This document shows positions 1 to 64,000 of a stretch of DNA of 64,000 nucleotides, in pieces; within the stretch, counting starts at the first letter, position 1, and every line of letters begins with the position of its first letter. The notes beneath the pieces were generated by a model. The model was given only the letters and a program-made list of their open reading frames with translations. It was not told where the DNA came from and did not search any database. Position numbers and translations under genes: made by a program. Source of the DNA: the human T2T-CHM13v2.0 reference genome, Homo sapiens; the NCBI RefSeq assembly GCF_009914755.1, contig NC_060925.1; one strand, given 5' to 3'.

Positions 1-317
1 TCCACAGTGAGCCACAGTTACTGCTAAGAATGTCACTTCCCTAAGATGTGTTAGGCCACCCAAGAAAAAAGGTTCAGAATCATCTCTGCTTCAGGGAGGC
101 TCATAATAAATTGACTAATTGGAAGTCCTGAAAGTGTTGGAGTTGCAATGCATTCAGTAGTTATTAAATAAGTGGAAAGAAGCATGCCTGAAGTATCTCA
201 GAGCCCGATTGAGATACCAACTGATACAGCAGCATCAGAAGATGATTATAATTTTGATGTGGACAGTGAAGGGGTTGGTGAAGCTAGACTAGAAACAATG
301 GAGAGTGCTGACCCTGA

Positions 318-520
318 TAACAGAATCTTAGCATTGGAGGGCAACTTAATGGCCATCCAGTTCTATGTCTCAAGGCAAAACTTGACTTCTACCATATTGT
401 TCACAGATGTCATCCAACCTTTGCTTGAATACTCCAGTGATTAATAGCTAGTGAATTCAAAAGGTGATCTATTGCATTATTGAAAAGATTTAACTGGAAA
501 GTCCTTTTTACAATCAACTT
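318..520 (-). mobile_element. L3/CR1 LINE fragment
   Basis: agaatcttagcattggaggg...gtcatccaacctttgcttgaatactccagtga resembles the CR1/L3 3' end. Confidence 0.55.
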
Positions 521-532
521 AATATGATTGTA

Positions 533-690
533 TCTTTTTTTAATTATTATACTTTAAGTTCTAGGGTACATGTGCACAATGTGCAGGTTTGTTACATAGG
601 TATACATGTGCCATGTTGGTTTGCTACACCCATCAACTTGTCATTTACATTAGGCATTTCTCCTAATGCTATCCCTCCCCCAGCCCCCTA
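533..690 (-). mobile_element. L1PA 3' end fragment
   Basis: ttattatactttaagttctagggtacatgtgcacaatgtgcagg... is the antisense L1PA 3'UTR. Confidence 0.9.
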
Positions 691-1089
691 CTCTAATTAT
701 TACCATATACCATTTATATAGCATTTTACTATATTTATTTTAAGAGATTTCATATGATCAGTGTTGATTGATAGTCATAAAATGATATGAATCACTTGAA
801 ATAATACTATCTGAGCATTTGTAAATCTGCTCTGAGAGGCTACATATAGTTGTACAAGGTTTCACAATTCCTAGGTAGAATACCTGGACTTGAAGACAAG
901 ACTATTAGACTCTGAGTCCAGATCTCCTTTAAATTGTTATATATTCAATCAGTAGGGATTTACTGAGCTCCTAGTATCTACTGGTTACTATGTTAAAAGT
1001 GCTGAAGCACTAATGGTGAACAAGACATAGACATTCTTGGTTCCTCTAGAGCTAATAATCTGGTAATTGCCTACATATGAGTTGTACTT

Positions 1090-1660
1090 TTAGCTTTTGG
1101 TATAGCACAGAGTAATAAGTAAATTCCTTCCCCTGTGCATTAATCATTCAGTTATCACATTGCTTCATGGGTGCCTCTTCTCTAGACAAAATATGTCCTT
1201 TTTCTTCAACATAGGAGCTATTACTTTTCTCTGGACACCCTTAATTTCGTCAGCATCTTTCTTAAGGAGTGGCATTCTGAATTAGACACCCAGGCTCCCA
1301 GTATGATCTGGTGGGTGTGTAGTGCTCAGAGACTGTGGCCTCAGAAGACTTGAAGGTTGAATTACTAGGAGTGCAACCTGGACTCATCACAGCTATTTTG
1401 ATTTCTCATGGCAGTGTTCATTTTTATGGTTCGTAAAATCACAAGACCTTCTTTCTGTGAATTGTGACCAAGTCAGATCTCTCCCATACTGTACTCAAAC
1501 ATTGGAAACATTTAAATGCTGACCTTTAATGCATTCCTATTAAATTTTACTTCGTCATCTGGAATATTATTACATACCTTGAGGTCTTCTTTATCTTGCT
1601 TCTCTCATCTCTAAGGTTGTCTTTCCCAGTTTTGCATTATTAATAGGTTAGATAATCACG
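1090..1660 (-). mobile_element. L3/CR1 LINE fragment
   Basis: Degenerate CR1-like motifs (tttctctggacac...catctttcttaaggagtggcattctgaattagacac). Confidence 0.5.
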
Positions 1661-1663
1661 TGC

Positions 1664-2011
1664 TGTATTAGTTTGTTTTCACACGCTGATAAAGACATAC
1701 CCAAAACCAGGAAGAAAAAGAGGTTTAATGGACTTATAGTTCCACCTGGCTGGGGAAGCCTCACAGTCATGGTGGAAGGCAAGGAGGAGCAAGTCACGTC
1801 TTACATGGATGGTGGCAGGCAAAGAGAGAGAGCTTCTGTATGGGGAACTGCTCTTTTTAAAACCGTCAGCTCTTGTGAGACTTACTCACGATCATGAGAA
1901 CAGCACGGGAAAGATTTGCCTCCATGATTCAGTTACCTCCCACAGGGTCCCTCCCACAACACATGGGAATTCAAAATGATATTTCAGTGGGGACAAGGCC
2001 AAACCATATTA
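1664..2011 (-). mobile_element. THE1 (MaLR) solo LTR
   Basis: tgtattagt...gctgataaagacatacc...ggggacaaggccaaaccatatta; 5-bp TSD cgtgc/tgtgc. Confidence 0.9.
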
Positions 2012-2586
2012 TGTGCTTTATGCTACTAATAAAAAGGTTAAACCGAACAAGTTCAAAGACAAAACTCAGTAGTACTTTATTCAGACAGGTTAGTCTAAAT
2101 CTGTTAACCTTATACTTGCAACTCTGATCATTCATTAATTCTGCAAATTTTAATAAATGCTTTATTTTAAGCTAAATGCTGAGATGAAAAAATGAAACCA
2201 TATGAGTTAGCAAAGTAGAAAATATAGGCATATTAACCAGTAAATGCAGAATGATAAATGCTCCATCAATATGCACTTGTTGTAGTGAGGCCACCGAGGA
2301 GGGTGCAATCCTCTCAACCTGGGAGGAGCAGGTAGGACTTCAGATGTCATCCAACTCAAAGATATAGTGAGGGACTTGATCAAACATTTGCCAAGACCAC
2401 TATGAGTTAAATGAATAGATTAGGCATTTCTCCAATGTTGCAAGCTTCGAATCATATCCAAACTCAGAACAACATAGCTTGGTCATAATGATCCCAAGGA
2501 TCCTATTGGCCATTGTCTTTGAGCCTCAAAGGAACATATTAAAACTCCATAATACCCTTTTGATCTATTCTGAAGTTAAGTAGTGA

Positions 2587-2594
2587 ATTTACAT
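2587..2594. promoter_or_regulatory. Octamer-like (POU) site, distal
   Basis: ATTTACAT at about -1550; upstream octamers are described as VCAM1 silencers. Confidence 0.55.
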
Positions 2595-2958
2595 GATGAT
2601 GACACAAACACTGTAAAGGACCTCTGGGTTACTTGTTTATAAGCTAGTATTTCCTGAATCAATTTTTCTGATCCCTAGATATTTGGTAGGTGAAGTCATA
2701 CCTATATATCCCCACACCCTAGAACAGCATCTCCAACTTATTTTTCCCTCCTTGTCTTTTAGTGGGAGCCACATCAGTATCCAAGAGGAGATCCAGAAGC
2801 CTCTCCAACCAGGTAGGGACAGTTATAGATTCCAGACCTCAGCTATGGCCTTTGTTACAGAGTACAAATGTTATATAGTACAAGTTTATTGTACACATCC
2901 CATTGAGTCTCTGAGCTTTAGAATTTTCTTGTAGAATTTAACAGTTTTTTCATGCCGT

Positions 2959-2966
2959 ATTTACAT
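2959..2966. promoter_or_regulatory. Octamer-like (POU) site
   Basis: ATTTACAT at about -1180. Confidence 0.55.
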
Positions 2967-3643
2967 ATTATTGCTAGTATTTAGAATTTTCTTCTCCAAA
3001 TGTATAACGTTTATTATTGCATTTTTTGTATCCACTAAGTGGAAAATCATGCATTAGATATTGTAGAAGTAGATACAACAATGAACAAGAACTGGTCCTG
3101 ACCATGAGAGGAACTGATGATCCAATGGGGGAGATAGACCTGCACGTGTTTAATAAAAGGAAGTGGCTATTCCGGTTTCTTTTTGATGGGCAAGCATTTT
3201 GCAAGGCCTTGGGCTATGTGTGTGCAAGGCTAAGCCAGTTAGTTAATTGGGATTTTTTTAAAAAGGCACTTCACTGGGGGGAAAAGGAACATAGAGTTGG
3301 TTATTGTCCCCTTGCCTATAATAAAAACCTATTATTTTTAATTTTTTAACTGGGTTTGCGGTTAAATCTCACAGCCCAAGAGATTTGCCACTTCAGATGG
3401 ATTCCATACACTTGCATTTAAGTATGCAAAAAAATTCCAATTATCCAGCAATTTAACCAAATTATTGGTAACTTTTCTAAAACAAAAAAAAATTGTTTCC
3501 CTTGTTTTGGCAGCAATTTCAGTTACAGTCCTTTACTTTCTACTCAAGAAAATAGTTTCAAAAAGTTGATGTTTGTTGCTAAAAGAACTATTTTTATGAA
3601 TAAATATAAAACTAAGAAGTTATGGTGTCCCTTTTTTAAAAAA

Positions 3644-3650
3644 TGACTCA
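3644..3650 (+). promoter_or_regulatory. AP-1 site
   Basis: Perfect TGACTCA at about -495. Confidence 0.65.
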
Positions 3651-3878
3651 TCAAAAGAAATAACTTTTTCCTTTCTCTTGTAAGAGAAAAAAATTAATCT
3701 CTTTTAGAATTGCAAACATATTTCCTTGATGGAGAAAATCAATTCACATGGCATAGTCGTTATTTATCCAGTTCAAAAACCAGAGTAGAATTTACTACTC
3801 TGTCTCCATTTTTTCTCTCCCCACCCCCTTAACCCACATTGGATTCAGAAAGCTTCATTCTGCAATCAGCATTGTCCT

Positions 3879-3899
3879 TTATCTTTCCAGTAAAGATAG
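3879..3899. promoter_or_regulatory. Paired, oppositely oriented GATA sites
   Basis: TTATCT at 3879-3884 and AGATAG at 3894-3899, about -260/-245. Confidence 0.8.
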
Positions 3900-4061
3900 C
3901 CTTTTGGAGTCGAAGATGAGGAAAAGCCTGTATTTTATAGTCTTGGAAGTGTCTTCTTTTGCCAGGACAGAGAGAGGAGCTTCAGCAGTGAGAGCAACTG
4001 AAGGGGTTAATAGTGGAACTTGGCTGGGTGTCTGTTAAACTTTTTTCCCTGGCTCTGCCCT

Positions 4062-4086
4062 GGGTTTCCCCTTGAAGGGATTTCCC
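4062..4086 (+). promoter_or_regulatory. Tandem NF-kB sites of the VCAM1 promoter
   Basis: GGGTTTCCCC at 4062-4071 and GGGATTTCCC at 4077-4086; established cytokine-response elements. Confidence 0.95.
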
Positions 4087-4109
4087 TCCGCCTCTGCAAC
4101 AAGACCCTT

Positions 4110-4115
4110 TATAAA
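4110..4115 (+). promoter_or_regulatory. TATA box
   Basis: TATAAA ~145 nt upstream of the ATG, just downstream of the kB pair. Confidence 0.9.
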
Positions 4116-4121
4116 GCACAG

Positions 4122-4137
4122 ACTTTCTATTTCACTC
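4122..4137 (-). promoter_or_regulatory. IRF-1/ISRE-like site between TATA and TSS
   Basis: ACTTTCTATTTCACT (reverse AGTGAAATAGAAAGT, GAAA-N2-GAAA). Confidence 0.85.
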
Positions 4138-4257
4138 CGCGGTATCTGCATCGGGCCTCACTGGCTTCAGGAGCTGAATACCCTCCCAGGCACACACAGG
4201 TGGGACACAAATAAGGGTTTTGGAACCACTATTTTCTCATCACGACAGCAACTTAAA

Positions 4258-4321
4258 ATGCCTGGGAAGATGGTCGTGATCCTTGGAGCCTCAAATATAC
4301 TTTGGATAATGTTTGCAGCTT
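4258..4321 (+). CDS. VCAM1: VCAM1 exon 1 coding part: signal peptide MPGKMVVILGASNILWIMFAA
   Basis: ATG at 4258 in context AAAATGC; donor T|GTAAGT at 4322; phase 1. Confidence 0.98.
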
Positions 4322-4872
4322 GTAAGTTATTTCCCTTCATCTGTTTCAAATGTTAGCATTCAATTTTAGCCCTGGTTTTGGCTTCAGTCAGTTTTGCGAT
4401 AGTAGTGAAGTAAAGACACTAGGATTTTAAACAGTAGGAAAAGTTAATTTAGTCTAACTTTTAATATGCAATTGAGTTTTGCTATATACCATTGTACTGT
4501 CATAGTTAGAGCTGAAAATTGATGTTTTTGGTATCTTTTTTTCCAAAGGCAATTGAGTAATTTGGATTCTGTCTCTAGTCGGTCTGTCTCTTTAGTTTCC
4601 TATACTTGACAATGAGGTCAAACTTAGCAAATAACAAAACAGCTTTGATAAATGGGCATCAAGGTTGGAACTGAGAATTCTCTCTACTGAAGATGATTCC
4701 ATAAACTTTTTTGGCAGTGACTTCGGTGCTTTTTGGCTACCTTGCAGTTAGTTTGAAGCAGCTTAGGAAAGAGATCAGTCTGATCATATTTTAGACATTA
4801 TACAGAGAAGAAGGAGGAGAATACTAGACAAACTAGTGGTAAATTTGCTTCTGTCTTTTTTTGCTTTTGCAG

Positions 4873-5148
4873 CTCAAGCTTTTAAAATCGAGACCACCCC
4901 AGAATCTAGATATCTTGCTCAGATTGGTGACTCCGTCTCATTGACTTGCAGCACCACAGGCTGTGAGTCCCCATTTTTCTCTTGGAGAACCCAGATAGAT
5001 AGTCCACTGAATGGGAAGGTGACGAATGAGGGGACCACATCTACGCTGACAATGAATCCTGTTAGTTTTGGGAACGAACACTCTTACCTGTGCACAGCAA
5101 CTTGTGAATCTAGGAAATTGGAAAAAGGAATCCAGGTGGAGATCTACT
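4873..5148 (+). CDS. VCAM1: VCAM1 exon 2: Ig domain 1 (QIDSPL integrin-binding loop)
   Basis: Acceptor ttttgcag|CT, donor T|GTGAGT, 276 nt; translation [19 protein letters not shown]...GIQVEIY. Confidence 0.98.
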
Positions 5149-6939
5149 GTGAGTGCTTTAGAAAATCTTTGTTTTTCTCTCAATTTTACTTTAAAATCAC
5201 TTTTTAAAAATGATATTTTAAAAAAAGTTTTAAAATGGATATTCATGTACAGATTCTTGGCTAAAGAACATACAACATCAGGAAAGCTAGGGACAGCTAA
5301 GGCCAACATGAGAGAGAGCAGGAATCCAAATCTTGGCTTCTATTTCTACCTCTGCCACAAACACAGTGACCATGTATAAGACTCAACCTCTCTGGGCTCT
5401 GGTTTCCTTAGCTGTAAAATGATCATTTCTAAGTTTCTTTTTGTTTTATTAAAAAATATTTCCATTTGATTACATCCTTACATGTTTACTTGCTTATGTG
5501 TCTGATTGATTTATGAATTCCATCCTTCAGGGATTTTCTATTCATTTATTCTTATGCAATTTGATGCTTAAAATTAGTTTAAACATTAAGTAGATCTATA
5601 ATTAGTAATATGTATTAGTATAAAAGTGTTCTTCTTAGACATAATTGTTAATATCTGGAAACATTTCAATCATTTGACTTTGGTGTTGACACATTTAGGA
5701 TTTTTTTTTGGTTTTTTTGGTGCCATGAAGCCTTGGTGCTCAACCGCTCAACTTCAAAGATATTTATATAATGAACTAGATTTGCCTCATGAAAGTGAGT
5801 GGATGTCCCTAGTTTACCAGCCTGACAAAATGCATCCCACTCCATTCTCCATTCAGCAAACAAAGTTAGCAAGAGGAGTAAAAAACTAACCAGACATAAA
5901 TCATTTGCCTTTTGTTACTGATGGCCTCTCTTTCTAAAAAACTGAACCCATTTACGGTCATGTCTTCATGAAGACCTCATTTGATTATAATTACTTTGGT
6001 TTCGTTTTATTGTACCGGAGCTCAACTTTTCCCAGTAACCTTAATTGATTCTGCAACAAGCCGCATGTGTTGCTCAAGCTTCCCAAGAAACTGTGCTTGG
6101 CCGGCTGCTTTCAATTATGCTGGTTGTATGTGCATAGTTTATGTCTGTGCAGCCTCCCGAGTTCCTTGAAAGCTTCCCTTATGTAAATACAGGGAAAAGT
6201 AGCAAGTTCTTATGTTACCTGACATCGAACTGTGTGGATTAGAGGAACATTTCTTACAGAATATGAGGGACAGAAATTATTGCTGGAAAAATGAAAAATA
6301 CCATGTTTCTTCACATAGGAAAGAATTTCCAGCTCCTTTGTCTTTTGCCCACTAGTACCAAATAGTTGAAGATTTAAGAAAGAGAAATGAAGACGCTTCT
6401 GGTTTTAATTATCTTGCCTGAGGTTTTTCTCCAAGAGTGTCTGTTTCTCATTATGTATAACAGTTCTGTCTCCTTTCCGCATTTGATTGTAATAGTGGTT
6501 AGAGTTGAGACCTTTGTATTCTTTTTGCTACACAGTTTTGAATCCACCAATATGTTACTTCATCATAATGCATAATGAAAAAGGTAACTCTTGCAAAGGA
6601 GGCAATGGCCACGTGAAGTAGTGTATTTCCTTGTACTAGAAGCTTCAATGGAACACTTGTTGGGATAGTGAGTTAGGCATTTCAGGAGGCAAATATGTGT
6701 TCCAGAACATAAAGATTGCACAAATGTATCTTTCTGGTGGATGAATTCCTGTCAGAGGCACCATTTTCAGAAGCTAATTACTTAAAGTTGGTCTTCTCAT
6801 TTCTTAGAATATCTTGACAATAACTATTCTTTGCAATGACATTCCAAGGCTTACAGTCATTATCTGTAAAATGGAAATATATCTGCCCTGACTATAATAA
6901 GAAAATGTGATGTAACATAATGTAAATCTGTAGTAGCAA

Positions 6940-7150
6940 AACACAATAATGGAAATCCTGAGTTTAAATCCCAGCTTTACCATTTACTAGGTGTGTGACC
7001 TTAGACAAGTTATGTAAATGTACTAAGTCCAGGTCTTCTTTTCTGTGAAATGTGATCTCTATCTCCTAGAGTTATTGTGAGGATAAAATGAAATCATTCA
7101 TGTTAAATCTATAGCACAGTGACAGCCACATGTAAGGTTCAATATAAACA
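6940..7150 (+). mobile_element. MIR SINE
   Basis: cctgagtttaaatcccagctttaccatttactaggtgtgtgaccttagacaagtt MIR core. Confidence 0.75.
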
Positions 7151-7416
7151 TTATTTTTTCTTCTTTCTTTTACTGTAATAACATGCAACTCTTAATATAT
7201 ACAGGATCAGAATTGAATAATGTTGTAAAAAATGTTTGCTTCCAATTCTTGTGCCTTGAACTCACCCCAAATCATGAAAGGCTATTCAAACAGTTCTGTC
7301 GTATTAAGACTGTATTAACAAAAACGCTAGACTTGATTTGTATTGTGTTAAAGTGGTAAGAGACCTTATATCACATTAGCAAAAAGCCCATCCATGTATT
7401 TGTTTGGCCTTTTCAG

Positions 7417-7737
7417 CTTTTCCTAAGGATCCAGAGATTCATTTGAGTGGCCCTCTGGAGGCTGGGAAGCCGATCACAGTCAAGTGTTCAGTTGCTGATG
7501 TATACCCATTTGACAGGCTGGAGATAGACTTACTGAAAGGAGATCATCTCATGAAGAGTCAGGAATTTCTGGAGGATGCAGACAGGAAGTCCCTGGAAAC
7601 CAAGAGTTTGGAAGTAACCTTTACTCCTGTCATTGAGGATATTGGAAAAGTTCTTGTTTGCCGAGCTAAATTACACATTGATGAAATGGATTCTGTGCCC
7701 ACAGTAAGGCAGGCTGTAAAAGAATTGCAAGTCTACA
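7417..7737 (+). CDS. VCAM1: VCAM1 exon 3: Ig domain 2
   Basis: Acceptor cttttcag|CT, donor A|GTAAGT, 321 nt; [14 protein letters not shown]...KELQVY. Confidence 0.98.
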
Positions 7738-7884
7738 GTAAGTACTTGTGCGATGTGTTCCAGTCTTTGTGGGAATCCCACCTTGGTTGTGTATAGCAAT
7801 AAACTTAGCAGAAAAGTAAAAAAAAAAAAAAACTTGTATATAGTTTGTATTCCATTTGTATTCATTCAGAACATAATGTTTGTC

Positions 7885-8090
7885 AATAGTATAATTCAGT
7901 GAAAAGAACACTGGATTTGGACTGAGAAGGCTTGAGCTTAATTTCTGGCTCTATTAACTGTGTGAGTTTGGGTTACTTAATTTCTCTATTTCCCAGTGTA
8001 TAAAAGGGGAATAGTAATACCACCTGATTGGGTAGTGGGAAATAGGCTCAAATGATAAAACATTTTAATATTGTTTTGTAAACTCTTATA
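7885..8090 (+). mobile_element. MIR SINE
   Basis: gaaaagaacactggatttggactgagaag...ctgtgtgagtttgggttacttaatttctct. Confidence 0.65.
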
Positions 8091-8299
8091 GTATGCCTTG
8101 AACTATTAGTTGCACAGGTACAGAAACTTGACAAGGTGATCACTTATTCTGTGTGTGTATGTGTGTGTGTGTATGCATATGCACATACATACATAGGTGC
8201 ACTGGACAGGGGAAAAATGACGGGGTTTGATTGCCTCCAATCTCCCTGATACTGCCAGGGGATTTGTGGGAGTCTTGTAGTCCCAGCGTTGTGTAGGAG

Positions 8300-8800
8300 T
8301 GGCCTCACTGTGCTCTGTTCTGGACTAAAATGCTATGTTCTGCACTGGGTACCACATTTAAAGGGAGTATTGCCAACTACGGCATGTTTAGCTGAAAGAG
8401 AATGAGCTGGGAAGGCTTTTAACAATATTTTGAGAAGAATAGTCAAGATAGAGGATATTTTTCTGAAGAGAAAACAAAACCTGGCTGGAAAAGACATCTA
8501 ATTAAGCATTTGAAAGACAGTTATATGAAAGAGTGATTTACCTTATTCTGTAACAGCACAGGGCTGAATTATGGCCAATATGTTTAAAATAGTATAGAGA
8601 GAAGATTTCAGCTCAATAGGGAGAAATGTGCTAATATGTAGAGCTGTCCAAAAATCAAATTGACTCTTTTGGAAAGCAGTGGGTTGATTCTCTCAGTAAA
8701 TGTTGAAGCTGACTTGAATGGGCACTTGGCAAGAATGCTTAAATGGGACTCTTACCCTTAAGTGGGAGGTTAAGCCACATGGTTTTTCTTAATTTCTGAG
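8300..8800 (+). mobile_element. L3/CR1 LINE fragment in intron 3
   Basis: CR1 3' motifs (ctgggtaccacatttaaagggag, agatttcagctcaata, agagctgtccaaaaat). Confidence 0.6.
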
Positions 8801-9021
8801 TATCTACAACCATCTGAAAAATATGAAACATCAACTAAACTTGATCAGTTTAGTCAGAAACTGGATAGACTATTTTGAATGATTCAGCAGTTCTTTATAC
8901 TAATTTGGCAGAGTAATTTCATCAAATTGGTGGAAGCACATAAATACTAAGAGAAATACATTACCTCTGTTGCACTGGGATGATGCTTAGCAATTGCTAA
9001 TATTATTTTTTGCCCTTTCAG

Positions 9022-9288
9022 TATCACCCAAGAATACAGTTATTTCTGTGAATCCATCCACAAAGCTGCAAGAAGGTGGCTCTGTGACCATGACCTGTTC
9101 CAGCGAGGGTCTACCAGCTCCAGAGATTTTCTGGAGTAAGAAATTAGATAATGGGAATCTACAGCACCTTTCTGGAAATGCAACTCTCACCTTAATTGCT
9201 ATGAGGATGGAAGATTCTGGAATTTATGTGTGTGAAGGAGTTAATTTGATTGGGAAAAACAGAAAAGAGGTGGAATTAATTGTTCAAG
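9022..9288 (+). CDS. VCAM1: VCAM1 exon 4: Ig domain 3
   Basis: Acceptor cctttcag|TA, donor G|GTGAGT, 267 nt; [12 protein letters not shown]...EVELIVQ. Confidence 0.98.
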
Positions 9289-9329
9289 GTGAGTAGAATG
9301 TGAAAAAGGAATGATAAAGGTGCTGTCAG

Positions 9330-9790
9330 TGGGATTTGAGCAATAGTCAACACAGCTTCAATGCTGAAATTGCTTCCCTTAGTTTCACTGATGACCTATC
9401 TGATTGCCATATCCTTTAGCACAAATATATGTTTATCTTACTAGTACTCTGTGGAAGTCTTCCCTCCCAGAGTTTCCATGGCTCTGCTTTTCTGATTCTT
9501 TTTCATCTCATATCACTTTTTCTCTGCTTCATTCCCTCACTTTCTCTCTTCCTCCTTCCCCTTGGATATTGGTATTTTCAAGTTTACACCCCTGGGTCCT
9601 CTTCTGTTCTCACACTAGATTCCCAGGAATTGGACTACAATATGTTGATTACTCCCAAATTCATGTTCCAATTCCATGCTGTTAAATCCTGTCAGTTCTA
9701 CCTCAAACTGCTCCCTGGAATATGACCTCTTCTTCACCCCACTTGCCATTGCCTTAGTTTATCATCTCTCACTTGGGCTCCTGCAAGATA
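9330..9790 (-). mobile_element. L2 LINE fragment
   Basis: Pyrimidine-rich L2-like text (aaatcctgtcagttctacctc, tcatctctcacttgg). Confidence 0.5.
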
Positions 9791-9896
9791 TTCTTACATA
9801 ACAGCATTCGCTAAACACCAGATAGGTTTCTGGCACTTTCCATATGCCATCCTCAAGAAATAACTAAAAAGTAAGTATTTTGTATTCATTTTACAG

Positions 9897-10026
9897 ATGA
9901 GAGAGTGGAATCTCCCAGAGATTAATAATGACACCACCTATTGATTGTACACCTAATATTTCCCAGGAATTCTGTATTCTGCTTTATATATTTTATCTCA
10001 TTAATCTTTACCACAACACTATTAAA
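9897..10026 (+). pseudogene. Probable decayed counterpart of the rodent VCAM-1 GPI-anchor alternative exon, built from MIR sequence
   Basis: Acceptor cattttacag|AT; the phase-1 frame reads DERVESPRD***HHLLIVHLIFPRNSVFCFIYFISLIF, resembling the mouse GPI-isoform tail as I recall it. Confidence 0.6.
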
Positions 10027-10171
10027 AACCCAGGCTCAGCATAGTTCATACTTTTCCTGGGGCTAAATAGCTCTTTAGTTGCATTTACTATGATTTTGAT
10101 GCAGGTTCATTTTAATGAAAACCCCTTTGCCTTTTTAATTTTATAGCTAATTGTCTTTATTATTTCTTTTT

Positions 10172-10670
10172 TAAAATATTTTTAATTGATAAATCATGAT
10201 TGTATACATTTATAGATTACAATGTGATGTTTGGTATAGGTATACAATGTAGAATGATTAAGTCAAGTCAACAAATCCATTGCCTCACTTGCTCTTTTGT
10301 GGTGATACATTTGAAATTCACTTTCTTAGCTATTTTTAAATATACAATATATTATCATTAACTATAGTCATCATGATGTACAATAGATCTAAACAACTTA
10401 CTCTCCTGTCTAACTGAACCTTTGTATCCATTGACCAACATCTCCTTGTTCCCTTCCACTCCTCGCCCCAGCCTCTGGTAACCACCATTCTACTCTCTAC
10501 TTCTATGACTTTAGAAGTAGATCCCACATATAAGTGAGATCAGGAGGTACTGGCTTCTCTGTGCCTGGCTTGTTTCACTTAGCATAGTGTCCTCTGGGTT
10601 CATCCCTTTTGTTGCAAATGACAGAATTTCCTCTTTTGTTTTTTAAGGCTGAATAATATTTCACATATTT
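10172..10670 (-). mobile_element. L1MA 3' end fragment
   Basis: cagcctctggtaaccaccattctactctctacttctatg...cccacatataagtgagatc. Confidence 0.85.
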
Positions 10671-10689
10671 TATGGCTAATTATCTTTAA

Positions 10690-11080
10690 ATAGTCTCCCT
10701 GCTAAGATTCTGTCCCTAATATAATCAATCTTATGCACTGCTCCCAGGGTTTATTACCTTAAACAAAAAGGTGCTCATTTTCTATAACTTCCATCACATT
10801 TCTTAAAACTGTCACACAGAACTCTTTATGATCTGGTCAGAAACTACCTTTGCAGATCTGTTGATGACTCAGTGCCTCTGCTTACGCTGTTCCTTCTGCC
10901 TGAAATGGCCTTTCTCCTTCCTTCATCTGGCAAAATCTTAGCCATTCTCCAATATGAAGCTCATGTCAGCCTCCCAGTTCCAGACTGTGTCAGACCAAAC
11001 TACATATTCTTTCTTTCGTGTACACTCAACACTCCTTATAGTCATGTATGCTATTCTGTTCAGTTCAACAAATATTAAGA
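10690..11080 (-). mobile_element. L2 LINE fragment
   Basis: gctgttccttctgcctgaaatgg...gctcatgtcagcctc L2 3' region. Confidence 0.5.
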
Positions 11081-11278
11081 GCCCTTGTCCAAGAATCCAA
11101 GAATTGTACTTGGTACTGGGGGTACAGATATGAAAAAGATATGACAACTGCCCTAGGGGAGCATACAAACTAGGAAGGAAGGACAGGCATATAAATAGGT
11201 AACGCAAATATTCCTTAGTAAGAGCCAAAATAATATATCTTTTTAAATGTGTCTTTCCACTAAACTGTAAATTCCTGC

Positions 11279-11411
11279 TCCGGGCACAATGGCTCAAGCC
11301 TATAATCCCAGCACTTTGGGAGGCTTAGGTGGAAGGATTGCTTGAGGCCAGGAGTACAAGACCAGCCTCGGCAATATAGTGAGACCTCCTGTTTCTATTT
11401 AATTTTTAAAA
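11279..11411 (+). mobile_element. FLAM / free left Alu monomer
   Basis: cgggcacaatggctcaagcctataatcccagcactttgggagg...; degenerate TSD aaactgtaaattcct/aatctgtaaactcct. Confidence 0.85.
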
Positions 11412-11438
11412 AATCTGTAAACTCCTTAAAATCAGGAA

Positions 11439-11441
<3 letters not shown>

Positions 11442-11475
<34 letters not shown>
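11442..11475 (+). repeat. (TG)17 microsatellite
   Basis: Perfect dinucleotide run. Confidence 0.95.
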
Positions 11476-11479
<4 letters not shown>

Positions 11480-11571
11480 TTTGGATTCTTAGCACAGTAC
11501 CTAACACATAATAAATGTTCAGTAAATATTTGCTGAATTAATGAATAGATTATAAACATGGGCAGCATAGT

Positions 11572-11704
11572 CTTTTGTTTGTTTTAGGAAATGAGATCTT
11601 GCTATGTTGCCCACACTGAAGTCAAACTCCTAGGCTCAAGTGATCCTCCCACCCTAGCTGCCTGAGTAGCTGGGATTATAGGCACGTGCCACTACACCCA
11701 GCTC
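11572..11704 (-). mobile_element. FLAM / Alu monomer, antisense
   Basis: agatcttgctatgttgccc...ctcaagtgatcctccc...gtagctgggattataggc. Confidence 0.85.
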
Positions 11705-12879
11705 AACACAAATTTTTAAAATGTGAAAACATGGTATTTAAACTTGGATGATTAAAATAAAAATCAAACTCACCCTAAGTGGATTATCTCGGTTGGATGT
11801 TAGGTTAGCATTCTCAAGTGACCAGGAAAGATATTATACTAATAAAAGTGTGTAAAGCTAATCATTCACCCTGGAATAATGTCACTCCATAATAAACTGT
11901 ATCCTATTTAAATGTACAAAGGACATGTATTTTGGGGCTGGGGAGAGTTGTTTTGCACTTTGCATCACATGGGATACTACTGGCCTAAAGTACTGAAAGT
12001 ACTTTCAGAGAAACCTTCAGCTACCTAAAAGAGTTACTCCTCCAATGGTTCCAAGTTCACATGGCAATACATGTGGCCACTGTAAAGAATGACTTGAGAA
12101 ATGTTCACAGACAGGCAGTCGATCTGTTTTTTAAAGTTCCTCATTCTCACACTAGCATATAAAAAATTCAGAAGCTCTGGTTGTTTTTGTGAATGAGCTC
12201 TCTTTCAAAATCTAATAGCATATCAGTTTATTGAGGAGAATCTTCTTCAGAAAATACTAAGATGTCATAATTAGACAAACCTATTGAGAAAAATAACTTA
12301 TGGCATAGATGAGAACCATGCAAAATATAATATGTTTGGATTATTTATATATTGAGATTTCTTTCTTTTACCTTAAGCCTGTAATTTACAAGTAAGATTT
12401 CAGTGATTTTTATGGGGGGGTCTTATCTGTTGCTTTAAAAGTTGCCCAAACACTCCCAGTTTCTTCAGGGAAACAGAGCCAAGATGTGGTGTTCCCTTTC
12501 TCCCTAAATAGCAGTCATCCAAAAGAAGCCCATGCACCCAGCCGGGATAGCGCTGATGGCCAAAGAGCATTCCTGGATATTTGAGTCTTAGGAGTTTGCC
12601 CTCACATCTCGGCTTTCAGACCCTGAATTAATTGTAAAGTATTTTTATATTGCATCAGGCAAATTTTGGAGGTGACTTATGTATCATTTTAATGCTTAGA
12701 TTTTGACTTTGATTTCAGGATGATGCTATGTGACTTTCAGTGGTATAACTGTATTATTGGAACAGAAGCTCTAAATGCTTGTCCACTGTGGGCATTATAT
12801 CTAATTAGAAGACATTTTTTGTAGCTTTTTCCAGTACCTCTTTTAGACCATTTTATCACCATATGAGGATGACTTGATT

Positions 12880-13170
12880 TAGTTGTTGTAGCAACTGAAA
12901 AGCTGGGATCTTGAATCAGACCCACCTGGCATCAAGTCCTAATTTTGCTACTTGCAAACTGGGCAAAGTTATTTAGCATTTCTGAGCCTAAATTTCCTCA
13001 AGAAGAAAAAGGAGGGGGAAAAGGAGGAAGAGAAAGAGTAGAAGCAGAAAGAGAAGGCAAAGAAGAAAGAATAGTACTAGTGTACAAAATTGTTGTGAGG
13101 ATTAAATGAGAATATATATATATATATATAGTAATTTAGATAGTGCTTGACACACAAGAACCACTTAAAT
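12880..13170 (+). mobile_element. MIR SINE interrupted by a purine-rich tract and (AT)n
   Basis: gaatcagaccc...ctgggcaaagttatttagcatttctgagcct...gttgtgaggattaaatgag. Confidence 0.7.
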
Positions 13171-13498
13171 TATTTGAGTGATTGTCCACTCTTACAGTGA
13201 TTTGATAAACTACATTTGAGCAGATACTCTATTATTGCTGTGAAGAGATAGCAACCTCTCTTGACAAATTTTTATCTATTCAATTTGTTAAATGAATGAA
13301 TCAACAAACTATCGTGGTTTCATTCTTAAAAGATGTGGGCTCATTTCTGATGGTCCCAAGGTGGAAAAGAGTAATTTCTTCTTGGCATGGATATTAGCTG
13401 AAAGGAGATCAGGAAAAATAAAGATCATATGTCAGAATGTGATGAAAAAAGAAAAGAATCTTATGTTCTTTTCATCTTGTTTTCCACCTGTGTCCCAG

Positions 13499-13774
13499 AG
13501 AAACCATTTACTGTTGAGATCTCCCCTGGACCCCGGATTGCTGCTCAGATTGGAGACTCAGTCATGTTGACATGTAGTGTCATGGGCTGTGAATCCCCAT
13601 CTTTCTCCTGGAGAACCCAGATAGACAGCCCTCTGAGCGGGAAGGTGAGGAGTGAGGGGACCAATTCCACGCTGACCCTGAGCCCTGTGAGTTTTGAGAA
13701 CGAACACTCTTATCTGTGCACAGTGACTTGTGGACATAAGAAACTGGAAAAGGGAATCCAGGTGGAGCTCTACT
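13499..13774 (+). CDS. VCAM1: VCAM1 exon 5: Ig domain 4 (second QIDSPL site; skipped in the 6-domain isoform)
   Basis: Acceptor tgtcccag|AG, donor T|GTAAGT, 276 nt, phase 1-1; [19 protein letters not shown]...GIQVELY. Confidence 0.98.
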
Positions 13775-15004
13775 GTAAGTGGTTTTCAGAATTGTTTACT
13801 GTTTTTTTTTTTTCAGTTCTATTGGAAGAAAAAGAATGCAAGTCTGTGAAGTGCAATGAAATCCTTATGTTTAGAAAAGGAATTTAGCCTTGTGAATTTT
13901 GTTCCTAAATCTGAATCAGAATGGTTTGATGCAATATAATTAGCTTAAATCTTAAATATATATTACATATGTACACAGCACCCACAATCCTTGGTTTATG
14001 CCTTGTCAATACTCTCTCATCATGCACTTGAACACACTCCATGCTGGAGGTGAGTGCATTGGGGTCAGTGCCCATTCAGAGGACTGGGTGGAGGTGACTA
14101 CTGTTCAGCTACTCCAGTTGGGAATGAGTAGTTTTAAACTGTTTTAAGGCACTGTTTTAAAGGCACATTTGATGAGCTGTCTGCAGGATGGGAAAAAAAT
14201 AAGGGAATAGGAAGCAGAAGGAAGCCAAAATTAAAGATAAGAAGTTAGATTGGGGATGGGGATGGTCAGTGGCAGTGGCTCAGGTGAAAAGCAGAATCAG
14301 GAAGCAGCGCTAGATCTTAATGTTGATTTATGCCACCTACATATACTACACTTTCTCTCACTCTTCTTTTGTCTTAATAAACATTCTTTGCAACCTCAAA
14401 TCTCTATGAACTTGACATTGCTGGAGTTCCTCAGTCCATATTGAATGAAGAACAAAATATGCAAAGTGACCATAAAGTTATTTTTTTTTGAGGGGTTCAC
14501 TCTGCCTTGTTTTATTCAGTAGAACTCAAGAGAACATATCGTAGAGATTTTCTACCAGAAACCCTGCCCAAACTTGTGTTACCCTTCAGGATTTTGTTCA
14601 GAATGAGTTAGAGTATGCCTGTAAAGGGATTTGGGTCTCTCCAAAGAAAGATAAATTTTATTTGCATTATCATATTACCCAGAGTCCATGATCTGCTGAG
14701 ATAGGCACATTCCCAGCAGAAATGAGAACCAGCAGTGGGGTCTTATTGCAACATAGAAATATTTGAGCATGTATCACTTTAACAACATTTTGGTTAAGGA
14801 AAAAAATGTTTAAGCATTATTCTTGCCCTTGATAGCTATCTTAGTCTCATTTTACTGATTTGTACTGTATTATAAAGAATACAGTTAAGGCAGTTCTTGA
14901 TTACAAGTATTATCTGAGAAATATTTAAAACTTGCTGCCTAAATTTGGTCATTAAAATTTAAACTAAGTTGAGAACTTCCTTGTTTGTCTTATTTGATAC
15001 TGAG

Positions 15005-15225
15005 AGACTGCACAGCTCTGTAAAACCAAAGCTGGGCTCTGAGGTCAGAGAAATATGGATTTGCAGCCCATCTCAGTGACTTACTAGGTATAATGTGTGA
15101 AGAAAGTCTCTTAGCCTCTATATGTTTCAGTATTCCTGGCTGTAAAATAAGTAATACTCATTTTACACAGCTGCTTTGAAGACTGAGATAATGAATATTA
15201 GGGGACTAGTTTACAATAAGTATTC
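15005..15225 (+). mobile_element. MIR SINE
   Basis: gggctctgaggtcagag...acttactaggtata...ctgtaaaataagtaata. Confidence 0.6.
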
Positions 15226-15590
15226 AACATAACATGGCAAATTTTAAAATGTGAAATATATACTTACTAAATAAGATGGTGGAAACTGATGTATACTTAG
15301 AAAAGGTCAAGCCATGGCACACAGCAAGATTGCATATTAAGAAGAAAAGAAATAAGTGAAAATTTATTACTCAATGACTGGATATACTAAGTAGTTTTTG
15401 TTTCTAACATTATTCATATATAATATCATAAATATGTCATTTATAAATACTGTCATTACTTATATATTGACAGTCATTCTATCCCAGGTGACTTAAAGCT
15501 GTCATTTTTAGGCCTTTACATTTAATAAAGCTTAGCTCAATTTTTCCTTGAATATCAAGAATAAAAATCGTTTTTGCTTGCGATTTGCAG

Positions 15591-15911
15591 CATTCCCTAG
15601 AGATCCAGAAATCGAGATGAGTGGTGGCCTCGTGAATGGGAGCTCTGTCACTGTAAGCTGCAAGGTTCCTAGCGTGTACCCCCTTGACCGGCTGGAGATT
15701 GAATTACTTAAGGGGGAGACTATTCTGGAGAATATAGAGTTTTTGGAGGATACGGATATGAAATCTCTAGAGAACAAAAGTTTGGAAATGACCTTCATCC
15801 CTACCATTGAAGATACTGGAAAAGCTCTTGTTTGTCAGGCTAAGTTACATATTGATGACATGGAATTCGAACCCAAACAAAGGCAGAGTACGCAAACACT
15901 TTATGTCAATG
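15591..15911 (+). CDS. VCAM1: VCAM1 exon 6: Ig domain 5
   Basis: Acceptor atttgcag|CA, donor G|GTAAGT, 321 nt; [13 protein letters not shown]...TQTLYVN. Confidence 0.98.
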
Positions 15912-16039
15912 GTAAGTACATATGTGAGGTATCTACAGTTTAATACCTGTCTCTTTATCGTGTTTGCCAGGCAATAGTTAACATAAGGTTAATCGTTAAA
16001 ACCTCTGTGGAGAAAAAACGTTACTGAAAAGAAATTTCA

Positions 16040-16530
16040 AAATAATGATGATTGTAACAAATCACCCTCCCTAAACTTAAAATAGTAACTATTTACTGGC
16101 TTATGATGCTTTGAGTAGGCAATTTGGGAAGGGACCAGCTAGGCAGTTATTCTGTTCAATATGGTATTAGCTGAGCTCACTCGTGCATTTTCAGTAAGGT
16201 TAGCAGGGCTGGCTGGTCTCAGATGACTTCACCCACATGTCTGGAGCCATATCTTGGATGACTTGGCCTCTCTTTCTTTATGTGGTGTCACCCTGAGGAA
16301 CAGTAGCCTAGATTTACTCTCCAGAGCTCAGTGTTTCAAGAAGGTGTAAATGAAAGCAGCCTCTTCAAGGCCTGGGTTTGGAAGTCCTACAGTGTTACTT
16401 CTTCTTCCACATTCAATTGGTCAAAGTGAGTCATGAGGCCAGCCTAGAGATTCAAGGGGTGGAAAAATAGACCACATCTTTTCACAGAAGGAGATTCAAA
16501 TAATTCACAGTCATGTTGACTCTACCATAA
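16040..16530. mobile_element. MLT1 (MaLR) LTR remnant in intron 6
   Basis: aacaaatcaccc...ggcaatttggg...ttggtcaaagtgagtcatgaggccagcctagagattcaagggg. Confidence 0.7.
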
Positions 16531-16810
16531 ATGGCAGTACACACTATCATTGACCCTCGTCATTCTTTGGTTGCAAGGAAGTGTATACTGAACTTACTTC
16601 CATTAGAAAACACCATGACGTGTCCATGTTCTACTCTATCATTTGGTATCAGCTAAAGTAAATGAGGACCAAAACCTCTTGTGGTGAATTATCAAGGTTT
16701 ACAAACTCTTTGAGTCTGCTGAATCCATAGCCCAGTTTTGCAACATTATTAAAACTCTTTGGAACTCAGGGCATAATAGGTCAAGCTAACAAGCGTCTCT
16801 GCCTTTTCAG

Positions 16811-17077
16811 TTGCCCCCAGAGATACAACCGTCTTGGTCAGCCCTTCCTCCATCCTGGAGGAAGGCAGTTCTGTGAATATGACATGCTTGAGCCAGGGCT
16901 TTCCTGCTCCGAAAATCCTGTGGAGCAGGCAGCTCCCTAACGGGGAGCTACAGCCTCTTTCTGAGAATGCAACTCTCACCTTAATTTCTACAAAAATGGA
17001 AGATTCTGGGGTTTATTTATGTGAAGGAATTAACCAGGCTGGAAGAAGCAGAAAGGAAGTGGAATTAATTATCCAAG
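16811..17077 (+). CDS. VCAM1: VCAM1 exon 7: Ig domain 6
   Basis: Acceptor ccttttcag|TT, donor G|GTGAGC, 267 nt; [14 protein letters not shown]...EVELIIQ. Confidence 0.98.
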
Positions 17078-18282
17078 GTGAGCAGAGTGTGAGTAATGAG
17101 TTATCCTTGCTAGTAATGTTTTTGGTTATGTTACTGATTATGAGTAAAGTCTTTGAAAACAAAATTTTTACTACAAAAGTGTGATGAGGGTTTTGAAGAG
17201 TTTATGATGTTTCCAATGTATGGAGAAATCTCCTGAAATTGTCTTTTCTCATGAATTGTTACAAGTTTCTTATCCTGAGATTCTTTTAAACTCAAGTGAA
17301 ATGCAAGCCTTCAGGACCTGTGTCAGAAGTTCCAGTTACACTTATGAGGCAATGGTTATGGTATTGAAATAAGAATAGGAAGAGGAATATCTGCATTTGG
17401 GATTATGTAGGATTAAAGCTACCATATCTGGCTGAATTGAACTCTGAGTGGCAATCTCACAAGATGGCCAGTAGTATTTGCTTAGAAGCCTAAGCTGGCA
17501 CTTAAGTCTTTTGCAAATTCTGAGATTATGAGTAGCCATGACTCCGTCCTTTGGTTCATCAGCCTGAGAGCATGGAAGCACTAAAGTAGATTAAGTCAAC
17601 AGATCTAGGCCCCTTCTCTTTAGGATGGAGACCCAAGATTGAGAACAAGACAATTATTAGTTCGCAGGTTGAAGCCATACGGAGTTATGAGCAAAATCAT
17701 CAGGTGATCAATGTGGATTTCCTCTATCCCATCCCTTTTGGGTATCAGGGTTCTTTTCTTTGCCAGGGTTGTCATTTTGTCTATTACCCCTTGGCATTAT
17801 TCCCACTAAGATATTAGTGACTTTCTTGTTATCTCAACTCAATAAGATTTGTATTTTAGAAGAAGAATATTGGAAAGACAATACACATCCTTAAAAAACA
17901 GACAAACAAACAAAAAAACCTTTTGGATGGTTGTCATGACCTTGGATGGGGAAAGAATTTCAAATCAACTTACAAAATAGAAGGCCTTAATAGGGATTAA
18001 AAATTGGTGATATGGTACCTGCCTCCAGTGGTTGTTGCATTAATAGAGATGTTATATGTCAAGTACTTAGCTCAGTGCTTGGAACTTAATAAATGGCAGT
18101 AGTATTGTTAAGGATAGTGAAAAAGCCACATCTGTACAGCTTAACTTCTTGATTGAAGAATCCAACTCAAAACTCAGAAACCTGTAAAGGCCTTTGTACT
18201 TCAAGGAAATTTTTTCAAAACAGTATTACAAAAAATTAAGTTTCTATTTCACATCTGAATTCTATAGCTCTTTATCAAACAC

Positions 18283-18632
18283 TGTATTTGTCAATTTTCA
18301 CACTGCTATAAAGATACTACTTGAGATTGGTAATTTATAAAAGAGGTTTAATACAGTTCCACATGGCTGGGAAGACCTCACAAAATGTGCAATCATGGCA
18401 GAGGAGAAAGGGAAGCAAGGCACACCTTAACATGGCGGCAGGCAAGAGAGAGTGAGGAAGTGCCACACTTTAAAACCAAAAGTTCTCGTAAAAACTCATT
18501 AACTATCATGAGAACAGCATGGGGGAAACAGCCCCCATGATCCAGTCACCTCTCACCAGGTTCCTCCCTCAAAACGTGAGGATTACAATTCAAGTTGAGA
18601 CCTGGATGGGGACACAGAGCCAAACCATATCA
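18283..18632 (-). mobile_element. THE1 (MaLR) solo LTR in intron 7
   Basis: tgtatt...ggggacacagagccaaaccatatca with a perfect 5-bp TSD AACAC (18278-82 / 18633-37). Confidence 0.92.
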
Positions 18633-18894
18633 AACACCTATTCTTTGTGCTAGGCTGGGTAAATAATTATATTAAGGAACATGAAAGAAGCATAAGCCAT
18701 GTACTCTCTTAGTTAAAACATGATCATTTCCAACAATCCAGCAATGCTTGACTTCTTTACTTGCCCTTCTTAACATTTAATGCAAACGCTAAGCACAAAT
18801 AGCTCCAGGGAAGCTGTTGTTGATGTCGCTAAATTAATATGGAGTTGGTTTATATTTCACTCAATCAGGGATGTCTTTTAAATTCTCTTTACAG

Positions 18895-19161
18895 TTACTC
18901 CAAAAGACATAAAACTTACAGCTTTTCCTTCTGAGAGTGTCAAAGAAGGAGACACTGTCATCATCTCTTGTACATGTGGAAATGTTCCAGAAACATGGAT
19001 AATCCTGAAGAAAAAAGCGGAGACAGGAGACACAGTACTAAAATCTATAGATGGCGCCTATACCATCCGAAAGGCCCAGTTGAAGGATGCGGGAGTATAT
19101 GAATGTGAATCTAAAAACAAAGTTGGCTCACAATTAAGAAGTTTAACACTTGATGTTCAAG
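18895..19161 (+). CDS. VCAM1: VCAM1 exon 8: Ig domain 7
   Basis: Acceptor ctttacag|TT, donor G|GTGAGT, 267 nt; [19 protein letters not shown]...SLTLDVQ. Confidence 0.98.
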
Positions 19162-20102
19162 GTGAGTTTGTTTTGAGTTTTTGTTTTCTTGGTAATAGTT
19201 CAGAGGTTCCAAGGATTACTAAGAGTTTCCAATATTTGATGAATGAGTTGGCAAAATGGAGCTGTGGTTTATTTCTTAAGGATTCTTGGAAAAATCAAGC
19301 ACAGCTGCTTTATCCTATAAAGTTTAGCCAGGAAGTTGACATTAATCATTCGTGACTGAGGAATTCCTGCTTGCTTTTTTCAGTTTACAATTTATCATTT
19401 GTCTCTGAGGTCTTGCAGTTGCTAAATGTTTAACCATATTTTCAGACCTTTTCCCGGGAGGTTATAAGGAAACTAAAGAAGTAGGATTGGCACATTGAAA
19501 AAGAAGGGTTCTATCCAGACCCTCTTCCTTTCTACCAGAAGGAAACACTATTTTCTGAACATGGAGTAACTGCAATTTTCTGGATTGACTCTTTTCAGGA
19601 TAATAATTGGGAATAGTAAACTTGATCCTGAACAACATAAAAAAATCTCTCGACTATCGAAAAGCCTCATTAAAATTCCAACCCACTTGCCATCCTACTC
19701 TATTCTGGTGGACAGAGAAAGAGAGGAGCAGTATCCTCATTGGAGAAACTTCAGGGGCCCCTTAATCTCCTAAGCCCTCTTGTGAATGCACAGTAGGTAG
19801 GATCTGCTGATCTTATTGGTGTAAACAAAATACATCAGCCTTGGCTGATCAGTATCACACCCCTTGCACACCAATTAGCTGCTATTGTGTAATGGAGGCC
19901 ATACTTGGCGGTGGAGTGCAAACAGGACTGCAAACAAATGCCAAGTCTTAAGAGGTCTGGCACTTGGCTATTGGAGTGAGCAATCACTTGTCAATGCAGA
20001 GAAAATTTGAATCTACATCAGAAACAGGTAAAATTTTTGTTCGTCTACCCAAATTTCTCAAAATGGCAAGCCTTACCGTATGTATGTTTTCCATCTTCAC
20101 AG

Positions 20103-20377
20103 TACCTCCTCAAAACATGAGAATAGCTGTATAGCTATACATCCATCTAGAAATGTTAAAGAAGGGGAAAACATCACGATTATATATGAAACTTCTAGTC
20201 ATCCACCTGCAGTGATTATCCTGAAAAGAATTGATCTAGCCAATGAAGTTACTATGTGTTCAAAGAAGGGAACATTTACTTTGTATCATGTCACTCAAAA
20301 TGATTCAGGGGTATATGTAATCAGTGCTTCCAATGAGGTTGGGGATGATTCTGGACAGATTGCAATCTCAGTTATGA
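20103..20377 (+). pseudogene. Pseudo-exon encoding an eighth Ig-like domain in VCAM1 intron 8
   Basis: Acceptor ttttccatcttcacag|TA and donor A|GTAGGT, both phase 1. Length 275 nt = 267 + an 8-nt duplication (atagctgt/atagctat). The corrected frame aligns without gaps to domain 7. Confidence 0.9.
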
Positions 20378-22171
20378 GTAGGTTGAATTTACTCATCCCT
20401 ATTTTCTTTAATCCTTAATGCCTCTGGGCCACCTTTAATTAAGCCTAGCCCTGGGAAATTGGTCCCCTAACATTTCTGTAATTCTTTTGTTAATTAATTG
20501 TGACCTTTTAAAGACACATCAAACCTGCTTCTCTACTTTTTGACTCTGTCTCACACACATTGCTTTATTTTCTAATTGCTTTATCAAATTAGCCACTTAC
20601 ACAGTTGCTACTTTTTACTCATTATTTAAATGAACAATCAAAGAATATTAAGCGCTCAGCTAGAAACTCATGCCCCCAAACTGAATATAGTTTAAACTAG
20701 CTAAATTTTAATGAAGACCAAAAAATGGATATTTTTCTGGGTATTTTGAACTAGATTTCTTTTGCATTTGGCTGGATTTTTTATTTGTTTCATTTTGTCT
20801 TAGCTTGAACGTATTCCATTAATAGAAATCATCAGGATTTTTAAAAGATATTCAGTGTTTATATGACAAATAGAAAATTGTATTTGAAGGTTGCCCTGGC
20901 AACTACCTTGGCAGCAAATTTGTATTTTTCTGCCAATGCCTGTGGGGAAGACTGAAAGGCAAAAGATAATGTATATTACATTGAAAAGAAAGAAAGAAAA
21001 GAAATAGAAATAGTATTTCTGTTTCTCAGCATGTCATCAATATTGATGCCTATCCATAATCATGTTGATGGACATCCCATTCAAATATTACCCTTATACT
21101 TTGACTAGCTCAGCTCTAGCAAGGGAAAGTCAAAAAGTGAGACAATTATCATTATGCTTAGGGTGAACTGTTTTTCTTCAATAATTTGAAAAAGTGACTT
21201 CACATTATCTGATGCTCGTGATTCTTTTTACTTGGTTGACCTCCAGTGATTAGAAAGCTCTGGAAAGAATGTAGTAATCACCAAAGTCAGATCTCTAGTT
21301 TCTGCCAGGACTGAGACAATGTATATGCCACTTAGTGAAACTTAATACTTGTGTGGTCACATGATGCTGTGCAAAGTATAAACAGGAGTGAGTCTTCAGT
21401 AAATGACACACTATCTTCTTCAGCTGCTCTTATAAAGTTAAGATGTTAAGCAGTATAGCAGCTGTCAGATGATTTTTTAGCAGATTAGAAAGAATACTAA
21501 TTTTAAAGTTTTTGTATGCTGTTACCTACTGTACTCCATTTACAACTAAGTGGCAAAAGCAAAATGTAGAGAGAAAAAAATGTTATTAGTGTTTAAAAAA
21601 TATTGTTTTTGGTGCCAACTAGGCCAAGCAGTGAGTCAGGTGCTGGCTGTTCAGTGATGGACTAAAAAGAAAATAGATATACATGTCTTGATGTAATTTT
21701 TAGCTTAGGGGAGGAAACTAAACTTAATAAGTAATTACATGGATAAATGTTTAATTAAAAGCTGTAATAAGGGTTTTGAAGGGAAAACGAGTGGGTTTTG
21801 AAAATATATTGAGGTTCTTAATTTAGAATGAGGGAGATATAGATTAGAGAATGCCTCTAAGAAACATTTAAGCTGTAACATAACACTGTCCAAAGAACTC
21901 TAGTTTATCAAAAGATGATATAAATGCTGAAGAGGAAAAATGTATTAATATGCCCTATTTCTGACATAAAAAACATAGAAACTTCTGTATATCTCTGAGA
22001 AAGCCATTGGCAAGATTTTTTTTTTCTCTTACGATCTTATTTGTGGCATTTAGCTATAATGGTCACACTCTGAATATTATAAGGATTTTCTTAGAGAACT
22101 GGTTAGTCATTTCAATTCATGGTCATCAGAGTCCCAGTTCTTTAGTAGATATTTTTATTTCCCCAAGCAAG

Positions 22172-22219
22172 TGCCTCTCTCCAATTCCTGTTCTTGCCTC
22201 TCTCCAATTCCTGTTCTTG
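22172..22219 (+). repeat. Perfect 23-bp tandem duplication
   Basis: tgcctctctccaattcctgttct x2. Confidence 0.95.
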
Positions 22220-22515
22220 TTAAAAACTTGTACCCTCCCTTCCATTTTACAACTGAACCTGAATCTATTTGAATCCAAGTTTGTGGAAGCCAACAACTAT
22301 CATCTTTAGATCCATCATGACCATAGCAACCACCAACTGATTATTTGGATAATTCAGACAAACATGCATCTTGGGTCCTGATGGTCCTTATCACTGCTTT
22401 GATTCCCTTCTCTTTGGAGAACTAGTTGTACTGTTATAATAAACATGTAACTGTTGTTATTAAATGCTATCTTTTTGTACTAGACATTAATTGCATCCAT
22501 TTTGTTATTTTCCAG

Positions 22516-22676
22516 GAAGAGAAAACAACAAAGATTATTTTTCTCCTGAGCTTCTCGTGCTCTATTTTGCATCCTCCTTAATAATACCTGCCATTGGAAT
22601 GATAATTTACTTTGCAAGAAAAGCCAACATGAAGGGGTCATATAGTCTTGTAGAAGCACAGAAATCAAAAGTGTAG
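22516..22676 (+). CDS. VCAM1: VCAM1 exon 9 coding part: stalk, transmembrane helix, cytoplasmic tail
   Basis: Acceptor ttttccag|GA; [56 protein letters not shown] at 22674-22676. Confidence 0.98.
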
Positions 22677-22944
22677 CTAATGCTTGATATGTTCAACTGG
22701 AGACACTATTTATCTGTGCAAATCCTTGATACTGCTCATCATTCCTTGAGAAAAACAATGAGCTGAGAGGCAGACTTCCCTGAATGTATTGAACTTGGAA
22801 AGAAATGCCCATCTATGTCCCTTGCTGTGAGCAAGAAGTCAAAGTAAAACTTGCTGCCTGAAGAACAGTAACTGCCATCAAGATGAGAGAACTGGAGGAG
22901 TTCCTTGATCTGTATATACAATAACATAATTTGTACATATGTAA

Positions 22945-22950
22945 AATAAA
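22945..22950 (+). terminator. Canonical AATAAA, candidate proximal poly(A) signal
   Basis: AATAAA immediately preceded by three TGTA motifs. Confidence 0.45.
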
Positions 22951-23291
22951 ATTATGCCATAGCAAGATTGCTTAAAATAGCAACACTCTATATTTAGATT
23001 GTTAAAATAACTAGTGTTGCTTGGACTATTATAATTTAATGCATGTTAGGAAAATTTCACATTAATATTTGCTGACAGCTGACCTTTGTCATCTTTCTTC
23101 TATTTTATTCCCTTTCACAAAATTTTATTCCTATATAGTTTATTGACAATAATTTCAGGTTTTGTAAAGATGCCGGGTTTTATATTTTTATAGACAAATA
23201 ATAAGCAAAGGGAGCACTGGGTTGACTTTCAGGTACTAAATACCTCAACCTATGGTATAATGGTTGACTGGGTTTCTCTGTATAGTACTGG

Positions 23292-23300
23292 CATGGTACG
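23292..23300 (+). promoter_or_regulatory. miR-126-3p target site in the 3'UTR
   Basis: CATGGTACG contains GGTACG, the complement of miR-126-3p seed 2-7 (CGUACC); miR-126 regulation of VCAM1 is established. Confidence 0.75.
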
Positions 23301-23410
23301 GAGATGTTTCACGAAGTTTGTTCATCAGACTCCTGTGCAACTTTCCCAATGTGGCCTAAAAATGCAACTTCTTTTTATTTTCTTTTGTAAATGTTTAGGT
23401 TTTTTTGTAT

Positions 23411-23416
23411 AGTAAA
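23411..23416 (+). terminator. Variant polyadenylation signal AGTAAA (distal, probably the major site)
   Basis: U-rich upstream with TGTA motifs; GU/U-rich downstream (ggttgtatgtttattt at ~23440). Confidence 0.7.
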
Positions 23417-23544
23417 GTGATAATTTCTGGAATTAGAATGGTTGTATGTTTATTTATTATAAACTGCCTCCTTTAGTCACATTGTAGCTCTTTCTGAAGT
23501 GCTAAGTTATAAGAGTAAAATATTCAAACTATGGAAATAATACG

Positions 23545-23685
23545 GATACTCAAAATGTGACCCTCAGACTACTATTATTAAAATTACTGTAGGAACTTGA
23601 TAAAAATGTAGATTTCTTGGTGCCAGACTAAGATATTGAATAGAAGTGTCTAGTTTTTGGTCCTTGGAATCTGCAATTTTTTAAT
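23545..23685. mobile_element. MER5-like hAT DNA transposon fossil
   Basis: tactcaaaatgtg...gaacttgataaaaatgtagatttc...ggaatctgcaatttt. Confidence 0.5.
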
Positions 23686-23907
23686 TTAGAAAAATATACA
23701 TAAAAAGATTTAATGCAGATGAACATGCACATGTTAATGGGCAACAAATGAACACCTGTGTACAGAACATTAAGAGCAAGAGATAGTAAAACTATTCTTC
23801 AGAGCCTTTTATATACCACATAGTGATGGCAGCACTCTTCCCTCACTGAGCAGTAACCCATAAATATTGTGAATCATACATTGATCATTTCCATGCTTCC
23901 TTTGGAG

Positions 23908-24219
23908 TTTTTTTTTTTTTTTTTTTTTTTGAGACGGAGTCTCGCTCTGTCGACCAGGCTGGAGTGCAGTGGCGCCACCTCGCATCTCGGCTGGCTGCAA
24001 GCTCCGCCTCCTGGGTTCACGCCATTCTCCTGCCTCAGTCTCCCTAGTAGCTGGGACTACAGGCGCCCGCCACCACGCCTGGCTAATTTTTTTGTATTTT
24101 TAGTAGAGACGGGGTTTCACTGTGTTAGCCAGGATGGCCTCGATCTCCTGACCTCGTGATCCGCCCGCCTCGGCCTCCCAAAGTGCTGGGATTACAGGTG
24201 TGAGCCACCGCGCCTCGCC
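23908..24219 (-). mobile_element. AluY
   Basis: Full-length CpG-rich Alu with poly-T; TSD cctttggag. Confidence 0.95.
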
Positions 24220-24410
24220 CCTTTGGAGGTTTTATACCTGTCTATGTATCCCTAAGTAGTACATTACTTAGTTTTGCCAGATTTTGCATTTTATATAAAT
24301 ACAATCCAATTATACATTTGCCTTGTAACTATTCTTTCACTCAAAGTTATGTTTTTCATAATACATTTGTGTAGTTATAGGTCATTCATTTTTCTCCACT
24401 TGGAATGGAT

Positions 24411-24758
24411 TTTTTTTAACTTTTAAGTTAAGGGGTACAAGTTTAAGTTTGTTACATGGGTAAACTTGTGTCATGGGGGTCTGTGTTGTACAGATTATTT
24501 TATTACCCAAGTATTAACCCTAGTACCCATTAGCTGATTTTCTTGATCCTCTCCCTCTTCCCACCCTCCTTCCTCCAAAAGGCTCCAGTGTGTGTGTTCC
24601 CCTGTATGTGTCCATGTGTTCTCATCATTTAGCTCCCACTCATGAGTGAGAACATGTGGCATTTGGTTTTCTGTGTTAGTTTGCTAAGGATAATGGCCTC
24701 CAGCTTCATCCATATCTCTGCAAAGAACATGATCTCATTCTTTTTTATGGCTGTATAG
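24411..24758 (-). mobile_element. L1P (L1PA/PB) 3' end insertion
   Basis: L1 3'UTR flanked by TSD ttggaatggattttttt (24400 / 24759). Confidence 0.88.
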
Positions 24759-25647
24759 TTGGAATGGATTTTTTTATACAACGCAGGGTGGGTATGAAAC
24801 AATTGTCCCTATACCATTTATTGAAAAGCTAATTATATATATGAATATATATATTTATATTCATAAATTAATATATATTTCTTTTTATAAATGTCTCTTG
24901 ATTATTCTAGTTTTTGAACTTCCATATAAATTTTAAAGTCATTTTGTTAAGATATAGAACAAAAAATTAGGATTTTTAACTCAACTTATATTGAATATAT
25001 AGATCACTTTGAATAGAACTGATATTTTTAAAGCATTGAGTCTTCTAATCCATGAACATAGTTATTATTTTTAGACTATCTTTGATGTCTTACAGAAATG
25101 TTTTTTTTAATTTCATAAACGCCTTATTCCTTTTAAAAATTTATTTCTATGGAGTTTGGATTTTTATACTATTATTCACAGTATCTTTAAAATTATATTT
25201 ATTTGGGGTATAACTTTCATACAATAAAATTCATTAACTACCACCACAATCAAGAAATGCAACTTTTTTTTTTATCACTTTAAGATTTCCATCAGGCTCC
25301 ACTGCAGTGAATCTCCCCACCCACCACCTCCTCTGGCCCTTGGCAAAAATCAATCTGTTTTCTGTCACTATACTCTTGCCTATTCTAGAATTTTATATAA
25401 ATGAGATTGTACAGTATATAGTCTTTTATGTCTGTCTTCCTTCACTTAGCTTGACTCTCCTGAGGTTTATTTATGTCATTATGTATATCAACGGTTTGTT
25501 ATTTTTTATTGTTAGAGCATTCCACTGAATGCTTATGGTAAAGCTTATTTATCTAGTCATCAGTAGACAATTGGGTTGTTTATGATTTTTGGCTATTGTT
25601 AATAAGTCTGGTATAAATATTTAAATGCAGATATTTATGTGGATATG

Positions 25648-25650
<3 letters not shown>

Positions 25651-25692
<42 letters not shown>
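25651..25692 (+). repeat. (AT)21 microsatellite followed by a GA-rich tract
   Basis: Perfect dinucleotide run. Confidence 0.95.
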
Positions 25693-25694
<2 letters not shown>

Positions 25695-26320
25695 AGAGAG
25701 GGAGAGAAAGAAAGAGAGAGACCTAGGATTTTGGTCCCAGTTACTCTACATCTACATAAACACTTGGCATTTGTATTTTAAATTTTTGCCATTCTAGTGT
25801 TGGGTCATGGTATCTTACTGTAGTTTTAATTTCCCAATAACTAATTAGATTGATCATCTTTTCATATATTTATCATTTTTATATATCTTATTTGGGGAAA
25901 CATCTATTAAAACCCATCACCCAAATTTTTATCAGGTTGTTTGTCTTCTTATTGAATTCTAAGAGTTCTCTTATATATTCTGAATAGAAATTCTTTATGG
26001 AATATACATTTAGCAAATGTTTTCTTTCAGTAATTGCAGTGGCTTGCGTTTTCATTTTTTTTTTAACAGTGGCTTTGCCTATCCCAAGGCAACAAAGATT
26101 TTCTCATTCATTTTTTTCTAGAGGCATCATACTTTTAGTTTTACATTTATGTCTATGACCCAATCCAAATTAATTTTGTGTATGATGTGAGGCCATGGTG
26201 AAAGTCATTTTTGCATATGTGTATTCAACCATTATAGCACATTTTGTTGAAAGGACTTTTTCTCTCATGAATTACCTTGACATTTTTGCAAAGAATCGAT
26301 TGGCCATATTTATGTGGGGC

Positions 26321-26506
<186 letters not shown>

Positions 26507-27807
26507 TGAACTTTCTTTTGTGTTCCATAGATTGATATATCTCTTCATACACAATATGACACTATCATGACTACTGTAGCATTATATTATAAGCCTTGAA
26601 ATCAGATAGTGTGAGATTTCCAATTTTAAACTTCTTCAAAAATTTTTGGCTAGATTAGATCCTTTGCCTTTCCATATGAATTTTAGAATCTGCTTGTCAA
26701 CTTCTGTAAAAAATCCTGCAAGTATTTTTGATTAGGATTCATTGAATCTATACGTTAATTTGGGAAGAATTATCATCTTAAAAATATTGAGTCTTCCAAC
26801 ACACATATGTATAATTTCATCTTCTTAGGTCTTCTTTAGTTTTTTTTCACCAATGTCTTACTGTTTTCAGTGTGCAAGTCTTATACATTCTTGGCTAAAT
26901 TTATCTTTAAGTATATCATTGTTTTTGATGTGGTTATAAATGATATTGGTTTTTAAATTTCAATTTCCAGTTGTTTGTTCCTAATATATGAATATGCAAT
27001 CAATTTTGTATACTGATTGGGTATTCTTCAACCTTGCTAAACTCCCTACTTCAGTTCTAGTAGTTTTTCGTAGATTCTTTAAGATTTTCTACATAGATGA
27101 TCATATCTTCTGAGAATATAGACAGTTTTACTTCTTTCTTTTCAACTTATATTCTGTTACCTTTATTTATTTCACTGGCTAGAACTTCCAGTAATACGTT
27201 GAATAAAGGTAGATAAAGCAGATATTTGTGCTTTAGTCCTAATCTTAGGAAAAAAGGCATTAGGTCATTTACATGTATGATGTAAATGTTATGATGTAAA
27301 ATGTATTTTAACTGTGATGTTAACTGTGAATTATCTTAGATGCTATATCAGGTTGAAAATTCCCTTCTATTCTTTGTTGTTGAGAGATTTTTATAATAAA
27401 TAGATATTGAATTTTGTCAAATACTTGGTATACATCTATTGAGATGATCATGTGGTTTTTCTTGTTTCTTTTTGTGTCTGTTAATATAGAAAACGGCATT
27501 AACTGTTAAATATTGAATGAACTTTTTTTCATTACTGAGGTTAGCTCATTTGGTTGCACCTGTGTTAATGAAGAAAGTTGATCTGCAGTTTTTTTTTCTT
27601 GTAATATCTTTTGTCTAGTTTTGGTATAAGTAATGCTAGCCTCATAGAATGAGTTGGAAAATATTTCCTCCTATTTCATTTTTAGGGACATTTTCTGTAA
27701 AATTGGCCTTATTGCTTCCTTAAACATTTAATAGGATTCACTAGTGAAGCCATCTGGGCCTGGAGTATTCTTCCTGGGAAAGATATTAGCTACAAATCCA
27801 ATTTTTT

Positions 27808-28106
<299 letters not shown>

Positions 28107-28309
28107 TTCAAATTTTTTTTCGCTTGACCACTGACTATTTCAGTTTCCTATTCTTGTTGAGCAAGTTGTGGTAGTTGGTGTCTTTCAGGAAATTTATCCA
28201 TTTCATTTCAGTTGGGTTTACTGCCATTAAGTTGTTTATAATATAAAACATTATTATGCCTTTAATAACTGAAAGATCTTTACAAAGCATTTTGATCTAA
28301 AGGAAAGGG

Positions 28310-29200
28310 GGAACACATCCCATTAAAAATCTGTGATATACAGCTAAAGCAATGCTTAGAGTGTAATGTATAGCACTAAATGTCTACATTGTAAACAAGG
28401 TCTCAAATCAATGATCTATAGTTGTACATAGGAAACTAGAGAAAGGAGATAAAATAAAACTCAAAGTAATCAGGGAAAAGGAAAATTTAAAGATAACATT
28501 AAAAATAATAAACAGGCAAACAGTGATTCAATAAAACCCAAAACTGGTTATTTGAGAAAAATAGCAAAATTCATAAACCTCTAGCCAGACTGATATTGGG
28601 AATGAGAGAGAACACATCACTCCAGATCATGTAGACATTTGCAGGAAAATAAGAAAATTATAAACAAGTTTATGCCAATAAATTTGACAACAATGGACAG
28701 ATTCCTTGAAAGAAACAAATTATCAAAGCTCATTGAAATGGAATAGACAATGTGAATAGCTCTATATCTAATAAAGAAGTTAAATGTGTGGTCTCAAAAG
28801 AAAACTCCAGGCCCAGGTGACTTCATTGGTGAATTCTACCAAACATTTAAAGATGAAATATTACCAATCTTACATAAATTCTTCCTGAAAATGGAAAACG
28901 AGGGCCTTTTTTTAATATCAGGACTTCAACTGATTAAATGAAGCCCACCTACAAACTAATCCGGAGTAACAAAAGGCAACAGATCAGTGGTTGCTTTGGG
29001 GCAGGATGGGAGGTAGCGAGGGATAAATTGCAAAGGAGCACAAAGAAAATTTTTGAATGATGGATATTTTATAATACTAATTGTGGTGATAGTTTCATGG
29101 ATTTCACATATGTCAGACATCAAATCGTATAGTTTAGTATGTGCTGTTTATTATATATCAATCATACCTCTATAAAGCTGTAAAAAATAAAATATTTAAA
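28310..29200 (+). mobile_element. Old L1M fragments (sense)
   Basis: acagctaaagcaatgcttaga, aaaactccaggcccagg...gaattctaccaaacatttaaag, then an L1M 3' end. Confidence 0.8.
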
Positions 29201-29207
29201 AAGAATC

Positions 29208-29508
29208 GCCAGGTGCGGTGGCTTACACCTGTAATCCCCGCACTTTGGGAAGCCAAGGCGGGCAGATCACGAGGTCAGAAGATCGAGACCATCCTGGCTA
29301 ACACGGTGAAACCCCGTCTCTACTAAAAATACAAAAACAAAATTATCTGGGCGTGGTGGCGGGCGCTTGTAGTCCCAGCTACTCAGGAGGCTGAGGCGGA
29401 AGAATGGCGTGAACCTGGGAGGCAGAGCTTGTAGTGAGCTGAGATCGTGTCACTACAATCCAGCCTGGGTGACAGAACGAGACTCCGTCTCAAAAAAAAA
29501 AAAAAAAA
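29208..29508 (+). mobile_element. AluY-like element
   Basis: Full-length Alu; TSD aaaagaatc. Confidence 0.95.
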
Positions 29509-30596
29509 GAATCTATGATATCATATATACACATTTAATACATAAAATAGAATTATGTATACTGTGGATATATCCCCAAATACATTAAACTAGTATTTTA
29601 AAAATTGTACCTTTTTTGACAATAAGATCTGGAAATGTTAAGTTTTGTTCTTTTATTTCTTTGACTTTTCCAATCTGTCCCCTCTTTACCACAAATATCC
29701 ACATTGCTATGGAAGATTTCAGATCGGTACAAAAAATGCAAATAGAACAGTTAATGAACTCTTTTTAGACTTCAAAGGTAGTTTCTTGAACTATGACTAC
29801 ATACAACAACATGGGTGACTCTCACAAAAAGAAGTAAAAGAAACAATTGGTAAAAGAGACCATACTATATAATTTCATTTATATGTAGCTCAAAAGCAGG
29901 CAAAACTAATACATGGTGTTAAAAGTCAGGATATTAGTTACTCCTTTGGTTACAGTGACTAGAAGGAGTAGAAGAGCTCCTTTTGGGTTCTGTTTTTGTT
30001 CTGTTGCTTGATCTGGGTGGTGGAATTTTTAATAAAAATTTACATTTCATAGGCAAATTCTTGAAAATCAAGAGCCTAGACGGATGGGGGGATTAGAGTG
30101 TATGCATTGGAAAGAGAGCAAAGAGAGAAGCAAATTACCTTGCCCACCTCCCTCCCACTTTTCATCTATCCTGGGTAATGAGAAGGAGAGTTATGTGATA
30201 AGACTTTATAGGAGACAGTATAACTTGTGTTCAAAGGGATAACGTGGCATAGAGAGGCCTCAGATAAAGGAGAGATTTCAACACAGAGAGAATGGCAAAC
30301 ACGAGGAAGACTCCTGCAAGCTGAGCCAAGGCATTCAGAGAGACCATACTTGCCTTACACTAGAAACCATCACATCTTTGCAGGGAAGCCAAGTCAGCTG
30401 TGCTCATCACTGCCTAGAGATGGATGCCTAGTAAACAGCTGCCTATAAACCCTTTTCATTTTCGAGTAAGATGCTGTACATGACCTGAAGTTTTGCTGAG
30501 TCCTAGCCCTTGTCAATAACCCAGGGCACTATAAAGTCCCCTTAAGGACAGGGTTAGATTCTTTATTCTTGCTGATTTTGGTTAGGAGGGGCTTTA

Positions 30597-30919
30597 GGCT
30601 GGGCGCGGTGGCTCACCACCTGTAATCTCAGCACTTTAGGAGGCCAAGGCAGGCAGATCACTTGAGCCCAGGCGTTTGAGACCAGCCTGGGCAACATGAC
30701 GAAACCCCATCTCTACCAAAAAGTACCAAAAAATTTGCAAGGAGTGATGGCTCATACCTGTACTCGCAGCTACCCAAGAGGCTGAGGTGGGAGAACCACA
30801 TGAGCCCAGGAAGTCGAGGCTGTGGTAAGCTGTGATCACACCACTGCACTTCAGCCTGGGTGACAGAGTGAGACCCTGTCTAGAAAGAAAGAAAAAGGAA
30901 AGAAAAGAAGGAAAGAAAG

Positions 30920-30950
<31 letters not shown>

Positions 30951-31010
30951 AGGAAAGAAAGAGAAAGAAAGAGGGAGGAAGGAAGGAAGGAAGGGAGGGA
31001 AAGAAAGAAA
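30597..31010 (+). mobile_element. AluJ with its tail expanded into (GAAA)n/(GGAA)n
   Basis: J-type diagnostics (gagcccagg, gtcgaggctg, agaccctgtc) followed by ~125 nt of pure purine repeat. Confidence 0.92.
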
Positions 31011-33134
31011 GCGAGCCTTTAAAGGGACGTCACAGAAATGAGATGGGTAAAGGAAGGCAGGCAAGTCTTAGACCTGGATGGTAGCTGACAACTTTGGGGA
31101 AGAAGAAAACTTTTTTCCCTGACTCTCCTGGTCTCTGAAGTGGGAGTGATTGCTGTTGGATGCAATCACCTTCTCTGGCTGACTGCCATTAAAGTGAAGC
31201 ATAGAAGATACTTGCCAGGGCTTTCCCTCTGCAGCAGATATCCTTGATATTGTTTATAAATCGGAATATGAAACTATCTCATTTATTTGTCCAATATTCT
31301 ACTGGGAAGGAAGTAAATGGTTGATTTCAGTGGAGATACACTAGCACTTTCATAATATTATAATATTATATCAGTAAACTTTTAGTAACCTCATAGATTT
31401 CATTGTCTGGTTTTCTTAGAAATGGATTCAAATCTCACTGTAGACTTTTGATAGTATTGGTTCTCAGCTGCTAGAATATTTTCTGAATTTATGGGAAACT
31501 TGCAATCTCTTATTCTGATTTTGTGGTAGTCAAACCATGACTAAATAACAGGTTGAAAAAATTCATGGCAGTCTACATCATGTAACCATCACCATCACCT
31601 TTTCTGCTCTGGATGAATAATGTAGGAAAATTATCAGACAGAAATCAAGATTGCTTACAAATAAAGAAAAGTCTATACAGGCTCACAAACATTTCTTGAG
31701 GAAATGCATGTTCAAATAATGATCTAACAAAGAAATTTTTAAAAGTCTGATTCCCATATTGAATCCTCAGAAATGTCTCTTTTGCTCTGCTAATTGCAGA
31801 TTTGGGGAATATGCTAGTACCAATCAAAGTGACCACTAAAATTACTGGGGAAGGCAATAACTGGGGTCAATCATCTTATATATTAAGGAGCTTCAGTTTT
31901 CTTTTGTGTAAAATTAAGAGTTTTGGCCAGATAAACTTTAAGATCCCTTCCAATGGGTAACTTTTTCCCCTCACTTTATTTTAGATAAAGTTTTCTTACA
32001 TTTAGCCAAACAGAGGCCTAGGGAATCTTTTTTGTATCCTTTGCTTAATCAACTTCAATGGAGTCTTGAGGAGAAAAATAAAATATTTAAACTAATCCTA
32101 ACACTAACAAGTAATTTCTGCTATGGATTCATAATGGCCAGGCTTCCCTGCAGAGAGAAAAGGAACATTTGTAATGCTCTTGGGAAAAGCTTTTGTTTTA
32201 GTCACAATGATAGTGAAAATTTCACTTCTGAAAAAAAAAAAAAAGAAAAAAAAAAGTGTGCCCTGGCTTTTCAGGCTTTGCTGCTATTGAAGAGCATGGT
32301 TTCTCTCAAAAGGGGCTAATCTGCAAGGCTTGCTTGAGAAGAGTATAACAAATTGAATGGAACCAAATGTCTGGGTTTTTTAGTGAAGAACAATGCTATC
32401 AGGAGAGAGCATTTTATTGTTTTTAGTTCTTTTCTCATTGAAAGGGACTTTGGGGGCATTATGGAGCAGTAAAACATTGCAAAGGCAATGTTTCAGTCTT
32501 GAAAAGAAGAAGAATGAGGAGACGACATTGATTTTGTGGGTAAGGCGGGCATGGTGAATCACCACTAAATTGAATTGTATTGTGATGAATTTTAACTAAC
32601 TTTCTCAAATGAAAGTTTTAGTCTATGTAAAAAGATTTTTAAAATCAGAATTTGTAATTAAGACTGTTATGACTACTTTTCTTCTTTTCTTTAATCCAGC
32701 CTGCATGCAATTACAATTCATTCAATTACCAGGACATTGAATATTATTATGCTAAATCTAACAAGAAGGACTATTAAATATAGAACCTTGAATGCATGAT
32801 AAAAATGAACATTATTACTTTGGCTTGGGGTCATATCTGGTACTTAGAAATTTAGAAATATTCACATGAATCCTACTTAAAAAGCAGCAGACTCAAGGAG
32901 TTGCTTTTCACTGGGATTTCTGTCGTTGTCTTGCCAAGTTTTATGGACACTCGACATTTTTGTGAAAATAATTTCATGCTCCCAGGCAGAAAACTGAAAA
33001 AGCCAGTTTATTTTGCCTTGTGACAATCTCATAAAGCCTTGCTTCTTATTTGTTTGAGTTCCTCTTATTTAAATGGTCTAGTCATTTTTGAGTTAACTCT
33101 TAATGTTACACACTTGCCATTTACTAGTGTCCTG

Positions 33135-33310
33135 GCAGTATTTCCCAACTCTCCTCATCATGAGAATTTCATGGGGTACTCATTAAAAATAGAGAGTCTT
33201 GTGCACTATTCCAAACCTACTGTTATAGACTCCGTTAGGTGGGGCCTGGAAATTAAATTTTTAAAAATATCCGCAGTGATTTTTATGCCTATATTTGGGA
33301 AACACTGTTC
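33135..33310. mobile_element. MER5-like hAT DNA transposon fossil
   Basis: cagtatttcccaact...ggtggggcctggaaatt...tttgggaaacactg with inverted termini. Confidence 0.6.
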
Positions 33311-33363
33311 TAATAAAAGTAAGTGTTTACCCTAGAAGGTATTAATTGAACCTTGAGTTTTGA

Positions 33364-33832
<469 letters not shown>

Positions 33833-35269
33833 TAACTAATAAAATGGGGATAATTTTGAAATGTAAAGCTATTTTCATTTCTGATAATCTCTAATTTCTG
33901 CTTGTCCCACAGTTTCTCCACTCAGCCATTCATTGTTTCATGGAGGCAGAGAGAAGCCAGGTGAGAAAGAATCATTGCTCAGTTTGAGATTTCAACCAGA
34001 TTTATTTAAATCCACAGGAATACAATGGCTTTATAAGGAAGACTATATAGAAAGTAAGACACTTTTCTACATTCCAGAAATTCTTCTAATATAGTAAGAG
34101 CTTCAAGATATAGTGTAATAAACCAGAATATAGAGAAGATGAAAAATGTACAGTAGGCCCCTGATACACAGATGGGGAGAAAGCTCTTCTACTACTGGGA
34201 AGAGAAGCCAAGAAAGAAAAAAGTGACAAGATATTAAACACAAATGTCCTTGCTGCTCTCTGCTTTGGGATCAAATATGGGAGGGGCAATGGAGTAGAAT
34301 CATTTAAATATTTTTGAGGGAACTAAAGAAGCATTGGAATTAGTACTCCCCTTCCCCACAAGTGGAAGCTTCTCAAAGAAGACTTGCATTTTCTAATGCA
34401 GCATGGGAGCAATAGAGAAGCATAGGAAAAGAGGCCTGAGGAGGTTAGCGGACAAGAAGTGACCTGGAACTGGAATTAGAAAACCACAAAGTGTGGGAAC
34501 ATTATGACCAGACAAAATGGCAAGGTCTACAGTTCTCAGTAGTTAATAATGTGATGCCAAGATTAGGCGGGACCAGCTACACTGGCAACACTGCACAGGA
34601 CAATGGTTATCCAGCAGAGGTCAGAATGCGCCAGCAACAGCTTGGGGAGCACAAGACTCCCACTGCCTCCATATGCCCCATGGCACCCGGGAGGAGGAAA
34701 GGAGGGCAGGGAAGGAATATTGAAAGGATCGGTAAATATGAAAAAATGCTTTTAAAGTGAAAGAAATGCTTTCAATTAATTGAAGTACTTTTTCTGGTAT
34801 CAACAGAAATGATGAGTCATGGCAAGAGCAAATCAATGCTAGGTAATAAAGGTTTTTTTGCACATCTGAATTGTAGTGTGAAAATTTCAGCCTGTCATAG
34901 CACCAAATGCAATCTGTTTTTATTCGTCCTGTTTTCAGCGTTGATAGTTGACCACTCCGTAATCCTTAAATCTATTTTTATTACATCACATTATACTAGT
35001 TTTTCTCTTGTTTCTCTGGCTCTTACTTCCCTCACAACCTTCTTTCATGTATTCTTTGAATGTTGTACCATGGATTCCATACTCAGTTCTCCTTTCATTT
35101 TAGATACTCTCCCCTGATGACCTCATCTTTCTTACGGTTTCAATGGTCATAATTTCAAATATACATTCTAAGACTCAGCCTCTCTGCTTCCTGAGATCTA
35201 TTGGTCATCTCCATAGATATCTCATAAGCATCTCAATTTCCATCTGCCTCAAACTGTTCCCCTAGTTGT

Positions 35270-38200
35270 TCACAGAATGAGCTGGAAAGTGTTCTTTCCT
35301 GTTCAATTTTCTGTAACATTTTCTGGAGAATTAGTAATATTTCTTCCTTAAATGCTTCGTAGAATTTATCAGTAAACAATCTTGATCTAAAGTTTTTTGG
35401 TGGAAGATTATTAACCAAAAATTTAATTTTAAAAACATATACAGGGCTATTTAGTCTATCAATTTCTTTTTAAGTGAGCTTTGGTAGTTGTGACTTTCAA
35501 GACAATTGTCTATCCCATCTAAGTTTTAACATTTATTGGCATTAAGTTGTTCCTGATATTCCCTTATTACTATTTTAATGTTTGTAATGTCTATAGTGAT
35601 GTTTCTTCTTTTTGCCTGACCAGATTGGCTAGAGAGTTACAAATATTATTAGTGCTCCCAAAGAATCAGCTTTGATTTCACTGATTTTCTCTTTTATTTA
35701 TATGTTGACAAATTTATTGATTTCTGCTCTAATTTTTATTACCTTTATTACCTTTCTGTTTTCTTTGGATTTGCTTTTTTTTTTTTTTTTAAGTTTCTTA
35801 AATTTAACGTGGAGGCCATTTGTTTCAGACCTTTCTTTTCTTATGTAGGCTGTTAGTACTAAATAGTTCTCCCTGAAGACTACTTTAGTTGTATTCCAGA
35901 CATTTTGATATGATATTTCATTCAATTCAATGTGCTTTCTGATTTCCATTTGAATTGCTTTTTTATTCATGGGTTATTTAGAAGTATTACTTGGTAATTG
36001 TACATTTTATGGTTTTCTATATATCTTTTGATTAATGATATCCAGTTTAATTCAGTTTTTGTCAGAGAACATATAATGTATGAATGTAATCATTTTACAT
36101 TTATTGAGACTTGTTCTATGGCCAGAATATGACATATCTTAATAAATGTTCCATGTGCATGAAAAGAATGTGTAGTTTGCTGCTGTGGGTGGATTGTCCC
36201 ATAAATGTGTATTAAATTGGTTGATAGTATTGTTCAAGTCTTTACAGTTTTGTCCAATTTTTATATCAATTAATTAGAGAGGGATCTTGAAATCTCCAAC
36301 TATATTTTTAGATTTATTTGTTTCTCCTCTCTGTTCTATCAATTTTGCTTCATGTACTTCTAAGTTCTCTTATTAGGTAAATAGTTGTTTATGATTTTTA
36401 TATCCTCTTGATGAATTATGAAAATTGATTAATTTTCATAATTATGTAAAAACCTATTTCCTTGTAAGAATTTTTGCTCTGAAACCTAATTTGTGTCATA
36501 TGAATATAGTCACTCAAGCTGTCTTTTAGTTAGTATTAGCATGTTACAATTTTCTATCCATTGAGTGTCAACCTATTTGTGCATTTATATTTAGAGTGGA
36601 TTTATTGCCGACATAATATAATTGGAACTTGCTTTTCTTGCTAACATGACAATCTTTCCCTTTTAATTGAAATCTTTAGACATTTGTATTTATTGTTATT
36701 GATATGGTTAGTTGAGTTTAAATCTATCATTATGTTATTTGTTTTATATGTGTCCTTTTGTTGTTTTATTCTTACTTTATTGTGGCAAGAACAGTTAATA
36801 TGAATCTACCTTCTTAATAGATCTTTAAGTGTACAATACAACATTGTTAACCAGAGGTACAATTTTGTAAAGGAGATCTCTAGAGCTTATTTATTTTGCA
36901 TTATTGAAGCATCATACTACTGATTAGCAACTCCCCATTTCTCCTTTACTCCAGCCCCTGAAAACCACCATTCTATTCTGCTTCTATCAGACTATTTTAG
37001 ATACTTATATAGTGGAGTCATGTGGTATTTGTATCGGACTGATTTCTTTCACTTAGCATAATGTCCTCCATGCTGTCACATATTGCAGGATTTCCTTCTT
37101 TTTTAAGGCTAATATTCCGTTACATGTATGTGTCACATTTTCTTTATTCATTCATCCATCAGTGGGCGTTTAGGTTGTTCCTACATCTTGGCTATTTTGA
37201 ATAGTGCTGCAATGAACATGAGAGTGCTAATTTTCCTTGAGATTCTGATTTCAATTCTTCTGAATAAATACCCAGAAGTAGAATTGCTGGATCATGTGGG
37301 AATTCTATTTTTAATTTTTTGAGGAACCTCTGTACTGTTTTCCATAATGACTGTATCATTTTGCATTCTTATCAGCAGTATGCAAAGATTCCAGTTTCTC
37401 CGCACCCTTGCCAACACTTACTGTCATATATATTCTAACGGGAGTGAGGCAATATCTCATTGTGGTTTTGATTTTCATTTCCTTGATGATTAGCGCCATT
37501 GAGCATCTTTTTACATATGCGTTGTCCATTTCTATGTCTTCTTTGGAAAAAATGTCTGTTCAAGTCCAGAGCTTAGTTTTTAAACCGGGTTGATAGTTTC
37601 CTTTGCTATTGAGTTGTAAGAGTTTCTAATATCTTTTGGAAATTAACCCATTATCAGATATTTGGTTTGCAAATATTTTCTCCAATTCCATAGGTGCCTT
37701 TTCATTTTGTTGTTTGTGTTCTTTACTGTGTGGAAACCTTTTAATGTGATATAGTCCCACTTGTCTATTTTCAATTTCTGCTTGTGTTTTTGGTGTTATA
37801 ATTATAAATTCATTGCCAGGACCAATGCCATGAATTTTTTCCCCAATCTTTTCTTCTAGGAGTTTTATACTTTCAAGGCTTACATTTAAGTCTTTAATCC
37901 ATTTTGAGTTGATTTTTGTTTATGGTGTAGGATGAATCCCATCTGTTCTTTACTCCATATTTCCTCTTTTCTCTGCCTTCTTTTGGATAGATAGTGTATA
38001 TTTTTTACAATTCTATTTTATCTTCTTTGTTAGCTTAATTGTTATTATTTTATGTTTTGGTTTTTAGTAATTGCTTTAGGGGTTATCGTGCATGCCTTTA
38101 ATTTATCACAATTTACCTTCAAATGATATTATGCCACTTCACATAGAAGAACTTTACAACAGAACTTCTTTACACTTCCTGTTCCCTTTCAGCCTTTGTG

Positions 38201-38600
38201 CTGTAGGACATTTTAATTCTAGAGATGTATTCAACCCAAAAATATATTGTTTTCATTTTTACTATAGGCAATCAATTGTCTCTTAAAGGTATCTGAAAAT
38301 TAAGAAAAACTTTATAGTTAACCACATATTTACCGTTTTCAGTACTCATTATTCTTTTCTGTAGATTTAAATTTTCCTCTGATATCTCTTTCCATCTGAA
38401 GACCTTCCATTATCATTTCTCACAGTATATGTTTGCTTATCACTAATTCTTTCAGTGTTTTATGTATGAGAAAGCCTTTTGTGTGTGTGTTTCATTTTGA
38501 ACGGTACTTTTATTGGTATCAAAATATATTCTAAGTTGACAGTTTTTTTTCCTTTCAGTCCTATGAAAACGTTCCACTGTTTTCTGAATTCCATTGATCA
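35270..38600 (-). mobile_element. Old L1M (antisense) with a nested younger L1MA at ~36770-37935
   Basis: Continuous antisense L1 ORF2/3'UTR motifs. Confidence 0.8.
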
Positions 38601-39829
38601 CCGAAATATTGTTAGCCAAATTTAGAACTTAACTGTAGCATCTGTGTACTATTTTACGGCCTATTTTGTTTGTTTACTATTTCTCCCTTGTTTACATTTG
38701 TATACAAGTTTGAATTTGCATTTTTTGTCTCAATGTGTTTTTTTCTTTATGTGTACATTTTATTAAAAACATTTTTATTAGTTACTTCAAACATTTTATG
38801 AAAAGGCCAGAATATAGAGAAGTAAACCAACAAATAAAATAGTTGTACTTACATGGTACCTTGGAAGCATAAGCATAAATAAAATAGTATAGATGAAGTT
38901 TTTATATTAGCTCACTGCTGTATCTTAGAGAAGGCCCACGGAGTTGGTGAATAAGATAAATGTGGTTGAAAAGGACAACAAGAAATCTCTAGAGCCTAAG
39001 TGCTGTCCAATGAATAGAGGCCTAGATAAAATGTCATAGTGTAGACCAAAAACATGTGTGCCAGTGGAAGGGTCTGGGCACTTCAGATCGGGGTTTGGAG
39101 GGAGCTGAGTATACTAAAAAAGAGCAATTGGAGCTGAAGGCAAGCTTTGTCTAGTTCACAATGTTGCCAAGAAAAATCACTGATCTTTTGTGTGGGATCA
39201 TACATGCTATGATGCCTCTATGTCTGACAGTCTAACTAGAATATGAGCATATATAAATGTGTCTAGCTTAATACATAAGCTCCAAAGAGGGCCAGGAACA
39301 TTCTTTTACTTTGAACACAACAGTACTAAAAATTTAAATAGGTTCTTTCTCTGAAATGTTAATAAGGGATAGGTCAAAGAAAATAGAGTAAACATCCATT
39401 TTTAGTTGTTTAGTACTATATCTTCACTCATGCTACAAATCCCCAGAAATGTTAAAAACATTAAGTTTGCAAATATATGCATAGCTTCAATAAAAAACAT
39501 AAAGGTTAATAATTAACAGGATAAGAATTCTGGGAGGCTTATGAAAGATGAAAAACACACAGACTCCGTAATCTATAATGCTTATAATGATGCTGCAGAA
39601 GATGGAAGGAAATACCAGAACCAATAAGGATAAACATTTATAAAATCCCAAATCTAGATATATTGCAGCAAAATTTTGAATATCTTAATAGAGAGGAAAA
39701 TCTTCCACTATTACCAAAGACAAACCCAAAATTATCTATATGGGGAAAGAAAAATCATATAGACATCAGACTGACATCAGGCTTCTCATAAACAGTCATT
39801 CTGTAAATATAATGAATCAATATCTTCTG

Positions 39830-40055
39830 CGAATAACCAACATTTATTGAGGACTGTTCTAAGCATTTTCAAATTTAATTCTTCTAACATTATTATGTGC
39901 ATACCATTATTGTTTCCATTTCACAGATAAGGAATTAAAGTACAGAGAAGCCAAGTAGCCTGCACAAGATCACATAGCTAGAAAATGACATGGCATAGAG
40001 TAGTTGGAAATACACCATGCTAAGAGTCAGAGTCCTGGATTCAAGTTCTTGCTGA
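39830..40055 (-). mobile_element. MIR SINE
   Basis: ccatttcacagataaggaattaaagtacagagaag...aagatcacatagctag. Confidence 0.7.
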
Positions 40056-41824
40056 TGACTGTTGACATCTCTTCTAGCGTTAATAATGTGTAATTATGCA
40101 ATTCTTCTATATTTAAGGCACCTTTGTATATGCAGTGAAGAATGAGAAATGTGATAGAATCTCGACTGATCTAGACTCAGGAAATTAAAAACACAGGTCA
40201 AGATCTCCAAACTGTCATTCAAAATGTGGACATAGGAAAAAAATTTTAATGTCGATAGTTAGATATTTTATTTTACCTTATATTTTTGGTAGGTACACTG
40301 GCTTTCCATTTAGGAGAGAGATAAAGTGTTTCATTAGAATGAATTTGTTTGAGTAAAAACAATTTAGATACTCATGCAGTGTGTGTGAAGATGTGCCCCA
40401 AGTCATGAGGGTGTATGTAAAGAAGTAAAGTTTGGAAAAGCTGAACTTGAGAGTGGTTCTCCTTCTTTGTTGGACTGCTAAATTTTGATCAACACATAAC
40501 ATTTCTTTGTTTTTATTTGTTATTATTACTTACTGTTACAGTGATGACTTTCAACCACTCTTTGCTGAGTGGGTTCTAAGACAAGAAGGTTATAACTTGC
40601 TTGGAATAAGAGCTTAGAAGGACAGAGTAATATCAAGGCATTGTTTGTGTTAGGTGGAACTACATGAAATTGCCAGTCAGAAACTGTCCAATATCAGTAA
40701 TTCACATGATTTGACTTGTATGTTAGTGTTAGGGTCACCTGCTGTGCAACAAACCACCCCAAAATTCAGTGGCTTAAACAACAGACGGTTTACCATGTCT
40801 AATGATTCTGAGTTTTGGGGGCTGAAGGTAGCTCCACGTCTTGATGTGTGTGGGAGCATGCATCTACAGATTGGAAAGGAATTGTTGGGAACCATGTTTG
40901 TTGGCCAGGTACCACAAAAACATTTCTTTGATGAATATCAGAGAGATGAGTCAGGGCAGTTCTATTCAAACAAAGACACAATGTGACAAGTGAGTAGTAT
41001 CATTGTGGATGCTATTTATTCCTTAGAGTGTGCTAATACAAATTATACTCAAAAGGGTACTGTGACATGAAAATGTCCACAAACACTGATTCATAATCTA
41101 AGTGGAGTGATAAGATTGCCATAATTCGAGTAAAGACTGATTAATAGGTAGAGATAAAAAGTGAAAGGGGGGCAAACACTAGCTCTGGCCAGGAGGGACT
41201 GAAGTAATCAAGCATGGGTCCATGGAGGAGGTGTTATTTGATCTGTGTCATGAATCAAGGGATAAGATTTAGACAAGTTAATATGAGGAATGGCAGAGAT
41301 ATTCAAAGTAAAGGGGAAAGATTCAGCAAAGGTGTGAAGGTAGCAAAGTCTTGGATGTCTATGTAGAGAAGAGTATATTGGTCTATTTGGCAAAAACATG
41401 AGGGTGCGTAAAAGCGTACAGTGAGAACCAAGGTTGGAAAACTGAGTGGTAATGAATTGAAGGCCTTGAATGGCAGACTTCAGGGTTGGGCCTTGTTCAG
41501 CAGTGAAAGCCATTGAATGGGGCTAACAAGATCAGAACAAGTCTTAAGGAGGCTGGCACCTCATGTTGGGCTTGTATTTTCTATCCATACCTCTACTCCC
41601 TGACTATTCCCACAGACTCTCCTCCCAGATTCCTCCCTCTACTGGTAATTACCTTTTTGTTATTTAATGCCAGGGCTGCCACATTACTGAGAAACAGGAG
41701 AACCAGTTTTCTTATGTTATACATGTATGCAACAGGATATTATATAACTATTAAATGACATTCTCCAAAATTATTTATGGACATCAGGAAATGCTTATGT
41801 TAATAAATTAATAAAAGCAGAAAA

Positions 41825-42128
41825 GTCCTGGTGTGGTGGCTTATGCCTGTAATCCAATCACTTTGGGAGACTGAGGCGGGCAGATCACCTGAGGTTGGGA
41901 GTTTGAGACCAGCCTGACCAACATGGAGAGACCCCGTCTCTACTAAAAATACAAAAAATTAGACGGGCGTGGTGGTGCATGCCTGTAATCCCAGCTCCTC
42001 AGGAGGCTGAGGCAGGTGAATCGCTTGAACCTGAGAGGCAGAGGTTGCCAGTGAGCCGAGATCACGCAATTGCACTCCAGCCTGGGCAACAAGAGCGAAA
42101 CTCAGTCTCAGGAAAAAAAAGAAAAAAA
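41825..42128 (+). mobile_element. AluSp/Sq-like element
   Basis: cctgaccaacatggagagaccc diagnostics; TSD aaaagcaga. Confidence 0.93.
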
Positions 42129-44369
42129 AGCAGATTAAAATTATATATATAATTTGAATGCATCATAAAAATCTGAAGCTGAGAAACTTCATGTACATAT
42201 ATAGAGAGAAGAAGAAATCAAAGTGTTAAAATTGATAGTGGCATTAAGGGTATTAGAATATATTTACAGTTATAGTCAGAAAAGGTTTTTTTTTTTTTTT
42301 GCACTAATCACAGCAAGTAAGTCTTCAAACAGAAACCAAGTAAAAATAGCATCATACCTGAACCTGGGAATTGGAATCCTCAAAGACCCATAAATATTCA
42401 GGGCTTTGAGATCCAGATATGGGGTGAGACAGCTGCTTTGATGGAGTATTTGAATGTTTGCTCCAAAGAGAATAGAAAGGAGAGGAAAGTACTTGAATAA
42501 TCTTTCACCACCAAGCTGCCTCTGAATTTCTAAATAAAGCCTTGAGTGGAGGGAAGATAACATGAGGAGCCTGCACACCATCACTCCGCACTCTCATAAG
42601 GCTTGCAGTTGGGCGACCCAGCCATAACCATTTGGTAAAAATGTTACACTGAAGGGAAATATGGAGGTTGAAACTGCCAGGCACGATCATTTCACCAGCT
42701 ATCCAGCCTCGAAATGGTACCTTATGCAAATTTTGATTTTTATCCCTCAAGCATCTTTTGTTCCCTCTTTTCCAGTCTTGAATAGTATATTATTATACTA
42801 TGCGAATCTGCTTAGACAGAAGCAGATTAAGGAGGACTTATGGAAATCCAGGGAAAGGAGAAAAAGTGTCATATAGTTATTCTAAATCATCATATGTGAA
42901 CAACAAGATTTATTAATTCATTGATTTGCTCAGAAATTTCAACCAAGTAGCTCTGAAATTTTGTCTATGTCTTTGACATGAGAAAATTGTCCTCCTATCT
43001 GTCTCTCCCAGATTTACTCTTCCTAACTGAGGTCTGCTTTTTGACCCCTCTTTCTGCCATCCCAAGGGAACACGGGCTCTTCGATGGCTTAGCTGAATAG
43101 CTGGAGTCTTAGTTTTTCAAATTCTCCAAACCAAGTCAAGAAACTTTAGAAGGCTTTTACAGGTATTTTTAGAGCTTTCCCAGAAAAAGAAAGGAGAAAT
43201 GTGACTAACAGTAGCAAGGGAATTCTAGAGAACTAGATCTTTCTTTTTCCTATTTCCTCTTGAAGAAAGATATCGTCAGCATCTTAGGATAATGAAAACA
43301 TAAGCCAACTTGTTTCTTTTCAATCAATAGATGAGGTTGTGACCAACATAATGAAAGAGGTGGGGAGAATAAGGGCCTTGAAAGTTTTCTTTCATTCAGT
43401 GATCCCATTGCTCCGGGGTTGACCCTGTTGCAATAGTTCTTCGGGCTGACCAAAGCTGAGGAACAAAAATCTCTGTTTGATGCATCTGGAACATTTTTAA
43501 TGGTTTTGATACAAAGAACTGTTAGCTGGTATTTATTAAGAATCTGCTACATAGTTATCCTGGATTAAGTGCTTTGCATGAATTATTTTCTTTATCTGAC
43601 TGATAGGAAAACTAAACTCTAGCTCTTAAGTAATTTTTCCAAGGTTGGGACATGATAGAGCTATGGCTGACCACAGTTTGTCTGATTTCAAAGCCTGCAC
43701 TATTATTCTCTATGCTGTGCTATCTTTAATTCATATACATGAAATAAACTTCCACAGGCTTAGACATCTTTGAAGGACAGATGGTAAGTAGTCCTAAAAA
43801 AGAAATTTATCTTAAGTCCTCAGTTTGTTATGGGAAGGAAGAAGGGCTGATAATATTGCTCAGATAAGTTTTTGCTTCGTATTTGCCTGAAGAGCATACG
43901 AATCCCAGAGTACTTATGCTAAACATCCAGGACTGTGCACTGGACACTTACCTTATATCTGTTGAATTAAAAGAAACGTATGAGTTACAATGTTTAAACA
44001 GCCATCTGCCATCATGAGCGAATTCTTGAGGAAATTGCTTGGGACCTAAAGTACAACATACGTTCGATCTTTGTGTATATTTGTACTTTTTCAATTTGGA
44101 AACTTTGAAAGAAAGAGGTAAAAAGGGGAGTGAGAAAGAAAATGAAAAAAAAGAAAAAAGGGGGATTGTCTTAAAAGGCAAAACAAGTGTTTTGTGGTAT
44201 TTTGTACTCGTGAGAGAAAGAGAAAAAATAAAGCTGCCCAAATAGACACAGCCTGACACCAAATCAGCGGTATTAACACCAAACAAAGAGAGAAGGCCAT
44301 AGGATAATAAAGAAAACTTAGCTGAAATTAATCACTTTAGAAAAGAGAAGGATCATTCAAATTTTATGC

Positions 44370-44845
44370 ATGGTAGGCTGAATAATGGCCCCTCAAAGAA
44401 TTATCCCCGGAACCTGGGGCTACGTTAATTTATGTGGTAAAACTGACTTTGCAAATGTGATCAAATTAAGAATCTTGAGATGAGGAGATTCTATTGCATT
44501 ACTAAAGTGGGTCCAACGTAATCAAAAAGGTACTTAATAGAGGAAATTGGGAGGGACAGTCAGAAAAGGAGATGTGACAGCAGAAGCAAAGTGACACATT
44601 TTAAAGATGGAGACAGGAGGCGAGTCAAGGAATGCAAGTGGCCTCTAGAAGCTGAAAATAGCAGGGAAATGAAATCTCCTTTGGAACCCCCAGAAGCAAT
44701 GCAGCCATGCAGACACCTTGACTTAAGCCTCATAAAACTCATTTTATACTTCTTACCTCCAGAACTGAAAGATAATAGATATTTTTCAAGCCACTTATTT
44801 TGTGATAATTTGCTAAAGCAAAAATAGGAAACTAATGGAATACAT
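44370..44845 (+). mobile_element. MLT1 (MaLR) LTR
   Basis: tggtaggctgaataatggcccc...gactttgcaaatgtga...cagccatgcagacaccttgac...ggaaactaat. Confidence 0.88.
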
Positions 44846-45309
44846 ACAGTTCAGAGAATTCTAAGGATTCACAATGCAAAAAAATACCTCCTCTAGTCAT
44901 TTTATTCCTCACTCTAATATCTAGTCTATCCCCCAGAACTACCTACTCTTCCTGCCTTCCTGAGCATCTTTCTTTCCCACTTGGTCTCTGCTGGTCCTCA
45001 TCTTTCACACTTGAGTGACTTCAGACAGCTGTCTCCTGGTTATTGTCCCCATTCCTTCCATGCTAATTAGAGTGTGTCCCACACCCATTGCCTGGCTTCA
45101 CATTTATAAGTGTTTCTACCAAAACCTTTGTTGGATACATGTTACTTAAAGATAAAAAGTCCCAGCTCTTCACAATAACATACCAAACCCTCTATCCTTC
45201 CAGTTTCTTATCATCTTCAACCATGACACAACTATAACCCTTCAATTCACTCCATTCTGTCCAGCCTCCAGGCCTGTGCTACTATTACAACCTCTGCTAA
45301 ACTAGAAAT

Positions 45310-48040
<2,731 letters not shown>

Positions 48041-48070
48041 TCTCATCCATTCATTAAGAAAGTATGTCTT

Positions 48071-48439
<369 letters not shown>

Positions 48440-51400
48440 TTAGAGAACCCTGGTTATAGCTGAGAAGTCAAGGCATACACACGCAACAGTACCAAGCAGG
48501 ATATTTCAGACAGAGGACCTGTAAGCAAAGGCAAAGGGGACAGAAAAGATACGGTGTGTTCTGGGGATGGTGAGTGATCCCACCAGAGAAGAGAATCACA
48601 TCCCACATATTAAGAAAAAAATAATTGCTAATTCTTGAGCAGTCCTAGTGAGTGGAGACAGATTGCCAAACAGCATAGAATAGGGAGCTTAGCATGGACC
48701 TTTGTTAAGATCCTAACACTTTTAAAATAAAAATTGATGTGTACTAACCAGGCTTTGAAAGGTGAAAGAGTTCTAGCAAACTAAATAATTTTAATTTCTC
48801 ATTAAGTCTCTAAATAAGGGGAATGTGGTAGACATGATGAAATCAGAATCTTTGGGGCAGATGTGGAACAGTTACAATGACTGAGTAAATGTCTGCACAA
48901 TGTGCCCTGGGTGAACGGGTCAGTTGCTTAAGTTTCTTATGTGGGGGAATCTCAGCTAGAGTAGACAGGCGCACAGATGTGTGTTAATCAGTTGTGTGTA
49001 ATAAGGAATCTGTTACTAATGTTGAAAAGTAAATTAACATATATTAAAAGTTTTCCCTCTAATAAATGTCTCACTCATTGACATTCAGATGGTTTAGGTG
49101 AATAAGATACAAGGTATGGGATTTGCAATCAGCAGGATAAAATGAAGACAACCCTCAAATGCCCTTAAAGCATCTGGGGGTACCCACGGCAATGTGTTGT
49201 GTGTCTGTGCATTGCTACAGAGAAAGCTGCTGGCTTCATGGTTAGAAGCATGGCTTTCTGTGATCCCAGTGTCATGATCTGGATCTGAGATGAGGCAGAA
49301 ATTGGAAATAGTTGAACAAGGATTTTTAAAGATCCCAACCAGCATCATGAAAAAGAATAGGAAAAAGTTAATTGCAGATAATATAAAATCCGATTCTAGT
49401 CCAAACTGGTCAGAGCATAATTGGAACATTGTTTTAAAATCCTGTTCATCAACCATTGTAAAAGGGGCAGTAATTAAATGAAGCTAATCAAGAGGAAATC
49501 AATCAGGCTGGAGACAGTGATTAAGGTAAGGAACTCGGATGTTTAGATTAGAAAGAGAAGACTTGAGGATATGAAATCTGCCTTCAAATATATGAACTGC
49601 TATTATTAAAAATGGCAAAATAATAGGAAGAATATGGAACTTTTTACGGAGATAGGGGTTGTGCTGTTAAGGACTTCAGGATTCCTTTTAAACTTGAGAT
49701 TCTGGGAAACCTAGAGTATGATTTTATGATAAATCAGGAAGGCTATGTTTGATACCCAGGGCCTCGGGTATCAAAGCCAAAGAACAGAGTAGAGCCCAAA
49801 TGGGTCCATTGCCAGCAGGACTTCCTTCAGTAGTAATTCTAAGGAGGGCATCCAGGGGACAAGCCAAAGGGTTAGTTAACAAACAGGAAGGTTGGAGAAA
49901 TGCCACGATGATGGGAAGACAGAACTCCAAAAAAGAATGTGGCACAGGCAACTGGAGAAGCAAAAAAATCAGGCTGTCACAACCAGAGGGACTGGAGCAG
50001 AAGGGAAATAAAATAATAAAGCTGGTTGTTGGGATGGGATGACAGAGTGACATAGCAAGAGTCAGTTTAGGTCAAATCTGGTGGCCACCACATTAAGGAT
50101 GATTTGTGCTTGGCACAGAGTAATCACTCAAGAAACATAAGCTATTATTATTTGTAACTTTTGTCCTGATCAGCTGAGTTAAAATGAGGTATTTAAAATG
50201 ACTGGGGCAACCTCAGTCAGGACCAGATGATGAAGGGCCTTGAATGCCACCCTAAGGATTATGGATGTCATTCTGCAGGTAAAAAGAAGCATACGAAGTT
50301 ATTTGAGTTGGGATATGCTTTAGAAGCATTATTCATTCAGCATTGTGAAGAGTAGATAGGTATTACAGGAGAGGAAGAAAGCCATTAGTTAAGGCTTCTT
50401 GAAAAAATAAAAAAGGAATTAATGTTGGCCTTAATGGGAGTGGTGGTAGGTTAGGAGTAGGGGATCTGAGTAAGAACCCAAAGTGGGAACTTAAGGACAT
50501 ATTACCTAATCGAATCATGGAGCTGGCTGTGTATAGAGCCAAAATGGGAAATAAAAGATGGAACATCAGGTAGTTATCCTTATTTAGGATATGACAGAAC
50601 AGGTTGAGAACAACTAACCCCATTAAACTCACCCCAGCTGATCTGAAACCAAGAGAAACTCCTTAATAACTATAAAATTTCAAGCACTTGAAATGTAAGG
50701 CTTTGGTTCTTTTCATGGTTTCTTTCTTCATTCAAGTTGATGATAGAAGAAAGTTAAATTTAAACTTCTACTTGAATCTGAGCTGATCAGGTTAGTTAAC
50801 AAACAAGAAGGCCTAGAAGCAATGGGGGAGAAAAACATTTTCTCACAGAAGCTAAAGGAAGAGGGAGTGTCAAGGATGGAGTGTTCTACTGTTTCAGGTG
50901 CTACAGAGTAGTAATGCAAGAATTGAAAAGTGGCCACGTATTTAGATTCAAGGCACATCCTACAGATTCATATATTAATACCAAGATTATAGGAAATGAT
51001 GTAAACTTTTTAATATATGGTGGTAAATAAAGTCTTGTAATCATTACTGAGATTTGGAGAGAGAGAATTCAAAATTAGAATATAATAAAGGAAGGATATT
51101 TTTAAACATTGTAAGAGACTACTTAATAGGGAAGCAAAACTTCATTAATAGGGAAGAAGAGGGGAAACTTGCCAAGAAGATATATGGCTGAGTAGATATC
51201 TATGGACCTAAAGACAGAAGAGATTATGGAGAATATTTGGATGAGTACAAAGTGGATAGTAACTAATTTAATGAATGCAATGTTAGCTCCTGACGCATTC
51301 TTAATTATATAAGGAGCTGGTATGAGACCAATTCATTCATTACCTCTTGATATATTCAGCAAATTGTATCTGATGTTAAGGAACCACCAGGGATTTTAGA

Positions 51401-51514
51401 CAAAGGGTTGCAGAGGTGGTGACATCTGGGTTGATTCCCGAAAGATGGCTGATTGTTATTCCAACTTCCTCTAATCAGGAGTTCTAACTTAAGAAAAAAG
51501 GATGGATGTCAGGA

Positions 51515-52940
51515 ACACTCACTGGTAAAAGGACAAGTTCTTCAATAAATGATGCTAGGAAAACTGGATATCTATATGCAGAAGAATGAAACTAGACCAC
51601 CAACTCTCCCTCTATACAAAAGTCAACTCAAAATGGATCAAATACCTAAATGTAAGACCCCAAACTATAAAACTACTGGAAGAAAACATAGGGGAAATAA
51701 TTCAGGAACATTGGTCTGGGAAATGATTTTATGAATCATTTCCTCAAAAGCATAGGTAACACATGCAAAAGTAAACAAATGGGATTATGTCACACTAAAA
51801 AGCTTCTGCATGGTAAAAGAAATAATCAACAGAGTGAAAAGATAACCTAAAAGATTGGAGAAAATATTTGTTTGCTATTCATGCAACAGTATATGAATAT
51901 CTAGAATATATGAGGAACTGAACTATCTCAACAGCAAAAAAAAAAAATCTGATTAAAAAATGTGCAAATGATCTAAACAGATGTTCCTCAAGAGAAGACA
52001 TAAAAATGACTAACAAATATATGAGACTATGCTCAACATCATTAATCATCAGAGAAATGCAAATCAAAACCACAATGAGGTATCATCTTACCCCAGTTAA
52101 GATGGCTATTATCAAAAAGACAAAAAAATAAAACTGTGAGTATGCAGAGAAAAAGGAACTCTGACATACTGTTGGTGGGAATGTAAATTAGTACAGCCAC
52201 TATGTAGAACAGTATGGAGTTTCCTCAAAAAATATATAAATATATAAAGAACTACCATATGATCCAGCCATTCTACTACTGGGCATTTATCCAAAGGAAA
52301 GGAAATCATTATATCAAAGAGACATCTGCACATCTATGTTTATTGCAGCACTATTCACAATAGCCAAGATATGGAATCAACCTAGGTGTCCAAAAGTAGA
52401 TGAATGGATGAAGAAAATGTAGTATATATACAAAATGGAATACTATTCAGTCATAAAAAGAATGAAATTCTGCCATTTGTAACAACATGGATGGAACTGG
52501 AAGACATATTAAATGAAATAAGCCACAAACAGAAAGTTGAACACCACATGGTCTCACTCACAGATGGAAGCTAAAAAAAAGTTGATCTCATTGAAGTAAA
52601 AAGTAGAACAGAGGATCCTAGAGACTGGGAAGGGTGGAGGGATGGGGGGATAGGGACAGAATAGTTAAAGGATACAAAATTACAGCTAGATAGGAGAAAT
52701 AAGTTCTAGTGTTCAGTAGCACCAAAGGATGACTATGGTTAACACTAATATATAGTTTCAGGTTATTGAAACCTGAAAGAAGGAGGTTATTGAATGTCCT
52801 CAGCAAAAGAAATGACAAATGTTTGAGATGATGGATATGCTAATTATCCTGATCTGATCATGATACATTATATGTATTGAAACATCACTACGAACCCCAT
52901 AATTATGTACAGTTATTACATGTCAAAAATAAAAAAGAAA
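51515..52940 (+). mobile_element. L1MA 3' portion (ORF2 end plus 3'UTR)
   Basis: aaatgcaaatcaaaaccacaatgaggtatcatcttacccc...tacaaaattacagctagataggag. Confidence 0.9.
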
Positions 52941-53983
52941 CGGATGGTTAAAAGTATGGCTGTTATAGTTAGGCCTTTTTTTGTTGAAGATAAAAAACCA
53001 ATTCAATCTGGTAAAAGAGGAATTCTATGAACCTACCTAGCTAAACCTTGGGAAAGGTAGGATAGATCATTGGAAGCACAAACTCAGGACTCTTAATTTT
53101 TCCTTTTCTCATCTCTTCTCCTCTCTATGGGCCAAATTTCTACTCTTCAGATAAGATCATCCATAAGTTGGGAGGACAGGCATTGCTGAAGGAAGCTTTT
53201 CTGATCTGAGAGGAAAAATATTCTCTTTCTTTACCTTCAGTTTGAAAATGTCTATAGAAGGAATCTGATTATAATAATATAATTATAATCAATTATACAA
53301 TTAATTTTAATTAATTAATTAACAATATAATTATAATTAATCAGATTCCTTCCATAATTAATCAGATTCCAATTAACAAGGGCAGGATTCCTGCCCTTAT
53401 TAGCATCTTAAATCAGGGAGACAGGGTCAGCTCGTCTGATGCATAACCATGATGGGAAATGTACCTTGTCCCTGAGGGAACTGTGAGCAGGCATCTCTGT
53501 TTATGTCTAATCCAATGGCATACCTAGGGAATTATAAGTGATTTGATGTTACTGAATCTGAGGGAAGGCTAAAAGCAGATATTCTAGTTAAGAAGTTATT
53601 TTAATACAAGTAGAAAATGGTGAAGGCTTGAACTAAGGCAATGGTAGTTCCCACAGAAAGGCATGGAGATGAGAAAATTTGAAAAGTAGAATTGATAGAA
53701 CTTGGTGATAGATTTCTGAGAAAAATAAGGGAGAAGTCAAAATAAAGGAAAAATACAAGAATCCCAGATTTGGGAAAGAGAAGATGGGTATAATAGTCAC
53801 CGAAATAGTAATTAAATAGGATTTAATGACAGAGATTAGGATTATACAATCTCTGTATACAGAGATGAATACACAGATCAGAGTCAAGAAAGAAACCAGA
53901 GCTGGAGATACAGACTGGGAGTCATCAGACAAAGATGGTTGGTGAAGTCAGAGAGATGCATGAGATCACCAAGATAACATATA

Positions 53984-54331
53984 CAGTTATGTATCACTTA
54001 AGGATAGGATACATTCTGAGAAATGCATCGTTAGGTGATTTTGTAGTTGGATGAACATCATAGAGTGCACTTAACACAAACATAGATGGTGTAGCCTACT
54101 ACACACCTGGCCTAGATGGTATAGTCTACTGCTCCTAGGCTATGAACCTGTACAGCATGCTACTGTGCTGAATACTGTAAGCAGTTGTAACACAGTGGTC
54201 AGTATTTGTGTACCTAAACATATCTAAACATAGAAAAGCTACCGTAAAAATATGGTATTATAATCTTATGGAACTGCTGTCATATATGCAGTCCATTGTT
54301 TACTGAAACGTCATTATGTGGCAGATGGCTG
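53984..54331. mobile_element. Tigger3a-like (TcMar) DNA transposon inserted in an L2
   Basis: TA|cagttatg...cagatggctg|TA termini; cattctgagaaatgcatcgttagg and ctcctaggcta motifs. Confidence 0.8.
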
Positions 54332-54749
54332 TATAAAGTAAGGGAAAAAAAACTAAAATCCTAAGGACACCAATATTTAATGAGAAAAGATAGTAGAGTA
54401 AATGAATTCAACAAAGAACAATAAAAGGAAATAGTCAGGAAACCAAAGCGGTAAGAGTGTACTTAGTATACCAGGGAAGGAAAATTTCAAGCAGGGAACG
54501 TGGTCAATGATGACATTTGCTGTAGTGAAATTGAGTAAAACAATGACTGCAGTGAAATAGAATAAAACAATGATTTCAGAGTGAACATTGCATTTGGCAC
54601 TTACTGAGGCTGCCGGTAAGTGTTGCCAAAGCAATTTCAGAGGAGTCAAAAGAATGATATGTGATAACAGTGATTTGAGGAGCAAATGAGAGGTAAAGAA
54701 ATGGTAACAGCAATTATGGATTAACCCTTTAGAAAGTTTGCTTATGAAA

Positions 54750-56098
54750 GTGTCATTTAAAGAAGTCAGAACCAATGCCAACAAGTATGTTTTCATTTCC
54801 CTTGGATAAAAAAAAAACTAGATGTGAAATTGCTGGGTCATGGGGTTGTGTATATTTAGCTTTACAAGAAACTATAAACTTTTCCAAGTAGTCATGCCAT
54901 TGCACACTGCCACCACCAAAGTATGAGAGTCCCTCTTGGGCCACATTCTTGTCAATGCTTGGTATTAACTTTAACCATTCTAGTAGATAAAGAGTGGCAT
55001 ATCATGGTGATTTTAATTTACATTTCCCTGAAGACGAGTGCTGTTGGGAGCTTTTTCTGTGTTTATTGACCATTCATATATTCTGTTTTTAATTGTCTCA
55101 AAATTTTCTGCCCAAATTTTAAAAACTGGGTTGTTGATTTTTAAAATTATTGTTACTTAATACCATAATTGTCTATATAACTTAGAAACAAGTCCTTCAT
55201 CAGATATACATGTAGCAAATGTTTCCACAGTCTTTAGCTCACATCATTGTTTTATTATCAGTGTTTCATTGAGAGAAGTTCTTAATATTTATAAATTACA
55301 CTGTATCAATTTTTCTTTATGCTTAATGCTTTTAGAATTCTAAGAAATCTCTGCATATCAGAAAGTCTTAAATATGTTTTCCTGTTATTTTTCCTAGAAG
55401 CTTTACAGTTTTTTTAGTTTAGTCCTGTCATTCATTTCACATTAATATTTATGTATTACATAACATAGCAGTTAAGATTCATATTTTTTCCTTACAAAAA
55501 TCCTGTTGTTACAGCAACATTTGTTTAAAGACTTCCCCTTCTCTATTGAATTGTCTCGGTACCTTGTCAAAAGTAATTGACTTTTAAAAGTGTATATGTT
55601 TATTTTTGGTCTGTCTATCCAGTTTTATTGACCTACTGATCTATATTTTATTAACATCTTACTATTATGATTATATAGCTTTTTAATGAGTTAATAAGTT
55701 ATGGAGTCAGTGTAACTACTACAATTTTATTCTTATTTTTTAAGGTTATATTCCAGGTCCTTTGCATTTTCATATAAAGTTTAGGTTTAGCTATCAGTTT
55801 CTACCACATTTTAAAAAAAAAAAAAAAGGCTGGGCATGGTGGCTCTTGCCTGTAATCCCAGCACTTTGGGAGGCCGAGGCAGGCAGACCACCTGAGGTCA
55901 GGAGTTTAAGACCAGCCTGGCCAACATAGTGAAACCCCATCTCTACTAAAAATGCATAAATTAGCTGGGCGTGGTGGCACATGCCTGTAATCCCAGCTAC
56001 TCAGGAGGCTGAGGCAGGAGAATAACCGGAACCCAGAAGGTGGAGGTTGCAGTGAGCTGAGATTGCACTCCAGCCTGGGCGACAGAGCGAGACTCTGT

Positions 56099-56142
<44 letters not shown>

Positions 56143-56250
56143 CACAAAATAGCTTGCTTGGAATTTAAATGATATTGCCTCAGGTCTATACATCAATTTA
56201 GGGAAGACTGATGTCTTAACAATATTTAGTTTTCCAATCCATGTGTTCGT
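54750..56250 (-). mobile_element. Old L1M fragment (antisense) containing an Alu
   Basis: gaaattgctgggtcatgg, cctttgcattttcatataaag. Confidence 0.75.
55828..56146 (+). mobile_element. AluSx-like element with a (CA)n tail (56099-56146)
   Basis: Full-length Alu whose A-tail is replaced by CA repeats. Confidence 0.93.
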
Positions 56251-58144
56251 AGACACAAAAATTCTTAGCAAATAGAATCTAGCAATATACAAAAATAAAT
56301 CTATTTCTTCTTTTAGTTCTGCCAATATTTGTTTAATGTGTTTTGAAACAGTATTATTAGGAGCATACATATTTAGTGTCATTAAACCTTCTTGATGAAT
56401 TGATCCTTTTATCGTTATGAAATAATTTTATCTCTGATGATATTCTTTGTCTTGAAGATTCATTTCTTTGATACTAATAGCAAACTGGTGTCACCATATC
56501 AGTCAGTGTCTTTCTTGCATATTTTTTCATCCTTTACTTTCAACCTGCCTGTGTCTTCATATTTCAAGTGCATCCCTTTTAATCTGTGTATAGTTATACC
56601 TTGCTTTTTTGTTGTTTAATTCAGTCTGCAATATTTGCCTTTTAACTATAGTTCATTTGCATTGGTTTAATTATTGATATGATGGGGTTCTAAACTATCA
56701 TCTTGCTTTTGTTTTCTACTTGCTTCGTTTTGTGGATATCTTTTTCTTCTTTCTTCTCTGCCTTGAGTATTTTTTAGAATTTCCTTGTTTCCTCTATTTG
56801 TTTTTTGAACTACCTCATTGTATTATTACATTTTGTGGTTTCTCTAGAGATTACGTATAATATGCATTCTTAGTTTGTCACAGTCTAGAATTAATATTAC
56901 ATTATTTTATATATAACAACCTTAGAGCAGTAAGGTATGTAATTTTCACTTATATCCCTTCCTGTCATTTGTGCTACTCTTGTCATACATTTTACTTCGA
57001 CATTTATTTTGAACCCCAAATACATTTTTTACTATTTTTGCTTTAGTCAATTAACTTTTAAAGAAATTAAGAAAGAAAACCAAATGTTTATATTTACCCA
57101 CATATTTATAATTTCTTCTCCCTTTCAATTCAGAATTCCATTTTTTATCATTTCCCTTCAGCCTATAAAACTTTCTTTGGCAGTTTTTGTAGTGCAGAGA
57201 TACTGGCAACATATTCACTTTGTTTTTATCTAAAAATGTCTTTTGTTTGCTTTCACTTTTTTACACTTCTCTTTGAAACGTTTTATTGTGATAACATGTC
57301 ATAAAATTTGGCATTTTAACCATTTTTAAGTGTACATTCAGTGGTATTAGCCACACTCATAATGTTGTACAACCACCGGCATTATCTATTTCTAAGAGTT
57401 TTTTATCAACCCCCACCAAAAACTCTACAACCAACCATTAAGCCATAAGTTCCCATTCCCTTCTTCCCTTAGCCCCTGGTGATGCCTAATCTGCTTCTGT
57501 CTCTATTCTAAAAATTTTCTATAAGTGAAACAATGTAATGTTTGCCCTTTTTGTATGGCTTATTTTGCTTAACTTAATGTTTTCATGGTTCATCCATTTT
57601 GTAACATGTTTTAGAATTTTATTCCTTTTGATGGCTAAATAATATTTTTTGTATGTATATATATGCCACATTTTGCTCATCCACTTATCTGTTGATAAAC
57701 ACTTGGGTTGTTTCTACATTTTGGTTATTATGAATAATGCTAAAATTAATATTGGTCTACAAATATCTATTTGAGTCCCCATTTTTAGTTTTGGGGAGTA
57801 TATACCTAAGAATAGAATTGTTAGATCATATGATAATTCTATGTTTAGCTCTTCAAGGAAAGGCCAAGCTGTTTTCCACAGCAGCTGCACCATTTTACAT
57901 TCCCACCAGCAATGTAGAAGGGTTGCAGTTTCTCCACAACCTTGCCAACACTTGCTATTTTCCTTTGTTTTGATTTTTAATTTTTTTAAATTCTAGCAAT
58001 CCTAAATAGATGTGAAGTGCTATCCCATTGTGGTTTTGATTGTATTTCCCTAATGACTAATAATGTTGCACAACTTTTCATGTGCTTACTGGCCATTTGT
58101 AATTATTTGGGAAAACGTCTTTTCAAGTTCTTTGCCCATTTTCT

Positions 58145-58445
58145 TTTTTCTTTTTTTTTTTTTGAGATGGAGTCTCGCTCTGTTGCCCAGCCTGGATTGC
58201 AGTGGCATGATCTCTGCTCACTGCAACATCTATCCAATCGGTTCAAGCAATTCTCCTGCCTTAGCCTCCTGAGGAGCTGGGATTACAGGCATGCACCACC
58301 ACACCTGGCTAATTTTTTTATTTTTGGTAGAGACAGCGTTTCACCGTGTTGGCCAGGCTGGTCTCAAACTCCTGACCTCAAGTGATCTGCCTGCCTTGGC
58401 CTTCCAAAGTGCTGGGATTACAGGAGTGAGCTTCTGCGCCCGGCC
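58145..58445 (-). mobile_element. AluS element
   Basis: Full-length antisense Alu; TSD tctttgccc. Confidence 0.93.
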
Positions 58446-58928
58446 TCTTTGCCCTTTTTAAAGTTGGGTTGTTTGTCTTCTTGTTGTTGCAATGTAGGAA
58501 TTTTTTAAAAATTCCAGATGGTAAACCCTATCAGATATTTGATTCGAAAACATTTACTCCAATTCTATAGGTTGTCTTTTTACTTTCTTGATAATGTTCT
58601 TTAATGCACAAAAGTTTTCAATTTTGGTGAAGTGAAATTTATTTATTTTTTATTTTGTTGCTTTTGTCTTTTGGTGTCATAGCTAAGAACCCATTGCCAA
58701 ATCCAGTTTATGAAGATTTACTTCTATGTTTTCTTTTAAGAGTTTCATAGTTTTAGCTCTTACGTTTGGGTTACTGATCCATTTTCAGTTAATTTTTAGA
58801 TGTGGTGTGAGACAGGGGTCCAGCTTCATTATTTTGCAAGTCCCATTTTCCCAGCACCATTTATGGAAAATGTTACTGTTTCTCTATCGAACAAAGTTGC
58901 TAGCCTTGTCAAAAATAAATTGTGCATA

Positions 58929-60360
58929 CCAACAAGTGTACAGAAAATGCTCAATATCAATTGTCATCAGGAAAATGCAAACCAAAACCACAATGAGATA
59001 TCATCTCACCTCAGAAAGACTATGATCAAGAAGACAAAATAAATGCTGGCAAGGATGCAGAGAAAAGGGGACTTATACATACACTGTTTGTGGGACTGTA
59101 AATTACTTGTAGCCATTATGGAAAACAGTATAGAGACTTCTCAAAATATTAAAAATAGAACTACCTTATGATCCAGCAATTCCACTACTGCTTATATGTA
59201 TCCAAATGGGAAGCGGTGTGTCAAACAGATATCTGTACTCCCATGTTTATTGCATCATTAGTCACAATAGCCAAGATATGAAATCGACCTGTGTCCACCA
59301 ATGGATAAATGGATAAAGAAAATATGGTATATATATATACAAGGAGATACTATTTAGCCATAAAAAAGAATGAAATCCTGTCATTTGTGACAACATGGAT
59401 CAGTCTAGAGGACATTATGTTAAGTGAAATAAGCCAGCACAAGAAAATAAATAACCATATGTTCTCAATCCTATGTGGAAGCTAAATAAGTTGACATTGT
59501 AGAAGTAGAGAGAATGGTGGTAACTAGAGCCTGAGAAGGGTAGAGGGGGGAGAATTGGAAGAGCCTGGCTAGAAGATACAAAATTGCAGTTAGATAGTGT
59601 TCTATAGCACCACATGGTGACTATAGTTAATAATAATTTATTGTATACTTTAAAATAGTTTGAAGAGATAATTTTGAATGCTCCCAACACAAAGAAATAA
59701 TAAATGTTAGTGGCAATGGATACACATAATAAAATATCACATATCACACTGCACTGCCTAAATATTGTGATGGTTAATATTAGGTGTCGACTTGATTGGA
59801 TTGAAGGATGCCTAGATAGCTGATAAAGTATTGGCTCTGGGTGTGTATGTGAGGGTGTTGCCAGAGGAGTTAACATTTGAGTCAGTGGACTGGGAGAGGA
59901 AGACCCACCTTCAATGTGGGTGGGCACCATCCAATCGGCTGCCAGGGTGGCTAGAAAAAGAAGGCGGCAAAAGGTGGGATAAACTGGCTTGCTGAGTCTT
60001 CTGGTTCTCATCTTACTCCTGTGCTGGATGCTTCTGTCTGTTCCTCCTCCCCTCAAACATCAGACTCCAGGTCCTTTGACCTTTGGACTCACCAGTGGTT
60101 TGCCAGGGCCTTTGGCCACAGACTGAAGGCTGCACTCTAGGCTTTCCTACTTTTGAGGCTTTTGGACTTGGACTGAGCCACTACTGGCTTCTTTTTTCCT
60201 GAGCTTGCCGACAGCCTACTGTGGGACTTCACCTTGTGATCATGCGAGCCAATTCTCCTTAATAAACTCCCTTTCATGTATACATATATCCTATTAGTTC
60301 TGTCGGTCTGGAAAACCCTAATACAAATATACGCAATTATTATGTGTCAATTAAATTTAA
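58929..60360 (+). mobile_element. L1MA 3' fragment (sense), split by MLT2
   Basis: Flanked by the degenerate TSD aaaaataaattgtgcata / aaaaatcaattggccata. Confidence 0.85.
59766..60325 (+). mobile_element. MLT2A (HERV-L) solo LTR
   Basis: tgtgatggttaatatt...cttgattggattgaaggatgc...ctattagttctgtc...ctaataca; perfect TSD AATAT. Confidence 0.92.
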
Positions 60361-62584
60361 AAAAATCAATTGGCCATAGATATATTTGTGTATTTCTGGA
60401 CTCTCAGTAATATTCCATTCACCTAAATCTACCTTTATGCCAGTACCACTCTGTGTTTGATTGCTGTAAATTTGTACTAAGTTTTAAAATTAAAAAGTGA
60501 GTCATATGACTTTGTACTTAGTTTTCAAGATTGTTTTACCTATTCAAAAACCCTTGAAATTCCATAGGAATTTGAAAATGAGCTCTTTCATTTCTGAAAT
60601 AAAAAAAAACTGTTGGAATTTTAATAGGGATTGTGTTGAATCTGTTGTTTGTTTCATTTTCAATATTCAAGATAATTTCCTGAATACAGAAATCTAAGTT
60701 GACAGTTTTTTCCTTTAGTATTTCAAAAATATAATTCCATTGTCTTGTAGCCTCCAATGTCTCAAACAATTTTCTTATTGTTGATCTTTTTCATTAAATG
60801 TACATTTTGTTCTATTCACTACTTTTAAGCTTGTTTTTGTTTTTTAATCGCTAGTTTTCAGCAGTTTGACTATGACACATTTAGGTGAGGTTTTCTTTGT
60901 TTTTATCTGCTTGCAGTTTGCAGAGATTCTTGGATATGTGGGTTCCTCTGTTTGAGCAAATCTGGAAAATTCTTAGCTAATATTCTTTTTGTGTTTTGCT
61001 GGCAGTATACCTTCTCTTCAGTCCTCTGGGTCTCCCATTACACATAGTATTTCACTGCTTATTACTTCCAAAAATTGTTTTGTATTTGTTACTTTTTATT
61101 TTAATATTTTTCTCCTCTGTGTACTTCCGCTTATATAATTTATTTTATCCTGTCTTCAAATTCATTGATTCTTTCTTCTGTTGTATCCAATATGTTGTTA
61201 ATACCATCCACAGTTTATTATTTTAAATGTTGTATTTTTTATTCTTAGGATTTCTATTGTGCTCTTTTTGCAGAGTCTAAATCTCTTCTAAAATTCTCCA
61301 TTCCTTCATCCACTATATCCACCTTTTCTAATAGAGTAATAGATTTATTTTAGTTATTTTAAACAACTTTTCTACTAATCCAACATCTGGTCATTTCTAT
61401 TGATTGATATTTCTTTTTTTCTGATGTTTTTTGTATCCCTATTTATTTTGATCATTTATTGGACATTGTGAATAATACAATGTAAAGAGCCAAAATTCTT
61501 TTATGTTCCTCTGAAGGGTGCTTGGTTTTGTTCTGGTGGATAGTTAATTACCTTAACTCATGGAAGATTGATTTTGGGGGGCAAATTTATTTTGGTTTTG
61601 CCTTTGATCTTAGAGTGAGTTCCTTTATCCCAGCATGTAGTCTTATTCCTAAGGCATGGTTTTTCTGGAGTTTCAGTTGAGAGCTCAAAATTATTACCAA
61701 GGTCTTCTAATTTGTGGGACTTAAACTTCAAATGCTGTTTGGAGGACAACAATTAAAACCTTTTGTTCAGCTGTTTCAGCCTTCAAGCTATTATCGGAGT
61801 ATTGCCCATGCATGTGCAGTCAGAATTTAACCAATTGCTTGAGTTGATTTTATAAGCAAATTTTGAGGCTGCCCCCTCTATGAGTCCCCTTCTTTGGAGC
61901 TTCTCCCCTCAAATCTATTTTTTCTGGCAGTCTCAAACTCCTGCTGTGACTCCTCAGCCTAATAAGACTACAGCTCTCTGCTTGCATTCTGGCTACTCCA
62001 CATTTTAAGGCCTAGGGGATGACCCAAAGAAGAAAGCTATAGAAATGTGCGTATCACCCAGCATGGTTGCCTTCTTTTAAGGGTCAAATCAACTTTTGCC
62101 TGCTTTTGCTTGCTCTGCAATATCTTCATTCAGTTTTGTTTTTCTTCAAATTTTGTCCAGAGTGTAGAAGTGTTGTCTGCACAAGGGTTGATCTTACACA
62201 GGCTACTCCAACATTACTGTAACCAGAACTCCATCAGAAGAGTTTGTGCTTTTATTACTGTTTTTGATATTAATGAAGAGCCTTCTTCTCAAAGAGGTGG
62301 AGGTCACTGATGAATATATTAAACCAAGATGTTTGTTTTTAAAGCACCTACCTCCTTTGTTAGTTAAAAATTGAGATTTTAGAATAAAACAAGCCTAGAT
62401 TGAAATCTTTGATTTTTTTTTTCCCTCTTACTAACTTAGGACAAATTTCTTAACATGTTCCAGCTTAGTTGTCTTATTATAATGAAAATGATAACATTAC
62501 TTCTTCAAGAAGTAGTTGAGGCCGTTTTTGTAAATCATTTAACCAATGTATCATCAATCCTTTTCATCAAGAATTCAAGTGCTC

Positions 62585-63051
62585 CACGTATATTTATTGC
62601 GGCACTATTCACAATAGCAAAGACTTGGAACCAACCCAAATGTCCATCAATGATAGACTGGATTAAGAAAATGTGGCACATATACACCATGGAATACTAT
62701 GCAGCCACAAAAAATGATGAGTTCATGTCCATTGTAGAGACATGGATGAAGCTGGAAACTATCATTCTCAGCAACTATCGCAAGGACAAAAAACCAAACA
62801 CCACGTGTTCTCACTCATAGGTGGGAATTGAACAATGAAAACACATGGACACAGGAAGGTGAACGTGACACACTGGGGCCTGTCATGGGGTGGGGGGAGG
62901 GGGGACAGATAGCATTAGGAGATATACCTAATGTAAATGATGAGTTAGTGGGTGCAGCACACCAACATGGCACATGTATACATATGTAACAAACCTGCAC
63001 GTTGTGCACATGTACCCTAGAACTTAAAGTATAATAATAATAAAATAAAAA
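62585..63051 (+). mobile_element. 5'-truncated L1PA
   Basis: Well-preserved ORF2 C-terminus/3'UTR; 16-bp TSD aagaattcaagtgctc / aagaattcaagttctc. Confidence 0.93.
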
Positions 63052-63259
63052 AAGAATTCAAGTTCTCAAATTTCCATATTTCTGCCCCATAAAATATGGA
63101 ACAAATAACTTTTCTCTGAATAAATATTAATATATTTACAGATTTTTAATTTTTAAAAACTTTAACTTTAGTATTGCTTGTTTTTACATATGGAGAATCT
63201 TTACTGTCTATTGTTATCATCCCTACCACCAGCATGCACACATGCTCTAATATCTTTCA

Positions 63260-64000
63260 ATATTAAAGTATATATGTATAAAATCACCCTAGTGGCACTT
63301 CCCCAAACAGTTACAACTCCATTTCTCTACTTTCCTTCACAGTGAGCTGCCACAGAAAGAATTGTCTATTTTGTCTACTTTTGCTATCTTCACTTCCTCA
63401 ATTCCCATCATCTTTTAACCTACTCTAGTCATGCTTTTTCCCTCACCTTCTGCTTACTGCTGTCCTTGGGGACAACAGTGACCTGAAGGTTGCCAAAAAC
63501 AATGGTCAATTCTCCTTTTACTGACCATTCACCACCCCTTTCTCCTGGAAATACTCTCTTCACTTAGATTTCCAAATACTACTATCTACCTGCTTTCCTC
63601 TTGCTTCACTGGAGACCCACTCCTGATGGCTCTGTATCACCTATCTAACTTCTAATTACTGAAGTGGTCCAGCACTCAGTCCTCAGCCAGCTTCTCTAGA
63701 TACACTTACGTCCTAAGCAATCTCAATTAGATCCACGGATTTATATCCCATATATACTCTAATGACCCCCAACTTTTCTGACCACCTCTTTTCCTTTGCC
63801 CTCAAGCCTCACCTCTCTTAGTAATCCACATCTAGGTAAATAGCACTATGAATGCTGGAAATCATTATTGACTTTTCTTCATATCTCATATGATAAATTC
63901 ATTTCATTAGCACATCCTGTTGGCTCTATTCTCAATTTATATCCCAAGTCTTCATCACCACCTCCATCTCTATCACTCTTTTTCAAGCCACCATTATTTC
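63260..64000 (-). mobile_element. L2 LINE fragment
   Basis: ttgccaaaaacaatggtcaattctc, cactcagtcctcagcc...ttctct. Confidence 0.65.

What the first reader, a model, noticed from the sequence alone, without database searches (positions are those of the whole stretch)
20103..20377. Hidden eighth Ig-domain exon in VCAM1 intron 8, killed by an 8-bp tandem duplication
Seen in sequence: a polypyrimidine/AG acceptor (ttttccatcttcacag|20103) and a donor (A|GTAGGT, 20378) bound a 275-nt block in the same phase 1-1 as every VCAM1 Ig exon. Spliced to exon 8 it reads VPPQNMRIAV-TAG (stop at 20132-34). The stop lies inside an imperfect 8-nt tandem duplication (atagctgt 20123-30 / atagctat 20131-38). Deleting one copy gives exactly 267 nt, the length of exons 4, 7 and 8. 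It also gives an open 89-aa domain: VPPQNMRIAIHPSRNVKEGENITIIYETSSHPPAVIILKRIDLANEVTMCSKKGTFTLYHVTQNDSGVYVISASNEVGDDSGQIAISVM. This aligns without gaps to domain 7 at 25/89 identities by my count (PS..VKEG, IILK, D.GVY, N.VG). The two canonical Cys positions read Tyr (TAT, one change from TGT) and Ile. No other stop or frameshift has accumulated. Inference: ancestral VCAM-1 had an eighth, membrane-proximal domain that was lost relatively recently in the human lineage. I recall an 8-domain VCAM-1 form reported in rabbit, which needs verification, so the domain may be known in other species.
Basis: partly seen in the sequence, partly recalled or inferred. Interest (0 to 1): 0.92.

Follow-up and report, generated by a model that had tools for sequence, protein, structure and literature searches.

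The report
Dead eighth Ig-domain exon in VCAM1
Intron 8 of human VCAM1 holds the broken remnant of an exon for an eighth, membrane-proximal Ig domain that platypus, marsupials, birds, amphibians and a few placental mammals still use, so human VCAM-1 lacks what is the most conserved Ig domain among the seven other mammalian VCAM-1 proteins compared.

Summary
Window 20103-20377 is a 275-nt block with an intact acceptor and donor, lying between VCAM1 exon 8 (domain 7) and exon 9 (transmembrane). Read in phase from exon 8 it stops at TAG 20132-34, inside an 8-nt near-tandem duplication.

The frame after the duplication is open for 82 codons. It is 83% identical to the eighth Ig domain of an 828-aa, eight-domain VCAM-1 (P0002) and 81% to a bat VCAM-1. 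tblastn of P0002 places its domain 8 at 20122-20388 (E 3.6e-39), in the right order.

The same domain is the last Ig domain before the membrane in platypus, marsupial, bird, caecilian and frog VCAM-1. It has the most invariant columns of the five domains counted (64 of 89).

Human carries 10 unique replacements at those 64 columns, against 2 and 3 in the two intact placentals. One replaces the invariant B-strand Cys.

This is a decayed, orthologous pseudo-exon. The timing, and whether the duplication was the first lesion, could not be tested. Whether the human remnant is already in print could not be settled.

The parts
18895..19161 (+). VCAM1 exon 8 (Ig domain 7). It ends in phase 1 (…CAAG|gtgagt) and is the upstream splice partner of the pseudo-exon.
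   Evidence: Hub annotation; sequence; tblastn of P0002 residues 594-686 at 88% identity.
20078..20102 (+). Acceptor region of the pseudo-exon: a pyrimidine-rich tract ending in cag.
   Evidence: (gtatgtatgttttccatcttcacag|TACCTC), comparable with the acceptors of the eight real internal and last exons listed.
20103..20377 (+). Pseudo-exon: the decayed orthologue of the VCAM-1 domain-8 exon. It is 275 nt, that is 267 nt plus an 8-nt insertion.
   Evidence: 82 open codons. 83% and 81% identity to domain 8 of P0002 and P0003. tblastn E 3.6e-39. Pfam I-set 26 bits, above the 23.7-bit cut-off. AF2 Ig fold with pLDDT 86.8.
20123..20138 (+). 8-nt near-tandem duplication (atagctgt / atagctat). It shifts the frame by +8 relative to intact orthologues.
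   Evidence: Both reading frames give Ile-Ala at alignment columns 8-9, so these columns are covered twice.
20132..20134 (+). In-frame TAG created at the junction of the two 8-mers. It lies 243 nt upstream of the pseudo-exon's donor.
20185..20187 (+). TAT (Tyr) at the B-strand Cys position, which is Cys in all 7 intact orthologues aligned.
   Evidence: C26Y.
20378..20383 (+). Donor gtaggt after exon-final A. The GT is intact, but the site is further from consensus than the G|gtgag donors of the three other 267-nt Ig exons.
22516..22676 (+). Coding part of exon 9 (stalk, transmembrane, cytoplasmic tail), the downstream splice partner. The pseudo-exon's final A plus GA would give Arg, as in P0002 (…SVM-R-RENSK).
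   Evidence: Hub annotation; (exon 9 starts GAAGAG); P0002 sequence; tblastn of residues 777-828 at 96%.

Best explanation
Window 20103-20377 is a unitary pseudo-exon. It is the human orthologue of the exon for the eighth, membrane-proximal Ig domain (D8) of VCAM-1. The exon sat between the domain-7 exon and the transmembrane exon, in the same 1-1 phase and at the same 267-nt length as the other single-domain exons. In the lineage leading to humans it stopped being part of the protein. It has since picked up an 8-nt tandem duplication, which shifts the frame and creates TAG 20132-34. It has also picked up replacements at otherwise invariant residues, including the B-strand Cys and two N-glycosylation sequons. 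Human mRNA joins exon 8 directly to exon 9, giving the familiar 7-domain, 739-aa protein.

Shown here: homology, position, phase, the 8-nt excess, the stop, and the excess of human-specific changes.

Inferred: the exon is not used in humans (based only on its absence from the RefSeq models given by the hub); decay has lasted tens of millions of years; any transcript that did include it would be a target of nonsense-mediated decay (NMD).
For: 1. Homology. P0001, the open frame 20131-20376, is 83% identical over 100% of its length to residues 694-775 of P0002. P0002 is an 828-aa VCAM-1, which equals the 739 aa of the hub's CDS plus 89. P0001 is 81% identical to a Hipposideros armiger VCAM-1 model, P0003.

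2. Position. tblastn of P0002 against the window maps domains 1-7 onto exons 2-8, residues 691-779 onto 20122-20388 (80% identity, E 3.6e-39), and residues 777-828 onto exon 9. There is no other extra hit.

3. Splice phase. The junction residues in P0002 (…DVK-V-PPRN… and …ISVM-R-RENSK…) are what the human splice phases would give.

4. Ancestry. A D8-type domain is the last Ig domain before the transmembrane segment in platypus, four marsupials, a caecilian, a frog and a bird. Many more bird and amphibian VCAM-1 proteins match the D8 profile.

5. Ig domain. Pfam Ig_3 and I-set match 8 of 8 aligned D8 sequences. The AF2 model has pLDDT 86.8 with seven strands. The best PDB fold matches are Ig domains of neurotrimin, CEACAM7 and CD22 d6-d7, with TM 0.76-0.81.

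6. Relaxed constraint. Human has 10 unique changes at the 64 columns invariant in 7 other mammals; P0002 has 2 and P0003 has 3. In the functional domains 1, 2, 3 and 7, human has 4 changes at 144 such columns. Fisher p = 0.0014; binomial for 10 vs 2, p = 0.039.

7. Glycosylation. Only 2 sequons remain in human, against 3-5 in four intact orthologues.
Against: - Nothing found here contradicts the homology.
- Non-use in humans rests only on the hub's RefSeq table; no RNA data were available.
- Both splice sites are still intact, so occasional inclusion is not excluded.
- The binomial contrast with the bat alone is not significant (10 vs 3, p = 0.092).
- Only two placental protein clusters with D8 turned up in three database searches. 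These searches are word-seeded and lossy: one search missed platypus and the marsupials. The distribution among placentals is therefore unknown.
- P0002 comes from an unnamed source, so its lineage cannot be used for dating.
Confidence: 0.92

Rival explanations
1. The block is still used in humans as a regulated alternative 'poison' exon. Inclusion would place TAG 243 nt upstream of the last exon junction. That would trigger nonsense-mediated decay, or yield a secreted 7-domain VCAM-1 ending in a 10-residue tail.
For: The acceptor (pyrimidine tract plus cag) and the GT donor are intact. The stop lies well beyond the roughly 50-55 nt rule for NMD (established knowledge; coordinates).
Against: None of the three RefSeq transcripts in the hub's table includes it. 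The donor (A|gtaggt) is weaker than those of the other three 267-nt Ig exons. The excess of replacements at invariant residues shows that the coding content is not maintained, although a poison exon would not need it. No RNA data could be examined here.
Confidence: 0.06
2. The block is a young intragenic duplicate of another VCAM1 single-domain exon (domain 3, 6 or 7) that decayed, not an ancestral eighth domain.
For: It has the same 1-1 phase and nominal 267-nt length as exons 4, 7 and 8, and 24-31% identity to them.
Against: It is only 20-24 of 88 identical to human domains 3, 6 and 7, but 73-83% identical to the terminal domain of other mammals. That domain is present as far out as caecilians, frogs and birds.
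Confidence: 0.01
3. The lesion is specific to this assembly or haplotype, and other humans carry an intact, functional D8 exon.
For: Only one human assembly was seen. Short tandem duplications can be polymorphic (general knowledge).
Against: Besides the frameshift, there are 10 unique replacements at invariant columns, including the B-strand Cys and two sequons. The two 8-mers have already diverged by one base. Human VCAM-1 is annotated with seven Ig-domain exons (hub table).
Confidence: 0.01

Closest known systems
Domain 8 of eight-domain VCAM-1 orthologues (P0002, 828 aa, unnamed source; Hipposideros armiger isoform X1, P0003)
   Same: The position between domain 7 and the transmembrane exon is the same, as are the splice phase and the nominal 89 codons. 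Identity is 83% and 81%.
   Different: The human copy has an 8-nt insertion and an in-frame TAG, Tyr for the B-strand Cys, two lost sequons, and 10 unique replacements at otherwise invariant columns.
Membrane-proximal Ig domain of non-placental VCAM-1 (platypus P0004, marsupials P0009/P0011/P0013/P0014, caecilian P0008, frog P0010, bird P0017)
   Same: The motif skeleton is shared: VPPRNTT…ITITC…NGTFTLY.VT..DTG.Y…VGN…IEISV. All of them lack an F-strand Cys and a C-strand Trp. The human reading is 77% identical to platypus and 73-74% to marsupials.
   Different: Those domains are intact and sit in proteins with other domain counts (525-891 aa). The human copy is non-coding.
Rabbit eight-Ig-domain VCAM-1 (recalled: Cybulsky et al. 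1991, Am J Pathol and PNAS; not read)
   Same: If my recollection is right, this is the published eight-domain form whose extra domain lies next to the membrane.
   Different: It could not be verified, because the papers are not held. One 1994 paper (PMC2290915) holds 'VCAM-1', 'rabbit' and 'eight Ig' in the search listing only. Its body text could not be read.
Alternative splicing of VCAM1 exon 5 (domain 4; 6- versus 7-domain human forms) and the mouse 3-domain GPI-anchored form
   Same: Both change the number of Ig domains in VCAM-1 through whole-exon modules in phase 1-1. The mouse forms are described in the Introduction passage of PMC2193422. The human 6/7-domain forms are recalled.
   Different: Those are live splicing choices of intact exons. 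This one is a disabled exon.

Membership tests
Orthologue of the VCAM-1 domain-8 exon | Lies between the domain-7 exon and the transmembrane exon, on the same strand | tested here: met
   tblastn of P0002 gives D7 at 18882-19160, D8 at 20122-20388 and the TM exon at 22518-22673.
Orthologue of the VCAM-1 domain-8 exon | High, D8-specific sequence identity (higher than to any paralogous domain) | tested here: met
   83%, 81%, 77% and 73-74% identity to D8 of P0002, bat, platypus and marsupials. Only 20-24 of 88 identical to human D3, D6 and D7.
Orthologue of the VCAM-1 domain-8 exon | Phase 1-1 with splice-junction residues Val (G+TA) and Arg (A+GA) | tested here: met
   compared with the P0002 junctions DVK-V-PP and SVM-R-RE.
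Orthologue of the VCAM-1 domain-8 exon | Intact 267-nt open reading frame (a functional member) | tested here: not met
   The block is 275 nt with TAG at 20132-34 in the exon-8 phase. It is therefore filed as a pseudo-exon, not a functional exon.
Immunoglobulin superfamily domain (I-set / C2-like) | Significant match to the Pfam Ig profiles | tested here: met
   For the human reading, I-set scores 26.0 bits (cut-off 23.7). Ig_3 scores 28.5 bits, just under its cut-off of 30. All 8 of 8 aligned D8 sequences match Ig_3 and I-set.
Immunoglobulin superfamily domain (I-set / C2-like) | Beta-sandwich fold | tested here: met
   AF2 with the 8-row alignment gives pLDDT 86.8, pTM 0.72 and seven strands. 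Foldseek top hits are Ig domains with TM 0.76-0.81. This is a prediction, not a solved structure.
Immunoglobulin superfamily domain (I-set / C2-like) | Canonical B-strand to F-strand disulfide and C-strand Trp | tested here: not met
   There is no F-strand Cys and no C-strand Trp in any of the 8 rows of A1. The 7 intact rows keep the B-strand Cys; human has Tyr. D8 is thus a disulfide-less Ig domain even where it is functional.
NMD-inducing poison exon | Inclusion in a measurable fraction of transcripts | not testable with these tools
   No transcript data were available. The hub's RefSeq table lists no transcript with this exon.

The most novel reading that the evidence does not exclude
D8 is a functional module of VCAM-1 that has been overlooked. 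It has more invariant columns across monotremes, marsupials and placentals (64 of 89) than any of the four other domains counted. It is a disulfide-less, heavily glycosylated, membrane-proximal Ig domain. It is missing from human and, by published domain count, from mouse, the two species in which I recall most VCAM-1 work having been done. If the recalled rabbit eight-domain form is correct, primates and murid rodents lost it independently. That would point to selection on stalk length, shedding or a cis-partner rather than to drift.
Probability: 0.3. Interest if true: 0.6.

Novelty: new member of a known kind. Interest (0 to 1): 0.45.

Why it matters
Human VCAM-1 is annotated, and commonly described, as a seven-domain molecule. 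This remnant shows that the seven-domain form is a derived, shortened version of an eight-module ancestor.

- The lost module has the most invariant columns of the five domains counted across mammals.
- This affects how results carry over between animal models with and without D8. It could also bear on membrane-proximal events such as ectodomain shedding and on antibody or probe design, and it matters for gene-model annotation in other mammals.
- It gives a clean, datable case of loss of a whole protein domain by exon death in the human lineage.
- It is not a new kind of phenomenon. The domain itself is already present in public protein models.

Tried and rejected
**Literature**
None returned text describing a human domain-8 pseudo-exon or an eight-domain VCAM-1.
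- The only lead is PMC2290915, which holds 'eight Ig', 'rabbit' and 'VCAM-1' in the listing. Only its abstract and references can be read.
- The 1991 gene-structure and splicing papers were asked for under several ids. One search used a PMC id printed, and a PubMed id printed there. Searches used ids I recalled. None is held.
- A 2011 review, asked for by a recalled PMC id and DOI, is not held.
- PMC2193422 (passages only) confirms only the mouse 7-domain and 3-domain GPI forms.
- 'Not found in print' therefore holds only for the searched library. The 1991 papers may well describe this remnant.

**Dating the loss**
- No tool here reaches primate or other mammalian genome DNA, so neither the 8-nt insertion nor the Cys-to-Tyr change could be dated, and no dN/dS could be computed.

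**Distribution among placentals**
- The three protein searches found only two placental clusters with D8.
- These searches are word-seeded. One search missed platypus and the marsupials that one search found, and one search lists only 120 of 176 hits.
- I therefore do not read this as evidence that most placentals lack D8.

**Rejected readings**
- Chance ORF.
- Recent duplicate of domain 7.
- The F-strand Ile as a decay lesion.

**Not run**
- The exhaustive representative search, the protein-atlas search and the complex prediction. They carry no taxon names or would not bear on the question.

Full report
**1.

The acceptor ttttccatcttcacag|TACCTC (exon start 20103) and the donor TTATGA|gtaggt (intron start 20378) bound a 275-nt block. 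Exon 8 ends …CAAG|gtgagt, so one base is carried into the next exon. G+TA gives Val, followed by PPQNMRIAV and TAG at 20132-34.

The stop sits at the junction of two adjacent 8-mers, atagctgt (20123-30) and atagctat (20131-38). From 20131 the other frame is open for 82 codons to the end of the block (P0001). That frame has 0 stops over the whole block; the other two have 11 and 6.

BLASTP gives 31%, 24% and 28% identity to human domains 7, 6 and 3.

**2. What it is**

P0001 matches Pfam I-set above the curated cut-off (26.0 vs 23.7 bits). It matches Ig_3 just below its cut-off (28.5 vs 30).

A search of the large protein collection with P0001 returned two proteins:
- P0002, 828 aa, from an unnamed source, 83% identical over the whole query.
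- P0003, named vascular cell adhesion protein 1 isoform X1 of Hipposideros armiger, 81% identical.

The hub's human CDS sums to 739 codons, and 739 + 89 = 828. In P0002 the matching stretch is residues 687-775, between domain 7 and the stalk/transmembrane segment. Its junction residues (…DVK-V-PPRN… and …ISVM-R-RENSK…) are what the human exon-8, block and exon-9 phases would give.

tblastn of P0002 against the 64-kb window maps domains 1-7 onto exons 2-8 and residues 691-779 onto 20122-20388 (80% identity, E 3.6e-39). The C-terminus maps onto exon 9. There is no other match outside annotated exons.

The block is therefore the positional and sequence orthologue of a domain-8 exon.

**3. The domain is ancestral and unusually conserved**

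Searching with domain 8 of P0002 found the same domain as the last Ig domain before the membrane in several groups:
- platypus;
- wombat, tammar wallaby, Tasmanian devil and a dunnart;
- a caecilian, a frog and a bird.

A profile search listed many more bird and amphibian VCAM-1 proteins and a lungfish VCAM-1-like protein (120 of 176 hits listed).

Among seven intact mammals (P0002, bat, platypus, four marsupials), 64 of 89 D8 columns are invariant. The figures for domains 1, 2, 3 and 7 are 31 of 91, 28 of 110, 40 of 88 and 45 of 88.

Even the decayed human reading is closer to platypus (77%) than any working human domain is (50-69%).

None of the 8 aligned D8 sequences has an F-strand Cys or a C-strand Trp, while the 7 intact ones keep the B-strand Cys.

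An AlphaFold2 model of the human reading with this 8-row alignment is a seven-strand sandwich (pLDDT 86.8, pTM 0.72). Its best PDB fold matches are Ig domains of neurotrimin, CEACAM7 and CD22 d6-d7, with TM 0.76-0.81. The sequence profile hits CEA, titin, CEACAM1, DSCAM and MAG Ig domains.

**4. Signs of decay in human**

- Relative to the 89-codon orthologues, the human block has exactly 8 extra bases at the duplication. Alignment columns 8-9 (Ile-Ala) are read twice, once in each frame.
- Either 8-mer could be the insert. Removing one leaves Ile at column 10, as in most mammals; removing the other leaves Val, as in the bat.
- The two copies differ by one base, so a substitution followed the duplication, or the copy was imperfect from the start.
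- At columns where all seven other mammals agree, human has 10 unique replacements: R4Q, T6M, T7R, T25I, C26Y, K27E, F29S, N53K, T66S and E85A. P0002 has 2 and the bat 3.
- In domains 1, 2, 3 and 7, human has 0, 1, 0 and 3 changes at such columns.
- 10 of 64 against 4 of 144 gives Fisher p = 0.0014. 10 vs 2 gives binomial p = 0.039. 10 vs 3 gives p = 0.092, which is not significant.
- Two of the sequons present in intact orthologues (NTT and NGT) are gone.

*Timing (inference, not computed by a tool).* About 16% of invariant codons are changed. That corresponds to roughly 0.07 substitutions per site, with wide Poisson limits. At primate neutral rates this means tens of millions of years, so I expect the loss to be shared with other primates. 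One stop and one indel in 267 nt is about what that much neutral change would give. The absence of further lesions is therefore not evidence of a very recent loss.

**5. How it works now**

The RefSeq table supplied with the finding lists no transcript using the block. Exon 8 is joined to exon 9.

The acceptor and the GT donor survive, though the donor (A|gtaggt) is further from consensus than the G|gtgag donors of the other three 267-nt exons.

If the block were spliced in, the TAG would lie 243 nt upstream of the last exon junction, which by the usual rule triggers nonsense-mediated decay. Failing that, the transcript would encode a secreted seven-domain protein with a 10-residue tail.

I could not test inclusion. 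I give this reading about 6%.

**6. Comparison with what is known**

The kind of event, loss of a domain by death of a symmetric exon that leaves a recognisable pseudo-exon, is well known. The domain itself is already in public protein models.

I recall that an eight-domain rabbit VCAM-1 was reported in 1991 by Cybulsky and colleagues. Those papers are not held, so this remains a recollection.

Ten full-text searches found no description of the human remnant. The one listing that combines 'eight Ig', 'rabbit' and 'VCAM-1' (PMC2290915) could not be read beyond its abstract and references.

Mouse VCAM-1 is described as having seven Ig-like domains plus a three-domain GPI form (PMC2193422, Introduction passage).

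**7. Limits**

- No mammalian genome DNA or RNA data could be reached. The date of the loss, the order of the lesions, dN/dS and transcript inclusion are therefore untested.
- Only two placental clusters with D8 were found. These searches are seeded by shared words and demonstrably incomplete: one search missed the monotreme and marsupial proteins found. The distribution among placentals is open.
- P0002 is unnamed and is cited by id only.

**8. Verdict**

This is a real, well-supported pseudo-exon: the dead orthologue of the ancestral, highly conserved membrane-proximal Ig domain of VCAM-1.

The timing and the 'killing' role of the duplication are unproven, and one of the two 'lost cysteines' never existed.

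It is of moderate interest and is a new member of a known kind, unless the 1991 papers already describe it.

Noticed in passing
P0004 (platypus VCAM-1), about residues 222-400: Two consecutive domain-3-type Ig domains are almost letter-for-letter identical. A third, more diverged copy follows. The model has no second domain-1/domain-2 pair: human domains 4 and 5 align best to its domains 1 and 2. This looks like a lineage-specific tandem exon duplication or an assembly or model artefact.
   Followed up: no
P0003 (Hipposideros armiger isoform X1): The bat model is 739 aa, the same length as human, but for a different reason. It contains domain 8 and skips domain 6: human domain 6 finds only its domain 3, at 59% identity. 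Equal length therefore does not mean equal domain content in VCAM-1 gene models.
   Followed up: partly
P0010 (Hyla sarda, 891 aa) and the other anuran and lungfish proteins of 802-987 aa listed: P0010 carries a run of several domain-7-like modules, each starting VPPKNT/VPPRNT/VAPKNT, before the single D8-type domain. The other long proteins were seen only as list rows. The number of membrane-proximal modules appears to be evolutionarily plastic, while the last one is kept.
   Followed up: no
window 20103-20377: One frame (offset 1 from the exon start) has no stop over all 91 codons and stays open back through the acceptor. The other two frames have 11 and 6 stops. The frameshift alone, not scattered stops, is what disables the exon in the exon-8 phase.
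   Followed up: yes
Alignment A1 and the alignment, column 50: All mammalian D8 sequences, human included, carry an extra Cys (…TMCSK… or …SICSK…) that the caecilian, frog and bird lack. In the AF2 model of the human reading it falls in the fourth listed strand, E41-44. By standard Ig topology (recalled) that would be the D strand, not adjacent to the B strand, so a disulfide with the B-strand Cys looks unlikely. No distance was measured, and its role is unknown.
   Followed up: no

What the first reader, a model, noticed from the sequence alone, without database searches (positions are those of the whole stretch)
20103..20377. Hidden eighth Ig-domain exon in VCAM1 intron 8, killed by an 8-bp tandem duplication
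Seen in sequence: a polypyrimidine/AG acceptor (ttttccatcttcacag|20103) and a donor (A|GTAGGT, 20378) bound a 275-nt block in the same phase 1-1 as every VCAM1 Ig exon. Spliced to exon 8 it reads VPPQNMRIAV-TAG (stop at 20132-34). The stop lies inside an imperfect 8-nt tandem duplication (atagctgt 20123-30 / atagctat 20131-38). Deleting one copy gives exactly 267 nt, the length of exons 4, 7 and 8. It also gives an open 89-aa domain: VPPQNMRIAIHPSRNVKEGENITIIYETSSHPPAVIILKRIDLANEVTMCSKKGTFTLYHVTQNDSGVYVISASNEVGDDSGQIAISVM. This aligns without gaps to domain 7 at 25/89 identities by my count (PS..VKEG, IILK, D.GVY, N.VG). The two canonical Cys positions read Tyr (TAT, one change from TGT) and Ile. 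No other stop or frameshift has accumulated. Inference: ancestral VCAM-1 had an eighth, membrane-proximal domain that was lost relatively recently in the human lineage. I recall an 8-domain VCAM-1 form reported in rabbit, which needs verification, so the domain may be known in other species.
Basis: partly seen in the sequence, partly recalled or inferred. Interest (0 to 1): 0.92.

Follow-up and report, generated by a model that had tools for sequence, protein, structure and literature searches.

The report
Dead eighth Ig exon in VCAM1
Intron 8 of the human VCAM1 gene holds the recognisable remains of an eighth immunoglobulin-domain exon that is broken by an 8-base duplication and has a weak splice donor; it is a molecular fossil, not a working part of the gene.

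Summary
Window 20103-20377 is a 275-nt block with an AG acceptor and a GT donor. It lies on the VCAM1 strand between the domain-7 exon and the transmembrane exon. It is unmasked and in no RefSeq transcript. In exon-8 phase it reads 9 codons and then TAG. From 20131 a second frame is open for 82 codons. Those 82 residues hit Pfam I-set and Ig_3. They align without gaps to VCAM1 domains 7, 3 and 6 (z 16-17), which are also their best non-self matches in the whole human genome. The first nine codons match the N-termini of those domains (2 of 8732 intronic 9-mers do as well). So the frame shifts exactly at an imperfect 8-nt tandem duplication. Removing either copy gives 267 nt and 89 open codons. 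I could test neither orthologues nor the rabbit 8-domain form, because all protein searches are length-limited and the 1991 papers are not held. Rodent fragments join domain 7 directly to the transmembrane exon. "Recent loss in the human lineage" is therefore not shown. A rough decay estimate allows anything from a few million years to about 100 million years.

The parts
18895..19161 (+). VCAM1 exon 8 (Ig domain 7). It is the upstream partner and sets the phase (its last base starts the split codon).
   Evidence: RefSeq annotation. It is the closest paralogue of the block.
20078..20102 (+). Acceptor region of the dead exon: a pyrimidine-rich tract ending in cag, with a cttac branch-point-like motif about 30 nt upstream.
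   Evidence: The weight-matrix score is 6.5 bits, the 16th percentile of 365 real acceptors and within the VCAM1 range of 4.1-9.2. Only 18 of 1038 intronic AG decoys reach it. The branch-point motif is read by eye against a consensus I recall.
20103..20377 (+). The vestigial eighth Ig-domain exon as it stands: 275 nt, phase 1 at both ends.
   Evidence: (unmasked, in none of the 3 RefSeq transcripts).
20105..20134 (+). Head of the exon in exon-8 phase: 9 codons (PPQNMRIAV), then the premature TAG at 20132-20134.
   Evidence: The 9-mer matches the N-termini of D3, D6 and D7 (4, 2 and 1 identities of 9; summed BLOSUM 43 against a null mean of -24). Only 2 of 8732 intronic 9-mers reach that score.
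20123..20138 (+). Imperfect 8-nt tandem duplication (7 of 8 bases) that shifts the frame.
   Evidence: Leaving out either copy gives 267 nt and 89 open codons. The 'I-A' codons of each copy fall on the same alignment columns.
20131..20376 (+). Body of the domain: 82 open codons in the shifted frame. It has the DxGxY motif and two N-x-S/T sequons. It lacks both Cys and the Trp.
   Evidence: I-set, Ig_3; gapless, columns 7-88 of 88, 13 invariant columns; Ig-like model, TM about 0.8.
20375..20383 (+). Degenerate 5' splice site TGA|gtaggt.
   Evidence: 1.9 bits, 1st percentile of 352 real donors. All 8 real VCAM1 donors have gt[ag]ag and score 5.0-12.2.
22516..22676 (+). Coding part of VCAM1 exon 9 (stalk, transmembrane segment and tail). 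It is the downstream partner.
   Evidence: RefSeq annotation. The rodent fragment P0002 joins D7 directly to this sequence.

Best explanation
The block is a vestigial exon. It is the remains of an eighth, membrane-proximal Ig domain of VCAM-1, of the same subtype as domains 3, 6 and 7, sitting between the domain-7 exon and the transmembrane exon.

In this human genome it is dead in two ways. First, an 8-nt tandem duplication within its first ten codons shifts the frame and creates a TAG 30 nt into the exon. Second, its 5' splice site has decayed to the level of intronic decoys. The spliceosome therefore most likely skips it, joining exon 8 to exon 9 and giving the known 7-domain protein. If the exon were included, the stop would lie 243 nt upstream of the last exon junction. 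By the established 50-55 nt rule such a transcript should be degraded by nonsense-mediated decay. Failing that, it would encode a protein of domains 1-7 plus a 10-residue tail with no membrane anchor.

Shown: the Ig homology, the register, the place of the frameshift, and the weak donor. Inferred: that the exon was once spliced and translated, that it was under purifying selection for most of its history, and that it corresponds to the extra domain I recall for rabbit VCAM-1.
For: - Ig identity: Pfam I-set 26.0 bits (cut-off 23.7) and Ig_3 E 2.2e-6. The Atlas feature search's first hits are I-set clusters at 0.95. The AF2 model (pLDDT 69.6) matches I-set/C2 domains in the PDB at TMq 0.75-0.81.
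- VCAM1 kinship: scores to D7, D3 and D6 are 100, 96 and 82, with z 16-17 and 0 of 500 shuffles reaching them. In a six-frame search of the whole human genome the best non-self matches are VCAM1 exons 8 and 4.
- Register: the MAFFT alignment is gapless, with the 82 residues in columns 7-88 of 88. The 6 codons before the duplication plus these 82 make 88, the same as exons 4, 7 and 8.
- Frameshift: the head in exon-8 phase matches the domain N-termini, and only 2 of 8732 null 9-mers do as well. So the two frames meet at the duplication.
- Age: there is no nucleotide similarity to any VCAM1 exon (best E 0.22), whereas the pairs E2/E5, E3/E6 and E4/E7 are 74-82% identical. The domain is therefore old, yet its frame has 0 stops in 89 codons. 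Stop trinucleotides make up 6.35% of intron 8, which gives P about 0.003 for 88 open codons.
- Splice sites: the acceptor is preserved and the donor is degenerate.
- Transcripts: the block is in none of the 3 RefSeq transcripts.
Against: - No orthologue was seen. Searching with the block found no named protein of 70-224 aa (14 unnamed candidates were withheld). The two D7-based searches gave only 3 named proteins (hamster, Apodemus, marmot), and none has an eighth domain.
- Full-length proteins of other species were out of reach of the length filter, so past use as an exon is inferred and not shown.
- All three hallmark core residues (Cys, Trp, Cys) are absent, and Ig_3 falls below its cut-off.
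- The AF2 model is of middling confidence. Its 4-row alignment consisted of Ig domains, which biases it.
- No RNA data were available, so 'skipped' rests on the annotation and on the weak donor.
- Only one assembly was read. Whether the duplication is fixed in humans was not tested.
Confidence: 0.78

Rival explanations
1. The block is still used in humans as a rare cassette exon. Including it would either send the mRNA to nonsense-mediated decay (a poison exon that tunes VCAM-1 levels) or yield an anchorless domain 1-7 protein, which would be a splicing route to soluble VCAM-1.
For: The acceptor is as good as the real VCAM1 acceptors: 6.5 bits, and only 18 of 1038 decoys reach it. The donor is a canonical GT with G at +5. 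The early stop lies upstream of the transmembrane exon.
Against: The donor scores at the 1st percentile of real donors, and 125 of 830 intronic GT decoys do as well or better. The block is in none of the 3 RefSeq transcripts. None of the readable papers I opened mentions such an isoform, and the listing shows no title on one. No RNA data could be examined.
Confidence: 0.1
2. The block is a by-product of the ancient exon duplications that built VCAM1. It was never (or only briefly) a spliced, translated exon in the lineage leading to primates.
For: No transcript or protein containing it was seen in any species here. It lacks both Cys and the Trp. Its donor is weak.
Against: The block is as diverged from D7, D3 and D6 as these are from one another: protein scores of 82-100 against 110-123, and no nucleotide similarity. 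A never-selected copy of that age should be full of stops. Here 89 codons are open apart from one frameshift, in an intron where 6.35% of trinucleotides are stops. The exon boundaries, phase and length are kept to the base.
Confidence: 0.08
3. The block is a recent duplicate of exon 8 (domain 7) that is now decaying.
For: Domain 7 is the best protein match.
Against: Identity to D7 is only 25 of 89 residues, and there is no nucleotide match to exon 8 (best E 0.76). The old E4/E7 pair still shows 73.5% nucleotide identity. D3 matches the block almost as well as D7 does.
Confidence: 0.01
4. The block is a chance open frame with chance Ig-like motifs.
For: Open frames of 128 codons or more occur elsewhere in the window (15 of 7756).
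Against: The controls gave 0 of 4 Pfam hits.
Confidence: 0.01

Closest known systems
VCAM1 exons 4, 7 and 8 (Ig domains 3, 6 and 7)
   Same: Same strand. Same phase 1-1. Same length once 8 nt are discounted (267 nt, 88 full codons). The alignment is gapless with 13 columns invariant across all four sequences, including the P-S, E-G and D-x-G-x-Y motifs.
   Different: The block has a frameshift and an early stop. It has no Cys-Cys pair and no Trp. Its donor is gtaggt where the three exons have gtgag (scores 1.9 against 11.2-12.2). It is not in any RefSeq transcript.
The eight-domain VCAM-1 reported for rabbit endothelium (Cybulsky and co-workers, 1991).
   Same: An extra Ig domain next to the membrane is what this block would have encoded (inference from its position between exon 8 and exon 9).
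   Different: Nothing could be compared. Neither the papers (PMC52403, PMC1886101) nor a rabbit sequence could be obtained. The only trace is a search listing in which PMC2290915 holds 'eight Ig-like' once and 'rabbit' six times. Its body text could not be read.
Species-specific VCAM-1 splice forms: human 6- and 7-domain forms, mouse 3-domain GPI-linked form
   Same: The number of Ig domains in VCAM-1 is known to differ by splicing and by species (passages read in PMC7692297, and PMC5979609).
   Different: Those are live alternative exons. This one is broken and is mentioned in neither review.
Vestigial exons / unitary pseudo-exons left in introns after lineage-specific exon loss (general knowledge)
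   Same: Recognisable coding homology, preserved boundaries, few disabling lesions, no use in annotated mRNAs.
   Different: This is a whole, self-contained protein domain of a much-studied adhesion receptor. Its loss leaves the rest of the protein in frame.

Membership tests
Immunoglobulin superfamily domain (I-set / C2 type) | Profile match above the curated cut-off | tested here: met
   I-set scores 26.0 bits against a cut-off of 23.7, E 1e-5. But Ig_3 scores 28.5 against 30 and Ig_2 15 against 27, both below their cut-offs.
Immunoglobulin superfamily domain (I-set / C2 type) | Conserved Cys (strand B) - Cys (strand F) pair and core Trp (strand C) | tested here: not met
   The alignment columns that hold C, W and C in D3, D6 and D7 read Y, V (or no W) and I in the block. 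Some genuine Ig domains lack the disulfide (general knowledge), so this weakens membership but does not exclude it.
Immunoglobulin superfamily domain (I-set / C2 type) | D-x-G-x-Y motif before strand F and a beta-sandwich fold | tested here: met
   D58, G60 and Y62 are invariant. The AF2 model has six strands of 3 or more residues, pLDDT 69.6. Foldseek PDB hits to Ig domains have TMq 0.75-0.81, and 85 matches have E <= 0.001. The model is biased by an alignment made of Ig domains.
Exon of VCAM1 | Same strand, placed between neighbouring exons, phase 1-1, boundaries in register with the paralogous exons | tested here: met
Exon of VCAM1 | Open reading frame through the exon | tested here: not met
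   TAG at 20132-20134 in exon-8 phase. The block is 275 nt, not 267 nt.
Exon of VCAM1 | Functional splice sites | tested here: inconclusive
   The acceptor is within the range of real sites. The donor is at the 1st percentile. The weight matrix comes from only 352 and 365 sites taken from gene-dense parts of chr1. No experiment was done.
Exon of VCAM1 | Present in transcripts | tested here: not met
   It is in 0 of 3 RefSeq transcripts. Other annotation sets and RNA reads were not available.
Orthologue of the rabbit eighth domain | Sequence similarity and the same position in a rabbit cDNA or gene | not testable with these tools
   No rabbit sequence or paper could be reached.
Poison (NMD) cassette exon | Inclusion in a fraction of transcripts, stabilised when NMD is blocked | not testable with these tools
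   No RNA data. Only the position of the stop, 243 nt before the last junction, fits.

The most novel reading that the evidence does not exclude
The dead exon is not wholly silent. In activated human endothelium a small share of VCAM1 pre-mRNA includes it. That would produce an NMD-sensitive transcript or an anchorless domain 1-7 protein with a 10-residue tail. Part of the circulating soluble VCAM-1, a widely used biomarker now ascribed to shedding, would then come from splicing. A second bold reading: the eighth domain worked for most of mammalian history as a disulfide-less stalk domain, and was lost independently in primates and rodents.
Probability: 0.08. Interest if true: 0.6.

Novelty: new member of a known kind. 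Interest (0 to 1): 0.33.

Why it matters
VCAM-1 is a central adhesion receptor in inflammation and atherosclerosis and a target for drugs and imaging. The reviews I could read describe it as a 6- or 7-domain protein in humans.

A well-preserved relic of an eighth domain shows that the ectodomain was once longer. It gives a clean example of how a whole protein module is dropped: a frameshift plus decay of the splice donor, with the rest of the protein staying in frame. It would also explain why rabbit VCAM-1, used in atherosclerosis models, is recalled to carry an extra domain.

In practice, the block is a place where variants or antisense reagents could create or reveal aberrant splicing, and it should not be mistaken for a new coding exon.

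It changes nothing about how human VCAM-1 works. The extra domain itself was probably described in rabbit in 1991, so the surprise for a specialist is modest.

Tried and rejected
1. Orthologues through the search for homologous proteins.
- One search used the block's 128-codon open frame, scoring residues 34-115. It returned nothing, with 14 unnamed candidates withheld.
- One search used the 157-codon open frame around exon 8, scoring domain 7. It gave hamster P0001 (220 aa) and Apodemus P0002 (96 aa).
- One search used P0001, scoring domain 7. It added marmot P0003 (328 aa).
- None of the three proteins holds an eighth domain. Full-length VCAM-1 of any species, human included, was never obtained.

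2. The Atlas gave only generic Ig clusters and no usable ids.

3. Literature. I found no readable text on an 8-domain VCAM-1 or on a pseudo-exon in VCAM1.
- The two 1991 Cybulsky papers are not held, whether asked by DOI, PMC id or PubMed id. PMC3151426 is not held either.
- For PMC2290915 and PMC2119269 only the abstract and references can be read.
- I therefore cannot say whether this block is already in print. I have a vague and unverified memory that the 1991 gene-structure paper looked for a human counterpart of the rabbit domain.
- I did not ask for any supplementary files.

4. Open-frame length on its own was rejected as evidence, because similar frames occur by chance in the window.

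5. Recent duplication of exon 8 was rejected.

6. Other hidden Ig exons in the window: none found.

7. Dating. Only a rough lesion-count estimate was possible. It rests on assumed indel-to-substitution ratios of 0.08-0.2 and kappa 2. The conversion to years rests on recalled neutral distances.

Full report
WHAT IS THERE. Window 20103-20377 lies in intron 8 of VCAM1, 941 nt after exon 8 and 2138 nt before exon 9, on the gene's strand. It is not repeat-masked and belongs to none of the three RefSeq transcripts. A pyrimidine-rich tract ending in cag precedes it, and gtaggt follows it. With the last base of exon 8 as the first base of a split codon, the block reads V, then PPQNMRIAV, then TAG at 20132-20134. 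A second frame, starting at 20131, is open for 82 codons up to the last full codon before the donor. The units at 20123-30 and 20131-38 are an imperfect tandem repeat, matching at 7 of 8 bases.

IS IT MORE THAN CHANCE.
- The 82 residues hit Pfam I-set (E 1e-5, 26.0 bits, cut-off 23.7) and Ig_3 (E 2.2e-6, 28.5 bits, cut-off 30).
- In Smith-Waterman comparisons with the seven VCAM1 domains they score 100, 96 and 82 against D7, D3 and D6. The z-scores are 16-17, and 0 of 500 shuffles reach the observed score. Scores against D1, D2, D4 and D5 are not significant.
- In a six-frame search of the whole human genome the best non-self matches are VCAM1 exon 8 (E 0.0024) and exon 4 (E 0.02). Exon 7 follows in sixth place at E 0.61, behind weaker matches on chromosomes 19 and 20.
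- Within the window, tblastn with D3 and D7 finds the block at E 6.6e-9 and 4e-8, and finds no other unannotated Ig-like place.
- Four other unmasked long open frames of the window gave 0 of 4 Pfam hits.
- The open frame alone proves little: 15 of 7756 open frames in the window reach 128 codons or more.

REGISTER AND THE FRAMESHIFT. MAFFT aligns the 82 residues with D7, D3 and D6 without a single gap. They occupy columns 7-88 of 88, and 13 columns are invariant. Six codons lie between the acceptor and the first repeat unit, and 6 + 82 = 88, the number of full codons in exons 4, 7 and 8. The nine head codons, read in exon-8 phase, match the N-termini of D3, D6 and D7 (4, 2 and 1 identities of 9; summed BLOSUM score 43). 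Only 2 of 8732 stop-free 9-mers translated from VCAM1 introns reach that score. The other two frames at that spot give a stop or a score of 2.

So the true frame runs in exon-8 phase up to the repeat and in the +2 frame after it. The net +8 nt sits at the repeat. Imperfect 8+8 tandems that are not microsatellites occur at 2.5e-3 per base in the window, overlapping registers counted. About 0.076 are therefore expected in the 30 bases where one was needed. This is supportive but not decisive by itself.

AGE AND HISTORY (INFERENCE). The block has no detectable nucleotide similarity to any VCAM1 exon (best E 0.22). The old internal duplicates E2/E5, E3/E6 and E4/E7 still show 74-82% identity. At protein level the block is about as far from D7, D3 and D6 (scores 82-100) as D7 is from D3 and D6 (110-123). 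It is thus an old domain and not a recent copy of exon 8.

Stop trinucleotides make up 6.35% of intron 8, so 88 codons would stay open by chance with P about 0.003. A block this old that has only one frame-breaking lesion must have been under purifying selection for most of its existence. That is the main argument that it was once a real exon.

I treated stops and frameshifts as Poisson events. About 3.2% of substitutions in this sequence would create a stop, and I assumed indel-to-substitution ratios of 0.08-0.2. The most likely neutral divergence since release from constraint is then 0.02-0.04, with a 5-95% range across those ratios of about 0.006-0.17. Using neutral distances that I recall rather than computed, this spans from a few million years to roughly the age of the primate-Glires split. 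'Recent' is therefore possible but not shown.

The Y, V and I at the Cys, Trp and Cys columns would need at least five base changes in nine bases if the working domain was canonical. That is unlikely within such a small divergence. I think the working domain had already lost at least part of its canonical core (inference, testable with orthologues).

SPLICE SITES. I built weight matrices from 352 GT donors and 365 AG acceptors. These came from MANE-select exons in twenty 10-kb stretches of chr1.
- The block's acceptor scores 6.5 bits. That is the 16th percentile of real sites, within the VCAM1 range of 4.1-9.2, and 18 of 1038 AG decoys in VCAM1 introns reach it.
- Its donor scores 1.9 bits. 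That is the 1st percentile, below all eight VCAM1 donors at 5.0-12.2, and 125 of 830 GT decoys reach it.
- All eight real donors read gt[ag]ag; the block has gtagg after a TGA exon end.

The matrices are small and come from gene-dense regions, so the percentiles are rough.

FOLD. AlphaFold2 on the four-row alignment gave a six-stranded model (pLDDT 69.6, pTM 0.58; the other four models scored 38-44). Foldseek against the PDB returned Ig domains of FGFR1, IgLON proteins, IZUMO1, CD22, titin and Dscam. TMq was 0.75-0.81 for the best hits, and 85 matches had E <= 0.001. The Atlas feature search gave I-set clusters at 0.95. The model is only moderately confident and is biased by its alignment.

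OTHER SPECIES. This is the gap. The protein word search reaches only proteins of 0.55-1.75 times the query length. No stop-free query longer than 157 residues exists here, so full-length VCAM-1 of about 740-830 aa was out of reach.
- The block found no named protein of 70-224 aa.
- D7-based searches gave three rodent fragments. Apodemus P0002 runs from D7 straight into the sequence of human exon 9. Hamster P0001 ends at D7. Marmot P0003 runs from D7 into what looks like unspliced intron and matches the block only through its D7.
- So the eighth domain is absent from at least one rodent gene product, and nothing was learned about rabbit.
- All ten literature searches found no readable statement on an eight-domain form. 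Two reviews whose passages I read give only 6 or 7 domains for human and 3 or 7 for mouse.

VERDICT. The block is best read as a vestigial eighth Ig-domain exon of VCAM1. It is disabled by an 8-nt tandem duplication and a decayed donor, and it is skipped in the known transcripts. The evolutionary claims (ancestral eight-domain protein, recent human-lineage loss, identity with the rabbit domain) are plausible but untested here. It is a new example of a known kind of thing, possibly already noted in 1991, and of modest interest.

Noticed in passing
window 23 (call number) / exon ends at 5148, 7737, 13774: Four of the eight VCAM1 donors (exons 1, 2, 3 and 5) have a non-G base at position -1 and score only at the 13th-23rd percentile of real donors. 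All keep a perfect gt[ag]agt on the intron side. Exon 5, the one known to be alternatively skipped, has the weakest donor (5.0 bits).
   Followed up: partly
window 59418-60059 (- strand): An unmasked 214-codon open frame about 36 kb downstream of VCAM1 is the longest non-exonic open frame in the window. It has no Pfam hit at E <= 0.01. It is probably chance or an unmasked old repeat.
   Followed up: partly
window 19162-19352: The reading frame of exon 8 stays open for 64 codons into intron 8 (the open frame 18882-19352 has 157 codons). The marmot database protein P0003 likewise runs on past domain 7 into non-VCAM sequence, as if intron 8 were retained in that gene model.
   Followed up: no
window 30378-30467 and 30558-30607: Two annotated enhancer elements ('active region') lie about 7 kb downstream of VCAM1, next to masked repeats.
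   Followed up: no
window 19539: The best-scoring AG decoy in intron 8 (10.5 bits, above every real VCAM1 acceptor) lies about 380 nt after exon 8. I did not examine whether an open frame or a donor follows it.
   Followed up: no
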